Assembly (NCBI GenBank): GCA_036170915.1
Contig: JAVHQC010000023.1
Coordinates: 1 to 60,131 of the forward strand
Direction: 5' to 3'
Length of the DNA: 60,131 bases
Origin: Cyanobacteria bacterium auto_48_18
GTDB taxonomy: Bacteria; Cyanobacteriota; Vampirovibrionia; Obscuribacterales; Obscuribacteraceae
This document shows, piece after piece, positions 1 through 60,131 of the stretch. Each line of letters opens with the position of its first letter. Within the stretch, counting starts at the first letter, position 1. The notes beneath the pieces were generated by a model, which worked only from the letters and a program-made list of their open reading frames with translations, did no database searches and was not told the DNA's origin. The position numbers and the translations under genes were made by a program.

Positions 1-1
1 T

Positions 2-103
2 ACCTGCGCCAATTGCGCCGCTGCTTAGGGCAGTGATACTGGTTGCGGCGGTTGCGGATATTATGGTGGTAGAAGAGCTAGGCTCAAAGACGCTGTTATT
101 TAA
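2..103 (+). pseudogene. rpmF: 3' part of 50S ribosomal protein L32, with an in-frame TAG at 26-28 (edge artefact or pseudogene)
   Basis: Frame 2 reads TCANCAAA*GSDTGCGGCGYYGGRRARLKDAVI*. This is the L32 C-x2-C-x9-C-x2-C-GYY-GR zinc ribbon, and it lies directly upstream of plsX (canonical rpmF-plsX synteny). Not in the ORF track. Confidence 0.75.
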
Positions 104-171
104 ACAGTTACTTAGATAACCTGTTTTATTGGTGTGATTAGTTTGACAACGAGTCAAATCTGGAGTCTGGC

Positions 172-1206
172 ATGATTCGAGTAGCCATCGACGCGATGGG
201 TGGCGATTATGCGCCTCGTGAAATTGTTCATGGGGCGATTTTGGCCGCTCGCGAATATGGCATTTCGGTGCAGTTAGTTGGGCTGCTCCCTGCTATCGAA
301 GCTGAACTCAAACGCCATGAGATTGCCGGGCTAAATATTTCACTGGTGGCCGCTTCTGAAGTGGTTGCTATGGATGAAAAACCCAGCAAGGCGATTTTAA
401 GAAAGAAAGATTCGTCAATCGTGCGGGCTATGAAGCAAGTTGCCGATGGACATGCCGATGCCGTTGTCGCATGCGGATCAACCGGTGCTGCGGCTGTGGC
501 CGCTACATTTAATATCGGTCGCCTGAAAAATGTTAATCGCTGTGCCATTGCCTGCGAAATGCCCACTATTCACCCAAATCGCTGCATTGTTGTCGACGCT
601 GGTGCTAATACCGACTGCGATGCCAACATGCTTCTACAATTTGGTTTGATGGGCTCCATCCTTTATTCTGGTTTGCATAATGTCAAACGCCCGCGAGTAG
701 GCGTACTCAATATTGGTGCGGAAGAGACTAAGGGCACTCAGCTGGTGCAAGATGCTTACGCGCTGCTTAAAGCGCGCGAAGATATTAATTTTATTGGTTT
801 TGTGGAAGGCCGCGATTACCCTATGGGTAAAGTTGACGTAGTCGTCACCGACGGATTCACCGGCAACGTTTCGCTGAAAACAGCGGAAGGTATTGCCAAG
901 ATGATTAACCACATGTTGAAACAGGAATTACTCAGTTCACCCCGGGGTAAGATTGGTGGCGCCATTGCTAAACCGGCTTTCCAGGCTCTGAAGAAAAGAG
1001 TTGATCCTGATGAATTTGGTGGTGCTTTCTTAATCGGACTGAAAGGCGTATGTGTCATCGCCCATGGTGGCTCGCGGCACACTGCCGTCAAGAACGCAAT
1101 TCGAGTGGCCTGCGATATGGTGCGCTCAGATGTTGTGCCGAGGATTGAAAAGTCTTTTTTTCAGACAGCCGCTAACCTAGCAGCGGCTGAGACTGTCGGC
1201 GGCTAA
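172..1206 (+). CDS. plsX: Phosphate acyltransferase PlsX
   Basis: IAIDAMGGDYAP-like N-terminus, DVVVTDGFTGNVSLKTAEG and AHGGS motifs. Confidence 0.97.
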   Translation: MIRVAIDAMGGDYAPREIVHGAILAAREYGISVQLVGLLPAIEAELKRHEIAGLNISLVAASEVVAMDEKPSKAILRKKDSSIVRAMKQVADGHADAVVACGSTGAAAVAATFNIGRLKNVNRCAIACEMPTIHPNRCIVVDAGANTDCDANMLLQFGLMGSILYSGLHNVKRPRVGVLNIGAEETKGTQLVQDAYALLKAREDINFIGFVEGRDYPMGKVDVVVTDGFTGNVSLKTAEGIAKMINHMLKQELLSSPRGKIGGAIAKPAFQALKKRVDPDEFGGAFLIGLKGVCVIAHGGSRHTAVKNAIRVACDMVRSDVVPRIEKSFFQTAANLAAAETVGG

Positions 1207-1250
1207 AGCCGCACTAAGCCTAATTTAAAAGATAAACAGGAGAATTGAAG

Positions 1251-2201
1251 ATGGCAAAGCTCGCTTGTCTGTTTCCCGGTCAGGGTTCTCAGAGCGTAGG
1301 CATGGGCCTTGATTTATACAACAATTTTGCCGAAGCTAAATCGACATACGAAACAATTGATGGTATCGCTGGTCGTGCCCTCAGTACTTTGTCTTTTAAT
1401 GGCCCTGAAGAAGAACTGAAACGCACTATCAATACCCAGCCTACGATTCTTGCCACATCACTGGCCGCCTGGGCTTGTTATCAAAAACTTGACGGACCAA
1501 CACCTGACTTTGTTGCTGGACATAGCCTGGGCGAAATTACAGCATTGGTTGCAGCTTCGGCTTTATCTTTAGAAGATGCTGTGCGACTAGTAGACAAAAG
1601 ATCTTCATTGATGGAAAGCTGCCCTAAAGGCGCCATGACTGCGGTTCTTGGTATGGCTGCATCTGACCTCGAAGCTCTGTGTCTTGAAGCTTCTAGTGAA
1701 AGTGAAACTAAGAATGAATGTGTGGTGGTGGCAAATTTCAACACCAAAGATCAGCTTGTCATTTCAGGCCATCCTGAAGCTGTTGCTCGCGCTGGTGCAC
1801 TGGTCAAAGAGCGCTCCGGCAAAGCCATTCCATTGCCTGTGGGTGGTGCATTTCACTCGCCTCTGATGAGCAGCGCCTCGCGTGAATTTGCTCAAGCTTT
1901 AGCTGTGTGTAAGTTTAACAATGCCACTTGCAGCGTAGTGCAAAATTATGACGCTCAAGAATCTCGCCACGCCGAAGTGATGAAAGAGAAACTCAGCAAA
2001 CAAATGGAAAGCCCTGTTCGCTGGACTGCCACCATTGAACTTCTCGCTGCGCACGGTGTCGATACTATTGTTGAAATTGGCCCCGGTAAAGTGTTAGCTG
2101 GTCTGGTTAAGAAAATAGATCGCTCGATCAAGATTTTAAATGTGTCGGACAGCGAGTCTTTGCATGCCACTATTGCCGCATTAAAGGCTGTGACTGTTTA
2201 G
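1251..2201 (+). CDS. fabD: Malonyl CoA-ACP transacylase
   Basis: FPGQGSQ, GHSLGE, GAFHS and EIGPG motifs; AGGAG RBS 8 nt before ATG 1251. Confidence 0.97.
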   Translation: MAKLACLFPGQGSQSVGMGLDLYNNFAEAKSTYETIDGIAGRALSTLSFNGPEEELKRTINTQPTILATSLAAWACYQKLDGPTPDFVAGHSLGEITALVAASALSLEDAVRLVDKRSSLMESCPKGAMTAVLGMAASDLEALCLEASSESETKNECVVVANFNTKDQLVISGHPEAVARAGALVKERSGKAIPLPVGGAFHSPLMSSASREFAQALAVCKFNNATCSVVQNYDAQESRHAEVMKEKLSKQMESPVRWTATIELLAAHGVDTIVEIGPGKVLAGLVKKIDRSIKILNVSDSESLHATIAALKAVTV

Positions 2202-2206
2202 TCTGG

Positions 2207-2234
2207 AAAAAATACCTCCGGAGGTATTTTTTTT
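2207..2234. terminator. Perfect palindrome AAAAAATACCTCCGGAGGTATTTTTT between convergent genes; likely bidirectional terminator or REP-like repeat
   Basis: 13-bp arms with A/T tails. The same 14-bp core recurs at 37611-37624. Confidence 0.75.
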
Positions 2235-2265
2235 GCCCCCGGGCTCGCTCTGTTCTACTGGAAAT

Positions 2266-3591
2266 TTAGCCACCTACAGGCGCCAATTTCTCTTTCTGAT
2301 CTTCATCATAAGCGCGAGCATCAATTTCAATGCGCCGCATCATAATATTGCGGCTGGCCAGCTCGGCAAAGAATAGTTCAGGGTCGATTGCCACTTCGGG
2401 CGCCACCACTCCAGTATGTTTGATTTTTCCTGCCATTAACATCTGCGCCACTATTGACGGTGGTACGCCAGTGTCGAGAGCGCCGCAAGAAATTTTTTGT
2501 TTGGCATCGGAAAAAACAGTTGTTTCCATACGAATAAATTTGAGAGCGCCGCTCTGGCTGCCGCGCACGTCTACTCGCACTACTTCGCAGTCGTCGGGAT
2601 CGTATTTAGGCACTGGGAAACTATTGATAATGTGAGCCAGTAATTTGCGCGGTGTAAATTCACCTTCTCTTGTGAATACCTTTTCTTTAGCGCCAAAACC
2701 CAGGGCCATTAGAAATTTGATTTTGTCGTGAAATTCTAGAGGTAATCCCAAGCGGAATGTCACCCGTTTGATGCCTTTATCTTTATATGTGGCGGGTATG
2801 GTCAAAACTTCCGAATGCAATGTGTAAATTGCTTCTTGCTTACCGACAGGCTCAGGAAAATCAACCATCAGCGCGCCAGAAAGTGGCTCTTCAGCTTTAA
2901 ATTCGCCGTCATCAAACACCATCGGATTCAAGGTGTATTCATCAATTAAAGTTTCGATTGAATATGGTGGCAAAAATGGATGGTCAACTTTGACGTTGTC
3001 TACTGAACCAACCAGAATATCTACAGAATCAATGGTGTCGAGATCTTTTTGCGCTGCTGCGGCCATGATATTGGTCATGCCTGGAGCTGCACCCATGCCG
3101 ACTACTGCCGTAAGATTTTTTGCTTTAAATTGCTCGTCTAATTTCAATTGTTCTTTGGTGACGTGAAAAAGACCACCGAGATCGATATAGTGGCAACCGG
3201 CTTCCAGTGCCGCTTCCATTACATTGACGTTGTGATAATAAGGCGTTGAATTGATTACCACTGAAGCTTTGGACAGTATCTTGACCATGATTGCTTTATT
3301 GGTAATGTCTGTAAAATCGCCTCTAACTCTTGGGTTCTTTAGCGATTCGGCCAGTTCATCGGCTTTGTCACGATCGTAATCGGCAATGACCACGTCTATT
3401 TCGGCATTATTGAGCAAATCTTTGACGATAATCTGGCCCATGGCACCGGCGCCGCCAATTACCACAACTCGTGGGGCATGACTTTGAGCGTCGTCCGCTG
3501 GATTTTCTTGGGCCTGCGATTTGATTAAGTCTGCAGCATCCTGCATAGCTTGTTTCAGCGCTTCTTGAAGAGACTCTGGTGTTTCTGGCAT
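2266..3591 (-). CDS. Saccharopine dehydrogenase family NAD(P)-binding oxidoreductase
   Basis: Rossmann GGAGAMG, ALEAGCHYIDLGG, GMGAAPGMTN, LHSEV and GVVAPE motifs. Confidence 0.88.
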   Translation of the reverse strand: MPETPESLQEALKQAMQDAADLIKSQAQENPADDAQSHAPRVVVIGGAGAMGQIIVKDLLNNAEIDVVIADYDRDKADELAESLKNPRVRGDFTDITNKAIMVKILSKASVVINSTPYYHNVNVMEAALEAGCHYIDLGGLFHVTKEQLKLDEQFKAKNLTAVVGMGAAPGMTNIMAAAAQKDLDTIDSVDILVGSVDNVKVDHPFLPPYSIETLIDEYTLNPMVFDDGEFKAEEPLSGALMVDFPEPVGKQEAIYTLHSEVLTIPATYKDKGIKRVTFRLGLPLEFHDKIKFLMALGFGAKEKVFTREGEFTPRKLLAHIINSFPVPKYDPDDCEVVRVDVRGSQSGALKFIRMETTVFSDAKQKISCGALDTGVPPSIVAQMLMAGKIKHTGVVAPEVAIDPELFFAELASRNIMMRRIEIDARAYDEDQKEKLAPVGG

Positions 3592-3632
3592 GGTGATACA
3601 AACCTGCGGCGGTGTCGGCGGCCACTGATTTT

Positions 3633-3678
3633 AGCGTAGTTTTCGGCGTAAATCGGCAGCGTAAACAGGCAGCGTAAA
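3633..3678. repeat. Four degenerate GCGTA(AA) units at 12-13 bp spacing
   Basis: GCGTA at 3634, 3646, 3659 and 3672; GGCAGCGTAAA is exact at 3655 and 3668. Confidence 0.6.
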
Positions 3679-3679
3679 T

Positions 3680-4213
3680 TTAGTAGCCTTTGACTTCTTT
3701 AGCCAGGCCGCTGCCGTAAGTGCTTGTGCCGGTTGGTGACGAACTCTGGTTGTAGTTATTCTGGCTGCCGTAGGTTGCCACTGGCGCCCGTTTCTGTCTT
3801 GGGACGACCTGGGTGGGAATGGTGACATAGCCATTTTGTTTGACGACGGGGCGACGCAGGTTGTAATTAGGGTTAAGGTCTGAGCGCATGTAATCTCCGG
3901 GCATCCCCACAGTTGCACCCATGCGTGCATTGGGCAGGCCACCCATTTGCTGGCTACCCTGTTGCTGATTGGCTGCCGGTGTGGGTGTCAGATAACCTTG
4001 CGGATAACGTGACTGCGGCTGGGGCGGTGGCGAGCCGTAGACAGGAATCTGGGCTGAAGGGCTCATGGTGCCGCGGGTGATATAAGTGTCAGCCGGACGG
4101 GCCAGGCTGTTGCCCACCACACGTGTGCCGCCAATTTTGTAACTTTGCTGACTGAAGGCCGGCGGGCAGATTATCAGCGTCATTAAAAGTACGGTTAGTA
4201 AATTGAGTTTCAC
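3680..4213 (-). CDS. Secreted low-complexity (P/Q/G/Y-rich) hypothetical protein
   Basis: Signal-peptide-like N-terminus ending AFS; disordered composition. Confidence 0.65.
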   Translation of the reverse strand: MKLNLLTVLLMTLIICPPAFSQQSYKIGGTRVVGNSLARPADTYITRGTMSPSAQIPVYGSPPPQPQSRYPQGYLTPTPAANQQQGSQQMGGLPNARMGATVGMPGDYMRSDLNPNYNLRRPVVKQNGYVTIPTQVVPRQKRAPVATYGSQNNYNQSSSPTGTSTYGSGLAKEVKGY

Positions 4214-4339
4214 AGGGCCCCAACTAAAAGAAAAGGGGATTAAAAATTGAATCCATATCTGGATGATAGCGCGCGCAATATCACTTTACAAGTAGCTGCA
4301 ATACTTTGCTCAGGCCAATTTGAGGGCTTGCAAATGTAA

Positions 4340-5041
4340 TCAATCTGTAAAACGGAATCGGACAAGAGCCAGCACAGCCCATATGCCGTCTTTCCATGTA
4401 ATTTTCTTTCCTTCCGAATAATCACGGCCATAGTATGAAATTGGCAATTCATAAAGTCTGACACCTTGCTTTAAAACTTTTGCCGTAATTTCAGGCTCGA
4501 AATCAAAACGGTCGCAACGAATCTGCACTTTTTTGAAAATCTCGGCGCGGAATACTTTGTAGCAAGTTTCCATATCTGTGAGAGTGGCGTTATAGAGAAG
4601 GTTGGTGGTTAAACTCAAGAATTTATTGCCGAGCAAGTGCCAGATTTTAAAAGCACGTGTTACTTTTCCGCCGCATAAGCGGGAGCCGTAGACAACGTCG
4701 GCACGGCCTTCCAGAATTGGTTTGAGAAGTTCTGAATATTCGCGCGGGTCATATTCAAGATCGGCATCTTGAATGAGAATAATGTCGCCTTCGGCGTGTT
4801 GTTGAGCTGTCCTTAAAGCTGCACCTTTACCTTGATTTTTTTCGTGATAGAAAATTTTTGCATTGTATTTGGTTGCGTCTAACTGGGCGAGAATGGCGCG
4901 GGTACCATCAACTGATCCGTCATCAACAATAATGATTTCTTTTTCCAGGCCAGCTGTGTCGGCTTTGGTGACCATGTCTAAAACCGTGACCAGAGTTTTT
5001 TCTTCGTTGAATACTGGAATCAATATTGAAAGTGTTTTCAC
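4340..5041 (-). CDS. GT2 glycosyltransferase, polyprenol-phosphate mannose synthase-like
   Basis: [35 protein letters not shown] and TDMETCYK motifs. Confidence 0.93.
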
Positions 5042-5086
5042 GAACTATTTTTCGTTCCTTTAGATATTTACTAATATAGATTGCAA

Positions 5087-5803
5087 TTATGCAGGCAGGG
5101 AAAGTGCTCTTTTGTGCGCCTGCAATTCTAAAGCATCATCAAGCGTCGACAAATTGACTGCACCGTAACGTCGTAACAATGCCTGACTGAGCAGATGGTC
5201 AGCAAAAGCCGGATTTTTCGGTAACAGAGAGCCATGCAAATAGGTACCGTATACGGTGCCCTGACAAGCGCCTTCGCTTTTGTCTTCACCATTATTGCCG
5301 TTGCCGACTACGATTTTACCGAGTGGCTGTACATCTTTACCAAGAAATGTCTTGCCACTGTGATTTTCGAAACCTACTAAGGTAGTCTCGTCATCTCGCT
5401 TGATAACGACATTGCCGATCATTCTGCGATTACCGGCAACGGTGTAAGCGTCTAATAAAGATATGCCTTTCAGTTCAGGACCTTCATGCGGACGATAATA
5501 ATGACCAAGTAGTTGGTAACCGCCGCATACTGTCAAAACCACGGCACCGCGGGCAACAGCGTCTTTTAGAGTTGCTGCTCTTTTGACTAAATCTTCAGCG
5601 ATGACAATTTGTTGTTTGTCTTGTCCGCCACCGATGAAATAAAAATCGTAGTAATCCGGATCGGCATCCTGACCGATATCTATCGCGTCAACCTTGACTT
5701 CTATGCCGCGCCATTTTGCCCTCTGGCTGAGGGTAATGATGTTACCGCGGTCTCCATATATGTTGAGAAAGTGAGCATAGAGATGGGCGATTCGGAATTC
5801 CAT
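5087..5803 (-). CDS. gatD: Type 1 glutamine amidotransferase, GatD/CobQ-like (lipid II amidation subunit)
   Basis: NIYGDRGN, GGGQDKQQ, catalytic CGGYQLLG, GFENHSG and GTYLHGSLLPKNP motifs. Confidence 0.85.
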   Translation of the reverse strand: MEFRIAHLYAHFLNIYGDRGNIITLSQRAKWRGIEVKVDAIDIGQDADPDYYDFYFIGGGQDKQQIVIAEDLVKRAATLKDAVARGAVVLTVCGGYQLLGHYYRPHEGPELKGISLLDAYTVAGNRRMIGNVVIKRDDETTLVGFENHSGKTFLGKDVQPLGKIVVGNGNNGEDKSEGACQGTVYGTYLHGSLLPKNPAFADHLLSQALLRRYGAVNLSTLDDALELQAHKRALSLPA

Positions 5804-5882
5804 TTTTCCTCGAGATTGTTAAAGTGAACGATTTTTGTAGCGAATATATCGATCTTTTATACGTACTGCTGTTCTTGCTGGT

Positions 5883-5898
5883 GCACTATATATGGTGT
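5883..5898. promoter_or_regulatory. NrdR-box-like near-palindrome GCACTATATATGGTGT
   Basis: 14/16 match to acaCwAtATaTwGtgt; single copy, no nrd gene adjacent. Confidence 0.35.
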
Positions 5899-6327
5899 GC
5901 GGTTTTTACTCTGCTTTCACAAGTATGGAGCACCATGAGTGGTTGCGTTCTTCTGTTGCTAAATTTGAAGAAGCCTTGAAAAGGCCCATTTTACAGCTTC
6001 TTCAAGCTCAACAGCTTTGGTAAAAAAACATGTTTCAAATGTCCGATAAACAGCGCTAGTTTCAGGGTCACGGTATACTTGACTAGGGTTGCCATGAAGG
6101 CCGACTCTGTGAGCCTTTGCGGATTGCGTCTGATATATTTTGGGCGACGAATTTGTTAAATATTAGCGTTTTTTAAGAATCCCCCTTTACGCACCACCGG
6201 CGGCTTTTCGCAGGTTCTGTCAGATCGCAAATTGTTTTATGGGTTTCACTACTACTAACCTCTGGAATATGTAGGTTATGATGGCGTACGTTAGAGTCAG
6301 GTCATTGCTGAAGGAGTGATTACTATT

Positions 6328-6891
6328 ATGAAAAAGGGGTTTGCAACCATTCTTACTGCACTAGTTGCCGTAAGTGCGAGCACCTTGATCAATGCAAATG
6401 TCGCAAATGCTCAAGGTGCTACTAATGTCAGTGAATTGACAGACGTAGTTGGAAATGAGTGGGCGTATAATGCACTCAAGGAACTCGTTAATAGCGACTG
6501 TCATGTACTGGTAGGTTACCCAGACAGAACATATCGTGGACAAAAATCCACAACACGTTTTGAACTGGCTGCCGCTCTATATAAATATGAGCAGTGCATA
6601 CAAGAGCGTCTAGCTAAAAAAGCTGACAAAGCCGATTTGGAAAAATTTGCTGCTTTGTTGGAAGAATTTCGTGGTGAGTTGAACCAACTGAAGGCCCGTG
6701 TCGACAGTCTGGAAGCTCGCATGAAAGCTGTTGAGGAAAAGAATGCTGAGCAAGATATGCGCTTGGCATACGCCGAAAGACAGAAAGGTTTCATTTGGGA
6801 GCGCTTAGTCAAGGGCACATTTATTGATGTCCGTGATATCGGTGTTGGAGTTGGTCGTGGGGCGAGAGCCATCTACGAGTACATGTTCTAA
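6328..6891 (+). CDS. SLH-domain/coiled-coil protein resembling the N-terminus of cyanobacterial SomA/OprB porins, without a beta-barrel
   Basis: Signal peptide, then VSELTDV..EWAYNALKELV..GYPDRTYRG..TRFELAAAL and EEFRGELNQLKARVDSLEAR; AAGGAG RBS. Confidence 0.88.
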   Translation: MKKGFATILTALVAVSASTLINANVANAQGATNVSELTDVVGNEWAYNALKELVNSDCHVLVGYPDRTYRGQKSTTRFELAAALYKYEQCIQERLAKKADKADLEKFAALLEEFRGELNQLKARVDSLEARMKAVEEKNAEQDMRLAYAERQKGFIWERLVKGTFIDVRDIGVGVGRGARAIYEYMF

Positions 6892-6935
6892 CCAAAACCT
6901 CCCTGCGCGAGCTTGGACCTGACTGAACTACGCGG

Positions 6936-6969
6936 AACTCCCGTCGGCTTTATCGCCGCCGGGAGTTTT
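6936..6969 (+). terminator. Intrinsic terminator after the SLH gene
   Basis: AACTCCCG-CGGC/GCCG-CGGGAGTT stem followed by T residues. Confidence 0.7.
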
Positions 6970-7007
6970 CGTCTTAAATTATGGTGTCAAGGTCTTGACC
7001 TCCTGCA

Positions 7008-7814
7008 TTGAAATCGAAGGAGTCGCCTTTGTCTCATCTCTATGCTGATGAGCTTTCCTTTGCGCTGACAATTAGCGAAGAGGTAGAAAAGCTGGCCATG
7101 AGCTACTTCAATAAAGGCATTGAAGTGGTGGAAAAATCTGATGGCAGCCCTGTAACCAGGGCTGATAAAGAAGTTGAGCGCCTGATCCGAGAAGCGATCG
7201 AGAAAAAATTTCCCGGTGACGCCATTCTTGGTGAAGAAGAAGGCGCCACTGATGGTGCCTCAAGTGAAAAAAATGGCCGGCGATGGATTGTTGATCCCAT
7301 AGACGGTACTTACAACTACGCTCGCGGTATTCCCATCTGGTCAACATTGCTTGCACTTGAAGTGGCGGGCGAAATTGTCATGGGCATGATTGTGGCTCCA
7401 GCGATGCATGAACTTTTCTATGCGGTCACTGGACAGGGCGCCTTTAAAAACTACATTCCTATTAAAGTCTCAGAGATTGCCAGCATGGATAAAGCCATGA
7501 TCAATTTTGGCGGCCCTGATCGCATTATCGAAAAAGGCTTGTGGCCTGAATTGACTGAAGCAATTAGAGCAACTGAAAAACAGCGTGGCTTTGGCGACTA
7601 TCTAGGATTTTCGCTTGTATTTGAAGGCAAATCAGAAGCGATGCTCGAAGTTGGTGTCAAACCATGGGACATCGCTTGCATGAAAATTCTGGCTCTGGAA
7701 GCGGGCGGAGGCTTCTTTGATCTATCCGGCGGCGATTCGGTGCATACAGGTTCTTGCATGGTGACCAACAGTCGGTTGATGCCTGAGTTTAAAAAGTTGT
7801 TCGTAAAAACGTAA
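7008..7814 (+). CDS. Inositol monophosphatase family, histidinol-phosphatase (HisN)-like
   Basis: KSDGSPVTRAD, ILGEE, WIVDPIDGT and PWD motifs. Confidence 0.88.
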   Translation: MKSKESPLSHLYADELSFALTISEEVEKLAMSYFNKGIEVVEKSDGSPVTRADKEVERLIREAIEKKFPGDAILGEEEGATDGASSEKNGRRWIVDPIDGTYNYARGIPIWSTLLALEVAGEIVMGMIVAPAMHELFYAVTGQGAFKNYIPIKVSEIASMDKAMINFGGPDRIIEKGLWPELTEAIRATEKQRGFGDYLGFSLVFEGKSEAMLEVGVKPWDIACMKILALEAGGGFFDLSGGDSVHTGSCMVTNSRLMPEFKKLFVKT

Positions 7815-9196
7815 TGGACAAGGCGGAATGGTCTAAATCAATAAAGGCTCGCATGGCACTGGTTATGACCATGTCTGGTGTGGTGCCAATTGTGATTTGC
7901 CACGTGGTAGTCTTCAGTTCCAGCGGTGCTCCGATCGAAGATTTTTTGCGTTATGTGCCCTTGTATGTGCCACTACTTCTGGTGCTGCTGGTAGTAAATT
8001 GGTTTCTCGCCGATTTAATCTTGCGGCCCATTACTCAGTTGCTGACTGCCACCACTAAACTCGTATCCGAAGATATTCGTCAACGTCTAGAGGTTGATCC
8101 TCATGAGCCTCTTGAAACTTTAGAGCTACGTAAATCATTCAATAAATTGCTCAACCGCCTGGAAGAATCGCTCAATATCCAATGTCAATTCGTCGCTGAT
8201 GCCAGTCATGAGTTGCGCACACCTCTGACTTCGATTCAGGGCTATACAAAGTTGCTTCTCAGGCGAGGGCCTAATATCGACGGCAACCTCCTGGCTGAGG
8301 CCCTACAGACCATTTCAGACGAGTCTGGCAGGCTAATTCGACTGGTTTCCGATTTGCTGCAATTGGCGCGGGCCGATGCCGGTCAAGCAATTATTAATCA
8401 GCAAGAAGTGGTGGATTTGCGCGCTGTCTTAACCAGCGTCGAAGACACTGTGATGGTAATCGCACCAGAGCAGATCGAAGTGCAATTTATTATTCCTCCT
8501 ACTCAAATTTATGTTTTTGCTGATTCAGATCGATTGAAACAAGTGTTTCTCAATCTCACGAACAATGCCATCAAAGCTACGCAAGCTGGTGGGAAGGTGA
8601 CGGTGACTCTTCGTTTCACAAACAACCAGGCCATTGTGCGCGTTATTGACACCGGCATTGGTATTGCCCCTGCCGATCAGCAGCGCATTTTCGATCGGTT
8701 TTATCGTGTTGAAAGGTCGCGCACCAGAAGTAGACTATATGGCGGCGGCACCGGTTTAGGGCTGGCTATCGCTCTCACCATTATTAAAGCTCACGGCGGC
8801 GCTATTGAGCTTGAGAGCGAACTAAACAAAGGATCGACCTTTACTGTGCGGCTGCCTGTCACCGATAAAGATGATAAGTCTGGTCTGGCACCGGCGCCGC
8901 TGACTCAGATGACGCCATCAGAGCGCAGAAACAATGAGCGCATTGCCGAAGCCGAGCGCAAGAACGAAGCGGCTCCTGTGGATGAAGCCGTTGTGAATAC
9001 TCCGGAAATGTCACCCACACCGCTCAATACTCCATCATCTGGCCCGGTTTCACTGCCGCAATCTAGTGCTGACGGTATCAATGGTACTAACGGTACCAGT
9101 GGTGGTGTCGCAAGCCAGCCTGGTCTAGATCAACCTAAACCACCAGAGCGGCCGCAAAGAAATTTCGGGCCTCCTCCTGAGGACGAAGATGATTAA
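7814..9196 (+). CDS. HAMP-domain sensor histidine kinase with a Pro-rich C-terminal tail
   Basis: Two TM segments, HAMP, H-box ASHELRTPLT, N-box NLTNNAIK, DTGIGI, FDRFYRV, GGTGLGLAI; TAATG overlap with the upstream gene. Confidence 0.95.
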   Translation: MDKAEWSKSIKARMALVMTMSGVVPIVICHVVVFSSSGAPIEDFLRYVPLYVPLLLVLLVVNWFLADLILRPITQLLTATTKLVSEDIRQRLEVDPHEPLETLELRKSFNKLLNRLEESLNIQCQFVADASHELRTPLTSIQGYTKLLLRRGPNIDGNLLAEALQTISDESGRLIRLVSDLLQLARADAGQAIINQQEVVDLRAVLTSVEDTVMVIAPEQIEVQFIIPPTQIYVFADSDRLKQVFLNLTNNAIKATQAGGKVTVTLRFTNNQAIVRVIDTGIGIAPADQQRIFDRFYRVERSRTRSRLYGGGTGLGLAIALTIIKAHGGAIELESELNKGSTFTVRLPVTDKDDKSGLAPAPLTQMTPSERRNNERIAEAERKNEAAPVDEAVVNTPEMSPTPLNTPSSGPVSLPQSSADGINGTNGTSGGVASQPGLDQPKPPERPQRNFGPPPEDEDD

Positions 9197-9257
9197 GTGA
9201 TTAAGTTAGCATTGGCCAGTAACTACCGTATAAAGTAACCAGCTTAAGGCGAGAACA

Positions 9258-10067
9258 ATGAAAATCTATTTTAAGACAGCAGCCATGGCACTGACTTTAT
9301 TGGCCACCGCTAACTTATCTGCTTTCGCTGATGCTGCCCGAGATGAGCTTTTGACTCGCGGGATGGAAGCAGCCATGAAGGGCAATTACAGCGAAGCTGA
9401 AACAATCTTCAAACAAGGTCAGGTGATGACTGAGCAGCCTCAGTATTCAAAGGCCGATCGCGCCCTAAGTTTGCGTTTGCTTGTCAAAATTTATCTTGAT
9501 CAAAAGCGCTGGGCTGATGCTGAGCCGCTGGTGAAACGCTCCATCGTTCTCGATGAAGAAGGAAAGGTGACCGAAGATCTGATTAATGATCTAGACGCCC
9601 TGGCCATTATTTATCTTTCGCAAGGTCACGCTGCCGAAGCAATTCCTGTAATGAAACGCAAAATTGAACTAGACGAAAAATTGCCTGCCGCTCCTGCCGT
9701 TCTGGCCGATGATTATCTCAAAATTGGTTTGATTTACGATAGAGCCGGTCAGACTGCTGATTGCGAGGAGGTATTGCGCAAGTCGCTGGCAATTCGTGAC
9801 AAAATAGGCGACGTCAATTCATCAGACTTAACAACCAATCTGGTTGGTCTGGCAACAGTCTGTAATCGTCAGGAAAAGTATGCAGATGCCGAGCAATTTT
9901 ACAGTCGCGCACTGGCTATAAAAGATAAATCGCTGGGGCCTGACAGTCCTGAATTAAAAAATCTACTCAAACATCTGCAAGAGATTTATGACAAATTAGG
10001 CAATAAAAAAATGTCCGAGGAAATGCAAAAGCGGCAGTCAGAGTTAAAAATTGATACCACTAAATAG
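9258..10067 (+). CDS. Exported tetratricopeptide repeat protein
   Basis: Signal peptide; repeated AE.L..RALAI TPR units. Confidence 0.85.
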   Translation: MKIYFKTAAMALTLLATANLSAFADAARDELLTRGMEAAMKGNYSEAETIFKQGQVMTEQPQYSKADRALSLRLLVKIYLDQKRWADAEPLVKRSIVLDEEGKVTEDLINDLDALAIIYLSQGHAAEAIPVMKRKIELDEKLPAAPAVLADDYLKIGLIYDRAGQTADCEEVLRKSLAIRDKIGDVNSSDLTTNLVGLATVCNRQEKYADAEQFYSRALAIKDKSLGPDSPELKNLLKHLQEIYDKLGNKKMSEEMQKRQSELKIDTTK

Positions 10068-10085
10068 CTATCCAAAATTTCTGCC

Positions 10086-11957
10086 TTAGATTTTCTCAAA
10101 GAGAAATAGACCCTGGCCGCCCCAGAGTTTGAGTGGCCAAAACTGAAGCAAACGATAACTCTCAAGGAACTTTTGATTTTTGAGCAAACCATTATCGGCA
10201 AAGCTGTCAAAGAAAATTACTCTGTCTGGTTGTAAATCAATCACAGCTTGATCTGGCATAGAGCCCCAGACTGAGCGCCGCGAGCGCTTGCCCACCGGCA
10301 CCGGGTAATATTGCAGTGCTTCGTCGCTGACCAGCCCGCCCAAGTCAATTATTCTGGTATCAGGCAGATAGTAACCGAGCACGCCGGGTTCCCACGTTGC
10401 TAATGTTGCAAATGGCTTTTGCTTATTTAGTTGAGATTTGGCCATGAAGTCGGCGGCTCGCTGGTATAAAGCGAGCCTTTCCATGGGCGCATTGAGGACA
10501 AAGAATCGGCTGTTGATGCTACTTACGAAAAATTCTTTGACTGTCAGCTTTTCTGCATTATTATGAGTCAAGCGATTAAACAAATTCAGGTCAATGACCT
10601 GCGGCAGCACGATTGCGGCAAGAGTAGCAAGTCCGGCTGCGCGAGTCCATATGTTTGGTGCCTTGACTGAGCGCCAGCCTGTTCGTACCACAAGTGGAAT
10701 GAGAAATACGGCAATTAAACTGAACCAGCTGTAGTACCACGAAAACAGCCAGGGATCGAAAGCGGCAAAGAAAAGCAAAAGTAGTGCACAGTTGTTGGCA
10801 TACGGGCGCAGCCAGTCTTCTTTGCGAGCAAAGTACAGCAGAAGAACCAGCGCCACTGCTCCTTGCACCAGTAGCAGTAAATTAATTGCAGACGCTTGAT
10901 CTGCGCCCAACCAGGGCAAATAAATGAAGAAATCTTTGAAGGTGTCCATGCCAATCATCGTTAAAATGAACGGGCAGGCATGGGCGGTCATTTGCGGCGC
11001 ACTATGGAACATGCTGGCGCGGCCCAAGGCCCCGTGAGGAATGACGGTGCCATAGTAATAGGCAACAAATCCATACCAGAAGCCAAGCAACAAGATGCTT
11101 GTGCCCCACGCCGACAGGCAGGCTTTGCCGCGGGCCACAGTGTCGCTGATAAATTCTCGCGCAAACCAGAGGATACCTTCAGGTCGAGTAAGACTGATTA
11201 AAACCGAAAGCAGCGCGCACCACTTGTGGTACAGATCAAAAGTACGCGTGTAGATAGCTGCAAGCATAAGCAACTGCAGAAGTGCCGATTCTTTATTGTC
11301 GGTAGCAGTCAGTGCGCCGCTGGCGCACAGGCAATAAACAAGCGCCGCCAGCAGAGCCAAAAATCTCGACTGCAGCGCTTTAGTCGTAATGGCAAAAATC
11401 AATAGCAAATTGAAAATTTGCAAAAAAGTATTGAATAGTGTTGAGATGCCGGCGATATTATTCACCGGCAAAATTTTGTTCAATATAAAGAGCAACGCCA
11501 GATGCAGAGCCGAAGAATAGCCCTGAATTCGCTCTCCGATATTGTAATCAAAGGAGTGAAATGTAGACCAGTTATGTACATAGCGAAAGTCGATAAAGGG
11601 GTCGTCGAGAGCGAACGGGAATTGCCAGCATCTGGTCAAGACAAGCATCTGTGCAATTAGGCCTAAGCACAGTGCTGTTGCTAGTCTCTCTGTGAGGGGC
11701 TCTGTTGTTCTTCTCCACCGCAAGAGAAAATAAGTAGCGCATAGAACAGCGCTGAATATTGCAAAGGCAGGGGTGATGGCGATTTGTTTAGCTACGGCGG
11801 CGACCAGAAGTGGGTCGGATACCACAGGAGTGACGAGCGGCCCGACCGTATGCCAGTTGCCGTAAATCACAGCCATCGGAAGCAGCGCCAATAATTGAAT
11901 CGCGAAGCTCTCGAGGCCGAGAATAGTGATTTTTTTTGACTGCGTTTGTTCGGCCAT
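10086..11957 (-). CDS. Multi-pass membrane GT-C-fold glycosyltransferase-like protein
   Basis: DDPFIDFRY..YNIGERIQGYSS loop, LTRPEG motif, many TM helices, C-terminal GVLGYY..IIDLGGL. Confidence 0.7.
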   Translation of the reverse strand: MAEQTQSKKITILGLESFAIQLLALLPMAVIYGNWHTVGPLVTPVVSDPLLVAAVAKQIAITPAFAIFSAVLCATYFLLRWRRTTEPLTERLATALCLGLIAQMLVLTRCWQFPFALDDPFIDFRYVHNWSTFHSFDYNIGERIQGYSSALHLALLFILNKILPVNNIAGISTLFNTFLQIFNLLLIFAITTKALQSRFLALLAALVYCLCASGALTATDNKESALLQLLMLAAIYTRTFDLYHKWCALLSVLISLTRPEGILWFAREFISDTVARGKACLSAWGTSILLLGFWYGFVAYYYGTVIPHGALGRASMFHSAPQMTAHACPFILTMIGMDTFKDFFIYLPWLGADQASAINLLLLVQGAVALVLLLYFARKEDWLRPYANNCALLLLFFAAFDPWLFSWYYSWFSLIAVFLIPLVVRTGWRSVKAPNIWTRAAGLATLAAIVLPQVIDLNLFNRLTHNNAEKLTVKEFFVSSINSRFFVLNAPMERLALYQRAADFMAKSQLNKQKPFATLATWEPGVLGYYLPDTRIIDLGGLVSDEALQYYPVPVGKRSRRSVWGSMPDQAVIDLQPDRVIFFDSFADNGLLKNQKFLESYRLLQFWPLKLWGGQGLFLFEKI

Positions 11958-12031
11958 GTTATTCCACTTTACTCTGGCTATGATAACGAATTTGCTATGA
12001 TAAATGACGTAATTGCAGCGGGTGTCGGCTG

Positions 12032-12700
12032 ATGAGTCGTTTAATTCTCAATGTCGGTCAAGCGCTGGCGGGGCTTTGTGTGCTTTTTGCCCTGGGACGC
12101 GGAATTGCTGACGCCAGTCAGCCACAGACTTCGGAGTGGGCATTTCGAAAAACCGCTATGGAAGCCGGTAAGCTTGAAGGCAAATTGGCCGCTATGGCTA
12201 AATCGCCTGATAAATCAGGGCGCCAGGAGCTGGTAGCCAAAATTGCCAAGCTCTATGCAGATGCTGGAATGTACAGCAAAGCAGAACCATTTGCCCTTGT
12301 TGCCCTGGCTAGCGCGAAAGAAATGGGCGGCAATAGCTATGCTGCTGCACTGATGAAGTCGGCAGATTTTTATCAAGACTGGCATGATTCGGCTAAGTCG
12401 CAGTTTTTGAGTTTGCGGGCCGTCAGTAAGTTTGAAGAAGGAAGGGAAGCAAATGCCGTTTGCAAGGCCTATCTAGCTATGACTCGGTCTGCTTATAATC
12501 AGGGCGAAGCTGCTGTGGATCCGGCTGTGCGTGATAACAGTTTTGTCAGCGCCGAGCAGTGGCTGGGCAAAGCCGTTGCTGTTGCCCGCCGCGAAAAGCT
12601 AAATGCAGACACACTTAATTTAATGCGCAATACCATGCTTTTGCTTTCGGTGGCTGAGGGGCGCACCGAAGAGGTGATGCAAAGTTTGAAGCAGTCATAG
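12032..12700 (+). CDS. Membrane-anchored helical (TPR-like) hypothetical protein
   Basis: Hydrophobic N-terminus; LYADAGMYSKAE TPR-like segment. Confidence 0.55.
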   Translation: MSRLILNVGQALAGLCVLFALGRGIADASQPQTSEWAFRKTAMEAGKLEGKLAAMAKSPDKSGRQELVAKIAKLYADAGMYSKAEPFALVALASAKEMGGNSYAAALMKSADFYQDWHDSAKSQFLSLRAVSKFEEGREANAVCKAYLAMTRSAYNQGEAAVDPAVRDNSFVSAEQWLGKAVAVARREKLNADTLNLMRNTMLLLSVAEGRTEEVMQSLKQS

Positions 12701-12718
12701 TTTTGTTTGGTGACTTCC

Positions 12719-12744
12719 TGAAACTTTTTTTTCGCCGGCGCGTA
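12719..12744 (+). promoter_or_regulatory. ECF-sigma (SigW-type) promoter TGAAAC-N16-CGTA
   Basis: Exact consensus and spacing, 20 nt upstream of ATG 12765. Confidence 0.65.
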
Positions 12745-12764
12745 TTGACGTTAAAGAGGTGTTT

Positions 12765-13871
12765 ATGAAAATTCTCCAGTTCTTCACTAGTGCCGCGCTT
12801 TGCTCGCTCATGTTTTGTTCTCACCTGTTTTGCTTTAACTGTAGTGCTCAGACAATGGCCGCAGGAGAGCAGCCGCCTCAACCAGAATCTCGAGTTATTA
12901 CTCCTGAGCAAAGACAACGTTTGCGCCAGTTTATTCAGCGCCGCCGGGCTGGTCGTGAAGGAAATGCTCGTGAAGGAAATGCTCGTGAAGGAGCTGCTTT
13001 GAGCGGCTCTGGCACAAGTACGGGCACAAGTGCAGGTGCAGGGTTTGGCGCAAGAATGGGCGCAGGCCGCGGGTCAGTAGCTATTGATCCGAAGGTAGTC
13101 AAACTAGAACAAGATGTGGCCTATGGCACTGCGCCCAAGCAGAAGCTGGATATTTATTCACCCGTGAAATCAGAAGGCAAACTGCCGGTGATTTTGTTTG
13201 CCCACGGTGGTGGTTGGCAACGGGGCAGTAAAGACATGCATCGTGAGAAGGGCAAAACCTACGCTGAAAATGGCGTGGTTTTTGTTGCCACCAATTATCG
13301 CCTGGCACCAGATGTGATGCACCCCAAGCAGATTCAAGATATTGCCTCTGCCTTCGCCTGGGTCAAAAAACATGCCACCGAAATTGGTGCCGATCAAAGT
13401 CGCATTTTTATCATGGGCCACTCTGCTGGCGCTCAACTTGTCGATTTACTTGGCACAAATGAGCGTTTTTTAGCAGAGCAAGGTCTGAGTTTAAAGGATG
13501 TCAAAGGAGTTGTCAGTCTTGATACTGCCAGCCTCAACCTGGCTGAGAGAATGAATGAAAGTACAAATGAAGCGGCTCTGGTAGGCGGAATGATTAGCAA
13601 TGCCTTTGGCACAGACGCCAAAGTTTTGGCCGATGCCTCACCAACTTTGTCCATTCATGCTGGTCAGGCTTATCCGCCCTTCTTGATGTTTTGCGGTGAA
13701 AAAAGGAAGTCTTGCGTCGCGCAGCATGAGCGCTTTTCTAATGCCATGAAGAAAGCAGGCGGCCAGTTGATAGTAAAAACTGTGCCACTTTCACATGCTG
13801 ATATCAGTAAAACCGCCGGCCAACCCAATGCTGAAATTTTTCAAAGGGTAATTAGCTTCGTCAAGTTATAG
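12765..13871 (+). CDS. Exported alpha/beta hydrolase (carboxylesterase, HSL-like)
   Basis: HGGGW oxyanion motif, NYRLAP, GHSAG nucleophile, C-terminal His; signal peptide plus Gly/Arg-rich linker. Confidence 0.9.
   Translation: MKILQFFTSAALCSLMFCSHLFCFNCSAQTMAAGEQPPQPESRVITPEQRQRLRQFIQRRRAGREGNAREGNAREGAALSGSGTSTGTSAGAGFGARMGAGRGSVAIDPKVVKLEQDVAYGTAPKQKLDIYSPVKSEGKLPVILFAHGGGWQRGSKDMHREKGKTYAENGVVFVATNYRLAPDVMHPKQIQDIASAFAWVKKHATEIGADQSRIFIMGHSAGAQLVDLLGTNERFLAEQGLSLKDVKGVVSLDTASLNLAERMNESTNEAALVGGMISNAFGTDAKVLADASPTLSIHAGQAYPPFLMFCGEKRKSCVAQHERFSNAMKKAGGQLIVKTVPLSHADISKTAGQPNAEIFQRVISFVKL
12953..12992 (+). repeat. 15-bp in-frame tandem repeat (TCGTGAAGGAAATGC x2.7) encoding REGNA
   Basis: Direct reading of the sequence. 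Confidence 0.9.
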
Positions 13872-13941
13872 ATGAGCTTGGTGATTTCCGCTATTATTGA
13901 CTTCGTCCGAACCTGCCGGCAAGCCAATATTAGAGGACCAT

Positions 13942-14934
13942 ATGTTTTTGAAAAAGCTCTTAGCATTAGCATCTGTGGTTGGATTGCTATCGTTTGGCCC
14001 TGCTAATGCCCAGCTTACTGGCGGCACGGTTAGTGAAGGTGCGGCCAAGTCTTCAACCGCCAAAGTGGGCTTGGCCCTGGGTGGTGGTGGCTCTCGTGGT
14101 TCGGCACACGTCGGCGTTCTAAAAGTGCTTGTGGAAGAAGGTGTGCCCATTGACCTGATTGCCGGAACTAGTATTGGCTCGGTTGTTGGTGGCTTCTACT
14201 CATACGGCATGTCACCTGATGCTATCGCTTTTGAATTTACCAAAGACCATTTCATTAAAGAGTGGATGCCGCGGCCGCTGCTGGTTAAGATGCTTTTCAT
14301 TCCTTATGAGCAGTCGCCTCGCTTAATAGGCATCAAGCCCTACGACGGCATCTACAAGGGTGAGCGCTTTCAAAACTACGTCAATAAAGTCTGCAACGGT
14401 GCTCGTATTGAACAGTTGAAAATTCCATTTGCCGCTATCTGTACAAATGTGGTTGATGGAAAAAGTTACAAAATTAGAGAAGGCGATCTCGGTACGGCCA
14501 TGCGAGCCAGCACAGCTGTTCCAGGTTTGAAGCGCCCGGTGCAAATCGGCGACAAACTATATTGTGATGGTGGTCTAATCTGCAATGTGCCTGTAGAGCA
14601 CGTAAAAGAAATGGGCGCAGATTTTGTTATCGCCGTGAATATCGACGAGCATGTATCTGAAGTTCCGCTACACAAATTTAGAGCACTTGGATCGATGGCT
14701 AAGCAAGCCTTGCGTATTGATTTAAATCACAGTGACGCTGAGCTCTGCGCCAAAGCAAATGTAGTGATACATCCTAATACCGATGGCATCACACTTATAT
14801 CGCGCAAAAAATCTGATGGTGTGATGGGCATCGAGCATGGCGTTAGAGCCGCTCGAGAAGCTATGCCTGAGATTCGCAGCAAGCTCTTAGCTGCTGGTAT
14901 CGCCCTTAAACCGAAAGCGACATCAGTAGACTAG
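13942..14934 (+). CDS. Exported patatin-like phospholipase
   Basis: GGGGSRG, GTSIG and DGG motifs; signal peptide; GAGG RBS before ATG 13942. Confidence 0.93.
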   Translation: MFLKKLLALASVVGLLSFGPANAQLTGGTVSEGAAKSSTAKVGLALGGGGSRGSAHVGVLKVLVEEGVPIDLIAGTSIGSVVGGFYSYGMSPDAIAFEFTKDHFIKEWMPRPLLVKMLFIPYEQSPRLIGIKPYDGIYKGERFQNYVNKVCNGARIEQLKIPFAAICTNVVDGKSYKIREGDLGTAMRASTAVPGLKRPVQIGDKLYCDGGLICNVPVEHVKEMGADFVIAVNIDEHVSEVPLHKFRALGSMAKQALRIDLNHSDAELCAKANVVIHPNTDGITLISRKKSDGVMGIEHGVRAAREAMPEIRSKLLAAGIALKPKATSVD

Positions 14935-16308
14935 ATGTTGAAGCGTATAGCAGTCTGTTTTTGTATCGCACTTTTATTGAGCTCTGCGATGCCGCCTCTT
15001 GCCGTGGCTCAAGAGGCTACTCTTGAGAGTGGTGATTCTTTTTCACAGCGCTACACAGCGATTACTAAAAAGATTTTGCTGGCCGGCATTCAAATCGAGC
15101 GTTTCAGCCTTAATTTTAGACTGCGCAGTGCCAAGCAACCAAAGTTTAGAAAACTGCGTTATTTTGCCGCTCAAGAATCGGCCGCAGCAGGTGGTTTGGC
15201 TTTTGAAATCGCGGCGGTAAGAGAATTTGGTAAAGGGCGCCGGCGGCCCCTCGAAATCAACAAAGCTCCTTTGAAACGCAGTTTAAACGCCGCAATGACC
15301 ACGGCGATAATTGCAGGATCGGCATCTGCTTTTGAGCTTTCAGTCAACGCCGTTCAAGCGATGAAGAACAAAAAAGATGGCTTCGATCATAAAACTGCTG
15401 ATCGATATGTAGCCAGTAAGCTCAAAGAAATTGACTCACTGATTGCCGAGCGCGGTGCTCTTGTGGCTGCCAACAGCACCGATACGGCTTATAATCGAGC
15501 CGTTGCTGAAGGTGAAGTACTTGCTGCGCTACGTAATGCTTTTGCCAATGAATATGCGCACTTTAGTGCTGATACCAAAAGCTATCTTGCCTTTCAGAAC
15601 TTGTTTTACATTTTGAATGCTTCTTACAATGCAGTGGGGGCAGCGTCTAGTCGTTACGCTTATTGCGCCCTGGATAAACCATATTTGAATGGCACCGCCA
15701 ATATTCTTTTTATCGTCAATGGGGCCATGGCGGCTGCCACTCCTGTGATTTGCACAACAGTGGGTAAAGTAGTGAAAAAGCGCACTATGTCGCGCCTTAC
15801 TCGTGATTTAGAAATTGCACCCTTTGATCCTGATGCTTTTGCCATCAGCTGCAAAAAACTCGAAAACTATTCGTCCTCTGACACCGTATCACTGATGCCC
15901 ACTCTACCAATTACTGACCGGGTGGCATTGTATACACAGTCAAATCAACTATTTACGAAGCAGCTCGATAGTGAAACGAAAGTGATGCGCAAACTGGAAA
16001 AAGTCGCTTTGCAAACCAGCACACTTGGCCCGGTTATTGGTGGCATGCTGGCCACTCAAGGTGTGCTGGGTACTTATGGTTATTACAAGTATCCGCTGGC
16101 TCCGCGTAAACAGATCAATCAATATTATCGTGGTGCGGTTGTCGGCACAGTCGCTACGAGTTTAGCTGTTGTCGGTAACGCCGCATCGATACTGGGACTT
16201 ATGGCCTACGAACATAAGCTCTCTAAGAAAAAACAGATGCCATATCAGTTAATTGAGCAAAGATTAGAACATCTGGCGGCCACTGAGAAATTAGTCTCAA
16301 CCCTATAA
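14935..16308 (+). CDS. Secreted helical hypothetical protein (paralog A)
   Basis: Signal peptide; full-length similarity to 16303-17712. Confidence 0.8.
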   Translation: MLKRIAVCFCIALLLSSAMPPLAVAQEATLESGDSFSQRYTAITKKILLAGIQIERFSLNFRLRSAKQPKFRKLRYFAAQESAAAGGLAFEIAAVREFGKGRRRPLEINKAPLKRSLNAAMTTAIIAGSASAFELSVNAVQAMKNKKDGFDHKTADRYVASKLKEIDSLIAERGALVAANSTDTAYNRAVAEGEVLAALRNAFANEYAHFSADTKSYLAFQNLFYILNASYNAVGAASSRYAYCALDKPYLNGTANILFIVNGAMAAATPVICTTVGKVVKKRTMSRLTRDLEIAPFDPDAFAISCKKLENYSSSDTVSLMPTLPITDRVALYTQSNQLFTKQLDSETKVMRKLEKVALQTSTLGPVIGGMLATQGVLGTYGYYKYPLAPRKQINQYYRGAVVGTVATSLAVVGNAASILGLMAYEHKLSKKKQMPYQLIEQRLEHLAATEKLVSTL

Positions 16309-17712
16309 TCTTTTTTCGAATTGTGACGATCTGACGCGTTGCTCTAAAGCATCTAGAAGAGCCAATCTCTTCTGCATTCGCTGAGCCGGCAACTTACCGG
16401 CTTTTTCAAGCGAACGTTTGTACAGGTAGTGCCTTAGCTCGGTGTAAGGCGTGTCTACGAGAGAATATGCTTGGCCAGCTGACTGTACAATTCGTCCGGT
16501 GAGGTTGAGCTGGTTAGAACTGATCGCTTTTTGCATGCTTGTTTCAGAGCTTCCACTATTATCGGGATTCTGACAATACGCCACCGCATTCAGTACCGAG
16601 CGCGTCACCCCTGTTAAACCTATTAATGGTCCTGAAATAGCTTGCTGATCGGCAATGCGTCGCAACTTTCTTACCTTGGCAATTTCGCGATTAAGCGGCT
16701 CGTCAATTTCTGCCGACCTTCGCACCAGAAAGGCCAATTCACGTTCCTCAATTGAGGCAGGCTCTGCGCCTTCTTGCATGCTTGGAATTTTGGTCAGATC
16801 ATATTTTGCTAGAAGATGATCAATATCTTCTGGCCGTCCACCTGGAAATATTTTGTTTAGAGCTTTTCTGTGTCTGTACGAGATATATTTTCCGGCAGCA
16901 TTTTTTATCATAGGGTTGAACATAACAATGCTATTTCCGACCAGACCAAGAATCGAAGCTTTGCCGCCCAGGCCGCTCTCGCTGAAGCCTTTGAGAGACA
17001 AGCAGGAGCCGGACATTTGCACGAACCCTTGAGTCGAGTCAAGGGCATAAAATGTATTTTCTGACCATTCTGTGCTTCTCGAGCTGACGCTCCAGTTTTT
17101 ATATTCGTGCACCATTTGAATTTTTATGTGTTCTAAGAGGCGTCCTTGCAAGTCGTAAAGCGGTTGTTGGTCACCCAGAGTTTCTGCAGCAATTAGTTGT
17201 GAGCGCTGTGTCAATTTTTCATTGATGGAATTTTCAATGGCTTTAACAGTGGCTATAGAATTTTTTGGTGAATATCCTTTGCCTCGCGCGATTGCACCTT
17301 GTCTAAGATTTTGCAGCAGCTGAATTGCAGAACTGCCACCAGTGATCGCCTGGCCTGTAAGGGCGCATACCACTCCGGTTTTTTGCGCGTTTTTAGAAAT
17401 CAAAGAGGGGTCGTGTAAGCCGCGAGAGCGTTGATGAATGTCAATTATTGTGTTGCTGAAACCCAGGGCTGTGCCTGCTTCTCGTTGCATAGGGTAAAGC
17501 CATTCTTGCGAGAAGTTCTTGCGATTGACGCCATTATGAAAATGTAAATTGAAGCGCGCGAGTTCTATGCATTCCAGCATAATCTGGCGATCGATGGAAA
17601 CAATTTTTTCTTTAAAAGATGCAGGGCCGGCCTCTTCTGCAAAGGCAGGCGGCACAACAAGCACCATAGCTAAGGCGACTAAAATTGATCGGCTAAAATC
17701 GACTAAACCCAT
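16303..17712 (-). CDS. Secreted helical hypothetical protein (paralog B)
   Basis: Signal peptide ending AFA; full-length similarity to 14935-16308. Confidence 0.8.
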   Translation of the reverse strand: MGLVDFSRSILVALAMVLVVPPAFAEEAGPASFKEKIVSIDRQIMLECIELARFNLHFHNGVNRKNFSQEWLYPMQREAGTALGFSNTIIDIHQRSRGLHDPSLISKNAQKTGVVCALTGQAITGGSSAIQLLQNLRQGAIARGKGYSPKNSIATVKAIENSINEKLTQRSQLIAAETLGDQQPLYDLQGRLLEHIKIQMVHEYKNWSVSSRSTEWSENTFYALDSTQGFVQMSGSCLSLKGFSESGLGGKASILGLVGNSIVMFNPMIKNAAGKYISYRHRKALNKIFPGGRPEDIDHLLAKYDLTKIPSMQEGAEPASIEERELAFLVRRSAEIDEPLNREIAKVRKLRRIADQQAISGPLIGLTGVTRSVLNAVAYCQNPDNSGSSETSMQKAISSNQLNLTGRIVQSAGQAYSLVDTPYTELRHYLYKRSLEKAGKLPAQRMQKRLALLDALEQRVRSSQFEKRL

Positions 17713-17864
17713 GGTCTCAGATTAGCAGTTTGCGCCATTTTCAGGCTAATAATTGTTTGTGCAGTGAATTAAACATATGGCATATCTAAACGTGCTAAGG
17801 TTTATAGCTCATCATTGTAATAGCTTGGGGCCTAATGGTCTTGACCACTTTGTGAGAGGTTGAT

Positions 17865-19472
17865 TTGAAAAAATATGCACGTACGATGTGCGCGGCTTTA
17901 CTGGTGGCAACTTCGTTATTGATGCCACTTGCTGCAATGTGCGCAGAGGCAAAAAAGCCGAACATCATTTTTATTATGGGTGATGATATCGGTTGGTCAA
18001 ATATTGGAGTCTACAATCAGGGCTTGATGGCCGGAAGAACTCCCAATCTTGACAGATTAGCCAATGAAGGTATGAGATTCACCGATTATTATGCAGAAGC
18101 GAGCTGTACTGCCGGTAGAGCAAACTTTATAACTGGCGAGTTGCCGGTGCGCACCGGCATGACTACCGTTGGCCAAGCAGGCGCTTCAGTAGGCATTCCA
18201 GACCAGGCAATTACCATCGCTCAGGCCTTAAAAGCTCAAGGTTACGCCACCGGTCAATTTGGCAAAAACCACCTTGGTGATTTAAATAAGTTTCTTCCCA
18301 CTGTGCACGGCTTCGATGAATTTTTTGGTTACCTTTATCACCTTGATGCCATGGAAGATCCATCGCATCGCACTTATCCACAAGAGCTGAAAGCCACTGT
18401 GGGACCTCGCAATATGGTGCACTCGTGGGCTTCAGATACTGATGATGCCACCGTGCAACCGCGTTGGGGCAAAATCGGCAAACAGAAAATTGAAGATGCC
18501 GGAGAGCTTTATCCAAAGCGCATGGAAACTGTCGACGACGAAATTCTTGCTGACAGTCTCAAATTTATGGACAAAGCGAAGAAAGATAACAAGCCATTTT
18601 TCGTTTGGCTCAACCCCACTCGCATGCACATAATTACGCACCTTTCAGAAAAATATGAATCAATGCGTACTCCAGAGAACGGCTGGAGTGTTCAGGAAGC
18701 CGGCATGGCTCAACTCGACGATATTGTCGGCGAAGTGCAAAAATATGTGAAAGATAGCGGCCTCGACGACAATACGATAATTGTTTTTAGCACCGATAAT
18801 GGTGCTGAGAATTTCACATGGCCAGACGGTGGACAAACTCCTTTTGCCGGAGGCAAAGGCACAGCTCTTGAAGGTGGCTTCCGTGTTCCAGCGATTGTGC
18901 GCTGGCCTGGTAAAGTACCTGCGGGTAAAGTTGAGAACGGCATATTCTCAGGTCTTGATTGGTTCCCTACATTGCTTTCGGTAGCTGGTGCACCAGGTAT
19001 CAAAGAAGAGCTCTTAAGCGGCAAGCAAGTCAACGGTCAGAACTTTAAGGTGCATCTTGACGGTTACGACCAAACAAACCTATTGCTTGGCAAGGGCCCT
19101 TCGAGTCGTCACGAGGTTTTCTACTTCACTGAAGGAACGCTCAGTGCCGTTCGTTTCAACGATTTCAAATATCGCTTTACCGATCAGCCAAGCGGCTGGT
19201 TAGGTGCTACCGAAAAAGTAGACTGGCCGATTCTCACTAATCTGCGCCTAGATCCTTTTGAGCGAACTGGAATAGCAAATGGCAAGGGTGGTTCTCTAAA
19301 CTTTTATGATTGGTTTGCTACTGAATTTTGGCGCTTTGTGCTCGTACAGCAAGTAGTCGGTCAAACTGCACAGTCTTTTGTTGAATTTCCACCAATGCAA
19401 AAAGGTGCATCGTTCAATATGGAAGCTGTCAAACAAGCAATCATGGAAAAAATGAATTCACGCAGCAGGTAG
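17865..19472 (+). CDS. Cys-type arylsulfatase, exported
   Basis: PNIIFIMGDDIG, SCTAGRA FGly motif, GYATGQFGKNHLG and STDNG motifs. Confidence 0.95.
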   Translation: MKKYARTMCAALLVATSLLMPLAAMCAEAKKPNIIFIMGDDIGWSNIGVYNQGLMAGRTPNLDRLANEGMRFTDYYAEASCTAGRANFITGELPVRTGMTTVGQAGASVGIPDQAITIAQALKAQGYATGQFGKNHLGDLNKFLPTVHGFDEFFGYLYHLDAMEDPSHRTYPQELKATVGPRNMVHSWASDTDDATVQPRWGKIGKQKIEDAGELYPKRMETVDDEILADSLKFMDKAKKDNKPFFVWLNPTRMHIITHLSEKYESMRTPENGWSVQEAGMAQLDDIVGEVQKYVKDSGLDDNTIIVFSTDNGAENFTWPDGGQTPFAGGKGTALEGGFRVPAIVRWPGKVPAGKVENGIFSGLDWFPTLLSVAGAPGIKEELLSGKQVNGQNFKVHLDGYDQTNLLLGKGPSSRHEVFYFTEGTLSAVRFNDFKYRFTDQPSGWLGATEKVDWPILTNLRLDPFERTGIANGKGGSLNFYDWFATEFWRFVLVQQVVGQTAQSFVEFPPMQKGASFNMEAVKQAIMEKMNSRSR

Positions 19473-19480
19473 TCTACATA

Positions 19481-20557
19481 GTGACAAATCACTACACAAG
19501 GAGTTTGATTTTCGCTGCTTGCATCAGTGTTGGAGTTTTGAGTGCGGTATCGAATGCAGTGGCAGTCGGTACCGCTTCTTTTTCTGCCACAGTGGCAAAT
19601 AAAATAGCCTCACCAGGCAAGGCGCCAGCGGGCATGGTGTGGATTCCTGGTGGTGAATTTTCTATGGGCACTGGTGAGGGTAGCGCCACTGTTTGTGGTG
19701 GCCATGACGAAGCCAGAGATGCGCGGCCCATACATCGCGTCTATGTTGACGGTTTCTGGATGGACAAAACTGAAGTTACTAATGAGCAATTTGAAAAATT
19801 TGTCAAAGCAACTGGCTACAAAACTATTGCTGAAATTGCGCCCACCAAAGAAGAATTTCCTACAGCGCCTCCTGAAAATTTAGTGGCCGGCTCTACTGTT
19901 TTTACCCCGACCCGCGAGCCGGTACCACTCAATAATATGTTTCAGTGGTGGCGCTTTGTTCATGGTGCTGACTGGCGGCACCCGCAAGGGCCCGGCAGTG
20001 ATATAAAAGGCAAAGAGAAGTATCCGGTGGTGCAGGTTGCTTACCTGGACGCGTTATCTTATGCACAATGGGCGGGCAAGAAGCTGCCCACTGAAGCGGA
20101 ATGGGAGTTCGCCGCTCGTGGTGGCAAGTCTGGTGCCCCCTATACCTGGGGAGATGAATTTAGGCCTCGGGGTAAATACATGGCCAATACGTACCAGGGT
20201 ACATTTCCTGTTAAAGATTCAGGCGCAGACGGCTTTGCCGGCATCGCGCCGGTGGCTAAATATTCGCCCAACGAATACGGGTTGAACGACATGGCCGGCA
20301 ATGTCTGGGAGTGGTGTAGCGACTGGTATCAAGCTGACTTTTATAAACAGCTTGTGGTTAGCAATAAAGGTGTGTTTCGTAACCCTACAGGACCAGTGAG
20401 CTTACCCAAGCATGTTGAGCAATTGCGCGTGCACAGAGGGGGGTCATTTCTTTGCACTGACGCTTACTGTACTCGCTTTATCGTTGGTACTCGTGGCAAA
20501 GGTGAAGTCAATACTGCGGCGAATCATTTAGGTTTTCGTTGCGTGCGAGCGAAATAG
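19481..20557 (+). CDS. Formylglycine-generating enzyme (SUMF1/FGE family)
   Basis: EVTNEQF, LPTEAEWEFAARGG, DMAGNVWEWC, RGGSFLCxxxYC and GFRCV motifs. Confidence 0.95.
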   Translation: MTNHYTRSLIFAACISVGVLSAVSNAVAVGTASFSATVANKIASPGKAPAGMVWIPGGEFSMGTGEGSATVCGGHDEARDARPIHRVYVDGFWMDKTEVTNEQFEKFVKATGYKTIAEIAPTKEEFPTAPPENLVAGSTVFTPTREPVPLNNMFQWWRFVHGADWRHPQGPGSDIKGKEKYPVVQVAYLDALSYAQWAGKKLPTEAEWEFAARGGKSGAPYTWGDEFRPRGKYMANTYQGTFPVKDSGADGFAGIAPVAKYSPNEYGLNDMAGNVWEWCSDWYQADFYKQLVVSNKGVFRNPTGPVSLPKHVEQLRVHRGGSFLCTDAYCTRFIVGTRGKGEVNTAANHLGFRCVRAK

Positions 20558-20568
20558 GAGCATATCAA

Positions 20569-21567
20569 GTGCGTTTGAATATCAAGGTTAGCATTTTATT
20601 TACGGTGGTCTCGCTGCTTTTTAGTTTGACGCAGATGGCACTCGCTGCTGAATGCGATCCACTGCCATCTTGGAATGAAGGAAAGTCAAAGGCAGCGATT
20701 GTCGATTTTGTCAAAGCTGTGACCGAGCAAAATGGCAAGAGTTTCGTGCCAGAGGCTGAGCGCATTGCCACCTTTGATAACGACGGCACGTTGTGGGTGG
20801 AGCAGCCCATGTACATTCAACTGCTTTTCGCTTTCGACAGATTGAAAGCAATGGCACCACAGCATCCTGAATGGAAAGACCAGGAACCTTACAAGTCAGC
20901 TCTTGCCGGCGATATGAAAGCTTTGTTCGCTGGTGGAGACAAATCGCTGGCTACAATCATGATGAGCACTCATGCCGGCATGAGTACCAGTGAATTTGAC
21001 CAGATTGTCAAAACCTGGTTTGTCACCGCCAGTGATGCCAGGTTCAAGCGCCCGTTCACACAACTAGCTTATCAACCGATGATTGAACTTTTGTCTTATT
21101 TGCGCAAAAACAATTTCAAAACCTATATTGTCACTGGTGGCGGCATTGAGTTTGTTCGTTCAATAAGTGAAAGCGTTTATGGCATTCCGCCTGAGCAGGT
21201 GATTGGCAGCAGCATTAAGACAAAGTTTGAAGATCGTGATGGTAATCCGATTATTCTAAGGTTGGCAGCAATTGATTTTATCGATGACAAAGACGGCAAG
21301 CCGGAAGCCATCGAAAAGTTTATCGGGCGACGCCCCATAGCCGCATTCGGCAATTCTGATGGCGATCTTCAGATGCTGCAGTGGACAGATGCCGGAGTGA
21401 AAAAGCATTTGTGTCTATATGTGCACCACACAGACGCTGTGCGTGAATATGCTTACGACCGTGATTCGAAAGTAGGCAGATTGGATCAGGGCCTTGATCA
21501 AGCAGCGCAGCACGGCTGGACAGTAGTTGATATGAAGAATGATTGGAATAAGATATTTCATGAATGA
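20569..21567 (+). CDS. Exported HAD-family hydrolase (non-specific acid phosphatase-like)
   Basis: DPLPSWN, FDNDGTLW and FGNSDGDLQML motifs; AGGAG before GTG 20569. Confidence 0.9.
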   Translation: MRLNIKVSILFTVVSLLFSLTQMALAAECDPLPSWNEGKSKAAIVDFVKAVTEQNGKSFVPEAERIATFDNDGTLWVEQPMYIQLLFAFDRLKAMAPQHPEWKDQEPYKSALAGDMKALFAGGDKSLATIMMSTHAGMSTSEFDQIVKTWFVTASDARFKRPFTQLAYQPMIELLSYLRKNNFKTYIVTGGGIEFVRSISESVYGIPPEQVIGSSIKTKFEDRDGNPIILRLAAIDFIDDKDGKPEAIEKFIGRRPIAAFGNSDGDLQMLQWTDAGVKKHLCLYVHHTDAVREYAYDRDSKVGRLDQGLDQAAQHGWTVVDMKNDWNKIFHE

Positions 21568-22069
21568 CCAGATTCGATTGACTGTGGCCGGTATGGACGA
21601 ACGTCCCGCGGTTTTAGCCGTCACCAGAGCCGCTTACGATGAGTACGCAGGGAAAAGTGATCAGTCATTCTGGCGTATGTATGAACGTTCGATCGAGCAA
21701 ACTATTTTGTCTGACGAGACGGTCACGAGTATTGTCGCTAAATCTGGAACAGAAATTTTAGGCGCAGTTCTGTATTGCCCGCCTTATGAAAAGAAGATGG
21801 GCGATCGAGTGGTGAAGAATCCGTATCCGGAAATGCGGTTACTGGCTGTGCCTGCCAAAAATCGCAACCGTGGTATTGCTGCCAGGCTGATCGAGCACTG
21901 CGAGCTAGTGGCTAAGCAGTCTGGGTCAAAAACTATGACACTGCACACTACAGTGCTTATGCAAACAGCCAAGCAAATGTATGAAAAGCGTGGATACGTG
22001 AAATATCCTGAAATTGATTTTGAACCAGTGCCCGGTTTTGTGGTGTGGGGATATCGCAAAGAGCTGTAG
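21560..22069 (+). CDS. GNAT family N-acetyltransferase
   Basis: LAVPAKNRNRGIAARLI acetyl-CoA motif; MYEKRGY. Confidence 0.9.
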   Translation: MNDQIRLTVAGMDERPAVLAVTRAAYDEYAGKSDQSFWRMYERSIEQTILSDETVTSIVAKSGTEILGAVLYCPPYEKKMGDRVVKNPYPEMRLLAVPAKNRNRGIAARLIEHCELVAKQSGSKTMTLHTTVLMQTAKQMYEKRGYVKYPEIDFEPVPGFVVWGYRKEL

Positions 22070-22070
22070 C

Positions 22071-22841
22071 TTAGTGCGTTTGTTTGCTCTTCACTTCAGC
22101 TTTGCGCACCTCAATATCAACCGGCATTTTGCATCCGGCTGGTGGCTTTTCAAAGGGGCTCATTTTTGCAATAGTTTTGAGAGCGGCACGATCAATGTCT
22201 TCGCTACCAGAACTGGTGACAATTTTTATACCAGATGCAACGCCGTTAGCGTCAACTTTAAATGACACCACTGGTGTTTGTGGGTTCGATTTTGCATCTA
22301 ACCATTTGCTTAAAACTTTGGTGCTGACTTCCTCTTTGTACAGAGTGTCATCAGTCCATCTGAATGAGATTCCACCAGGCATAGGAATATTTTTTGGCGG
22401 TGAATTTTTTTTCTCGACTTTGTTTGCACTATCCGCATTTTGACTCTGTGCCGGCGCCGGAGAAAATATTGCCATTCCTAATGCAATGGCCGCTACGATT
22501 TTCAATTTCACCCACTTCGAAGCATCGCGAATTTTTCGCAAACTGCGTGGGCAATTGTCAGTCATGATGGTGCCATCAGGCCGGCGATAAAGAAGCGCAC
22601 ACATTTTGCCTTGAGCGCGGCCCCGGGCGAGAACCGCCTCAGCTTCTTTGTCAGTCATGGCAGCAATGTTATAAACGTTGAGGCTACAAAGATTGCAGAA
22701 ACGCACAGTATCGTCGCCGGTCATTTTGTCCCAGGTAGTTGGGCAAGGCGTTTCGATAAATGCGGCATTGAGCAAACCTGATGGCTTGGCAAAAATCGGT
22801 TGGTCACTATTTTGATTTGAGAAATTGTTTTTCATGCTCAT
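22071..22841 (-). CDS. Cys-rich N-terminal domain + TM helix + TonB/TolA C-terminal domain protein
   Basis: PCPTTWDKMTG..RFCNLC..C..RRPDG..CP; hydrophobic helix; VVSFKVDANG..SSGSEDIDRAAL..PF. Confidence 0.75.
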   Translation of the reverse strand: MSMKNNFSNQNSDQPIFAKPSGLLNAAFIETPCPTTWDKMTGDDTVRFCNLCSLNVYNIAAMTDKEAEAVLARGRAQGKMCALLYRRPDGTIMTDNCPRSLRKIRDASKWVKLKIVAAIALGMAIFSPAPAQSQNADSANKVEKKNSPPKNIPMPGGISFRWTDDTLYKEEVSTKVLSKWLDAKSNPQTPVVSFKVDANGVASGIKIVTSSGSEDIDRAALKTIAKMSPFEKPPAGCKMPVDIEVRKAEVKSKQTH

Positions 22842-22956
22842 ATTTTACCCGTGGGCTTTCTCACTTATACCCGGCTATTCCCTGTAAAAATTCAGGCTTT
22901 TCACTAGACCTAGATAGATACTGCCGGGGGCGCCTGGGTGATCACTCTCACCAACC

Positions 22957-23013
22957 AGAGCGTATACGTTTTGTGCTTAAACATGAAACGAACACGCAAA
23001 ACGTATACGCTCT
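22957..23013. repeat. 17-bp perfect inverted repeat AGAGCGTATACGTTTTG / CAAAACGTATACGCTCT
   Basis: Arms 22957-22973 and 22997-23013; each arm contains the palindrome CGTATACG. Confidence 0.9.
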
Positions 23014-23048
23014 AGTTTTGAAACCAGACCCCCACAAGAAACCCACGC

Positions 23049-23080
23049 AAAAAAAAGAGCCAAACATTGCTGCTTGGCTC
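23049..23080 (-). terminator. Intrinsic terminator of rplY
   Basis: Minus strand: GAGCCAA-loop-TTGGCTC followed by a T8 tail. Confidence 0.85.
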
Positions 23081-23104
23081 AATTAGGGGCTGGTCAGTGG
23101 CGTT

Positions 23105-23698
23105 CTATTTGGCGGCTGCGGCAGCTACTTCTTTAGCAGTTGGGGCAACAACCTTAGGTGCGACAACTTTGACCACAATCTCGTCGTGTGGGTTGAGAAT
23201 AGTGATTCCAGCGGGCAAACTTACCTGGCCGAAGTGAATGGCTGCTTCGACTACATCTAATGCAGTCAAATCGACTTCAATGAAATCTGGAATTTCAGCT
23301 GGCAAACATTCGATGTTTGCTTCTTGATAGTTCTCTTCCAATTTGGCACCAGCTTTTACAGCTTCTGAAGCGCCGATGAATTTGAGTGGAACAGTCACTG
23401 AAACTTTGCGTTGCAGATCTACTTTATACAGTTCGATGTTGTAAACGAAATCTTGAGTGGAACGTCTGGCCACTTGTCTGATGATGGCGTTCACAGGTTT
23501 TCCGCCGTCTTGCGATTCAAGCTCAATCATGTGTGAATAAGCAGCGGCCGGAAGGCGCTGGAATTCGCGAGCATTGATTTGCAAGCTTTCGGATGCAATA
23601 CCGCGACCATAAAGAGTTGCTGGCACTTGGCCTTCGCGTCTCAACTGTTTCGGGGTTTTGGCTTCGCGTTTGGCGACGCCTAATTTGATTTTATCCAT
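23105..23698 (-). CDS. rplY: 50S ribosomal protein L25/Ctc
   Basis: LRREGQVPATLYG, VPLKFIG..AVKAG and CLPAEIPDFIEVD motifs. Confidence 0.95.
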   Translation of the reverse strand: MDKIKLGVAKREAKTPKQLRREGQVPATLYGRGIASESLQINAREFQRLPAAAYSHMIELESQDGGKPVNAIIRQVARRSTQDFVYNIELYKVDLQRKVSVTVPLKFIGASEAVKAGAKLEENYQEANIECLPAEIPDFIEVDLTALDVVEAAIHFGQVSLPAGITILNPHDEIVVKVVAPKVVAPTAKEVAAAAAK

Positions 23699-23774
23699 GA
23701 CCCGCTCAATTCCTTGTCTGACTGCTTAGAAACGACTTTGATGTTCGGTAAATATCACCGAACGAAAAATGAAA

Positions 23775-23846
23775 CTGGGGCGCAAGGATTCGAACCTCGG
23801 AATGTCTGGACCAAAACCAGATGCCTTACCACTTGGCGACGCCCCA
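23775..23846 (-). tRNA. tRNA-Gln(TTG), CCA not encoded
   Basis: TGGGGCG acceptor stem, GCCAAGTGGTAAGGC D-arm, TCTGG-TTTTGGT-CCAGA anticodon arm, GGTTCGAATCC T-arm. Confidence 0.97.
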
Positions 23847-23887
23847 ATTTAAACTGCAAGGCCCAAAAAGCCCGACAGCAACGGTTG

Positions 23888-23917
23888 ATTCTATTGAAGT
23901 TCTGGGGTGGGTGTCAA
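23888..23917 (-). promoter_or_regulatory. Sigma70 promoter for tRNA-Gln/rplY
   Basis: Minus strand TTGACA-N18-TAGAAT. Confidence 0.75.
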
Positions 23918-23970
23918 TCCAGATCACCCTTCTATGCCTAAATATAAAGCACAATTGATGTTGGCAATAT

Positions 23971-25674
23971 TCAGGGCAGGGCGCGAACGCTCGTTGCCTG
24001 GTCGATTAAAGAGCGCGCAAAGCTCAGTGAGGCTTCTTCATCAGCATTGCCGCTAGCCATGGCAGCAAGCGATCTCAGGCGCATGGCATCATCGAGCACG
24101 CTCACCGATACAATCGTGCGGTCGGCTAAATGCTCTTTTCTTACTTCCAGGTAGTTGTCAGCTACTGAAGCGACAATGGGCTGGTGGGTGATGCAAAGAA
24201 TTTGCTGCAAGCGCGACAGGCGAGACAGTTTGTCACGCACGGAGTTGAGTACGCGGCCAGATAGACCGGTGTCAATTTCATCGAAAATTACTGTTGAGAC
24301 CTGGTCGGCAGCGGCAAAAATGGTCTTGATTGCCAGCATGATGCGTGACAATTCACCACCTGAGGCGATTTTGCCAAGAGGCATGGGTGGCTGGCCGGGG
24401 TTTGGGGCAATGAGAAAATCGATTTTATCTACGCCGTTCGGTCCAGATTCGCCAAGTTGTTGAAAAGCAATTTCAAAGCGGCATTTTTCCATGCCCAGGT
24501 CCACCAGCTCTTTTTCTACTTGAGCCGACAAAGTTTTCGCTAATTTGACCCGGCCTTTTGAAAGTTCCGAGGCTTTGGCCAGCAGTTCTTTGCTTACGTC
24601 AGCAATTTCTTGAGCCAGCCCTTCCGTTTCTTTGAGCGCATTTTCGAGCTTCTCAACTTCGCTGGCCAGCTCCTCTAATTTAGTGATGGCATCGCTTAAG
24701 TTAGGTCCATATTTGCGTTTTATGGTGGCAAGCAAATTGGCCCGATTTTCTAAATCAACTAATGTGCCAGGGTCGGTATCAAGGCGATCACCATAGCGGC
24801 GAAGCTCTGTTGATGCCTCTTCTAGGCTAGCTAAACCAGTGCCCAGAGTTTCATGAATCGATGCCAGGCTGGAATCAAAACGCAATGCTTTTTCAACTTC
24901 AGACATGGCCTTTTGAATCAAATCAACGGCGCAAAGTGAATCAGAATCAGATCCGGTCAGTGCATCTTGCGCTGCTTCAGATTGAGTTTTAAGCTCGATG
25001 GCATTGCTTAAAACACTGACCTGGCGCTGCAATTCTTCATCTTCGTGATCGTCAGTAAGTTCTGCTTGCTCAAGTTCATTTAATTGAAATTTGGCAAAAT
25101 CAAGTTTGCGCAATCTTTCATCTTCAGACATGGTGAGCGAATCTAGCTCATCTTGCAATTGCTTTTTGCGCGCGTAAAGTGTGCGTACTTTTTCTAAAAT
25201 TTTAGTGTGCGCTTCAGCACCAAGACCGTCAAGCAATTCTAGCTGTGACTGTGATGACATTAATGTGCGCGCTTCGTGTTGGGCGTGCACGGTAATTAAC
25301 ATGGTGCGCAATTCTGCCAGCAAATTGTGATTAACGAGTGTGCCGTTGATGCGAATTTTGGATCCGCTTTTCCCAATTTCACGTGCCACCACAAGCTCGC
25401 ATTGATCGTCAGCTTCTTCGTCTATCAACTCTTCTTTTTTCAGCCAGGCAATCACATGTGAGCTAGCCATGAATACGGCTTCAAGGTTAGCTTTGTCGGC
25501 GCCCGGCCGAATTATTGATGCAGGCACTTTCCCGCCGAGAACGGCGTTTAAAGCGTCCATCAAAATAGATTTGCCGGCACCGGTTTCGCCGGTGAGCACA
25601 TTTAATCCGCGAGTCCACTCAACCTGAGTTCTTTCAATCAGGGCGAAATCTCTAATCTGTATACTTTTTAGCAT
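23971..25674 (-). CDS. recN: DNA repair protein RecN
   Basis: LTGETGAGKS, long coiled coil, ASGGELSR, IFDEIDTG and ITHQP motifs. Confidence 0.97.
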   Translation of the reverse strand: MLKSIQIRDFALIERTQVEWTRGLNVLTGETGAGKSILMDALNAVLGGKVPASIIRPGADKANLEAVFMASSHVIAWLKKEELIDEEADDQCELVVAREIGKSGSKIRINGTLVNHNLLAELRTMLITVHAQHEARTLMSSQSQLELLDGLGAEAHTKILEKVRTLYARKKQLQDELDSLTMSEDERLRKLDFAKFQLNELEQAELTDDHEDEELQRQVSVLSNAIELKTQSEAAQDALTGSDSDSLCAVDLIQKAMSEVEKALRFDSSLASIHETLGTGLASLEEASTELRRYGDRLDTDPGTLVDLENRANLLATIKRKYGPNLSDAITKLEELASEVEKLENALKETEGLAQEIADVSKELLAKASELSKGRVKLAKTLSAQVEKELVDLGMEKCRFEIAFQQLGESGPNGVDKIDFLIAPNPGQPPMPLGKIASGGELSRIMLAIKTIFAAADQVSTVIFDEIDTGLSGRVLNSVRDKLSRLSRLQQILCITHQPIVASVADNYLEVRKEHLADRTIVSVSVLDDAMRLRSLAAMASGNADEEASLSFARSLIDQATSVRALP

Positions 25675-25868
25675 GCACCGTATATGGAGACGTTATATTG
25701 CCGCTTCTCTATAGCAATTTTCTGGCTAAAAACCGCTATACGGCAACATCATAGCCCGAAATGACAAGCCGTAAAGCCCTTCGCCCAAGTAAATGCGTGC
25801 CCTGCAAATTTTTAAGCAGACAAGCGTCAGTTTTTTACTATTACCTCAAAAGAGGCAAAGCTATTTGA

Positions 25869-26987
25869 CTATTTTGAAATTGACACAGGTGTTGCTGCTG
25901 CTGTCTGAGGGCTAGCAGGCAATGGATTACGGGCTTGAATGCTGACTTGCGCCGCCACTTGTTTAGCAATTTCAATGAAAGCCAGAGCAACTGCTCCGTC
26001 AGGGTCTTTAGCCACAATCGGGATGCCTTCATCACCGCCGATGCGGACATCCGGATCAAGTGGAATTTCACCAAGGAAAGGCACTTTGTATTCTTCAGCC
26101 AATCTTTTGCCGCCACCGCGACCAAAAATTTCGTACTGTTCGCTTGAACCTTTAGGCTGGAAATAGCTCATGTTCTCGACGAAACCGAGAATCGGCACTT
26201 CCATTTGCGCAAACATGGCCAAGCCTTTGCGACCATCAAGCAAAGCAACGTCTTGAGGAGTGGTGACAATGACGCCACCACTTAACTGAGTCGCTTGCAC
26301 CATAGTCAATTGTGCGTCGCCTGTGCCTGGTGGCATGTCTACAATTAGGTAATCTAATTCGCCCCAATCAACGTCGCGTAAAAATTGCTTGATTGCTTTG
26401 TCGAGCATTGGTCCGCGCCAAATGAGCGGTGTGTCTTGCGATACGAAAAATGCCATCGAAATGCACTTAACGCCGTGATTTTCAGCAGGCACAATGCGAT
26501 CGTTTAAAGCTTTTGGTTGATGGGCTTCAAGCCCCATCATCAGTGGAATGTTCGGTCCGGTAACGTCTGCATCAAGCAGACCCACATTGGCACCAAGTTT
26601 TGCCAGTGCCACTGCCAGATTGCATGACACTGTCGATTTGCCCACGCCACCTTTACCTGAGGTTACGGCGATAATTTGTTTGATGCCTTCGATTGGCTCT
26701 TTGCCGCTTCTGCGTTGGCCGGCTACTTGAGCGGTTGATTCCATCTCAACTGTTTCGACTCCAGGCAGAGCCATCACAGCGTCTTTGCATTCTTGCTCAA
26801 GGCGCTCTTTGACCGGGCAGGCAGGAGTGGTGAGAGTGAGTTTGAAAAATACTTTTGTTCCGGTGATTTTGACATCGGAGATCATGCCCAGGGTGACCAC
26901 GTCGATGTTTAAATCAGGGTCCATCACTGTGCTGAGAGCTTTTCTAATTTGCTCTTCGGAGAGCTTGTCTTTTTTGACACCAAACAT
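25869..26987 (-). CDS. apbC: Mrp/ApbC Fe-S cluster carrier ATPase with N-terminal DUF59 domain
   Basis: VMDPDL..LTTPACP, SGKGGVGKST, WRGPM, DMPPGTGDAQ and ENMS motifs; start placed at ATG 26987. Confidence 0.92.
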   Translation of the reverse strand: MFGVKKDKLSEEQIRKALSTVMDPDLNIDVVTLGMISDVKITGTKVFFKLTLTTPACPVKERLEQECKDAVMALPGVETVEMESTAQVAGQRRSGKEPIEGIKQIIAVTSGKGGVGKSTVSCNLAVALAKLGANVGLLDADVTGPNIPLMMGLEAHQPKALNDRIVPAENHGVKCISMAFFVSQDTPLIWRGPMLDKAIKQFLRDVDWGELDYLIVDMPPGTGDAQLTMVQATQLSGGVIVTTPQDVALLDGRKGLAMFAQMEVPILGFVENMSYFQPKGSSEQYEIFGRGGGKRLAEEYKVPFLGEIPLDPDVRIGGDEGIPIVAKDPDGAVALAFIEIAKQVAAQVSIQARNPLPASPQTAAATPVSISK

Positions 26988-27080
26988 TGAATGACCTGCT
27001 TGAGGAGCGCGCAAAAGCCCAGATTGGCTTACACCCACATAATAACGGCTCTCAAAGCACATCGACCTTAAACTAATAAA

Positions 27081-28457
27081 TTATTGAGGCTTTGTGGCGC
27101 TAAGTTCTCTTAAGTCTTCGGTCGGCGCTTTTTTTAATTGAGCCGGAAGGGCCGCTATGGCCCTCTCTACGCGGGTAGTGGGGTGCTCAGGCCCCAACCT
27201 TTTGCTTAGCTTATCTAGAGATAATTTAATCGTCTCTTGAGAGCCCTGACCCAACAGGGAATTGGCTACAGCCAGGTTCACCAATGAAACAAAACAATCG
27301 GGATGATCGGCGCTCAGTAGTTGCTGCCTGATCTTCAGCGCTTGAGCAAAACATTCTCTAGCTTTTTGCGCTTCGTTCATTTGCAAATAACACAAACCCT
27401 GATTATCCAGCGTGATGGCAAGATCTGGATGGACAGGGGGAAGTGTGCTGCGCTGAATGGTTAGGGTGTTATTGATATATCTCTGGGCTTCTTCATAATT
27501 TTGCAGGCGCCTTTGCAGATCGCCAAGACCCATGAGGGTTTTAGCGGTTAGTGGATGATTAGGTCCGAATGTTTTCAGGCGAATTTTTAGTGCTCTTTCG
27601 TAGAGTGTGCGCGCTTCACCCTGGCGCCCCTGCTCACGATAGAGCCCCGCTAGATTATTCAAATCTGTAGCCGTATCAGGATGTTCGTCTCCAAGAGCGC
27701 TTAGATCGAGCCGCAGGGCGCGCTGGTAATATTTTTCAGCCTTACCGTTCTGACCCAGATCGCGGTAGAGTCCGCCAAGATTGGCCAGTAGATAGGCATT
27801 GCCCACATCGTTACGTGTCAGTTTCTTTTCACTAATCGCCAGAGCTTTGAGATAAAGCTGCTCTGCTTCTTCGTATCGGCCCTGGTCTCGGCGCAATTTT
27901 GCCAGACCGTTTACGGTGCTGGCATACTGAATCGAGTCTGGTTGCTTGATTTGTTTATCCCAGAGTTCAAGGCTTTTGAGATAAGTCTTTTCTGACTCCC
28001 GATAATTGCCTTCTTCGCGCTGCAGCATAGCGAGATTATTCAATGCCACAGCCGGTTCTGGCCTTGTGGAGGCAAAGCTCAACCTTGCCGCTTCGGCGGC
28101 TTTTTGATAATAAGGTGCCGCTTCTTTGTAGCGACCTTGAATGCGGTAGAGCTCGGCCAGATTGTTCATGGCCCGGGCTGTGCGTTTGTCGGTTTGCCAG
28201 CCTGAGCCAAATGTCGAGCAGACTAAATAAGCCTGCTCGAAATATTGCCGAGCTTTGTCGTAATGGCCTCTTTTGAACGCTTCTTCCCCGGCGCCAATAG
28301 CGGCATAATAAGGCACGCTCTGAAAGGCGAGAAACAGTGCCCAGGCAAAAGTGCAGCCATAGAGGCCGCGTCTGAACCATTTGAGCCTGGCGTTGTCTAT
28401 TACCTTTTCTTTGAAGGTCTGCTGCCAGAGCTTGATTTTGCCCAGTTTTTCTTTCAT
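27081..28457 (-). CDS. Membrane-anchored TPR protein (kinesin-light-chain-type repeats)
   Basis: N-terminal TM; repeated HPDTA..LNNLA.LY..QGRY.EA units. Confidence 0.9.
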   Translation of the reverse strand: MKEKLGKIKLWQQTFKEKVIDNARLKWFRRGLYGCTFAWALFLAFQSVPYYAAIGAGEEAFKRGHYDKARQYFEQAYLVCSTFGSGWQTDKRTARAMNNLAELYRIQGRYKEAAPYYQKAAEAARLSFASTRPEPAVALNNLAMLQREEGNYRESEKTYLKSLELWDKQIKQPDSIQYASTVNGLAKLRRDQGRYEEAEQLYLKALAISEKKLTRNDVGNAYLLANLGGLYRDLGQNGKAEKYYQRALRLDLSALGDEHPDTATDLNNLAGLYREQGRQGEARTLYERALKIRLKTFGPNHPLTAKTLMGLGDLQRRLQNYEEAQRYINNTLTIQRSTLPPVHPDLAITLDNQGLCYLQMNEAQKARECFAQALKIRQQLLSADHPDCFVSLVNLAVANSLLGQGSQETIKLSLDKLSKRLGPEHPTTRVERAIAALPAQLKKAPTEDLRELSATKPQ

Positions 28458-28546
28458 GCCGCTAACTTAACTTTTGAGCCGAAGGGAAGTCAAGCGGGTT
28501 AAGGATAGTATGGTTTGCCTGAAATACCCATGGCGATTCTAAGAGG

Positions 28547-29473
28547 CTAGCAAGTGCCCAAAATTCGCAGCAGCAGCGCTTCGAAAGCTTCTTTGTCAAT
28601 AGCGCTTGCTACCTGTACCTTTCGGCCTGAAAACAGTGATGGGCCGGTGCGGCCGATATTCTTGCCCGATGTTGAAACATCGAGTTTTACTTCTTTATAG
28701 GTAAACAAAGATGGGTCGATAGCGGCTGCGGCGGTGATTGTATCCCAGAAATAATAGTCAAAGCCTTTGACCAGACTCCAGAGTTTAAATGCCAAAGCCG
28801 ATGCACGAGAGTTTTCTGATTGCGCTTCTAAACGGCTAAGAAAATCTTTGGTTACTGGTAAATCGTTGGTCAAATCAAGGGTGATTAGTTTAATCGGAAT
28901 TTTGCTGTCGAGAATCTGTTTGAAAGCTGGGGCATCGGCATACACATTCCACTCAGCTGAGCCATCAGTACCTTCTTCTTCCACATTGCCTTTGCAATTT
29001 ATGGCGCCACCCATGATGATGAATTCAAGAATCTTTTCTTTCAATTCTGGTTGCGCCGTCAGTACCTTGGCCATGTTCGTCAGCGGACCTGTCACCACTA
29101 CAGTAAATGGCTCTTTTGTATTGGCAAGACAATCAGCGAACATTGATTCAATGGTGCGCGAGCGTCCGGCTTGATATTGTTTCTTTAAATAGTTGTCTCG
29201 GAAAAGCGGCAATTCATTGATGATATAGCTTTCCCGGCGCCAGTTTTCTGGAAACGGATTCGGCATGTCTTCTTCAGAATACGCAATTTCAGGACCATCA
29301 ATATCTAGATATGTCGCAATTTTTTGTGTTGCTTCATAAATTTGCGCAGCATAGCAGTCACCATTGGTGATACCAACCGCCTGAAGATCGATTTCTGGGC
29401 TGAGCCAGAGCAAAATGCAACTGAGCAAATCATCGACGTGACCGTCGTGATCGTGAATGATAGGTTTAGCCAT
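28547..29473 (-). CDS. Nucleoside hydrolase, purine-specific IAG-NH-like
   Basis: DHDGHVDD, TGPLTN, MGGA, DGSAEWN and YYFWD motifs. Confidence 0.9.
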   Translation of the reverse strand: MAKPIIHDHDGHVDDLLSCILLWLSPEIDLQAVGITNGDCYAAQIYEATQKIATYLDIDGPEIAYSEEDMPNPFPENWRRESYIINELPLFRDNYLKKQYQAGRSRTIESMFADCLANTKEPFTVVVTGPLTNMAKVLTAQPELKEKILEFIIMGGAINCKGNVEEEGTDGSAEWNVYADAPAFKQILDSKIPIKLITLDLTNDLPVTKDFLSRLEAQSENSRASALAFKLWSLVKGFDYYFWDTITAAAAIDPSLFTYKEVKLDVSTSGKNIGRTGPSLFSGRKVQVASAIDKEAFEALLLRILGTC

Positions 29474-29500
29474 AGACTCAGTTTACTGTCCTGACAAGTT

Positions 29501-29812
29501 TTATAAAATGCCCAGATCCATCTTGGCTTCTTCGCTTGCCATGGTCTTTGGATCCCAGCGAGGTATCCAAACCAGCTGTACGTTTACTTCTTGGGCCCAG
29601 GGCAGCTTTTTAGCGGCGGCGTGGCATTGGCCTTGAAGTACGGCACCCACGGGGCATCCCGGGCTGGTCAAGGTCATTTTGATTTTTACGTTGTTGTCTT
29701 CTACTTTTACTTCATAAATGAGGCCAAGATCGACAATATTGATACCAAGTTCCGGGTCAACAATCTGTCGCAGATTTTCCATCACCAGATCTTCTTGCAA
29801 GGATGTCATCAT
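29501..29812 (-). CDS. sufT: DUF59/SufT Fe-S maturation protein
   Basis: DPELGINIVDLGLIY, MTLTSPGCP and W.PRW motifs. Confidence 0.9.
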   Translation of the reverse strand: MMTSLQEDLVMENLRQIVDPELGINIVDLGLIYEVKVEDNNVKIKMTLTSPGCPVGAVLQGQCHAAAKKLPWAQEVNVQLVWIPRWDPKTMASEEAKMDLGIL

Positions 29813-29844
29813 AGAATTCGCCTCTTTCCTCTGTATCTTTAATA

Positions 29845-30297
29845 CTATTTTGCCTGTGCTTGCTGGGCGGTTTCGATGCCTTCAAGCAGTGTGTTCCACG
29901 GCAAAAGGGCACACTTTATGCGCACGGGATATTTTTTCACTCCCCGCAAAGCTTCCAATTCTTCCAACTCATCTTCAAAAATTGTTTCGTCTTCTTTGGT
30001 GAGCATCATGGTTTTGAATTCTTCAATGATTTCCCGGGCGCGTTCAACGCTCTGACCAAGAATGGCTTCCGACATCATTGAGCCAGATGCTGTATTAATT
30101 GAACACCCGTGGGCAGTAAGTTTGACGTCTTCAATCAAACCAGCCGCAGTCAATTTCAAATAAAGGGTAAGTTCGTCGCCGCAGAGTGGATTGACACCTT
30201 CCACTGTGGCACTGGCGTTTTCTATGCTGCCGTTGTTGCGCGGATTATGATAATGATCCAGGATTGTTTCCCGGTATAAATCATCTGCAAGCGACAT
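29845..30297 (-). CDS. sufU: SUF system sulfur-transfer protein SufU
   Basis: LYRETILDHY, NPLCGD, GCSI and RIKCALLPW motifs with the SufU-type insertion. Confidence 0.95.
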   Translation of the reverse strand: MSLADDLYRETILDHYHNPRNNGSIENASATVEGVNPLCGDELTLYLKLTAAGLIEDVKLTAHGCSINTASGSMMSEAILGQSVERAREIIEEFKTMMLTKEDETIFEDELEELEALRGVKKYPVRIKCALLPWNTLLEGIETAQQAQAK

Positions 30298-31531
30298 GTC
30301 CCATTACCTTTTCTGCTTCCTTAAGCGCCGCCAAGAGCAAGTCGACCTCTTCAAGGGTGTTGTAAATGTAGAAGCTGGCGCGGGCAGTGCCCATCACCTT
30401 TAAGTCTTTCATCAGAGGCTGGCAGCAGTGGTGCCCGGCGCGAATAGCCACACCGTTATCGCTAAGAATCTGGCCAAGATCGTGGGGATGCAAGCCGTTG
30501 ATGTTGAAAGAAACTACGCCACCACGCTTGGTGGCATCAAGTGGACCATAAATAACAATGTCTTTGATTTCTGAAAGTTTTTCAATGGCATAGCGAGTGA
30601 TTTCAATTTCGTGGGCACGTACGTTATCCATGCCAACTTTGTTCAAGTAATCAACGGCCACGCCGCTGGCAATCACATCGGCCACGTTGGGTGTGCCGGC
30701 TTCGAACTTCCATGGAAGTTCGTTAAACCTGGTCTTATCGCGATGCACAGAGCTAATCATGTCGCCGCCGAACATAAATGGTGGCATGGCTTCAAGCAAA
30801 GCTTTTTTGCCCCAGAGAATTCCCACTCCGGTTGGTCCTAACATTTTGTGCAGCGAGAATGCGTAAAAATCACATTCAAGATCGGCCACAGAAGTTTTTA
30901 AGTGCGGAACGCCCTGAGCGCCATCAACTAAAATAATGGCGTTATTTTTGTGAGCCAATTGAGCCAGCTCTTTGACCGGATTAATGGTGCCAAAAACATT
31001 AGACATTTGCGTAATGGCTACCAGCCTGGTTTTGGGGCCGATTAGCTTGGCCGCTGAGTCCATATTGACTTGACCGTCTTCAGTCAAATCTAGATAAACG
31101 AGTTTAGCTTCGCGTTCGGCGGCGAGCTGTTGCCATGGCACCAGGTTCGAGTGGTGCTCCATAGGTGACAAAACAATCTCGTCACCAGGCAACACATTTT
31201 GTTTACCCCAACTGTAGGCCACCAGATTGATAGCTTCTGTTGTATTCCGTGTGAAAATTATTTCGCAGGTCTCTTTGGCGCCGATAAACTGGCGCACTGT
31301 TTCTCTAACTGCTTCGTAGGCAGCTGTGGCTTCTTCTGAAAGGGTGTGAATGCCACGGTGCACGTTGGCATTGTATTGCTCGTAATAGTCGGTGATGCTC
31401 TTTATTACTTGAGAAGGTTTTTGTGATGTGGCGGCACTGTCGAGATAAACCAGACGCTTACCTTCAATCACACGGTCAAGAATGGGAAAGTCTTTGCGGA
31501 TTTTTTCTACGTCAAAATTACTACTGGTCAT
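30281..31531 (-). CDS. sufS: Cysteine desulfurase SufS
   Basis: YLDSAATSQKP, HKMLGPTG, FEAGTP and RAGHHC motifs. Confidence 0.97.
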   Translation of the reverse strand: MTSSNFDVEKIRKDFPILDRVIEGKRLVYLDSAATSQKPSQVIKSITDYYEQYNANVHRGIHTLSEEATAAYEAVRETVRQFIGAKETCEIIFTRNTTEAINLVAYSWGKQNVLPGDEIVLSPMEHHSNLVPWQQLAAEREAKLVYLDLTEDGQVNMDSAAKLIGPKTRLVAITQMSNVFGTINPVKELAQLAHKNNAIILVDGAQGVPHLKTSVADLECDFYAFSLHKMLGPTGVGILWGKKALLEAMPPFMFGGDMISSVHRDKTRFNELPWKFEAGTPNVADVIASGVAVDYLNKVGMDNVRAHEIEITRYAIEKLSEIKDIVIYGPLDATKRGGVVSFNINGLHPHDLGQILSDNGVAIRAGHHCCQPLMKDLKVMGTARASFYIYNTLEEVDLLLAALKEAEKVMGHVACR

Positions 31532-31542
31532 AAAATTCTCTT

Positions 31543-31848
31543 TTAAACACTGACAAAAATTTCGTTTGCTCTAACTTCTACTGCATAGGTGGGCACGTTA
31601 ACGACGGCTGGAAGGCAGAGCGCTTTGCCCGTTCTGACATCAAAGCGAGCACCATGGCGAGGGCATTCGATTTGACAGTCATCTAATTCGCCTTCGCCTA
31701 AAGGTCCGCCGTCATGGGTACAGATGTCGGCGATGGCGTAAAATTTGTCTTCTACATGACAAAGCGCAATGCGTACTTCGCCAACAGTGAATACTTTAGC
31801 CTTGCCTTCTTCAACGTCAGCTATTTGGGCAACTTTAACAAAACTCAT
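31543..31848 (-). CDS. Rieske [2Fe-2S] ferredoxin
   Basis: CTH and CPRHG ligands. Confidence 0.93.
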   Translation of the reverse strand: MSFVKVAQIADVEEGKAKVFTVGEVRIALCHVEDKFYAIADICTHDGGPLGEGELDDCQIECPRHGARFDVRTGKALCLPAVVNVPTYAVEVRANEIFVSV

Positions 31849-31869
31849 AGGACAAAACTCATAGGACAA
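31838..31869. repeat. 14-bp tandem duplication spanning the Rieske start codon
   Basis: ACAAAACTCATAGG at 31838-31851 and 31852-31865, plus ACAA. Confidence 0.9.
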
Positions 31870-31872
31870 GTC

Positions 31873-33225
31873 TCATTGATAGATTTTTTCCGCCACCAGA
31901 TCTCCGACCCAGTCTGCGGCTCCCTTGATCTCAATGCCGTCTAGAATTTGTACGAAGAATCCGCGAACGATCAATTCTTCTGCTTCTTTTACATTAAGAC
32001 CGCGGCAGTTGAGGTAGAACAATTGTTCTTTGTCTACTGGGCCGACAGTGGCTCCGTGAGAGCATTTAACGTCATCGGCAAGAATTTCCAAGCGCGGAAT
32101 CGAGTCAGCCCTGGCTTCGGTACCGAGCAAGAGATTTTTGTTTGACTGGAAAGCCGCTGTGCGCTGCGCAATCTTGTCGACTACAACTATGCCTTGATAA
32201 ACAGAAGAAGAAGTATCTTTTAGGGCAACTCTAAAGTTGATATTCGATGTGGTATCAGGACAGGTGTGCTTCTGAATGGTGTTGTATGAATAATGCTCAG
32301 CACCATCACCCAGAACAACGCCGCGAATGTCGCTAGCGGCGCCCTGTTCTACCATAACGGTTTCTATAACTGATTTGATTTGCTTGCCTCCGAGGCCAGC
32401 AGTGGTCAGGTTCAACACACCGTCACGGTGAAGGTGCGTGCGCACGCGGTTGACGGCAAAGACTTGCTTCGACAATTTGTCTACAGTCATCACTGTCACT
32501 TTTGCGCCTGCGCCGACGCTAATTTCGAAAATTGAGTTAGATAGAGTTGTGGCGTTATTGTCAGCATTGTCGCAAGCATCAGCGAAGATGCTCACGAGAG
32601 TAACCTGACTGTTGGCTTCAGTGGCGACAAAGACTCGTGGGAAAACGGCGTGATTGGTTTTGCCTACAGGCAAATTCACGGCGCTGACAAATGGTGCTTC
32701 AATCACTACATTTTTAGGCACGTACAAAAGCAATCCGCTATTAAACAGTGCTTTGTTCATCAAAGTAAACTTGTCATCAGCACTGCTGGCAGTGCTCTGT
32801 TCAAAGATTTTCTTTACCAATTCAGGATGTTTTTCGATAGCCTCAATCAGAGGCATGAAAATGACGCCCTGTTTAACGAGATCTTCACTGATACTCGAGA
32901 ATTGCGATTGGCTCACACCGTAATCGTCCACGAAAATTCCGGCCGGTGCGCCAAGCTTTTCCATGGCTGACTGCACGAGCTCCATGGTCGGAGTCTTAGA
33001 TGATTTATTAGCTAAAGGATCAGTGGTGATGAAAGTGGAAAGGTCGAGGTTATCGATTTCAGTCTTGCGCCAGTCATCGTCACGGGCCGTAGGCATGGGG
33101 TTTTGCAAATAAATTTCCCATGCCGCCAATCTTACATCTTTAAGCCAGGTTGGCTCGCCATTGCGCTGAGCCAGGTCGGCGACCCGTTCTTTCGCTATGG
33201 TGTTGGCTAACTTCGACTCCGCCAT
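31873..33225 (-). CDS. sufD: Fe-S cluster assembly protein SufD
   Basis: PRLEILADDVKCSHGATVG and LFYLNCRG motifs; position in operon. Confidence 0.93.
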   Translation of the reverse strand: MAESKLANTIAKERVADLAQRNGEPTWLKDVRLAAWEIYLQNPMPTARDDDWRKTEIDNLDLSTFITTDPLANKSSKTPTMELVQSAMEKLGAPAGIFVDDYGVSQSQFSSISEDLVKQGVIFMPLIEAIEKHPELVKKIFEQSTASSADDKFTLMNKALFNSGLLLYVPKNVVIEAPFVSAVNLPVGKTNHAVFPRVFVATEANSQVTLVSIFADACDNADNNATTLSNSIFEISVGAGAKVTVMTVDKLSKQVFAVNRVRTHLHRDGVLNLTTAGLGGKQIKSVIETVMVEQGAASDIRGVVLGDGAEHYSYNTIQKHTCPDTTSNINFRVALKDTSSSVYQGIVVVDKIAQRTAAFQSNKNLLLGTEARADSIPRLEILADDVKCSHGATVGPVDKEQLFYLNCRGLNVKEAEELIVRGFFVQILDGIEIKGAADWVGDLVAEKIYQ

Positions 33226-33261
33226 GACAATCATCTCCAATAATCCAATTTTCAATTAAAA

Positions 33262-34722
33262 CTAACCGACAGAACCTTCCATCTCCAGCTGAATCAGGCG
33301 GTTGAGCTCAACGGCATATTCAAGCGGCAATTCTTTGGTGAAAGGCTCGAAGAATCCGTTGACGATCATGGCTGTGGCTTCATCCTGGTTGAGGCCGCGG
33401 CTCATCAGGTAGAAGAGTTGCTCTTCGCCCACTTTTGAAACCGTTGCTTCATGCTCGATGTTGACGTCTTTTTCGTCAATTTCCATGGTCGGATATGTAT
33501 CTGATCTTGATTTGTCATCAAGCAAAAGCGCGTCGCATTTAACTGACGATTTAACGCCTGTAGCTTTCGGATAAACCTTGATCAAACCGCGATATGAAGT
33601 GCGTCCGCCATTTTTGCAAATTGATTTGGAGACGATCATTGATGTCGTATTTGGTGCGGCATGAATGATTTTAGCGCCGGCATCCTGGTGTTGATCTTCT
33701 CCGGCAAATGCGATGGAGAGCACTTCGCCGTGAGCGCGTTCGCCCACCAAATAAATGGCAGGATACTTCATGGTCAACTTCGAACCAAGGTTTCCGTCTA
33801 CCCATTCTACTTTGGCGTCTTCGTGCGCTACGGCCCGTTTTGTCACCAGGTTGTAGACATTTTTTGACCAGTTTTGAATGGTTGTATAACGAATGTGAGC
33901 GCCTGGTTTGGCAATCAATTCAACCACAGCAGAGTGCAGCGAATCGCTTGAATAAGTCGGGGCGGTACATCCTTCGATGTAGTGTACGTACGATCCGGGC
34001 TCGGCAATAATTAGCGTACGCTCGAACTGGCCCATGTTTTCAGCATTAATGCGGAAATATGCCTGCAAAGGAATTTCAATTTTGACGCCTGGTGGCACCC
34101 AAATAAAACTTCCCCCTGACCAGACGGCCGAGTTCAGAGCGGAGAACTTATTGTCGGCAGTGGGAATCACTGTGGCGAAATGTTCGCGCACGATGTCTTC
34201 ATGCAAGCGCAGACCTGAGTCCATGTCGAGGAAAAGCACGCCTTGCTTTTCAAGGTCTTCGCGAATGGAGTGATAAACAACTTCCGATTCATATTGCGCT
34301 GTAACGCCGGCCAAGAATTTACGCTCAGCTTCTGGAATGCCCAAGCGGTCGAATGTGTTTTTAATTCCTTCTGGAACATCATCCCAATCGGTTTCTTGTT
34401 TCTGTGAAGGCTTGATGTAATAGAAGATATTTTCAAAGTCGATGCCGTTGAGCAAATTGCAGTTGCCCCAGGTCGGCATGGGCTTTTTGTTGAAAATATC
34501 GAGCGCGCGCAAGCGGAATTTAAGCATCCACTCAGGCTCATTCTTCATGGACGAAATCTTTTCTACGATTTCACGAGTAAGCCCGCGACCCGATTTAAAA
34601 ATATAGTCTTCTTTATCGGAGAATCCATACTTATAATCGTTGCCGATCCCTTCAAGACCCGCATTTTTTGGAGTGTTTTCCGGCAACCCATTATTCAGGG
34701 CTGGTGCTAATTCTGCCGCCAT
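33262..34722 (-). CDS. sufB: Fe-S cluster assembly protein SufB
   Basis: [22 protein letters not shown] and EMEGSVG motifs; AAGGAGG before ATG 34722. Confidence 0.97.
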
Positions 34723-34742
34723 ACGTGCCTCCTTGACCATAA

Positions 34743-35609
34743 TTACTTAGCGCCAACTGGTGTGGCGTTAGCTGTAGAATTTGAACTTGCTTTAGCCTGA
34801 GCGCTAGCACTCTCATCGACTGATTCTTGGGTAACCCATTCGTATCCGCGGTCTTCGAGTTCAAGGGCCAGTTCTTTACCGCCCGAAGCAACAATTTTTC
34901 CGTCCTGGAAAACGTGCACAAATTGTGGCTGAACATAGTTGAGCATGCGCTGATAGTGAGTGATTAGAAGCACTGCAGTATCAGTTTGGGCCATGGCGTT
35001 AACACCTTCTGAAACCGTTTTCAAAGCGTCGATATCGAGGCCAGAGTCGGTTTCATCGAGAATTGCCAGCGATGGTTTGAGCATTGAAAGTTGGAGAATC
35101 TCAAGACGCTTCTTTTCACCGCCGGAGAATCCGTCGTTGACGTAGCGCGAGAGAAACTCATCTTTGACGCCCAATTTGGCCATCAGAGCTTTGAGTTCAA
35201 GTCTGAACTCTTTCACTGGAATATCGCGGCCGCGCACAGCGTTGACTGTCTTACGCAAGAAATTGGAGACCGAAACACCAGGAATCGCTACAGGATATTG
35301 GAAAGCCAGAGCCATACCAAGTTTTGCTCGCTGGTCAGGGCTCATGTCAGCCACTTCCTGACCTTTGTAGAGCATCTTGCCCGAGGTCACTTTGTAGCGA
35401 GGGTGACCCATCAAAGCGTAAGACAGAGTCGACTTACCGGAGCCGTTGCGGCCCATGATGGCGTGAATTTCGCCGGCATTGATGGTCAGATTGACGCCTT
35501 TGAGAATCTCTTTGTCTTCGACTGCCACATGCAGGTCGACGATTTGGAGCAATGGAGCATTCTCAGAAGTGGTTTCTGATGCCGATTTATTGGTGTTCTT
35601 GGAAGTCAT
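34743..35609 (-). CDS. sufC: Fe-S cluster assembly ATPase SufC
   Basis: [17 protein letters not shown] and [12 protein letters not shown] motifs. Confidence 0.97.
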
Positions 35610-36049
35610 CTTCCGGCTTGCCTCTTGTGGTTTCGGACTTTATATATAGGATTAAGTGTAAATGCTTATCTTGGGAACTTGCCTTAAAGCTTTCCAACGT
35701 TCGCAGCGGAGCACTTTATAGATAAAATAGTATCAAAAATAGACTATCTCTGCCCGGATATTAAGGATCCCTTTGTCAATAGCCCCATTGCTGGCCTTTA
35801 GCTTCCGGGTGGTCTTAATAATTGACGGCCAAAAAGTAGTCTATTAAAGACTGAATTCGCTCCCAGGCATTTTCCCTATAGTAGATTTGGCCAAGGTAGT
35901 TCAGAATGGGAAGAGAGATAAATGCCGTACCTGGCCAAAAACTGAAGCTGAGCATTTCTAGCGACAGTAATGAGCCAAAATGATAAAACCTGGTTCACCA
36001 AGACTTTTAACGCCATTTTTCATCGACAGTTAGAGTGAATTTGCAATAA

Positions 36050-36730
36050 ATGATCACAAAGCCACTGGGCGAGATACCTGAGAAAACCCAAGAAGCAATC
36101 GTCATGCACCTGAAAAGGCAAGGCGAATTGACGGTCGGCGACCTCTGCACTTTCCTCGGTATCACATCTATGGCTGTGCGCAGGCATCTGACCGGTCTGC
36201 AAAAAGACGGCTTAATCGAGTCACGTATCGAACGCCAGACTCGCGGTCGACCAACTTACAAATATAAATTGACCGATAAAGCCGAGTCGCTTTTTCCTTC
36301 AGGTGGATCAACGCTGGCAGTCGATCTGCTCGATGCCGTTTACGAACAGGCCGGACACAAAGGCGTAATGGATTTACTCACCATTCGCAATAAAAAGCGC
36401 ATCGAACGTTTGCGCACTCGCGTGGAAGGAAAAACTCTAGCCGCACGAGTAGAAGAAGTTGCAAGAATCTTTTCAGAAGACGGCTACATGACTGAGTGGG
36501 AAAGTTTGCCCGACGGCAATTTCATCATCTATCAACGCCACTGCGCCGTGCATGATTTAGCTAATCAGTTTCGTCAATTGTGTTTGATGGAACCGCAGAT
36601 GATGCAAGCATTACTCGATGTAAAAGTCACGCGTGAGAAATATATTCTACGCAACGATCCGCTCTGCGCCTATGTTGTACATTCAGGTGTTGCTCCTCCT
36701 GAACTCAGTGTTGAATTACCGTCAGAATAA
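36050..36730 (+). CDS. sufR: SufR-like Fe-S-sensing transcriptional regulator
   Basis: N-terminal HTH (AVRRHL..L..GRP); C-terminal HC..LC.ME..C ligands; divergent from sufC. Confidence 0.85.
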   Translation: MITKPLGEIPEKTQEAIVMHLKRQGELTVGDLCTFLGITSMAVRRHLTGLQKDGLIESRIERQTRGRPTYKYKLTDKAESLFPSGGSTLAVDLLDAVYEQAGHKGVMDLLTIRNKKRIERLRTRVEGKTLAARVEEVARIFSEDGYMTEWESLPDGNFIIYQRHCAVHDLANQFRQLCLMEPQMMQALLDVKVTREKYILRNDPLCAYVVHSGVAPPELSVELPSE

Positions 36731-36737
36731 TTTTGTC

Positions 36738-37505
36738 CTAATGGCGCCGGGCGTTTTTTAGATCTATGTCACGAATAGGGCCGTGCTTGAGGCAGGCAAT
36801 TGAGAGCCAATCTGGCTCGTGCACTCTGCTTTGTAGGTAGCTTTCTAAATCAACTAGAAATCTTTTCCTTGATTCTGCATCGTTTTCATATGCCTGCTGT
36901 TCAATGCGAATAAAACGATTGCCGGGAATATTTTCAATCAATTGCCCCATTTCAAGCTCAAACAGTGCGCTTGATAGAAGTGTGACTTTTAGTTTCGATT
37001 GGTCCATAAGAGTGTCGAATGTAATTGATGTTTCGCTAATCAGTCCATATACGGACAGTGCATTTTGTGAAAGGTCTGGTGGCAGATGTTTATCTACTAC
37101 AGTACTTTTGATTTGTGGATTGAGTGGTAGATGAATTTCAATCACGCTTCTTGTTTTTTGCACAATCAATCGTGCGGATCTTTCGTTGACTGAGGCGAGT
37201 GTGGAAAGTTGATGTGCCGTTAGAAGCAATCCCAATTCTGAAAAATAAATTGCTGCATACCAAGCAAGTGGCCTTTTCATTCCTTTAAAGAGTGTACTTT
37301 CGAAAAAATGGGTTTCCTTATTGCAGCTGCGGCAAACAAGATACATGACCCCAAACTGTCTTTCTAAATTGTTATTTGATCCACATCGCAGGCATTTCAA
37401 TAGCCCCAGACCGTCGGCTAGTTTTGCGATTTTTTCAGTGCAATGGGCTGATGTTGGAAATTTGTTTTTAAACAATGCAAAGTAATCATCTAATCGAGAA
37501 TTCAT
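36738..37505 (-). CDS. IS1595-transposase-like zinc ribbon/HTH fused to a DprA-type winged helix; no DDE domain seen
   Basis: FPT..C, CLRCG..CRSC, TLFKGMKRPLAWYAAIY and SARLIVQKTR; then LSQNALSVY..FDTL..SALFELEMGQLIENIPGNRF. Confidence 0.65.
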   Translation of the reverse strand: MNSRLDDYFALFKNKFPTSAHCTEKIAKLADGLGLLKCLRCGSNNNLERQFGVMYLVCRSCNKETHFFESTLFKGMKRPLAWYAAIYFSELGLLLTAHQLSTLASVNERSARLIVQKTRSVIEIHLPLNPQIKSTVVDKHLPPDLSQNALSVYGLISETSITFDTLMDQSKLKVTLLSSALFELEMGQLIENIPGNRFIRIEQQAYENDAESRKRFLVDLESYLQSRVHEPDWLSIACLKHGPIRDIDLKNARRH

Positions 37506-37610
37506 GAATCGTGGCCTCGCTTACCCTTAATAAGGTAAACGTATTTACTTCGTCAAAAGTTCAATGATTCGAGAAAAAATTCGATTCGGTCCGTCGCCCC
37601 TGCGAAAATC

Positions 37611-37633
37611 TACCTCCGGAGGTAAATTTCCAG
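37611..37633. repeat. Second copy of the TACCTCCGGAGGTA palindrome with CTGGAAA flank (inverted relative to 2203-2226)
   Basis: Reverse complement CTGGAAATTTACCTCCGGAGGTA versus CTGGAAAAAATACCTCCGGAGGTA at 2203. Confidence 0.85.
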
Positions 37634-37683
37634 CAGACGTTCCAACCATCTTCGCTGGGATTTGCGACAGCAACAAGCCGAAA

Positions 37684-39207
37684 CTAAATACCCTTCAACT
37701 GCCAGAAGCTAGCTTGAGTTCTAGGTGAGACCACAGACAATTTGACGAAGTTGGCTGGCCCGCGAGCAGCAATCGGCAATCCGCCAGTAATAATAATAGT
37801 ATCTTGCGGCGCCACATGATTGCGTTTGAGCAGAGTCTCTTCAACCAGAGCCATTGTCGATTCTGAATCCGAAACTTCATTCAACATCAGCGGCGTGGTG
37901 CCCCAGGTTAAGGTCAATTGACGATAAACGTGAGTTTGTTGTGTCAAAGCAATGATAGGACATGGTGGCTTGAACTGAGAAATCAGCCTTGCAGTGGAAC
38001 CTGATTTTGTAAAAGTAGCAATTACTCGTGCATGCATATCGACAGCCATGGCGCATGCCGCGTGAGCAATGGCGTGCGCTGATGAACCAAGTTCATGCTC
38101 GTGTAACTTTGAGCGGTCCTGGCTGCTTTCTGCGGCGAAAGCAATGCGGTCCATCATCATCACAGTTTCAACCGGATATTCACCCATAGCGCTTTCTTCA
38201 GAAAGCATAACTGCATCAGTGCCGTCAAAAATAGCGTTGGCTACGTCTGAGGCTTCAGCCCTTGTAGGACGCGGATTATTAGCCATGGAATCAAGCATTT
38301 GGGTTGCTGTAATACATGGTTTGCCGTGAGCATTGGCCCGACGAATAATGAGTTTTTGAGCTGGCGGCACCATTTCTGGTGGCAATTCCACCCCAAGATC
38401 GCCGCGTGCCACCATAACACCATCTGTGACCAGAAGAATTTCTTCTAAATGATCGACGGCTTCAGGTTTTTCCAGTTTAGCGATAATCATTACTGGTGGC
38501 CAGTGATCGCCGATTTGCTCGCGCAAATCAACAATGTCTTGGGCATCACGAACAAATGACAGAGCAACAAAGTCGACTTCGCATTTGAGGCCGACTTTCA
38601 AATCTTCTTTATCTTTTTCAGTCAAGGCCGGAATCGAAAGTCTGACGCCGGGAATGTTAATGCCTTGATGATTTTTGAGCACTCCGCCGATGACAATTTC
38701 GCAAACAGCGTCAGTTTCGTCTACTTCTAAAACGCGCAATTCAATCAGACCGTCGTCGAGCAAAATCGTGTCACCAGGCTTAACTTCGCGAGCGAGGGGC
38801 TCGTAGTTGGTGCTGACGATTTCTACTGTACCTTCGACTTTGCGGCTGGTGAGAGTAAACTTCGCACCTTTTTCAAGCTTTACTGGCTTGTCGTCGATCA
38901 ATTTGCGAGTGCGAATTTTGGGGCCGGATAAATCAAGTAAAATGCCAACGGGCATATCCAGTCTGGCGCTGATTTCGCGTACATCTGCAACTACAGATTC
39001 AATAAATTCCGGGGTTGAGTGCGAGCAGTTGATGCGGGCAACGTCCATTCCGGCGCGAATCATTTCGGCTAGTTTTTCTGGCGCACGGCAGGCTGGACCA
39101 ATGGTAGCGATAATCTTGGTGCGAGTAAGTCTCATGTGAGCACTCTCCTTTTTATGAGCAGGAGCCTGCACGGCTGAGGTGTCGCTTTTTTCTAATTCAG
39201 TTTTCAA
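37684..39207 (-). CDS. pyk: Pyruvate kinase
   Basis: RTKIIATIGPA, DLSGPKIR, MVARGDLGVE, ATQMLDSM and PTRAEASDV motifs. Confidence 0.97.
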   Translation of the reverse strand: MKTELEKSDTSAVQAPAHKKESAHMRLTRTKIIATIGPACRAPEKLAEMIRAGMDVARINCSHSTPEFIESVVADVREISARLDMPVGILLDLSGPKIRTRKLIDDKPVKLEKGAKFTLTSRKVEGTVEIVSTNYEPLAREVKPGDTILLDDGLIELRVLEVDETDAVCEIVIGGVLKNHQGINIPGVRLSIPALTEKDKEDLKVGLKCEVDFVALSFVRDAQDIVDLREQIGDHWPPVMIIAKLEKPEAVDHLEEILLVTDGVMVARGDLGVELPPEMVPPAQKLIIRRANAHGKPCITATQMLDSMANNPRPTRAEASDVANAIFDGTDAVMLSEESAMGEYPVETVMMMDRIAFAAESSQDRSKLHEHELGSSAHAIAHAACAMAVDMHARVIATFTKSGSTARLISQFKPPCPIIALTQQTHVYRQLTLTWGTTPLMLNEVSDSESTMALVEETLLKRNHVAPQDTIIITGGLPIAARGPANFVKLSVVSPRTQASFWQLKGI

Positions 39208-39227
39208 TTTACTAGACCTAATATCAG

Positions 39228-40898
39228 TTATTTAGCTGTGCCGGAAGCAATGCTTTCACTTTCTTCCAGACGGAAGTTGGCTAAATTCAGTTCCGAGAAA
39301 CAGTTATCGATATCAGCGATAGCAGCAATTTCGTTGAACTGGATATGACCAGATTTGATCATGTTGTAGAGCTTATTAAAGCGCTCAACGTGACCATCAA
39401 ATCTTTCGATAGCATAATCTTTTGCTTGACCGGTGGTAACCAGGAAAGGCCAGTCTGAGGATGAAAGCAGTAAGAGCTCGCGTGCCAGTTGTTCCGCCGC
39501 TTTGCTAAGCGCCGCATCTTTTGGTTGAGCTTTCACCAACTCCATCACTTCTTGCATCTGCTTTTCAGCCTGGTGAATTTGTGGCCACATAAACTCAGTG
39601 TCGTTGTTGAGCCAAACTTGATAATGACCACCAGAACCCCAAGAAGATTCAGGCAAGTTGATGGTTTTTTCAGGTGGTGTTTCGGCCAAATATTCGCTGG
39701 CAGTTTGCATGTTTACCGCTGTGTAATTCTTCAATTTGCGAATTACTTCCTTCAGCCAGGTGACACCTTCGAACCACCAGTGACCGAATAATTCGGTGTC
39801 GAATGAAACCATGACGAGCCCTGGGCGACCAGTGGCTTTCAAATGATCAGTAAGGCATTCTTGTAAGAAGCCTACATAGTGATCGGCATTTTCTTTGATG
39901 CGGTTGGCGGCTGCTTCAGGGTTGTAAAGCTCTTTGTCGCCAAGGTCTGTGCTCTTTGAAGTTAACTTCCAGAAGTGCAGACCGGAGCTGTCGTCTTTTT
40001 TGTGAAATTCGCGATAATTGCCGTCACCGGGATAACCTTGATCAGCAGACCAGACCTGGTAACCGGCTTGTTCATGACGACCCATGACAGCAATTGGATA
40101 TTCTTTCAGCCAGAAAGCTTCGAAAGTATCGAGACCGGTACTGCCGTTTTGCTTAGAAGGCACATATTCTACTGATCCATAAGGACCAACTACTCGGCGA
40201 ACTTCAGCAGTTTGTCCGCCCTTAATAACAAATGATTCTGTGAAGAAATACTTCAATCCGGCTTCGAATAACCATTTTTCAATGCCGGCACGCTCGCCCT
40301 GAGCTGGTCTATATGCGCATTCGGGCAACCAGAAACCGTTCGGATCTTTGCCGAAATGTTTTTTGTAATTGGCTACGCCGGTTTTGTACTGGCCAATGAT
40401 TGAAGAATCTTCGCTCAATAGCGGTGAAAAACAGTGAGTGGCAGCTGACGTTGTAATTTCGATTGCGCCTGCATCTTGCAATCTTTTGAAGCCGCCGATG
40501 ATGTCGCGCTTCCAGCGACTGGCAAAATCGCGCTGAATGGCGGTGAACCAATCTAAATAGAATTTGGCCAGGTGATGATTTTCAGGATTCGGGCTGGCAC
40601 CAAAACTGGCATATTTGGCTTCATCTGCTTTGGCGGCTTTGATGCGCAAGGTGACATATTTTTCGAAGCCTTGCTTGAGATGCTCGTCGGCGAGCTGTTC
40701 GCAGAGTACTGGTGTGAGGCCGATAGTAAGTTTGGCCTTAATGCCTTCTTGCAAAAGATCGTCGATGGCATTGAGCAACGGAATGTATGTTTCTGCCATG
40801 CATTCGTAAACGCTTTCTTCACCGAATGGCCACATGCCCGCTTTCCGATAGAAGGGGAGGTGGCTGTGCAACATAAAAACGAAGGAGCCAATGCTCAA
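39228..40898 (-). CDS. GH57 1,4-alpha-glucan branching enzyme (DUF1957)
   Basis: LHSHLP, ETYIPL, FWLPECAY, FDTELFGHWWFEG, ESSWG and SSDWPF motifs; probable TTG start at 40898. Confidence 0.93.
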   Translation of the reverse strand: MSIGSFVFMLHSHLPFYRKAGMWPFGEESVYECMAETYIPLLNAIDDLLQEGIKAKLTIGLTPVLCEQLADEHLKQGFEKYVTLRIKAAKADEAKYASFGASPNPENHHLAKFYLDWFTAIQRDFASRWKRDIIGGFKRLQDAGAIEITTSAATHCFSPLLSEDSSIIGQYKTGVANYKKHFGKDPNGFWLPECAYRPAQGERAGIEKWLFEAGLKYFFTESFVIKGGQTAEVRRVVGPYGSVEYVPSKQNGSTGLDTFEAFWLKEYPIAVMGRHEQAGYQVWSADQGYPGDGNYREFHKKDDSSGLHFWKLTSKSTDLGDKELYNPEAAANRIKENADHYVGFLQECLTDHLKATGRPGLVMVSFDTELFGHWWFEGVTWLKEVIRKLKNYTAVNMQTASEYLAETPPEKTINLPESSWGSGGHYQVWLNNDTEFMWPQIHQAEKQMQEVMELVKAQPKDAALSKAAEQLARELLLLSSSDWPFLVTTGQAKDYAIERFDGHVERFNKLYNMIKSGHIQFNEIAAIADIDNCFSELNLANFRLEESESIASGTAK

Positions 40899-41109
40899 GG
40901 TCCTGACCTCTAATGCCGTTCTAATTTCTGCCGTGTTCACGAATTTGCAAATGAGTGTGCGAAAGCTCAACCACAACTTGCAAAGAACAGTCAGGAATAT
41001 AACAAGAAGAAGCCTAGCCGGTCAGCTGCATAGGCTTAAACCGTAACTATTCTTTAGTACGCGTTTACGATATGCTGATGAAACAATTGTTGCGGTAAAT
41101 TACGAGCAG

Positions 41110-41460
41110 ATGTCAGAAGAAGAACAAAACATCAACTTTTTACAGCCCGAGTCGGCCCTCGAAAGCAATGACCCGACTAAGCCAAAACGCGGCCGACCGC
41201 CTGGCACAGCCAAGCCAGCGGGTGCGACTTCTGTCGGCGGCGAAGCAAAGCCGGCAGAAAATAGAGTGGTCAAGTTGCTCGATAAAAATCCTGTTGGCAT
41301 GACCTTGCCTGAGATGGCAGGTGGACCGAGACAGTTGAAGCGCATCAAAACTTTGCGTCCGCAGCTGGCCGAAGCCATTCGTGCTGGTTTGATTATGCCC
41401 GTATCACAAAGAGCCGGACACACTGTTTATCGCCTCGTACGCCATATTGCTAATCGCTGA
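41110..41460 (+). CDS. Small putative DNA-binding protein with AT-hook and winged-helix-like region
   Basis: PKRGRPPG motif; VVKLL..GMTLPEMA..L..AGLI..VYRL pattern. Confidence 0.6.
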   Translation: MSEEEQNINFLQPESALESNDPTKPKRGRPPGTAKPAGATSVGGEAKPAENRVVKLLDKNPVGMTLPEMAGGPRQLKRIKTLRPQLAEAIRAGLIMPVSQRAGHTVYRLVRHIANR

Positions 41461-41516
41461 GAGCCGCTTCCAGTCTTCGCCGAGCAAGCGGTGCTGGCCG
41501 TACTGCTACAATTATC

Positions 41517-41550
41517 GCTACCGCTTTAAAATTGTTGCTAGCGCTTTAAA
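41517..41550. repeat. 14-bp direct repeat GCTA(C/G)CGCTTTAAA, 20-bp period, just before the kdsA RBS
   Basis: Copies at 41517-41530 and 41537-41550. Confidence 0.7.
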
Positions 41551-41562
41551 TAGGAAGAGTAT

Positions 41563-42441
41563 ATGGCAGTTAAATCTGTAACAGTTGGCACTCATCAAGT
41601 GCGAGCCGGTGGAAAATTTTTGATTATCGCTGGCCCATGCGTGATTGAGTCATGGGAGACGATCTTCACTACCGCCAAATTTTTGCAAGATTTGTCTGCC
41701 AAACACGATTTTAATTTGGTTTTTAAATCTTCTTTTGACAAAGCCAATCGCACTGCTGTTCATGGATTTCGTGGCCCAGGCTTAGAAAAGGGACTGGCCA
41801 TGCTGGCTGACATCAAAAGTAAACTCGGTTTGCCCGTGCTTTCAGATATTCACGAAGTAGAGCAGTGTGCCGCTGCCGGTGCAGTCCTCGACGTTTTGCA
41901 AATACCAGCTTTCCTTTGTCGGCAAACCGATTTGCTTGTAGCCGCCGCGCAAACGGGCAAGTGCGTCAATATCAAAAAGGGGCAATTCCTCTCTCCTGGC
42001 GAGATGAAGAATGCAGTGAAAAAAGTAGTCGACTCTGGCAACGAAAATGTCATGCTGACCGAGCGCGGCACCACATTTGGTTACAACAATCTGGTTGTAG
42101 ATTTCCGCGGCGTGCCAATTATGAAAGAAACTGGGTATCCGGTTATTTATGATGCCACTCACTCAGTGCAATTGCCTGGTGGTGCTGGCGATGCTTCAAG
42201 CGGGCAGCGGCAATATATCCCTACGCTGGCTAAAGCCGCTGTGGTAGCTGGCGTAGACGGCATGTTTATGGAAGTTCATCCAAACCCAGATCAAGCAAAA
42301 AGTGACGCTGCCAATCAGGTGCCTTTGGCAAACGTTGAAGAGCTCATTGCTCAAGTGCTCAAGCTTTATGACACTGTCAAAGCGATGCCTGAAATCAATT
42401 TGCCCGCCCAAGGTCAGTGCAAAGAATTTGTCTCTGTCTAG
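41563..42441 (+). CDS. kdsA: KDO 8-phosphate synthase
   Basis: IAGPCVIE, SFDKANRT, QIPAFLCRQTDL, NIKKGQF and DATHSVQ motifs. Confidence 0.97.
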   Translation: MAVKSVTVGTHQVRAGGKFLIIAGPCVIESWETIFTTAKFLQDLSAKHDFNLVFKSSFDKANRTAVHGFRGPGLEKGLAMLADIKSKLGLPVLSDIHEVEQCAAAGAVLDVLQIPAFLCRQTDLLVAAAQTGKCVNIKKGQFLSPGEMKNAVKKVVDSGNENVMLTERGTTFGYNNLVVDFRGVPIMKETGYPVIYDATHSVQLPGGAGDASSGQRQYIPTLAKAAVVAGVDGMFMEVHPNPDQAKSDAANQVPLANVEELIAQVLKLYDTVKAMPEINLPAQGQCKEFVSV

Positions 42442-42501
42442 TCGAGTATTTTGTTTTTCGTGAAAGAACGCCGATCAACGCCATGCATAAGGAAAAGCTC
42501 T

Positions 42502-44931
42502 ATGAGCCGGTTACCTGCCGCTCGCGCTAACGCCGCTTTGGTGGCGGCATTTCTCGCGCTCAATGCTTGCGGCGGGTTCATGACGCCGGCTTGCGCACAA
42601 GATCTGCCGGTTTCAAAGCCTGCTGACACCGCCCGTGAATCGATTACGTTGCTTGATTTGCTCACTAAAAGTCTCACTGCCTATGGTGGCGAAGAGTCAG
42701 TGGCTCAGCTGGCCTCTGGTTTCAATGTTTACGGTCGCGAATATGACAATCTCAATGGCGACCTTGAGACAAAACGCCTTGAGCCAACCAATAGCGATGC
42801 ATCTTTTCGTCTTTTGCGTCGAGGCGTGCGCTGGCGACTTGACCACGAGCGTGGGCCGCAGTTGGCCAATCAGCAAACTGAGTCTACCCAGGCCGTGACT
42901 GTATCTGAAGGTTTCAACGGCGAGATTCCCTGGATCAAAGCCGGTGCCAAATCAAGCAACAGAGCCGAAGATTTGCAGATGGATTCGGCCAAACTGCTCA
43001 ATCTGGAAACTACTTTACCGGCGAGCTTTGTCCTTGAAGGACTGCGTCTGGCGCAATCAAGTAATCGTGATCAGATAGTTTTAAAAGGTGAAACTGTTTA
43101 TCGCGACACACCAGTGTGGCTTGTGGAATTTAAAAGTCCTAATGGTGCTGATAGTTTTACTCTGGCGATTGAAAAAAACAATTTCATGGTGGTGTCACTA
43201 GCTTTCAACATCGGTGATTCTGTGGGAAAGTCAGTCACCATTGACTATAGCGAGTACAGTCCTGCGGCCGGCACTGTGTATCCTCATAAGCTGATGAGGC
43301 GCATCGAAGGCAAATTGGAACTGGTCAGAGTCATGACTGATCTCTCCGCCAGCGCAAAAATGAAAGACAGTGAGTTTGATCGCCCTGGCGGCACGTTCCA
43401 CCTTACGCGCACTATTAATGTACCTTTCGATTACGGCCAGCGCGAAATTTTGGTCAAAGGGAGACTCAATAACGGTGAAGAATTAGATTTCTTGTTTGAT
43501 ACTGGTGCCAGTGACACCATTATCGATCGCAGAGTCGCCGCTGAAAGCTATTTGTTAAAGGAAGGCGTGGCAGGCATGAGGGCCCTGGGCGGCTCGGTCT
43601 TGACCAATATCAGCACCATCGGACGTTTAGAGTTGGGCAATTTAATTGTTAACGACATTGATGCTCGCATTTTAGATCTTTCGCCACAATCAAGGCATCT
43701 TGGCCGCAGACTTGGTGGCATCATAGGCACCAATGTAATTTCTAAATTTGTGGTGTCGGTTGATTATGGTAGAACGACTCTCAGCTTTTATGATGCCGAC
43801 AGTTTTGTTGTGCCTGAAGGGTGCGCCATTGTGTCGTTTACGCGAAAGAGTGCACCGGTAGTAAAAGTAAAGCTCAATGGCCGCGAAGACGTGATGATGC
43901 TGGTCGACACCGGTGCTGCCTTCAATAATTTGCCGGCAAACGTGGCTTTGCGCTACACCACAGGCGATGCGTCTGCCAGGCACGCTACTGAGGGGACAGG
44001 CTTGGATGGTCGCCCTGTTCGTCTTGGAAGAGTCAAAGTAGACAACGTCTTAATCGGCAGCAAACTAGTCAAAAGCGTTGATTTCACCTACGCTCTAGCT
44101 AATCCGGCCACCGCTAAAAGTGAACCGAATAAAGACACGGGATTTTTCCAGACTTCCAATTTAGGCATTCTCGGCAATCCATTTTTAGAGAATTTTTTCG
44201 TCTATTTTGATTATAAGTTCCAGCGCATGTTGCTCAAGACTTCTGCTGTGATTAAGACCCGTTCAGCAATTGAGCAGGCCATTTCTTCTGGTGACGACCA
44301 GCTTGTGCAAAAACGTGATTTTCGCTTAGCTGAGATCAGTTATAACAAAGCAATGTTGATTGCCACCGGCAATGGTGACAAGAAAACCGAAGCCAAGCTG
44401 CTTGGCCGCTTTGGTAATTTGCGCCGCATGATGGCTAAAGATCTGGGCCGTCCAGAGCATTCTAAAGCCGCCTATGACTATTTCGTCAAAGCTCAAGAGC
44501 TGGCCAAAAAAACCGGACAAACTGAAATTGAAGGCCGAATTTTAGCTGACTGGAGTTTGCTCTATTTAGATAATAATCAAACAGATTCAGCCAAGCAGAC
44601 CATGGATCGAGCTCTGCTGCTTTCTCCTCAAGACGCCAATGTCAATATTGATTGTGCCGTGCATTTATACCGTGCCCACCGCTATCCTGAGATGCAGCGC
44701 TATGTGGAAAAGGCCTTATTCCTCGATCCTTCTAACTGGCAAGCGCTCTGGTATCAGATCAAATTATCTGAAATGTTCGGTGATAACGTCAAAGTTTTAG
44801 GCACACTCAAAGAAATTCTGCGCCACTACCCCTGGTCTAAAACGGCTCAGGAGAAGTTGAAACAGTTGCAAGCCCCGCCTGCCCCGGTCACTCCGGCGGT
44901 CACTACACCGATGTATAACCGCAATCACTAG
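42502..44931 (+). CDS. Exported protein with LolA-like beta-rich N-domain, two retropepsin-like aspartic protease domains and C-terminal TPRs
   Basis: FLFDTGAS..GIIG and MLVDTGA..GILG motifs; TPR helices at the C-terminus. Confidence 0.85.
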   Translation: MSRLPAARANAALVAAFLALNACGGFMTPACAQDLPVSKPADTARESITLLDLLTKSLTAYGGEESVAQLASGFNVYGREYDNLNGDLETKRLEPTNSDASFRLLRRGVRWRLDHERGPQLANQQTESTQAVTVSEGFNGEIPWIKAGAKSSNRAEDLQMDSAKLLNLETTLPASFVLEGLRLAQSSNRDQIVLKGETVYRDTPVWLVEFKSPNGADSFTLAIEKNNFMVVSLAFNIGDSVGKSVTIDYSEYSPAAGTVYPHKLMRRIEGKLELVRVMTDLSASAKMKDSEFDRPGGTFHLTRTINVPFDYGQREILVKGRLNNGEELDFLFDTGASDTIIDRRVAAESYLLKEGVAGMRALGGSVLTNISTIGRLELGNLIVNDIDARILDLSPQSRHLGRRLGGIIGTNVISKFVVSVDYGRTTLSFYDADSFVVPEGCAIVSFTRKSAPVVKVKLNGREDVMMLVDTGAAFNNLPANVALRYTTGDASARHATEGTGLDGRPVRLGRVKVDNVLIGSKLVKSVDFTYALANPATAKSEPNKDTGFFQTSNLGILGNPFLENFFVYFDYKFQRMLLKTSAVIKTRSAIEQAISSGDDQLVQKRDFRLAEISYNKAMLIATGNGDKKTEAKLLGRFGNLRRMMAKDLGRPEHSKAAYDYFVKAQELAKKTGQTEIEGRILADWSLLYLDNNQTDSAKQTMDRALLLSPQDANVNIDCAVHLYRAHRYPEMQRYVEKALFLDPSNWQALWYQIKLSEMFGDNVKVLGTLKEILRHYPWSKTAQEKLKQLQAPPAPVTPAVTTPMYNRNH

Positions 44932-44943
44932 TCAATAACTCGC

Positions 44944-45528
44944 TTAGTGACTAGCGCGTTTTTGTACGGCCCCTGAAAGCTCTTTAAATTGCGGGCCGAA
45001 ATAGTATTTGCGCATTTCTTTGTAAGCGTCTTCATAGCTGTAGCCGTCGTGTGTCACTCGCCAGACTCCCACCAGGCAGCCGGTGCGGTCAGAGCCGTGG
45101 GCACAGTGAAGGAAGACTGTTTCGTTGTTTTTCTGGGCTACTTCCACCGCTGCGGTGAAAGTAGATAGTTGAGACTCTGTGGGCGCTTTAGCGCTCATGG
45201 GCAAATTGATATATTTCATGCCCAGCGCCTCAGCCTGCTGCGCTTCTGCCTTGGTACGGAAGCTGGCTGCGCGCAGATCAATCACCGTCTTTACGCCTTT
45301 TTGCTCCAGCTGCTGCATGCCCGCGGCCGTTGGTTCACCACCTCTATAAAGATAGGGGTGAACTATATGAAAGTTGGGAAGGTCTTCGATTTTTTTGCCC
45401 GGAGTTTTGTAATCTACAGAAGTGGGCGCCGTGACTTTAGCGGGAGCACAAAGGGCCGATGCCGGCTGCAAGAATGGGAGTAGAAGTGCCGCAAGGGAGC
45501 ACACAAGCTCTTTATGGATGGTCTGCAT
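44944..45528 (-). CDS. Dual-specificity/tyrosine phosphatase family protein, probably exported
   Basis: PNF..LYRGG, VIDLR and HCAHGSDRTG (CX5R) motifs; hydrophobic N-terminus. Confidence 0.9.
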   Translation of the reverse strand: MQTIHKELVCSLAALLLPFLQPASALCAPAKVTAPTSVDYKTPGKKIEDLPNFHIVHPYLYRGGEPTAAGMQQLEQKGVKTVIDLRAASFRTKAEAQQAEALGMKYINLPMSAKAPTESQLSTFTAAVEVAQKNNETVFLHCAHGSDRTGCLVGVWRVTHDGYSYEDAYKEMRKYYFGPQFKELSGAVQKRASH

Positions 45529-45661
45529 ATTTGATTCTCGATGACTGTGCTTTTGCACACTGATTCAGGTTATTGGCTCTGTTATCTTCAACTAGCTGGT
45601 GGAGGGAAAAAGGGTAATTTGATTAACTCCTGTTAACAATTGCTTTTTTTACTCAAATAAT

Positions 45662-45687
45662 TGAACTTTTTCACTAGTTTTAGCGTT
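45662..45687 (+). promoter_or_regulatory. Putative autoregulatory ECF promoter (T)GAAC-N17-CGTT
   Basis: GAAC at 45663-45666 and CGTT at 45684-45687, directly upstream of the ECF sigma gene. Confidence 0.55.
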
Positions 45688-45710
45688 TTACCTATTAACC
45701 ACCCACAAGG

Positions 45711-46355
45711 TTGGAGACTATGGACCTTTCAGACGAGGCCCTGATAAAAAAATATAGAGTGGATGGGGACATGACTGTCTTCAGTACTTTAGTGAAGCGG
45801 TATCAAAACCGTGTGTTCATGATCGCGTACAGGCTTTTGAATAATAGCGAAGAAGCCGAGGAGGTTGTTCAAGACACTTTTGTCAAAGTGCATCAAAATT
45901 TCGATAAGTTTCGCACCGAGAATATCTTTGCTTCTTGGATTTTCCGCATTGCCCACAATCACTGTATGGATATTCTAAGACAAAGACAGAGAAAGAGGTC
46001 CACTGTAGTGGTGTCCTTTGATCCGCAGTCTACAGTAGCCGAGGAAGAAGGCGACCGAATCCTCAATCAACCGCTTTCGCAAGTTGCCGACGAGCAGCCG
46101 AATCCATCACAAAGTCTCGATATGAGTGAGCAGACCAATATGGTAGAAAGATCACTCAATGAGCTGCCTGAGGCCCAAAAAACCGTTTTGATTTTGCACG
46201 ATCTTCAAGGATTCTCCTATAGTGAAATTGCCGAAATTGTCGGCGCCAATATCGGCACCGTGCGCTCCAGGCTACATTATGGCCGTATCAAACTCAAAGA
46301 ATTGCTCGCTCCGTATTTTTCCAGTGAAGTTAATTTGCCCGCCACATTCAGGTGA
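45711..46355 (+). CDS. ECF RNA polymerase sigma factor (RpoE/SigW-like)
   Basis: Region 2 AEEVVQDTF..FASWIFRIAHN; region 4 SYSEIAEIVG..GTVRSRL. Confidence 0.95.
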   Translation: METMDLSDEALIKKYRVDGDMTVFSTLVKRYQNRVFMIAYRLLNNSEEAEEVVQDTFVKVHQNFDKFRTENIFASWIFRIAHNHCMDILRQRQRKRSTVVVSFDPQSTVAEEEGDRILNQPLSQVADEQPNPSQSLDMSEQTNMVERSLNELPEAQKTVLILHDLQGFSYSEIAEIVGANIGTVRSRLHYGRIKLKELLAPYFSSEVNLPATFR

Positions 46356-47176
46356 TAGACATGCAAGATTCGAATTCCAAATGCCAACAATTAGAAGAAG
46401 CTCTTGATGCCTACTACGATCTAGAACTCAGTGCTGAAGAAGCCGAGGTCGTTGAACGCCACCTGGCCGATTGCGAGGCCTGCACCGCCAGACTGGCAGA
46501 GATTGATTCAGTGGTTATGCAAGTTAAAACCATTCCCGAAGTGACCCTCAGCCGCGATCTCAGTGGCGATATTGAAGCTAAAATTCTGGCCGCTCAGGCA
46601 AAATCTGGCGAGCTTACTCCTGCACCGGCATCAAGTGTGACCGCGTCTAGCAATGTGGTGCCCTTTACTCCGGTGGCATCATCGAAGAAGAAGTATTATT
46701 TAGTGGCCAGTGCTGCTGCTGTTATCGCACTGTCTTTCGCTTTGGCTCAATTGAAGCCTGCACCGTCTACAGTGGCGTCTATAACTAAGCCGAACTCAAC
46801 AGGTGTGGTAAGTGCGCAGAAATCTGAACCAGCGAGCGGGCAAACGGCGCCGACAATAGCGCAAACTGTTACACAGACCCCAGTGCAACCTCCGTTAATG
46901 CAAAGCCGTTTAACGCAAGCCCGTTTAACGCAAACCGATGTGAGCACTAAAGCCAATCTAAATTCTGCCAGTACTCCTGCCAATACTCACACAGCGCAAA
47001 TGTTGGCTGCCACAGGCAAAAGTGGAGGTGTGAATAAGCATGAGCACGATATCAATCAAAACCAAGTCAATGACAGTGAAGAATTGGTTGCTTTATATGA
47101 TTACGAAAATACAGATAATGCCCTAGATCTTGGCTTCAGCACTAACGAGGACGGCTTGTATGCAATCAAATTATAA
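46352..47176 (+). CDS. Zinc-binding (HxxxCxxC) transmembrane anti-sigma factor
   Basis: HLADCEAC motif, TM helix, GTGA overlap with the sigma gene. Confidence 0.9.
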   Translation: MIDMQDSNSKCQQLEEALDAYYDLELSAEEAEVVERHLADCEACTARLAEIDSVVMQVKTIPEVTLSRDLSGDIEAKILAAQAKSGELTPAPASSVTASSNVVPFTPVASSKKKYYLVASAAAVIALSFALAQLKPAPSTVASITKPNSTGVVSAQKSEPASGQTAPTIAQTVTQTPVQPPLMQSRLTQARLTQTDVSTKANLNSASTPANTHTAQMLAATGKSGGVNKHEHDINQNQVNDSEELVALYDYENTDNALDLGFSTNEDGLYAIKL

Positions 47177-47180
47177 GGAT

Positions 47181-47912
47181 GTGAAAACACTCCTTACTAT
47201 CTTTACAAATTTGCTGGTGCTACTTATGGTGCCCGTGGTGACTGACGCCGGTTCGGCTCTAGCACAAGCTTCAGATACGGCTCCCATTGACGAAAGTGAT
47301 GTTATGCCAGCCGGGCGCGGAGAGCATAGACGTATTAAGCGTGTTTTGAGAGAACGTCGTTTCGCTGCTGACGCCAACGCCTCACCGTCCACTATTAATG
47401 CTGATGGTGAAAAGCCTTTGCCAGGCATAGGGGCAAACAGTTTTACTATGCATCCGGGGCTTAGCCCTGGAGACCGACCAATGCGCCGGCGCAATTTTGC
47501 CGGTTCAGGGCTTGCTGGCCGCGGGATGGGGCGTGGCATCAATCAGGGCATGGGAGGCGGCATGGCCAGTGCCATGGGTCGAAATACTCTTGATCTGTCG
47601 CAGCTCAATTTAAGCGACGAGCAAAAAAGTCGCATTGCTGCTTTGCGTTCAAAAAACAAAGGCGTGGGCAAAGAAATTTTGCAGTCTATCAAAAGTAAGC
47701 GCGCTGAGATGAGAGAGATGATTTCCGATCCAACATTTAGTACCGCTCAAATTAAAGCTAAGCGGCAAGAGTTGCGCAGTTTGCTAGATGACTTAGAATC
47801 AAACAAGCTCGACGATTTGCTGGCTATAAGAGCTATTCTTACTCCTGATCAGGTTAAACGATTACGCCCAGGTGGTGGTGGCGGCATTGCTGCAGCAGCC
47901 GCCAAACCCTAG
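47181..47912 (+). CDS. Spy/CpxP-family periplasmic protein
   Basis: Signal peptide, Gly/Met-rich segment, LNLSDEQK and ILTPDQ (LTxxQ) motifs. Confidence 0.85.
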   Translation: MKTLLTIFTNLLVLLMVPVVTDAGSALAQASDTAPIDESDVMPAGRGEHRRIKRVLRERRFAADANASPSTINADGEKPLPGIGANSFTMHPGLSPGDRPMRRRNFAGSGLAGRGMGRGINQGMGGGMASAMGRNTLDLSQLNLSDEQKSRIAALRSKNKGVGKEILQSIKSKRAEMREMISDPTFSTAQIKAKRQELRSLLDDLESNKLDDLLAIRAILTPDQVKRLRPGGGGGIAAAAAKP

Positions 47913-47913
47913 A

Positions 47914-49410
47914 CTATTTACCTTTTTTCTTATTGCTGCCGCCGCCCCAGTCAATTAAGAAGTCTGGTTCGCTGCTTTGTGGTATTACGGCTGGTTTCTC
48001 TTCTGGTTGCTCTACCGGCTCTTCTTTCGCCGGTTTAGGTGCGACTTTTTTTGGCTGCGGAGGCGGTGCTGCCATTTGCGGCTGAGGATAAGGCTGCATC
48101 TGTGGCCGCATCATCTGCATAGGTGGATACATAGGCATCGTAGGTGGTGGCGGTGGCACCATGGTCGTGCGGCCGGCCTTTTTCGTTTTTGGCGGTTGCT
48201 GCACTTGCATCATCGGCATCGGCTGGTACATCATGGGTTGTTGATACATAGGCTGGGCTGAAGGCACTATATTTGGTTGCGCGACTTTCTCAACTTTAGC
48301 TGGTTTCGCCGCTTCCACTTTCTTTGGCTCGGCATCCGCAGTTTTCTCTACAGCCTTTGATTCGACTGGCTTTGTTTCTGGTTTTGCCTTCACAACAGCG
48401 GTCTCGACTTTTGCCGGTTTCTTTGCCTGAGATTGTTTGATCTTTGCCTGTGCTTCCTTCAACGCTTTTCTCAGCGCCGCTTCGCGATCGGCTGCCGCTC
48501 GGGCGCTAGCTTCCCTGGCTATGGCTTCTTTGCGCGCTGCATCTTTTTTAGCCGCTTCTTGCTTCGCTAATTCTTGTTCATGCTTTTGCGCTTTTTCTTT
48601 TTCTAAAATCGAATCTTTGTTAACGTCTTTAAAAGGAAACAGGCTGGTGACTGCTTTCGGCTTCCTGGCTGGCTTTAGATCATCCGGTTTTTCAGTCTCA
48701 GAAATTTTTTCCGCTTCAGATTTTGCAGCAGGCTTTGCTGCGGTGGCCGGCTTGAAATTCGCTTCTGCAGGCACACCTTTACCGAGTGGAGCAATTAGAG
48801 CGGGAGCAAGTGTCACCGAGGAGGCGTGCGTACCCTTGGTGTCGCGAGCACGATTAATTTCGTTTGTCTGCGCATTGAGCAGAGCCAGCTTCAATGACTC
48901 CTGGGTAGCGATAGCATTTTCTTGTGAAGTGGTGCCGTTAGCTGCTAACCAGCGAACATAAGCATGCCTGGTGACGGGCGAATTTGGATTAATTTGTACT
49001 GCCTGGCGGAATTGTCTTGATGCTTCCGCTGGTTTAATCTGCAAACGATAAAGCTCGGCCAGTTTGATTTTGGCCATGGTGGAATAGGGATTTATTTTTA
49101 CAGCGCGAGTTAAATAGTGCTCGGCCGCCGGAAATTGGCTGCTCTCCAGGGCAACAGTTCCGGCTTCGTAATAGAGGTCAGCTACGAAAGTAGAGCTTTC
49201 GCCATATTGCTGAATCGACTCTTGAATTGCAGTGTCGTAGAGATCTAGTGCGTCTTTACTGTTGCCATGCAGCAAAGCGTCCATAGCCGCAAATCGCAAT
49301 TGCACGGGGCTCTCCCCTGGGCCAACCACTGCCTGCAGGGGCTGGGTGCTGACAAGACCAAGGCTTATGGCCAGTAGGGTAGGCAAAATGGCAAAAGTAA
49401 ATCGTTGCAA
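47914..49410 (-). CDS. Exported TPR protein with Lys/Ala- and Pro/Met/Gln-rich tail
   Basis: Signal peptide, TPR units ending INP, low-complexity C-terminal half. Confidence 0.75.
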   Translation of the reverse strand: MQRFTFAILPTLLAISLGLVSTQPLQAVVGPGESPVQLRFAAMDALLHGNSKDALDLYDTAIQESIQQYGESSTFVADLYYEAGTVALESSQFPAAEHYLTRAVKINPYSTMAKIKLAELYRLQIKPAEASRQFRQAVQINPNSPVTRHAYVRWLAANGTTSQENAIATQESLKLALLNAQTNEINRARDTKGTHASSVTLAPALIAPLGKGVPAEANFKPATAAKPAAKSEAEKISETEKPDDLKPARKPKAVTSLFPFKDVNKDSILEKEKAQKHEQELAKQEAAKKDAARKEAIAREASARAAADREAALRKALKEAQAKIKQSQAKKPAKVETAVVKAKPETKPVESKAVEKTADAEPKKVEAAKPAKVEKVAQPNIVPSAQPMYQQPMMYQPMPMMQVQQPPKTKKAGRTTMVPPPPPTMPMYPPMQMMRPQMQPYPQPQMAAPPPQPKKVAPKPAKEEPVEQPEEKPAVIPQSSEPDFLIDWGGGSNKKKGK

Positions 49411-49568
49411 GCTGCTTGCTCCGCTGGGAAAGCCTTAAGTGGCATGACACCATTTTAATTGTAGCTTTACACAAAGCTATAGGGTTTACTCTGATATTAG
49501 AAATTAACTCTCAAGCTGGTAAACTAAGCCTTTTCCCTATGCTTGGGATTTTCCCAGGAGCAAATTAG

Positions 49569-50483
49569 ATGCGTAGAACCAAGCATCAAAGAGGACGCGG
49601 CGGTCGCGATTCTGCCCCAACACCGGCAGCACAGCCAGTCTTCGCCCCCAGTAATGCCAGAATACTTTTGTCCACCGGCGTTGACGTCAATACCAACATT
49701 GGCGAGGGCTACGGGCCCTATCGAGTAGAAGGTGAACAAGAAGTTCTACCTTTTGTCACCTCAGCTAACGTGGCTTGCGGTGCGCACTCAGGCGATCCGG
49801 TGTTAATGGAAGCTGCACTTGAAAGCATTCGCTATTACGGTCTGGCTCTTGGCGCCCATATCGGTTATCCCGATTTGGCAGGTTTTGGCCGAAGAGAAAT
49901 TCACCTTTCATCTAACGAACTAAGAGCCTCAGTGCTCTATCAGTTAGGCGCACTGTCTGGAATGGCCCGCATCTTTGGCCTGGAAGTAACTCAGGTGCGT
50001 CCGCACGGATTTCTTTATCGACAGATGAGTCACGATATTCGCATCGCAACAATTGTGGCCAAAGCTCTGGCCGAATACGACCGCTGGCTGGTTCTGGTTG
50101 GTCCGGCGGGCAATACACTGCTGCAAGCCGGCGAACGGGCCGGTATCCGAGTGGCCGGTGAAGCCTGGATTGACCGGACTTACGATGCCACAGGTAGCCT
50201 TCTCCCACATACTCACTCTCGCGCAGTGATTAAGACTCCTCAAGAAGTATTGCGTCAGGCTACCAGCCTGATTCGCCATAGAGAAGTAACAGCGGTAGAC
50301 GGCACTCGCATTAGGCTTGAATACGAGACTATTCACCTGCACAGTCGCATAGTGCAAGCGCGTTATATCGCCGAAGAGATTCGTCGACTGTTGCCGCATG
50401 CCTGCGCCTTGACTACAGAACCGTTCACCATCGATTCAGTAGAAGAGAACGAAGATTTCCCCAGCCTGGCATATTCGGTCTAA
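49569..50483 (+). CDS. pxpA: LamB/YcsF (5-oxoprolinase subunit A-like) protein with degenerate motifs
   Basis: TSANVACGAHSGDP, YPDLAGFGRR, YQLGAL and IDRTY motifs. Confidence 0.8.
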   Translation: MRRTKHQRGRGGRDSAPTPAAQPVFAPSNARILLSTGVDVNTNIGEGYGPYRVEGEQEVLPFVTSANVACGAHSGDPVLMEAALESIRYYGLALGAHIGYPDLAGFGRREIHLSSNELRASVLYQLGALSGMARIFGLEVTQVRPHGFLYRQMSHDIRIATIVAKALAEYDRWLVLVGPAGNTLLQAGERAGIRVAGEAWIDRTYDATGSLLPHTHSRAVIKTPQEVLRQATSLIRHREVTAVDGTRIRLEYETIHLHSRIVQARYIAEEIRRLLPHACALTTEPFTIDSVEENEDFPSLAYSV

Positions 50484-50503
50484 TGTCTTAACTAGGCGCT
50501 ACC

Positions 50504-51091
50504 TTAAGGTAAACGCTGCGCTAGAGGCACAATTTCGTCGTACCAGCTGCCGTAATATTCAGGATAATCTTCGCCGGTAGTAGACGTAATAGTCTTCTCC
50601 AGCGCCTTGATGATTGCCTTGCGACCGCCACGCTTATAGCGCTTCAGCCACTCCAGCTCTTTGGGATCAACGGCAATATCAGCCTTAAGCAGATCTTTGA
50701 CGATCTCGATTTCGTGGACAATTGCCTCGGTTTCTTCTTCGAGACAACGTGTGATGAACTCTTGTCGTCCGGTTTTTCCGGGAATAGGATCGATTGTCGG
50801 CTTAACCAGAGCGTGCACGAATTCGTGGGCGATGCTGATCAACTTGTAGTTGCGAGGACACCAGCGTCCGATATAAATGGTGCGTTTTTTGCGATCGTAA
50901 TAAGCACGGCAGGGGCCGTCTACCAGGCGGATACGCACGCCGGCAGCGCGGATTTTGTCAATGTCGTCAATGAGCGTTGGAGACAACAACAAAGTCTCAA
51001 CCATGCGGCGGCCGAACTGACGCTTTAGATTACGCAGAGACGACTTTTGGGCGCTAGGTTTCTTTGCTGATGATTCGCTGGACATATACAC
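50504..51091 (-). CDS. HExxH zincin-like hypothetical protein
   Basis: IAHEFVHA with downstream EEETEA; no signal peptide. Confidence 0.6.
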   Translation of the reverse strand: MYMSSESSAKKPSAQKSSLRNLKRQFGRRMVETLLLSPTLIDDIDKIRAAGVRIRLVDGPCRAYYDRKKRTIYIGRWCPRNYKLISIAHEFVHALVKPTIDPIPGKTGRQEFITRCLEEETEAIVHEIEIVKDLLKADIAVDPKELEWLKRYKRGGRKAIIKALEKTITSTTGEDYPEYYGSWYDEIVPLAQRLP

Positions 51092-51468
51092 GGACTCCTG
51101 GTGAGATTACAATCACATATATTAATTCTATACTATCTTGATGTCAGGTGGAAGGGGGTGAATTACTGAATCTGTGGGCGATATGGCCGCGGAGCCGGGT
51201 CACTCCTTTGGTGGATTAATATTAAATCTTCGGTGCCATGACAAGTTGCTAACTGGTGAAGCGATTCTCAAAGCGTATGGTGCTCAAAGAAATTCAAGAA
51301 GATTATGAGTATCTCTAACGCCTCTTGCTAACACACTTTCCGGGGCTTAGAGCGGCAGTTTTGCCAAAGCTGGTCAGGCATAAGCAATATAATCAGAGTA
51401 CTGGTGAATAGACATTTACTGGCGACCAAATGTTCCAGACCTCTGTGTTCGCAGGCTCAATTTAAAGT

Positions 51469-53322
51469 ATGAATCCTGAAAAAGTTTCGCCAGCAAACGA
51501 GCACGAAATACTCTTTACTCCTGTAGTCAAATTGTTGCAGCAGTTGTCGGAGAGTTCTCGTCGCAGCAGCGGCGACTTTTTTCAAAGCGACATGGCGGCT
51601 ATTGGCAAAGCTCTTGAACTGTCATCCTGCACATTATTCTCTCTGGTTGAAGATCCTCAATTTGACGGCTTAAAACTCAGTCGGATGGCTTCCATTCGCA
51701 GCGGTGACTCCTCTCACAATCAACATGGCGCTGTCGGCGGCACGATTTTAGAAATACCGGCCCAGAGTGAGTTGCATGGTTTATTAAGGCAAGAGCAATG
51801 GGTTCCGCTGGATGAGGCGCGTTTAGACAAAACTCCACTGACTTTGCGTGACCTTGAAGAATTTTGCGGCTCAAAAGACGATCTTACTTGCGTACTTTTT
51901 CCGCTAGTCTTCGGCGGCGAAATCACAGGGTTGCTCTTAATGCAAAGATCGGCCACTGTAGGTGGTTTTTCCGAAGAGCTGCTTGATCTGGGTCAGGTCA
52001 TTGCTCGTATGCTGGCCATGGCCTTAAATTTGCAAACCAGCGCCGCTGTTGACGATGCTGCTTTAGGGGGGCTCAGCCAGCCAAACTTTGAGACTTCAGC
52101 GCTACCGACAGTGGTGCTGCGCCGTGAAACGTTGATGGTAGAACGAGCCAACCTGGCTGCTCGCAATCTGTTTGATTCAGGTAGTAAAAGTCTGATTGGC
52201 CAGCCATTCAAGAACGTTTTTCCTGGCTCGAAAAATTTTCTCGATGCTCTGCAACAGTCACTTGCGCGTGCGGTGAGCAACAGCTGCTTTTCAGTTTCGG
52301 CTTCTGATCTAAAACAGATTGGCTGTGTAGCAGCCCTGGTTTCGCTCACCGGTCAATCAGAAAGTCTCGTCTGTCTGCAATTTATACCTCGTGATTTTTT
52401 AAGCAATCCCGACAACGAACTGGTTGGCCATCCAGTTCATGGTGCGGAAGAAAATGATGCCATGGATGGTGTCACTAAGAGACTGGCTTTTGAACGCTGG
52501 TTGCGACAGACCGTATGCAAATTGCATTCTTCGCTAGATCGCGATTATCTCTTGCAGACCTTGGCCGATAGCCTTGGTCGAATTTTTAAAGCCACTCGCT
52601 GTCTGGTTATTCGAACCGATGGACCTTCGCATCCAATGGTCACTCATGAATATGTCGAACCCGATTTGTCGCCTCTCGGTCTTGGTCGTACTGGTCAGTT
52701 CCCTATGTTTGCTGTCAGTTTATTTCAACAAAAAACGCGCGGAATTAGCGAAGTTTCGCAGTTGCGGCAATCGAAACAGTTGACTGAACAAAATATTGAT
52801 GTGCTCGTAGACAGTGGCATCAGAGCCATGGCCGGTGCGCCGCTATCACATCAAGGTGTACACTTCGGTGTGGTCATACTGGTGCTGAATGACCAGAGCC
52901 GCCTGTGGAGTGAGGAAGATTTAGAAACTATTGAACTTACAATTTCGCAAGCTGCTATCGCTCTTTCACATTGTCAAACTTATCACCAGGTAAAAGACCA
53001 GTTATTCCACATGAATTTGCTCGGTAACTTAACCCAGCAATTAACCAATGCTTTAGAAGTAGCCGCCAAAGCTCCAGTTGCTGCTAAGCCTCTGGGGCGT
53101 TTTGAAGAGCGACCGGTGGTAGACGATATCCCGCCGCTTTCGTCTCGCGAGATGGAAGTATTGAAACTGATTGCGTCAGGTTTTGCCAATAAGGAAATTG
53201 CTCAGCGATTGTTTCTCACCGAGTCTACGGTGGAATTGCACGCCTCACGCATTCGCAAAAAACTAAATTTGAAAAGTCGCACAGCGCTCGTTAAATATGC
53301 CTGCGACAATAGCCTGGTCTAA
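51469..53322 (+). CDS. GAF-PAS-GAF-LuxR transcriptional regulator
   Basis: C-terminal LSSREMEVLKLIASGFANKEIAQRLFLTESTV; two GAF-like regions; ANLAARNLF PAS-like segment. Confidence 0.88.
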   Translation: MNPEKVSPANEHEILFTPVVKLLQQLSESSRRSSGDFFQSDMAAIGKALELSSCTLFSLVEDPQFDGLKLSRMASIRSGDSSHNQHGAVGGTILEIPAQSELHGLLRQEQWVPLDEARLDKTPLTLRDLEEFCGSKDDLTCVLFPLVFGGEITGLLLMQRSATVGGFSEELLDLGQVIARMLAMALNLQTSAAVDDAALGGLSQPNFETSALPTVVLRRETLMVERANLAARNLFDSGSKSLIGQPFKNVFPGSKNFLDALQQSLARAVSNSCFSVSASDLKQIGCVAALVSLTGQSESLVCLQFIPRDFLSNPDNELVGHPVHGAEENDAMDGVTKRLAFERWLRQTVCKLHSSLDRDYLLQTLADSLGRIFKATRCLVIRTDGPSHPMVTHEYVEPDLSPLGLGRTGQFPMFAVSLFQQKTRGISEVSQLRQSKQLTEQNIDVLVDSGIRAMAGAPLSHQGVHFGVVILVLNDQSRLWSEEDLETIELTISQAAIALSHCQTYHQVKDQLFHMNLLGNLTQQLTNALEVAAKAPVAAKPLGRFEERPVVDDIPPLSSREMEVLKLIASGFANKEIAQRLFLTESTVELHASRIRKKLNLKSRTALVKYACDNSLV

Positions 53323-54743
53323 AGACGCGCTCGGCTCTTAACTTCCAGATATTTTTCCACCAGCTTATCTGATAATTCTTGAGGTGGGCAATCAAGCACA
53401 AGGCATCCCCGACGAGTCAATGTTGATAAGGCGATTTCTCTTTGATTGAGTAAATCAATCGCCACGGCCCGCTTGTAAATAGTCTCTACCTTCTGCCTTT
53501 TAGCGGAACCACTGATATTCGATCTCTCATTGGACTTCTCCTCACCTTCTGGGGGCTCGGCTGCAGCAATGCTCTGGCCCTTATCTGTATCTGAGCCTGT
53601 AGCTTGTGCCATTTCTAATACTTGCCTGTCTTTTAAAGTTACGCAAAAAGGCAAATGCCGTGGTGCCAGGTTGGCCAGTCCGCTTAAGAGTGCTTGCGAG
53701 CCGGTAGGGTCGGTTAGATCTGTTAGCACCACCATCAGTGAGCGGCCCTTTTGAGCGGAAGCGAAGTAGGCGAGGATGCCGGCATAATCGGGCTCTACCA
53801 TCTTTGGCTCCACCGAAAAAGTGGCTTCAAGAATGCGGTTCATATAAATTTTGCCGCGTTTAGGTGGTAGATACAAAAGCGGTTTGTCGGCAAAAATGCC
53901 GATGCCCACCTGGTCGTTGTGCGAAAGACCCGTAAGAGCCAGGCAAAGTGCAGCGTTCAACGCTCGGTCGAAGCGGGTTAAGCCTTCCAGATCGCTTACC
54001 ATCATGCGACCGGCGTCAACTAAAATCAAAAGCCTTTGTTCTTGCTCGGTCTCATAGGTGCGCACCACCGGTCGATCGCGCCTCGCCGTAGCATTCCAGT
54101 CAATCGCTTTGCTGTCGTCGCCCACGGCATATTCGCGCAGCGATGCAAACTCAGTACCCTGGCCGCGTTTCTTCTGGTGCAATTCGCCTAGTTCTGAGGA
54201 ATGCGAAAGTTTAACCGACAGATCATGCAGTGCTTTTAAGTCGCTGTAGACTTTCACATTGCGCGTTAAATCGACTTTCACTTCTCGCCAGGTGAGGCCA
54301 AGCAGGCTCAGATAGCGAATGTTGGTCTTGCCGAAAACATACGAACCACGCTTGCGCGGGTGCAAAATATAATTGAGGCTGACAGTCTCTTGCGGCTTGA
54401 GGATGGTGTGAAAAATTTGTGCTCTGGCATAATCAAATTCCATTGCGCCGGGCACGTCATCTTTGACTTCGCACCGCAGAGCAGTGGTACCACTATAAGT
54501 AATTTCGAGGCTAACTTTATTGTCGCGACCAATAGAAAGTCTATCTTCTACCTGGCGTTCAGCATTAATTGAATTGGGTTTGGGCGTAATTTGATATTCG
54601 ATTATCAATGCGATTAAAAGCAAAATATCTACGATTAGGCCCAGCTTGGTCAATTCAGAAGCAAACTGTGGCCACCAGGCAGCACACGCCATGGGCACCA
54701 TGGCTAGTATCAGTATGAAATAGAGCCTTGTGCTCGCTATCAA
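53319..54743 (-). CDS. DUF58 (VWA-like) MoxR-associated protein
   Basis: GTEFASLREY..GDD..IDWNATAR, LVDAGRMM and LTDL motifs. Confidence 0.92.
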   Translation of the reverse strand: MIASTRLYFILILAMVPMACAAWWPQFASELTKLGLIVDILLLIALIIEYQITPKPNSINAERQVEDRLSIGRDNKVSLEITYSGTTALRCEVKDDVPGAMEFDYARAQIFHTILKPQETVSLNYILHPRKRGSYVFGKTNIRYLSLLGLTWREVKVDLTRNVKVYSDLKALHDLSVKLSHSSELGELHQKKRGQGTEFASLREYAVGDDSKAIDWNATARRDRPVVRTYETEQEQRLLILVDAGRMMVSDLEGLTRFDRALNAALCLALTGLSHNDQVGIGIFADKPLLYLPPKRGKIYMNRILEATFSVEPKMVEPDYAGILAYFASAQKGRSLMVVLTDLTDPTGSQALLSGLANLAPRHLPFCVTLKDRQVLEMAQATGSDTDKGQSIAAAEPPEGEEKSNERSNISGSAKRQKVETIYKRAVAIDLLNQREIALSTLTRRGCLVLDCPPQELSDKLVEKYLEVKSRARL

Positions 54744-54768
54744 GTTTCTACCTTCTACCTTTAGAAAG

Positions 54769-55752
54769 TTAACGAGGCACCGGAACTTGCCTGAGCAGAT
54801 TGGTAATGACCTGATTAACGGTGACGCCGTCTAATTCGGCTTCAGCTGTGAGCAAAAGTCTGTGCCTTAAAACCGGCTCGGCAACGAACTTGATATTGTC
54901 TGGTGTGACGAAGTCGCGCCCTTCAATGGCCGCGTGGGCTTTCGCTGCAGCGAGCCAGGCAAGGGCCGCTCGTGGGCTGGCTCCCAGGGAAAGGTCCGAG
55001 ATATTGCGCGATTTTTGGCTCAGTGCCACTACATAATCAAGAATGCTTTCCTCTACCTTCATATGTACAAGCAACTTGCGACATTGAACAATATCGGCTT
55101 CAGTGCAAACCGGTGTCAGAGGGGCGGCGAAACGACCATAGTGGCCAGATTGCCAGTTGCGCAGCATTTGTTTTTCAGCGTCGCCTTGCGGATAAGAAAT
55201 CAAAATTTTAAGCATGAAGCGATCGAGTTGAGCTTCGGGCAGCGGATAGGTGCCTTCGAATTCCACCGGGTTTTGCGTTGCCACGACCATAAAAAGGTCG
55301 GGCAGTTTATGAGTGTGACCATCTAGAGTGACCTGGCGTTCTTCCATGCCTTCAAGTAATGCAGACTGAGTTTTAGGTGGGGTGCGGTTGATTTCGTCAG
55401 CCAGCAGCATGCCCGTAAAAATCGGGCCCTTACGCAAAGTGAAAGTGCGTGAGTTTAGATCATAGACGTTGGTGCCGAGGATGTCAGACGGCAGCATGTC
55501 GGGAGTGAGCTGTACGCGGCCGAAGTTGGCGCCAACCAGTGCCGCAGCCGTTTTTACCAGCATGGTCTTGGCTGTACCCGGCACTCCTTCTAAAAGTACG
55601 TGGCCATCAGCAAGAATTGCTGTGAGCAATTGATCCACCACCATGTCCTGGCCGACGATGTTCTCGTTCAGGCTGGTGCGCAGCTTATCAAAGGTATCTT
55701 TGATTCTAAGCAATTCTTCGCTTACGCCTGTTGCTGCTGCTGGTTGCTGCAT
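54769..55752 (-). CDS. moxR: MoxR family AAA+ ATPase
   Basis: EGVPGTAKT, DEINRTPPKTQSALL, ATQNPVEFEGTYPLPEAQLDRF and GASPR motifs. Confidence 0.96.
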   Translation of the reverse strand: MQQPAAATGVSEELLRIKDTFDKLRTSLNENIVGQDMVVDQLLTAILADGHVLLEGVPGTAKTMLVKTAAALVGANFGRVQLTPDMLPSDILGTNVYDLNSRTFTLRKGPIFTGMLLADEINRTPPKTQSALLEGMEERQVTLDGHTHKLPDLFMVVATQNPVEFEGTYPLPEAQLDRFMLKILISYPQGDAEKQMLRNWQSGHYGRFAAPLTPVCTEADIVQCRKLLVHMKVEESILDYVVALSQKSRNISDLSLGASPRAALAWLAAAKAHAAIEGRDFVTPDNIKFVAEPVLRHRLLLTAEAELDGVTVNQVITNLLRQVPVPR

Positions 55753-55764
55753 CTCGTCCCCTGG

Positions 55765-57048
55765 TTATCTTCCTGAAGTTGTCAAACGTCGTTCTGTGCT
55801 TTGCGATATCTTATCGCACGAGGCTACCAGCTCTCTGAGCTGATCATCATTTAGATTGGCATTGGCCACGGCTTTTTCGCACCGGTCGGCTATGCTGGCC
55901 ATCTCAAGAGCCTGAGGGCTTCCTTGAGCTTTAAGCTCTTCAATGAGCTTTTCATTGTTTTCATGCGGTGAAATCTGTACCATCTTGCAAATTTTCAGGC
56001 GCAGATTTTGCCAGATAATCTCAATCACCGCCTGCCTGGCATTGGCTCTTAGATAGGTATTGGAAAGACCATTGATGTGCTCAAGATTAGAGATGGTTCG
56101 TCTATTGTTAACGAAAGCCAGTGCGCCAAAGCGCTGATTAGCGCTGAGTATGGCAATGGCGATTAAGAGTAAAATTTGTGCTGTAACGTACCCGGCTGGT
56201 CCGTGCAAAAAGTAGTAGAAGACATTGACGCCCTGGCTCAAGCCATGACAACGCTCGTCAAACATGATGTCACCATCTGTAGTGGCGAGCCAGTTGGTGA
56301 TAAATTGAAAGTTCGGCCAATATTCAGTGCGACTGATTTGCCGATTGACGATTAGATTGGGACAGCTGCTAATTAGCAATTTGCCTTTGCCGTAGTTCTT
56401 CTCAGCAATTAGACAAGCGCCATCTACCGTAGCTAGAGCTTGCCCGCCCTTTAAACTATGGTCGGCACTGAGTTGCAGTTGGCGCAAGTGGTTGTATATG
56501 GGCAACGGTTTGAGAACGTTTTGGCCGTCAGTCTTTTTATTTACAGCTGCCGGCTCAAGCTGTCGCACGTCCATTCCCAGTTTGTCTATTAGTCGTCTGG
56601 AAGTTCGCAGCATAAAGTTGTCGAGATAGACAATGTAATTGCCTTTCTCGACCCAAGCCAATAATTCGTCTACTTCAAACTGTGCCAGAGACTGGTCGGG
56701 GCTGACGATAAAAAGCACACCATGATTTTGACCGTCAGTTTGGGGAAAATCACTTAAAGCATCGTCTGTAATTTTATAAGGTGGTTTCTGCCCACCTAGT
56801 TTTCGATAAGGCAATTGCCATTTCTTAACCAGGCGCTCACCCTGGAAAACTTTTTCAAAAAGCTCAAAGGCAGCCGACATACCGCTCGGTTTGAAATTGC
56901 TGGAAGAGGCCCAGCTCTGCGCTTCGGGCATGATTTTGTCGAGCTGTTTGTCAGTAGAAACGGTGGCGTAAACCAGACCAATTGATACCACAAGTAGTGC
57001 CGTGAGCTGCCAGAGAAAACCTTTTTTCAATTTGTTGAGGTTGTTCAT
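55765..57048 (-). CDS. DUF4350 membrane protein
   Basis: N-terminal TM, SS..PSG..A, FDE.CHG, second TM, RFG; ATGA overlap with the upstream gene; MoxR operon context. Confidence 0.75.
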   Translation of the reverse strand: MNNLNKLKKGFLWQLTALLVVSIGLVYATVSTDKQLDKIMPEAQSWASSSNFKPSGMSAAFELFEKVFQGERLVKKWQLPYRKLGGQKPPYKITDDALSDFPQTDGQNHGVLFIVSPDQSLAQFEVDELLAWVEKGNYIVYLDNFMLRTSRRLIDKLGMDVRQLEPAAVNKKTDGQNVLKPLPIYNHLRQLQLSADHSLKGGQALATVDGACLIAEKNYGKGKLLISSCPNLIVNRQISRTEYWPNFQFITNWLATTDGDIMFDERCHGLSQGVNVFYYFLHGPAGYVTAQILLLIAIAILSANQRFGALAFVNNRRTISNLEHINGLSNTYLRANARQAVIEIIWQNLRLKICKMVQISPHENNEKLIEELKAQGSPQALEMASIADRCEKAVANANLNDDQLRELVASCDKISQSTERRLTTSGR

Positions 57049-57716
57049 CTTTTTGCCCCGGACATCTGATTTTTGTTCTGGACAAACTGTGCTGCTTCTT
57101 CCTCGATCCGATTCAATAGACTCAAGCATTGGCGGTAATCAGCTGCAGTTGCAGTTTTTCCACCAAACCAAATCAACTCTACCAGATCAACCAATGTGCG
57201 GAAATTTTGGGCAATCAGGGTTTGTTGTTTAAGAGCATAGAAATATTCGTAGTTAGTTTTTGTTGGCGCAAAAACGGCGATGGATGATTCATCAAGATGA
57301 TGTAAGCAGCTCATGTAAATGGCTCGGCATGCTTCTCTCAGCGATCCGGTTTGTGAAAGTTCCTCTGCCAAATTGCGCCAGCCTTTAGCGTTAAGGGCAC
57401 GTTCTCCGTCGATCATTTCACCCAGTGTCATTTGCTTTTGTGCTTGCAAATGTTTCACTCGGCGAATCACCAGAAAAGCCACAACAACTACTGCCACCAC
57501 TGCCGCTAGGGCCAGCAAAATCTGCAGCAAATTTCCCACCATTTTTGTGTCACTACTGCCGGTTTGTGGCAGCTGAATGAGATTGAGCAAATCTCGAATG
57601 GCTCTGGCTATGGCAGTCATCATTTCTTGCAATTTGACTAGAATGCCTGGCGGCTCATGGTAATCGTAGTTTTTGGCTACCTCGGCAATTTGTCCAGCTA
57701 TGTTTTTAAATTCCAT
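57045..57716 (-). CDS. DUF4129 membrane protein
   Basis: TM helix, A..G..REA.R..Y, KTNYEY and WFGG motifs. Confidence 0.8.
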   Translation of the reverse strand: MEFKNIAGQIAEVAKNYDYHEPPGILVKLQEMMTAIARAIRDLLNLIQLPQTGSSDTKMVGNLLQILLALAAVVAVVVVAFLVIRRVKHLQAQKQMTLGEMIDGERALNAKGWRNLAEELSQTGSLREACRAIYMSCLHHLDESSIAVFAPTKTNYEYFYALKQQTLIAQNFRTLVDLVELIWFGGKTATAADYRQCLSLLNRIEEEAAQFVQNKNQMSGAKR

Positions 57717-57718
57717 AT

Positions 57719-58666
57719 TCAGGACGCCTGCGATTGCAGCTCCAGACCGTTTACGCGCTCGATCAGATCAAGCCCTTCTTGCCTCATGCGCAGGTCGCAA
57801 TAGTAGAGACCGTAACAGATAAATAGAATTGGTCCTACTATCATATTAATCAGCTGTTCCCAGACTTGTGAAATCACCTGAATATAGATAGGCACGTCGC
57901 CAGCTGCATGAGGGCCACCAGCAATTATTCCTTGCGTGACGCTATTGATTACGACCACGATAACCAGTGGCACAGAAAGCGGATAAGCCAGCAGCGAGAC
58001 TGAAACGGCGGTGACAAAAAGAAAGACTGTGGAGCGGAAAAATGCGCGGGCAGTTAGCGCCGACGAGTGAGAAATTAGCGTACCCAGGTCATCTGACTCT
58101 ATTGCCATACTCGACATGGTCATGTGAGCGACTATGCCTACATAGGTTAGTGAAGCCAGCCCGCCTGCCAGGCCAAATATGATGCCGATACTGCCGGCGA
58201 TGATGCCGGCGCTCTTCATAGCAAAAAGCGGTAAGCACACTGCTAGTGCGACAGACCAGACCAGCACCAGTGCCATCACTGCGGCAAAATAGGCTAGACC
58301 AAGGCCAACCAGTGACCAGCCACGCCCTTTAACAAATTGCTGAGCCTCGGCAAAAGTAGGTGCAAAGCCAGTGAATAAACGCACAAGCGAAAGCTGACGT
58401 AAATAGAGAACAAAAGCGCCGATAATTAAAATGACCAGACCGACCAGTCCGGCGAGACCCCATGTCCACATTGCTTCCACCGCTGGGCGTCCTTTGGTGA
58501 AATAAGTGAGCCCGAGGATGAAGCCGATGCGTCCCACGCAAAGCAACACCGTAGGCAAAATTAATACCTGAGCGATCAGGGCGATATTCACGCGGAATAT
58601 GCGGAATGCCCGACCGATAATGTCGCCGATGGAAAGAGGCGAAGTGATGTTGCGAAGATTGGACAT
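57719..58666 (-). CDS. Integral membrane protein of MoxR/DUF4129 operons
   Basis: PLSIGDIIGRAFRIFR N-terminus, about six TM helices, LYYCDLRMRQEGLDL C-terminus. Confidence 0.8.
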   Translation of the reverse strand: MSNLRNITSPLSIGDIIGRAFRIFRVNIALIAQVLILPTVLLCVGRIGFILGLTYFTKGRPAVEAMWTWGLAGLVGLVILIIGAFVLYLRQLSLVRLFTGFAPTFAEAQQFVKGRGWSLVGLGLAYFAAVMALVLVWSVALAVCLPLFAMKSAGIIAGSIGIIFGLAGGLASLTYVGIVAHMTMSSMAIESDDLGTLISHSSALTARAFFRSTVFLFVTAVSVSLLAYPLSVPLVIVVVINSVTQGIIAGGPHAAGDVPIYIQVISQVWEQLINMIVGPILFICYGLYYCDLRMRQEGLDLIERVNGLELQSQAS

Positions 58667-58765
58667 CCGGGCCCCTGATAATTAGCGGCGAGTGTTGCGC
58701 CTGAGCTATTCTACTACCCTGGCCGGGCTCAGAACGTTGTTCACAGTATTTGTAGCCGCTTGATA

Positions 58766-58806
58766 TCGCCAGTTGTGATTATCAGCATCTCGCCAGTTGT
58801 ATTATC
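58766..58806. repeat. Direct repeat TCGCCAGTTGT(G)ATTATC x2 in a divergent intergenic region
   Basis: Copies at 58766-58783 and 58790-58806. Confidence 0.8.
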
Positions 58807-58968
58807 GATGTATGGCAAATTCTGTGCCCGTTTTGGCGTTTTAGTAGTTGTCTTGATAATGCAGGTTTTTAAGGTGCTCGGCCGCGGGCATAGCAGTGAT
58901 ATACAAGTAAGGTAGACTAAACTTATGTCAGCGATTTCGCATTTCGGCGAAGGTAAACTAAAGCCTGT

Positions 58969-60131
58969 ATGAACAGCCCGCTAGTGCAAAAACTGACCGG
59001 AGTTCGGGATTTAAAGAGGATTCTTGAGACCACCGTCAAGGAACTCGGAGACCACTTCTCGGCTGATGCGTGCCAGATTTTATTGAGCAACCCGCTTGAT
59101 CCCAATGTCACTTCGATCTGTGAATATCGCTCTACGGGCTCACCTATAGTCGGTCGCTCGACAACTTTGCCTCTGGTCTTGCAAGGGCGTACCTTTGGCT
59201 CTATGACCATGAGCCGTTCGAATGACGTTACTCCCGACGAATTGAATATGATGCGGGTGGTATTAGGCGAACTGGGTGACATCATCCGCCTGGCGCAAAT
59301 CAACGATATCGTTCAGCGGGATACTTTTCGCGATACGTTTTTAGTCGAAATTGGCAACCTGATGACCTATTCACTAGGAATAGGCGACGCCCTGTTCATG
59401 GTTGTGAATATTCTTGGTAAGGCTTTAAATGTCAGCCGGTGTCTGTTTATTTGCACAGATGATCAGCAAGCCGGTTGGAAATGTTATGAATTCTGGCAGC
59501 AAGATAAAGTACAGAGTTTGCAGCAATGTTATTGGCCTTCGGGTGATTCGGCGCTAGTGGCGCAAACTTTACTAGCTCGCGAACCGCTCAAGCTTTTTGA
59601 AGGTCAGCAAAATTCTTATGTCTCGCCGGCTCAAGAAGAGCTGCAGTTGATTAATGCTAAGTCGCTGCTCGGAGTTTCTCTGCGCAGTCAGTTCGGCACT
59701 CACGGTTGTGTGATTTTGCAGCAATGCGATTATCGACGTGCCTGGACGCGCAACGAAATTGACATGGTGCAGAATGTTGCTGATAAAGTGGCGGAAGCAC
59801 TTTACAAATTGCCTGCTGAGAAAAAAGCGCGCGAGCCGATAATGCAGCTGCACCAGCGCATTGTTAATACGCCAACAAGCGAAACCAGTAAGTCTGCAGT
59901 TGATGTGCGCCGCGCGCTGAAAGGCGCTCTTGGTCAACAGGCCATTCCTCAAGCGAATAAGACCGGACAAATTTCTGTGCCGCCAGCCGCTAAAGCTGTG
60001 CCACCACCGGTGCCACCAAAACCCACACCAGCACCGACGACCCCGACACCAGCTCCGACACCAGCACCAGCTCCGGTTCCGACACCAGCTCCGACACCAG
60101 CACCAGCTCCGGTTCCGACACCAGCTCCGAC
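58969..60131 (+). CDS. GAF-domain protein with Pro/Thr/Ala linker, truncated by the window end
   Basis: Open frame from ATG 58969 (MNSPLVQKLTGVRDLKRILETTVKELG..LGKALNVSRC..QQCDYRRAWTRNEIDMVQNVADKVAEAL..PTPAP). Absent from the ORF track because it has no stop codon. Confidence 0.85.
   Translation, partial: MNSPLVQKLTGVRDLKRILETTVKELGDHFSADACQILLSNPLDPNVTSICEYRSTGSPIVGRSTTLPLVLQGRTFGSMTMSRSNDVTPDELNMMRVVLGELGDIIRLAQINDIVQRDTFRDTFLVEIGNLMTYSLGIGDALFMVVNILGKALNVSRCLFICTDDQQAGWKCYEFWQQDKVQSLQQCYWPSGDSALVAQTLLAREPLKLFEGQQNSYVSPAQEELQLINAKSLLGVSLRSQFGTHGCVILQQCDYRRAWTRNEIDMVQNVADKVAEALYKLPAEKKAREPIMQLHQRIVNTPTSETSKSAVDVRRALKGALGQQAIPQANKTGQISVPPAAKAVPPPVPPKPTPAPTTPTPAPTPAPAPVPTPAPTPAPAPVPTPAP
60043..60131 (+). 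repeat. 36-bp tandem repeat CCGACACCAGCTCCGACACCAGCACCAGCTCCGGTT (x2.5, PTPAPTPAPAPV)
   Basis: Exact copies at 60043-60078 and 60079-60114, partial copy to the end. Confidence 0.95.

Follow-up and report, generated by a model that had tools for sequence, protein, structure and literature searches.

An IS1595-derived protein family with a DprA-type winged helix and its own extragenic palindromes in Melainabacteria

An open reading frame in the genome of Cyanobacteria bacterium auto_48_18 appears to join the DNA-binding part of an IS1595-type transposase to a winged helix of the kind found in DprA. Is it the remains of an insertion sequence or part of a working system, and what could such a combination be for? 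The gene lies at 36738..37505 on the minus strand of the window, by which we mean the whole stretch of 60,131 nucleotides that was analysed, and encodes a protein of 255 amino acids (P0001). The window belongs to a genome of 4.94 Mb, 86% complete (G000), whose sister genome is G006. The left neighbour (36050..36730, plus strand) is a regulator gene in which Pfam recognises only the HTH, its sufR-like name resting on the first-pass annotation and on the adjacent suf genes; the right neighbour (37684..39207, minus strand) is the pyruvate kinase gene pyk. The first-pass annotation described an intact reading frame, AT-richer than its surroundings, standing alone between sufR and pyk. The frame is indeed open throughout, the GC content of the locus is 0.39-0.41 in 300-bp windows against 0.479 genome-wide, and the position is as described; the gene is, however, not solitary, as the genome contains 10 family ORFs along with one true dprA. 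Besides the nine further family ORFs, that annotation overlooked a C-terminal IS1595 remnant, an upstream palindrome and a promoter-like motif.

P0001 contains, all encoded on the minus strand, a zinc ribbon (residues 36-64; 37314..37400), whose Cys38, 41, 58 and 61 are invariant in 147 sequences, an IS1595-type helix-turn-helix region (residues 79-125; 37131..37271), which we presume to read the palindromes described below, a DprA-type winged helix (residues 142-200; 36906..37082) and what remains of the C-terminal helices of IS1595 transposases (residues 212-254; 36744..36872). Single-sequence searches with P0001 returned one close relative and no IS1595 model, nor did Pfam list an IS1595 model for it at E<=1. 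Among 27 related proteins Zn_ribbon_IS1595 matched four below the Pfam cut-off, and DDE_Tnp_IS1595 (positions 125-152) matched one, also below cut-off. Profile-profile comparison (hhalign) of the family with five intact IS1595 transposases from relatives gave 99.3% (E 1.6e-20) in one run and 99.6% (E 1.2e-24) in a second, and the two profiles aligned end to end. The zinc ribbon, the HTH and the C-terminal helices are thus homologous over the full length to those of the IS1595-family (ISXO2-like) DDE transposases (PF12760 and PF12762).

The winged helix was recognised by Pfam itself (DprA_WH, PF17782; residues 142-196, E 1.1e-7, 32.2 bits where the cut-off is 22.9), and is 35% identical to the corresponding domain of the host DprA. 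No trace of a DDE/N core was detected: the columns to which intact elements align their EIDEA and RTDG motifs are non-acidic or belong to the winged helix, and neither a conserved catalytic triad nor any other evident catalytic set is present across 145 family sequences. Terminal inverted repeats (TIRs) and target site duplications (TSDs) were found neither at the P0001 locus nor among the 11 family copies of another genome (G051). As a control, all three intact IS1595 elements of the complete genome G003 (L038, L049 and L055) displayed 23-bp TIRs and 8-bp TSDs; these three elements are near-identical to one another. There was no tRNA gene in the 31 loci examined, and no joint was seen in the contigs of four DNA runs, whose one full match may be the source itself. 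These comparisons support a view of P0001 as a transposase-derived protein in which a DprA-type winged helix has taken the place of the DDE core. The first-pass annotation had proposed just this, an IS1595-like N-terminal module with a winged helix instead of the nuclease and no inverted repeats around the ORF, and its proposal is supported, although for the N-terminal module Pfam stays below its cut-off. It had also named a DDE triad with TIRs and a TSD as the mark of an ordinary or decayed element; the locus was searched for these and none was found. Its label, "domesticated or non-autonomous", stands in the first half: the missing TIRs and TSDs, together with the purifying selection described below, make "domesticated" the better-fitting word, and a non-autonomous IS fits less well.

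The AlphaFold2 model of P0001 is well folded (mean pLDDT 88.0, pTM 0.67), with weak linkers at residues 130-139 and 206-213. Foldseek found no match for the model at E<=0.001, and VIA-align matched its winged helix alone, so our claims about the fold are confined to that domain. Full-length family members consist of the zinc ribbon, the HTH, an RSxxTPAxxHPxxE motif, an acidic linker, the winged helix and the GISRKYLQ helices, in this order. P0001 lacks RSxxTPAxxHP, the most conserved motif of the family, as well as the helix preceding GISRKYLQ; it is therefore a trimmed member, and it sits on a long branch of the family tree. At E<=1e-30 against the 145-sequence profile, the family is present in 29 of the 33 genomes of the host family (one family of Melainabacteria) and in none of the other 117 genomes of the class. 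At 50% identity, 651 clusters reach the same threshold. In the ESM Atlas the nearest clusters carry the annotation "hypothetical", and their commonest taxon is Candidatus Melainabacteria. Five of the nine members in the complete genome G003 (L083, L085, L087, L089 and L091) have no winged helix and retain the promoter motif. Since they nest within the winged-helix clade, the domain was probably lost, perhaps repeatedly. The architecture, which the first-pass annotation did not recognise as described, is absent from the literature that we searched, a search that lay mostly outside subscription journals.

How did the gene come to lie here? In 13 other congeneric genomes with sufR it occurs at this place once (G006); sufR stands directly beside pyk in 10 and has a different neighbour in two, the 10 empty sites showing 9-325 bp between match ends. 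The sequence common to the 11 copies of G051 mostly begins at the palindrome and stops near the stop codon. Ten of the 11 belong to one clade (support 94/94; nine of them 98/96), which indicates that new loci are still being gained. Five paralogue pairs are syntenic between G000 and G006, though for one pair this holds on a single flank. Their dS values (0.41-0.71) match those of their neighbours (0.40-0.72), and their dN/dS (0.14-0.20) indicates purifying selection. The family thus differs from IS1595 elements in lacking the DDE core, TIRs and TSDs, in being inherited vertically under purifying selection, and in carrying a competence-type promoter motif.

This motif, TTGAAC-N17-CGTTTA, is found at 37536..37564 (minus strand) in front of the P0001 gene. 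Its general form, TTGAAC-N17-CGTYTA, which we take to resemble an ECF-sigma promoter, occurs within two mismatches upstream of 45 of 48 family members, and 9 of the 10 family genes in G000 have it. Of the 30 best sites of that genome 27 fall between genes; a spacer of 17 yields 42 hits compared to 5-15 for eight other spacers. None of 11 parsed intact IS1595 elements, two of them with cut upstream DNA, carries the motif. It does precede G000 genes which Pfam identifies as encoding a ComM-type protein (Mg_chelatase/ChlI; C29:102851), ComEC (C22:342234), RecA (C29:22410), a RadA-like ATPase (C33:157442), YraN (UPF0102; C35:269833) and XseA (C22:322642), and a comF-like gene (C33:114700) has it with a score just below the best sites. 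Of the 21 genomes parsed for the region in front of comM (nine of 30 loci were not parsed), 16 show the motif without mismatch and 20 with at most one, against 0/21 for coding controls. The host dprA is without the motif; in G051 and G003 the dprA gene comes with a near match. A motif common to comM, comEC, recA, radA, yraN, comF-like and xseA suggests natural competence in these Melainabacteria, a subject on which no paper was found in the literature searched. Toxin-antitoxin genes, LTXXQ genes and genes of the envelope belong to the set as well, so that the regulon might be one of general stress. Two DUF6088 genes (C15:59415 and C22:31189) and several toxin-antitoxin genes are among the bearers of the motif. 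Within the window the motif also lies, at approximate coordinates, upstream of an ECF-type sigma factor gene (45661..46355, plus strand), 8 kb from the P0001 gene. Judged from its own promoter region, this sigma factor would be a candidate regulator of the set, and perhaps an autoregulated sigma for competence or stress in this lineage.

The second companion of the gene is a loop-less palindrome at 37606..37629, with the core ACC-TCCGGA-GGT. An unsupervised census of the 4.94 Mb of G000, which leaves aside five palindromes from a single (AT)n run, returned 45 perfect palindromes with arms of at least 12 bp, against none in 2 Mb of order-3 Markov DNA. A loop-less palindrome adjoins the genes of most family members (45 of 60 by a loose rule), and its usual core is CCGAT-ATCGG. 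Its distance from the promoter motif, upstream of which it stands in most members, is about 40-125 bp; some paralogues have palindromes downstream. The palindromes fall into dialects, and six of these (A, B, D, E, F and G) each have a copy beside a paralogue, P0001 belonging to dialect A. It must be noted that the dialect consensus and the mismatch limits were set after the list had been inspected, and that the gene calls were made in this analysis. Three of the 10 paralogues in G000 (C15, C25 and C6:242k) have a weak adjacent palindrome at best. The 20 sites of dialect C (e.g. C22:75219, C36:91235 and C36:260417 in G000) are without a sure owner gene; a weak dialect-C match overlaps the promoter of the C15 paralogue.

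Of 120 dialect sites 100 are intergenic, and 46 of these lie between convergent genes, in gaps that make up 9.5% of the intergenic DNA; the second dialect-A palindrome of the window (2208..2231) is in such a gap. Counting loci within 45 kb of the cognate gene and leaving out the adjacent copy, we found clustering for dialects B (6 of 17, P 3e-7), D (3 of 7, P 1e-4) and E (4 of 4, P 1e-7). One of three dialect-F loci was this close, and there was no clustering for G (0 of 18) or for A (1 of 24, P 0.25, on a contig of just 60 kb). In the complete genome G003 all four copies of one dialect are found no more than about 100 kb from its gene, and in the complete genome G085 all nine pattern hits fall in 2.339-2.462 Mb. 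The G085 gene was predicted from this palindrome cluster and was found at 2,378,762-2,379,739, with a copy just upstream. One of three clusters in G042 has a listed family gene on its own contig. Dialect A counts 20 sites in G000, 29 in G006, one in G009 and none in 12 other genomes, and the two rich genomes are the two that carry a P0001-type gene; being sisters, they amount to one event. Dialect G and its paralogue occur in the same 3 of 15 genomes. Of 71 genomes with a strong family hit 53 contain the common core pattern, and none of the 10 that lack such a hit does; these counts overstate independence because the genomes are kin. The covariation of recognition helix and core type is, among these related and hence not independent sequences, no more than suggestive. 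Several paralogues, then, own a private dialect that is copied genome-wide, mostly between genes and often clustered at the gene.

One explanation would be that the paralogues are stress- or competence-induced transcription factors and the palindromes their operators, serving autoregulation and small regulons. The place of the adjacent palindrome upstream of the promoter motif and the site profiles, which resemble dyad binding sites tolerant of asymmetry, agree with it. We nevertheless consider it unlikely, because nearly half of the intergenic sites lie in convergent gaps, where there are no promoters, because a regulon would not be expected to cluster at the gene, and because of the palindromes downstream of some paralogues. 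Selection for hairpins was examined and not supported: the outer arms are not more complementary than those of between-site pairs (0.40 vs 0.38; 209 of 2000 permutations), so that the sites resemble those bound by dimers more than selected hairpins. The palindromes could also be bidirectional terminators or RNA-stabilising hairpins and the P0001 gene a decaying transposase remnant. Dialect A, with its A/T tracts on both sides and its preference for convergent gaps, would suit such a role, and P0001 is trimmed and on a long branch; but dialects B, D, E and F have no such tracts, and the dialects track their own genes across genomes. Both G000 and G006 alleles of the P0001 gene are open, with pN 0.33 against pS 0.72, and the protein model is well folded, so that we hold this explanation to be highly improbable. 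A terminator function can, moreover, be secondary, as with neisserial uptake sequences according to the available part of that report (PMC2397512).

The two sister genomes differ in both the gene and its palindromes. For the P0001 gene dS is 2.4, saturated in the N-terminal half, and 0.58 in the last 44 codons, and for the C3 paralogue it is 1.45. These two genes, 2 of 7 orthologous pairs, are far older than their flanks, and our reading is that recombination has replaced their alleles while the site stayed fixed; the closer likeness of the last 44 codons (window 36740-36860) to G006 marks one breakpoint. The palindrome next to the gene has the centre TCCGGA in G000 and TTTAAA in G006. Among 28 dialect-A sites of G006, 10 have TCCGGA at the G000 orthologue, nine against TTTAAA and one against TTCGAA, while eight have the same centre, one differs by one base, five are absent and four could not be placed. 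The palindrome at 2208..2231, TCCGGA in G000, has TTTAAA at the orthologous place of G006. The 10 switched centres agree with the gene-adjacent copy of each genome. Arms and flanks of the switched sites look ordinary, hence the centre alone has changed. Import of foreign flanks together with the sites was considered and dropped, as the flank identities to G006 overlap, by eye, between switched and unswitched sites. Since one-step forms (TTTGAA and TTCGAA) exist, stepwise mutation and fixation by selection or drive suffice to account for the change, short templated rewriting of the centres being a possible alternative. In dialect G, too, the adjacent copy has the centre that is commonest among the dispersed ones, GTGCAC in G000 and GTATAC in G006. 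Of 12 dialect-G sites examined, eight had no colinear two-sided orthologue and one had no site, and no core switching was seen at the three shared ones. In G009 no dialect-G copy is adjacent to the paralogue.

RAYT proteins, which are HUH tyrosine enzymes, offer a further explanation, by which the palindromes would be minimal mobile elements moved in trans by a P0001-type protein or by an intact IS1595 transposase. Neither Pfam nor NCBIfam matched an HUH tyrosine transposase domain in P0001. The anatomy agrees: the gene is flanked by a palindrome repeated in extragenic DNA, like that of the domesticated, mostly vertically inherited RAYT/TnpA-REP transposase beside its own family of extragenic palindromes, as far as the accessible part of the description goes (PMC5581495). 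Presence or absence at 5 of the 28 orthologous sites, tandem mosaics and local clusters reminiscent of local hopping point the same way. No TSD was seen at the presence/absence sites, however, the family has no conserved DDE or other evident catalytic set, the IS1595 transposase domain PF12762 found no match in the 86% complete G000, and a centre that changes in place is not an insertion. The TIRs of intact IS1595 elements in relatives are unlike the palindromes, so that extant IS1595 ends lend no support to the idea that the palindromes are relics of TIRs. Such mobility therefore seems to us very unlikely. RAYTs descend from IS200/IS605, whereas the P0001 family is DDE-derived and apparently non-catalytic, and it differs from the RAYT/REP system in its 5-30 sites per dialect, its local clusters and its link to competence. 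At four loci (L146, L155, L159 and L162) related palindromes stand in tandem with dialect A, their presence differing between G000 and G006 as in REP mosaics. Two dialect-A palindromes of G006 (L157 and L158) are missing from G000, which instead has at each place an accessory gene of ~700 bp (C10:57985-58739 and C10:40546-41323).

What is the winged helix for? The family consensus agrees near letter for letter with four DprA tails of the host family, which makes capture from dprA likely. The Rossmann-fold domain of DprA (DNA_processg_A, PF02481) is absent from P0001 and occurs only in the separate true dprA. Searched against solved structures, the winged helix of the host DprA gave no match; the family profile found winged helices, among them DprA (3MAJ) at E 0.023. 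According to the accessible part of a study on H. pylori and V. cholerae, DprA's winged helix binds ComM in both species and recruits it for branch migration, and that of H. pylori does not bind DNA (10.1101/2024.10.21.619469). The same work reports DprA and ComM to pair in a species-specific manner. In the family helix 3 is conserved in 147 sequences (L184 95%, E185 88%, L/I/M186 90%) and is hydrophobic-acidic, as in DprA. This also speaks against transcription factors, for which the likeness of the fold to ArsR/MarR regulators (Z about 10) could be quoted. A complex model of host ComM with P0001 residues 136-206 scored 0.72 against 0.00 for the best of three controls, a mark that, in a calibration holding roughly for these alignments, 116 of 157 solved pairs and 2 of 215 mismatched ones reached. 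The runs agreed in at least 95% of the contacts, with a partner pLDDT of at least 79, and placed P0001 helix 174-186 against the C-terminus of ComM. It is possible that this result stems from the likeness to the DprA-ComM pair. The contact is thus a predicted one; we regard the winged helix as probably serving to dock ComM, and not as a further domain for binding DNA.

It must be considered that P0001 could act as a general decoy of ComM. By reducing transformation it would keep the element from being cured, and the palindromes would be autoregulatory or storage sites and no more. The predicted ComM contact fits, as does the fact that mobile elements counter transformation and that comM is a frequent target, to judge from the part of a review available to us (PMC12378983). 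The decoy would, however, leave the genome-wide copies, the clustering and the concerted change of centres unexplained, and would have no need of ten paralogues with different dialects; we think it quite unlikely.

Our preferred explanation, to which we give a probability of about 0.5, is that P0001 is a competence-induced, non-catalytic adaptor which links palindrome tags to ComM and thereby biases transformation for tagged DNA. The protein would be made during competence from the promoter-like motif common to the transformation genes. The zinc ribbon and HTH, probably as a dimer, would bind the cognate palindrome, and the winged helix would hold the branch-migration helicase ComM as that of DprA does. 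With palindrome binding and ComM docking in one protein, transformation would favour DNA carrying the palindrome. The adaptor might load ComM onto incoming or freshly paired tagged DNA, or it might shield resident tagged DNA by trapping ComM, and we lean somewhat towards loading. Loading fits the known role of the domain, the allele replacements in two of seven pairs and the spreading unit that starts at the palindrome; against it, incoming DNA is single-stranded, yet no hairpin selection was seen. Shielding fits duplex binding, the clusters at the gene and the members without winged helix. Either way a molecular drive would result. Tags would build up near the gene and wherever an intergenic gap tolerates them, following the specificity of the current allele, and the unit of palindrome, promoter and gene would reach new loci by recombination, without transposition. 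In the part available, a study that describes YraN as working with ComM reports recombination events in A. baylyi with a median of about 6 kb for a 6.4-kb donor (PMC13663708).

More tentatively, at slightly less than even odds, the family could be regarded as a new class of selfish or domesticated element that has exchanged transposition for a transformation drive, a palindrome reader without DDE core that docks ComM and lets tagged DNA win. Paralogues would then diversify dialects and alleles displace each other at one locus, with the tags following. Such a system might, by analogy and with the same reserve, be the recombination-stage counterpart of DNA uptake sequences. These number in the thousands and act at DNA entry; the step proposed here is cytoplasmic recombination, and each paralogue would have a private, sparse tag. 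The accessible part of a study of the Neisseria uptake sequences and ComP shows similar features, namely short transformation tags, dialects, possible molecular drive and intergenic palindromic copies (PMC2397512).

It is interesting to compare the family with the transformation proteins themselves. DprA binds single-stranded DNA through its Rossmann domain without choice of sequence, whereas in the P0001 family, with its up to about a dozen paralogues, the winged helix is attached to a putative reader of specific sequences. The domain shared with the DprA/ComM system is near the host's own copy and was modelled on the C-terminal part of ComM, the protein to which DprA docks in the portion of the work at hand (10.1101/2024.10.21.619469). 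Natural transformation is regarded as a means by which genomes are cured of mobile elements. The counter-measures covered by the available part of the review act by breaking, repressing or blocking the machinery, or by degrading the DNA (PMC12378983). The inhibitors described there (comM disruption, RocRp, ComI and IdeA) are likewise element-derived factors acting on the transformation machinery, and Table 2 of that part contains no site-specific protein that binds ComM (PMC12378983).

What emerges is a system of gene plus palindrome, undescribed so far and found across the lineage, with ties to the machinery of transformation. Its anatomy is new; its mechanism we infer. Because protein, tag and promoter can all be named, tag drive and the co-evolution of protein and site are directly testable. 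If the proposal is true, a sequence-specific ComM adaptor would be a new route by which a mobile element meets transformation, giving locus-by-locus control of integration at the recombination step, and dispersed extragenic palindromes would have a second origin, independent of RAYTs.
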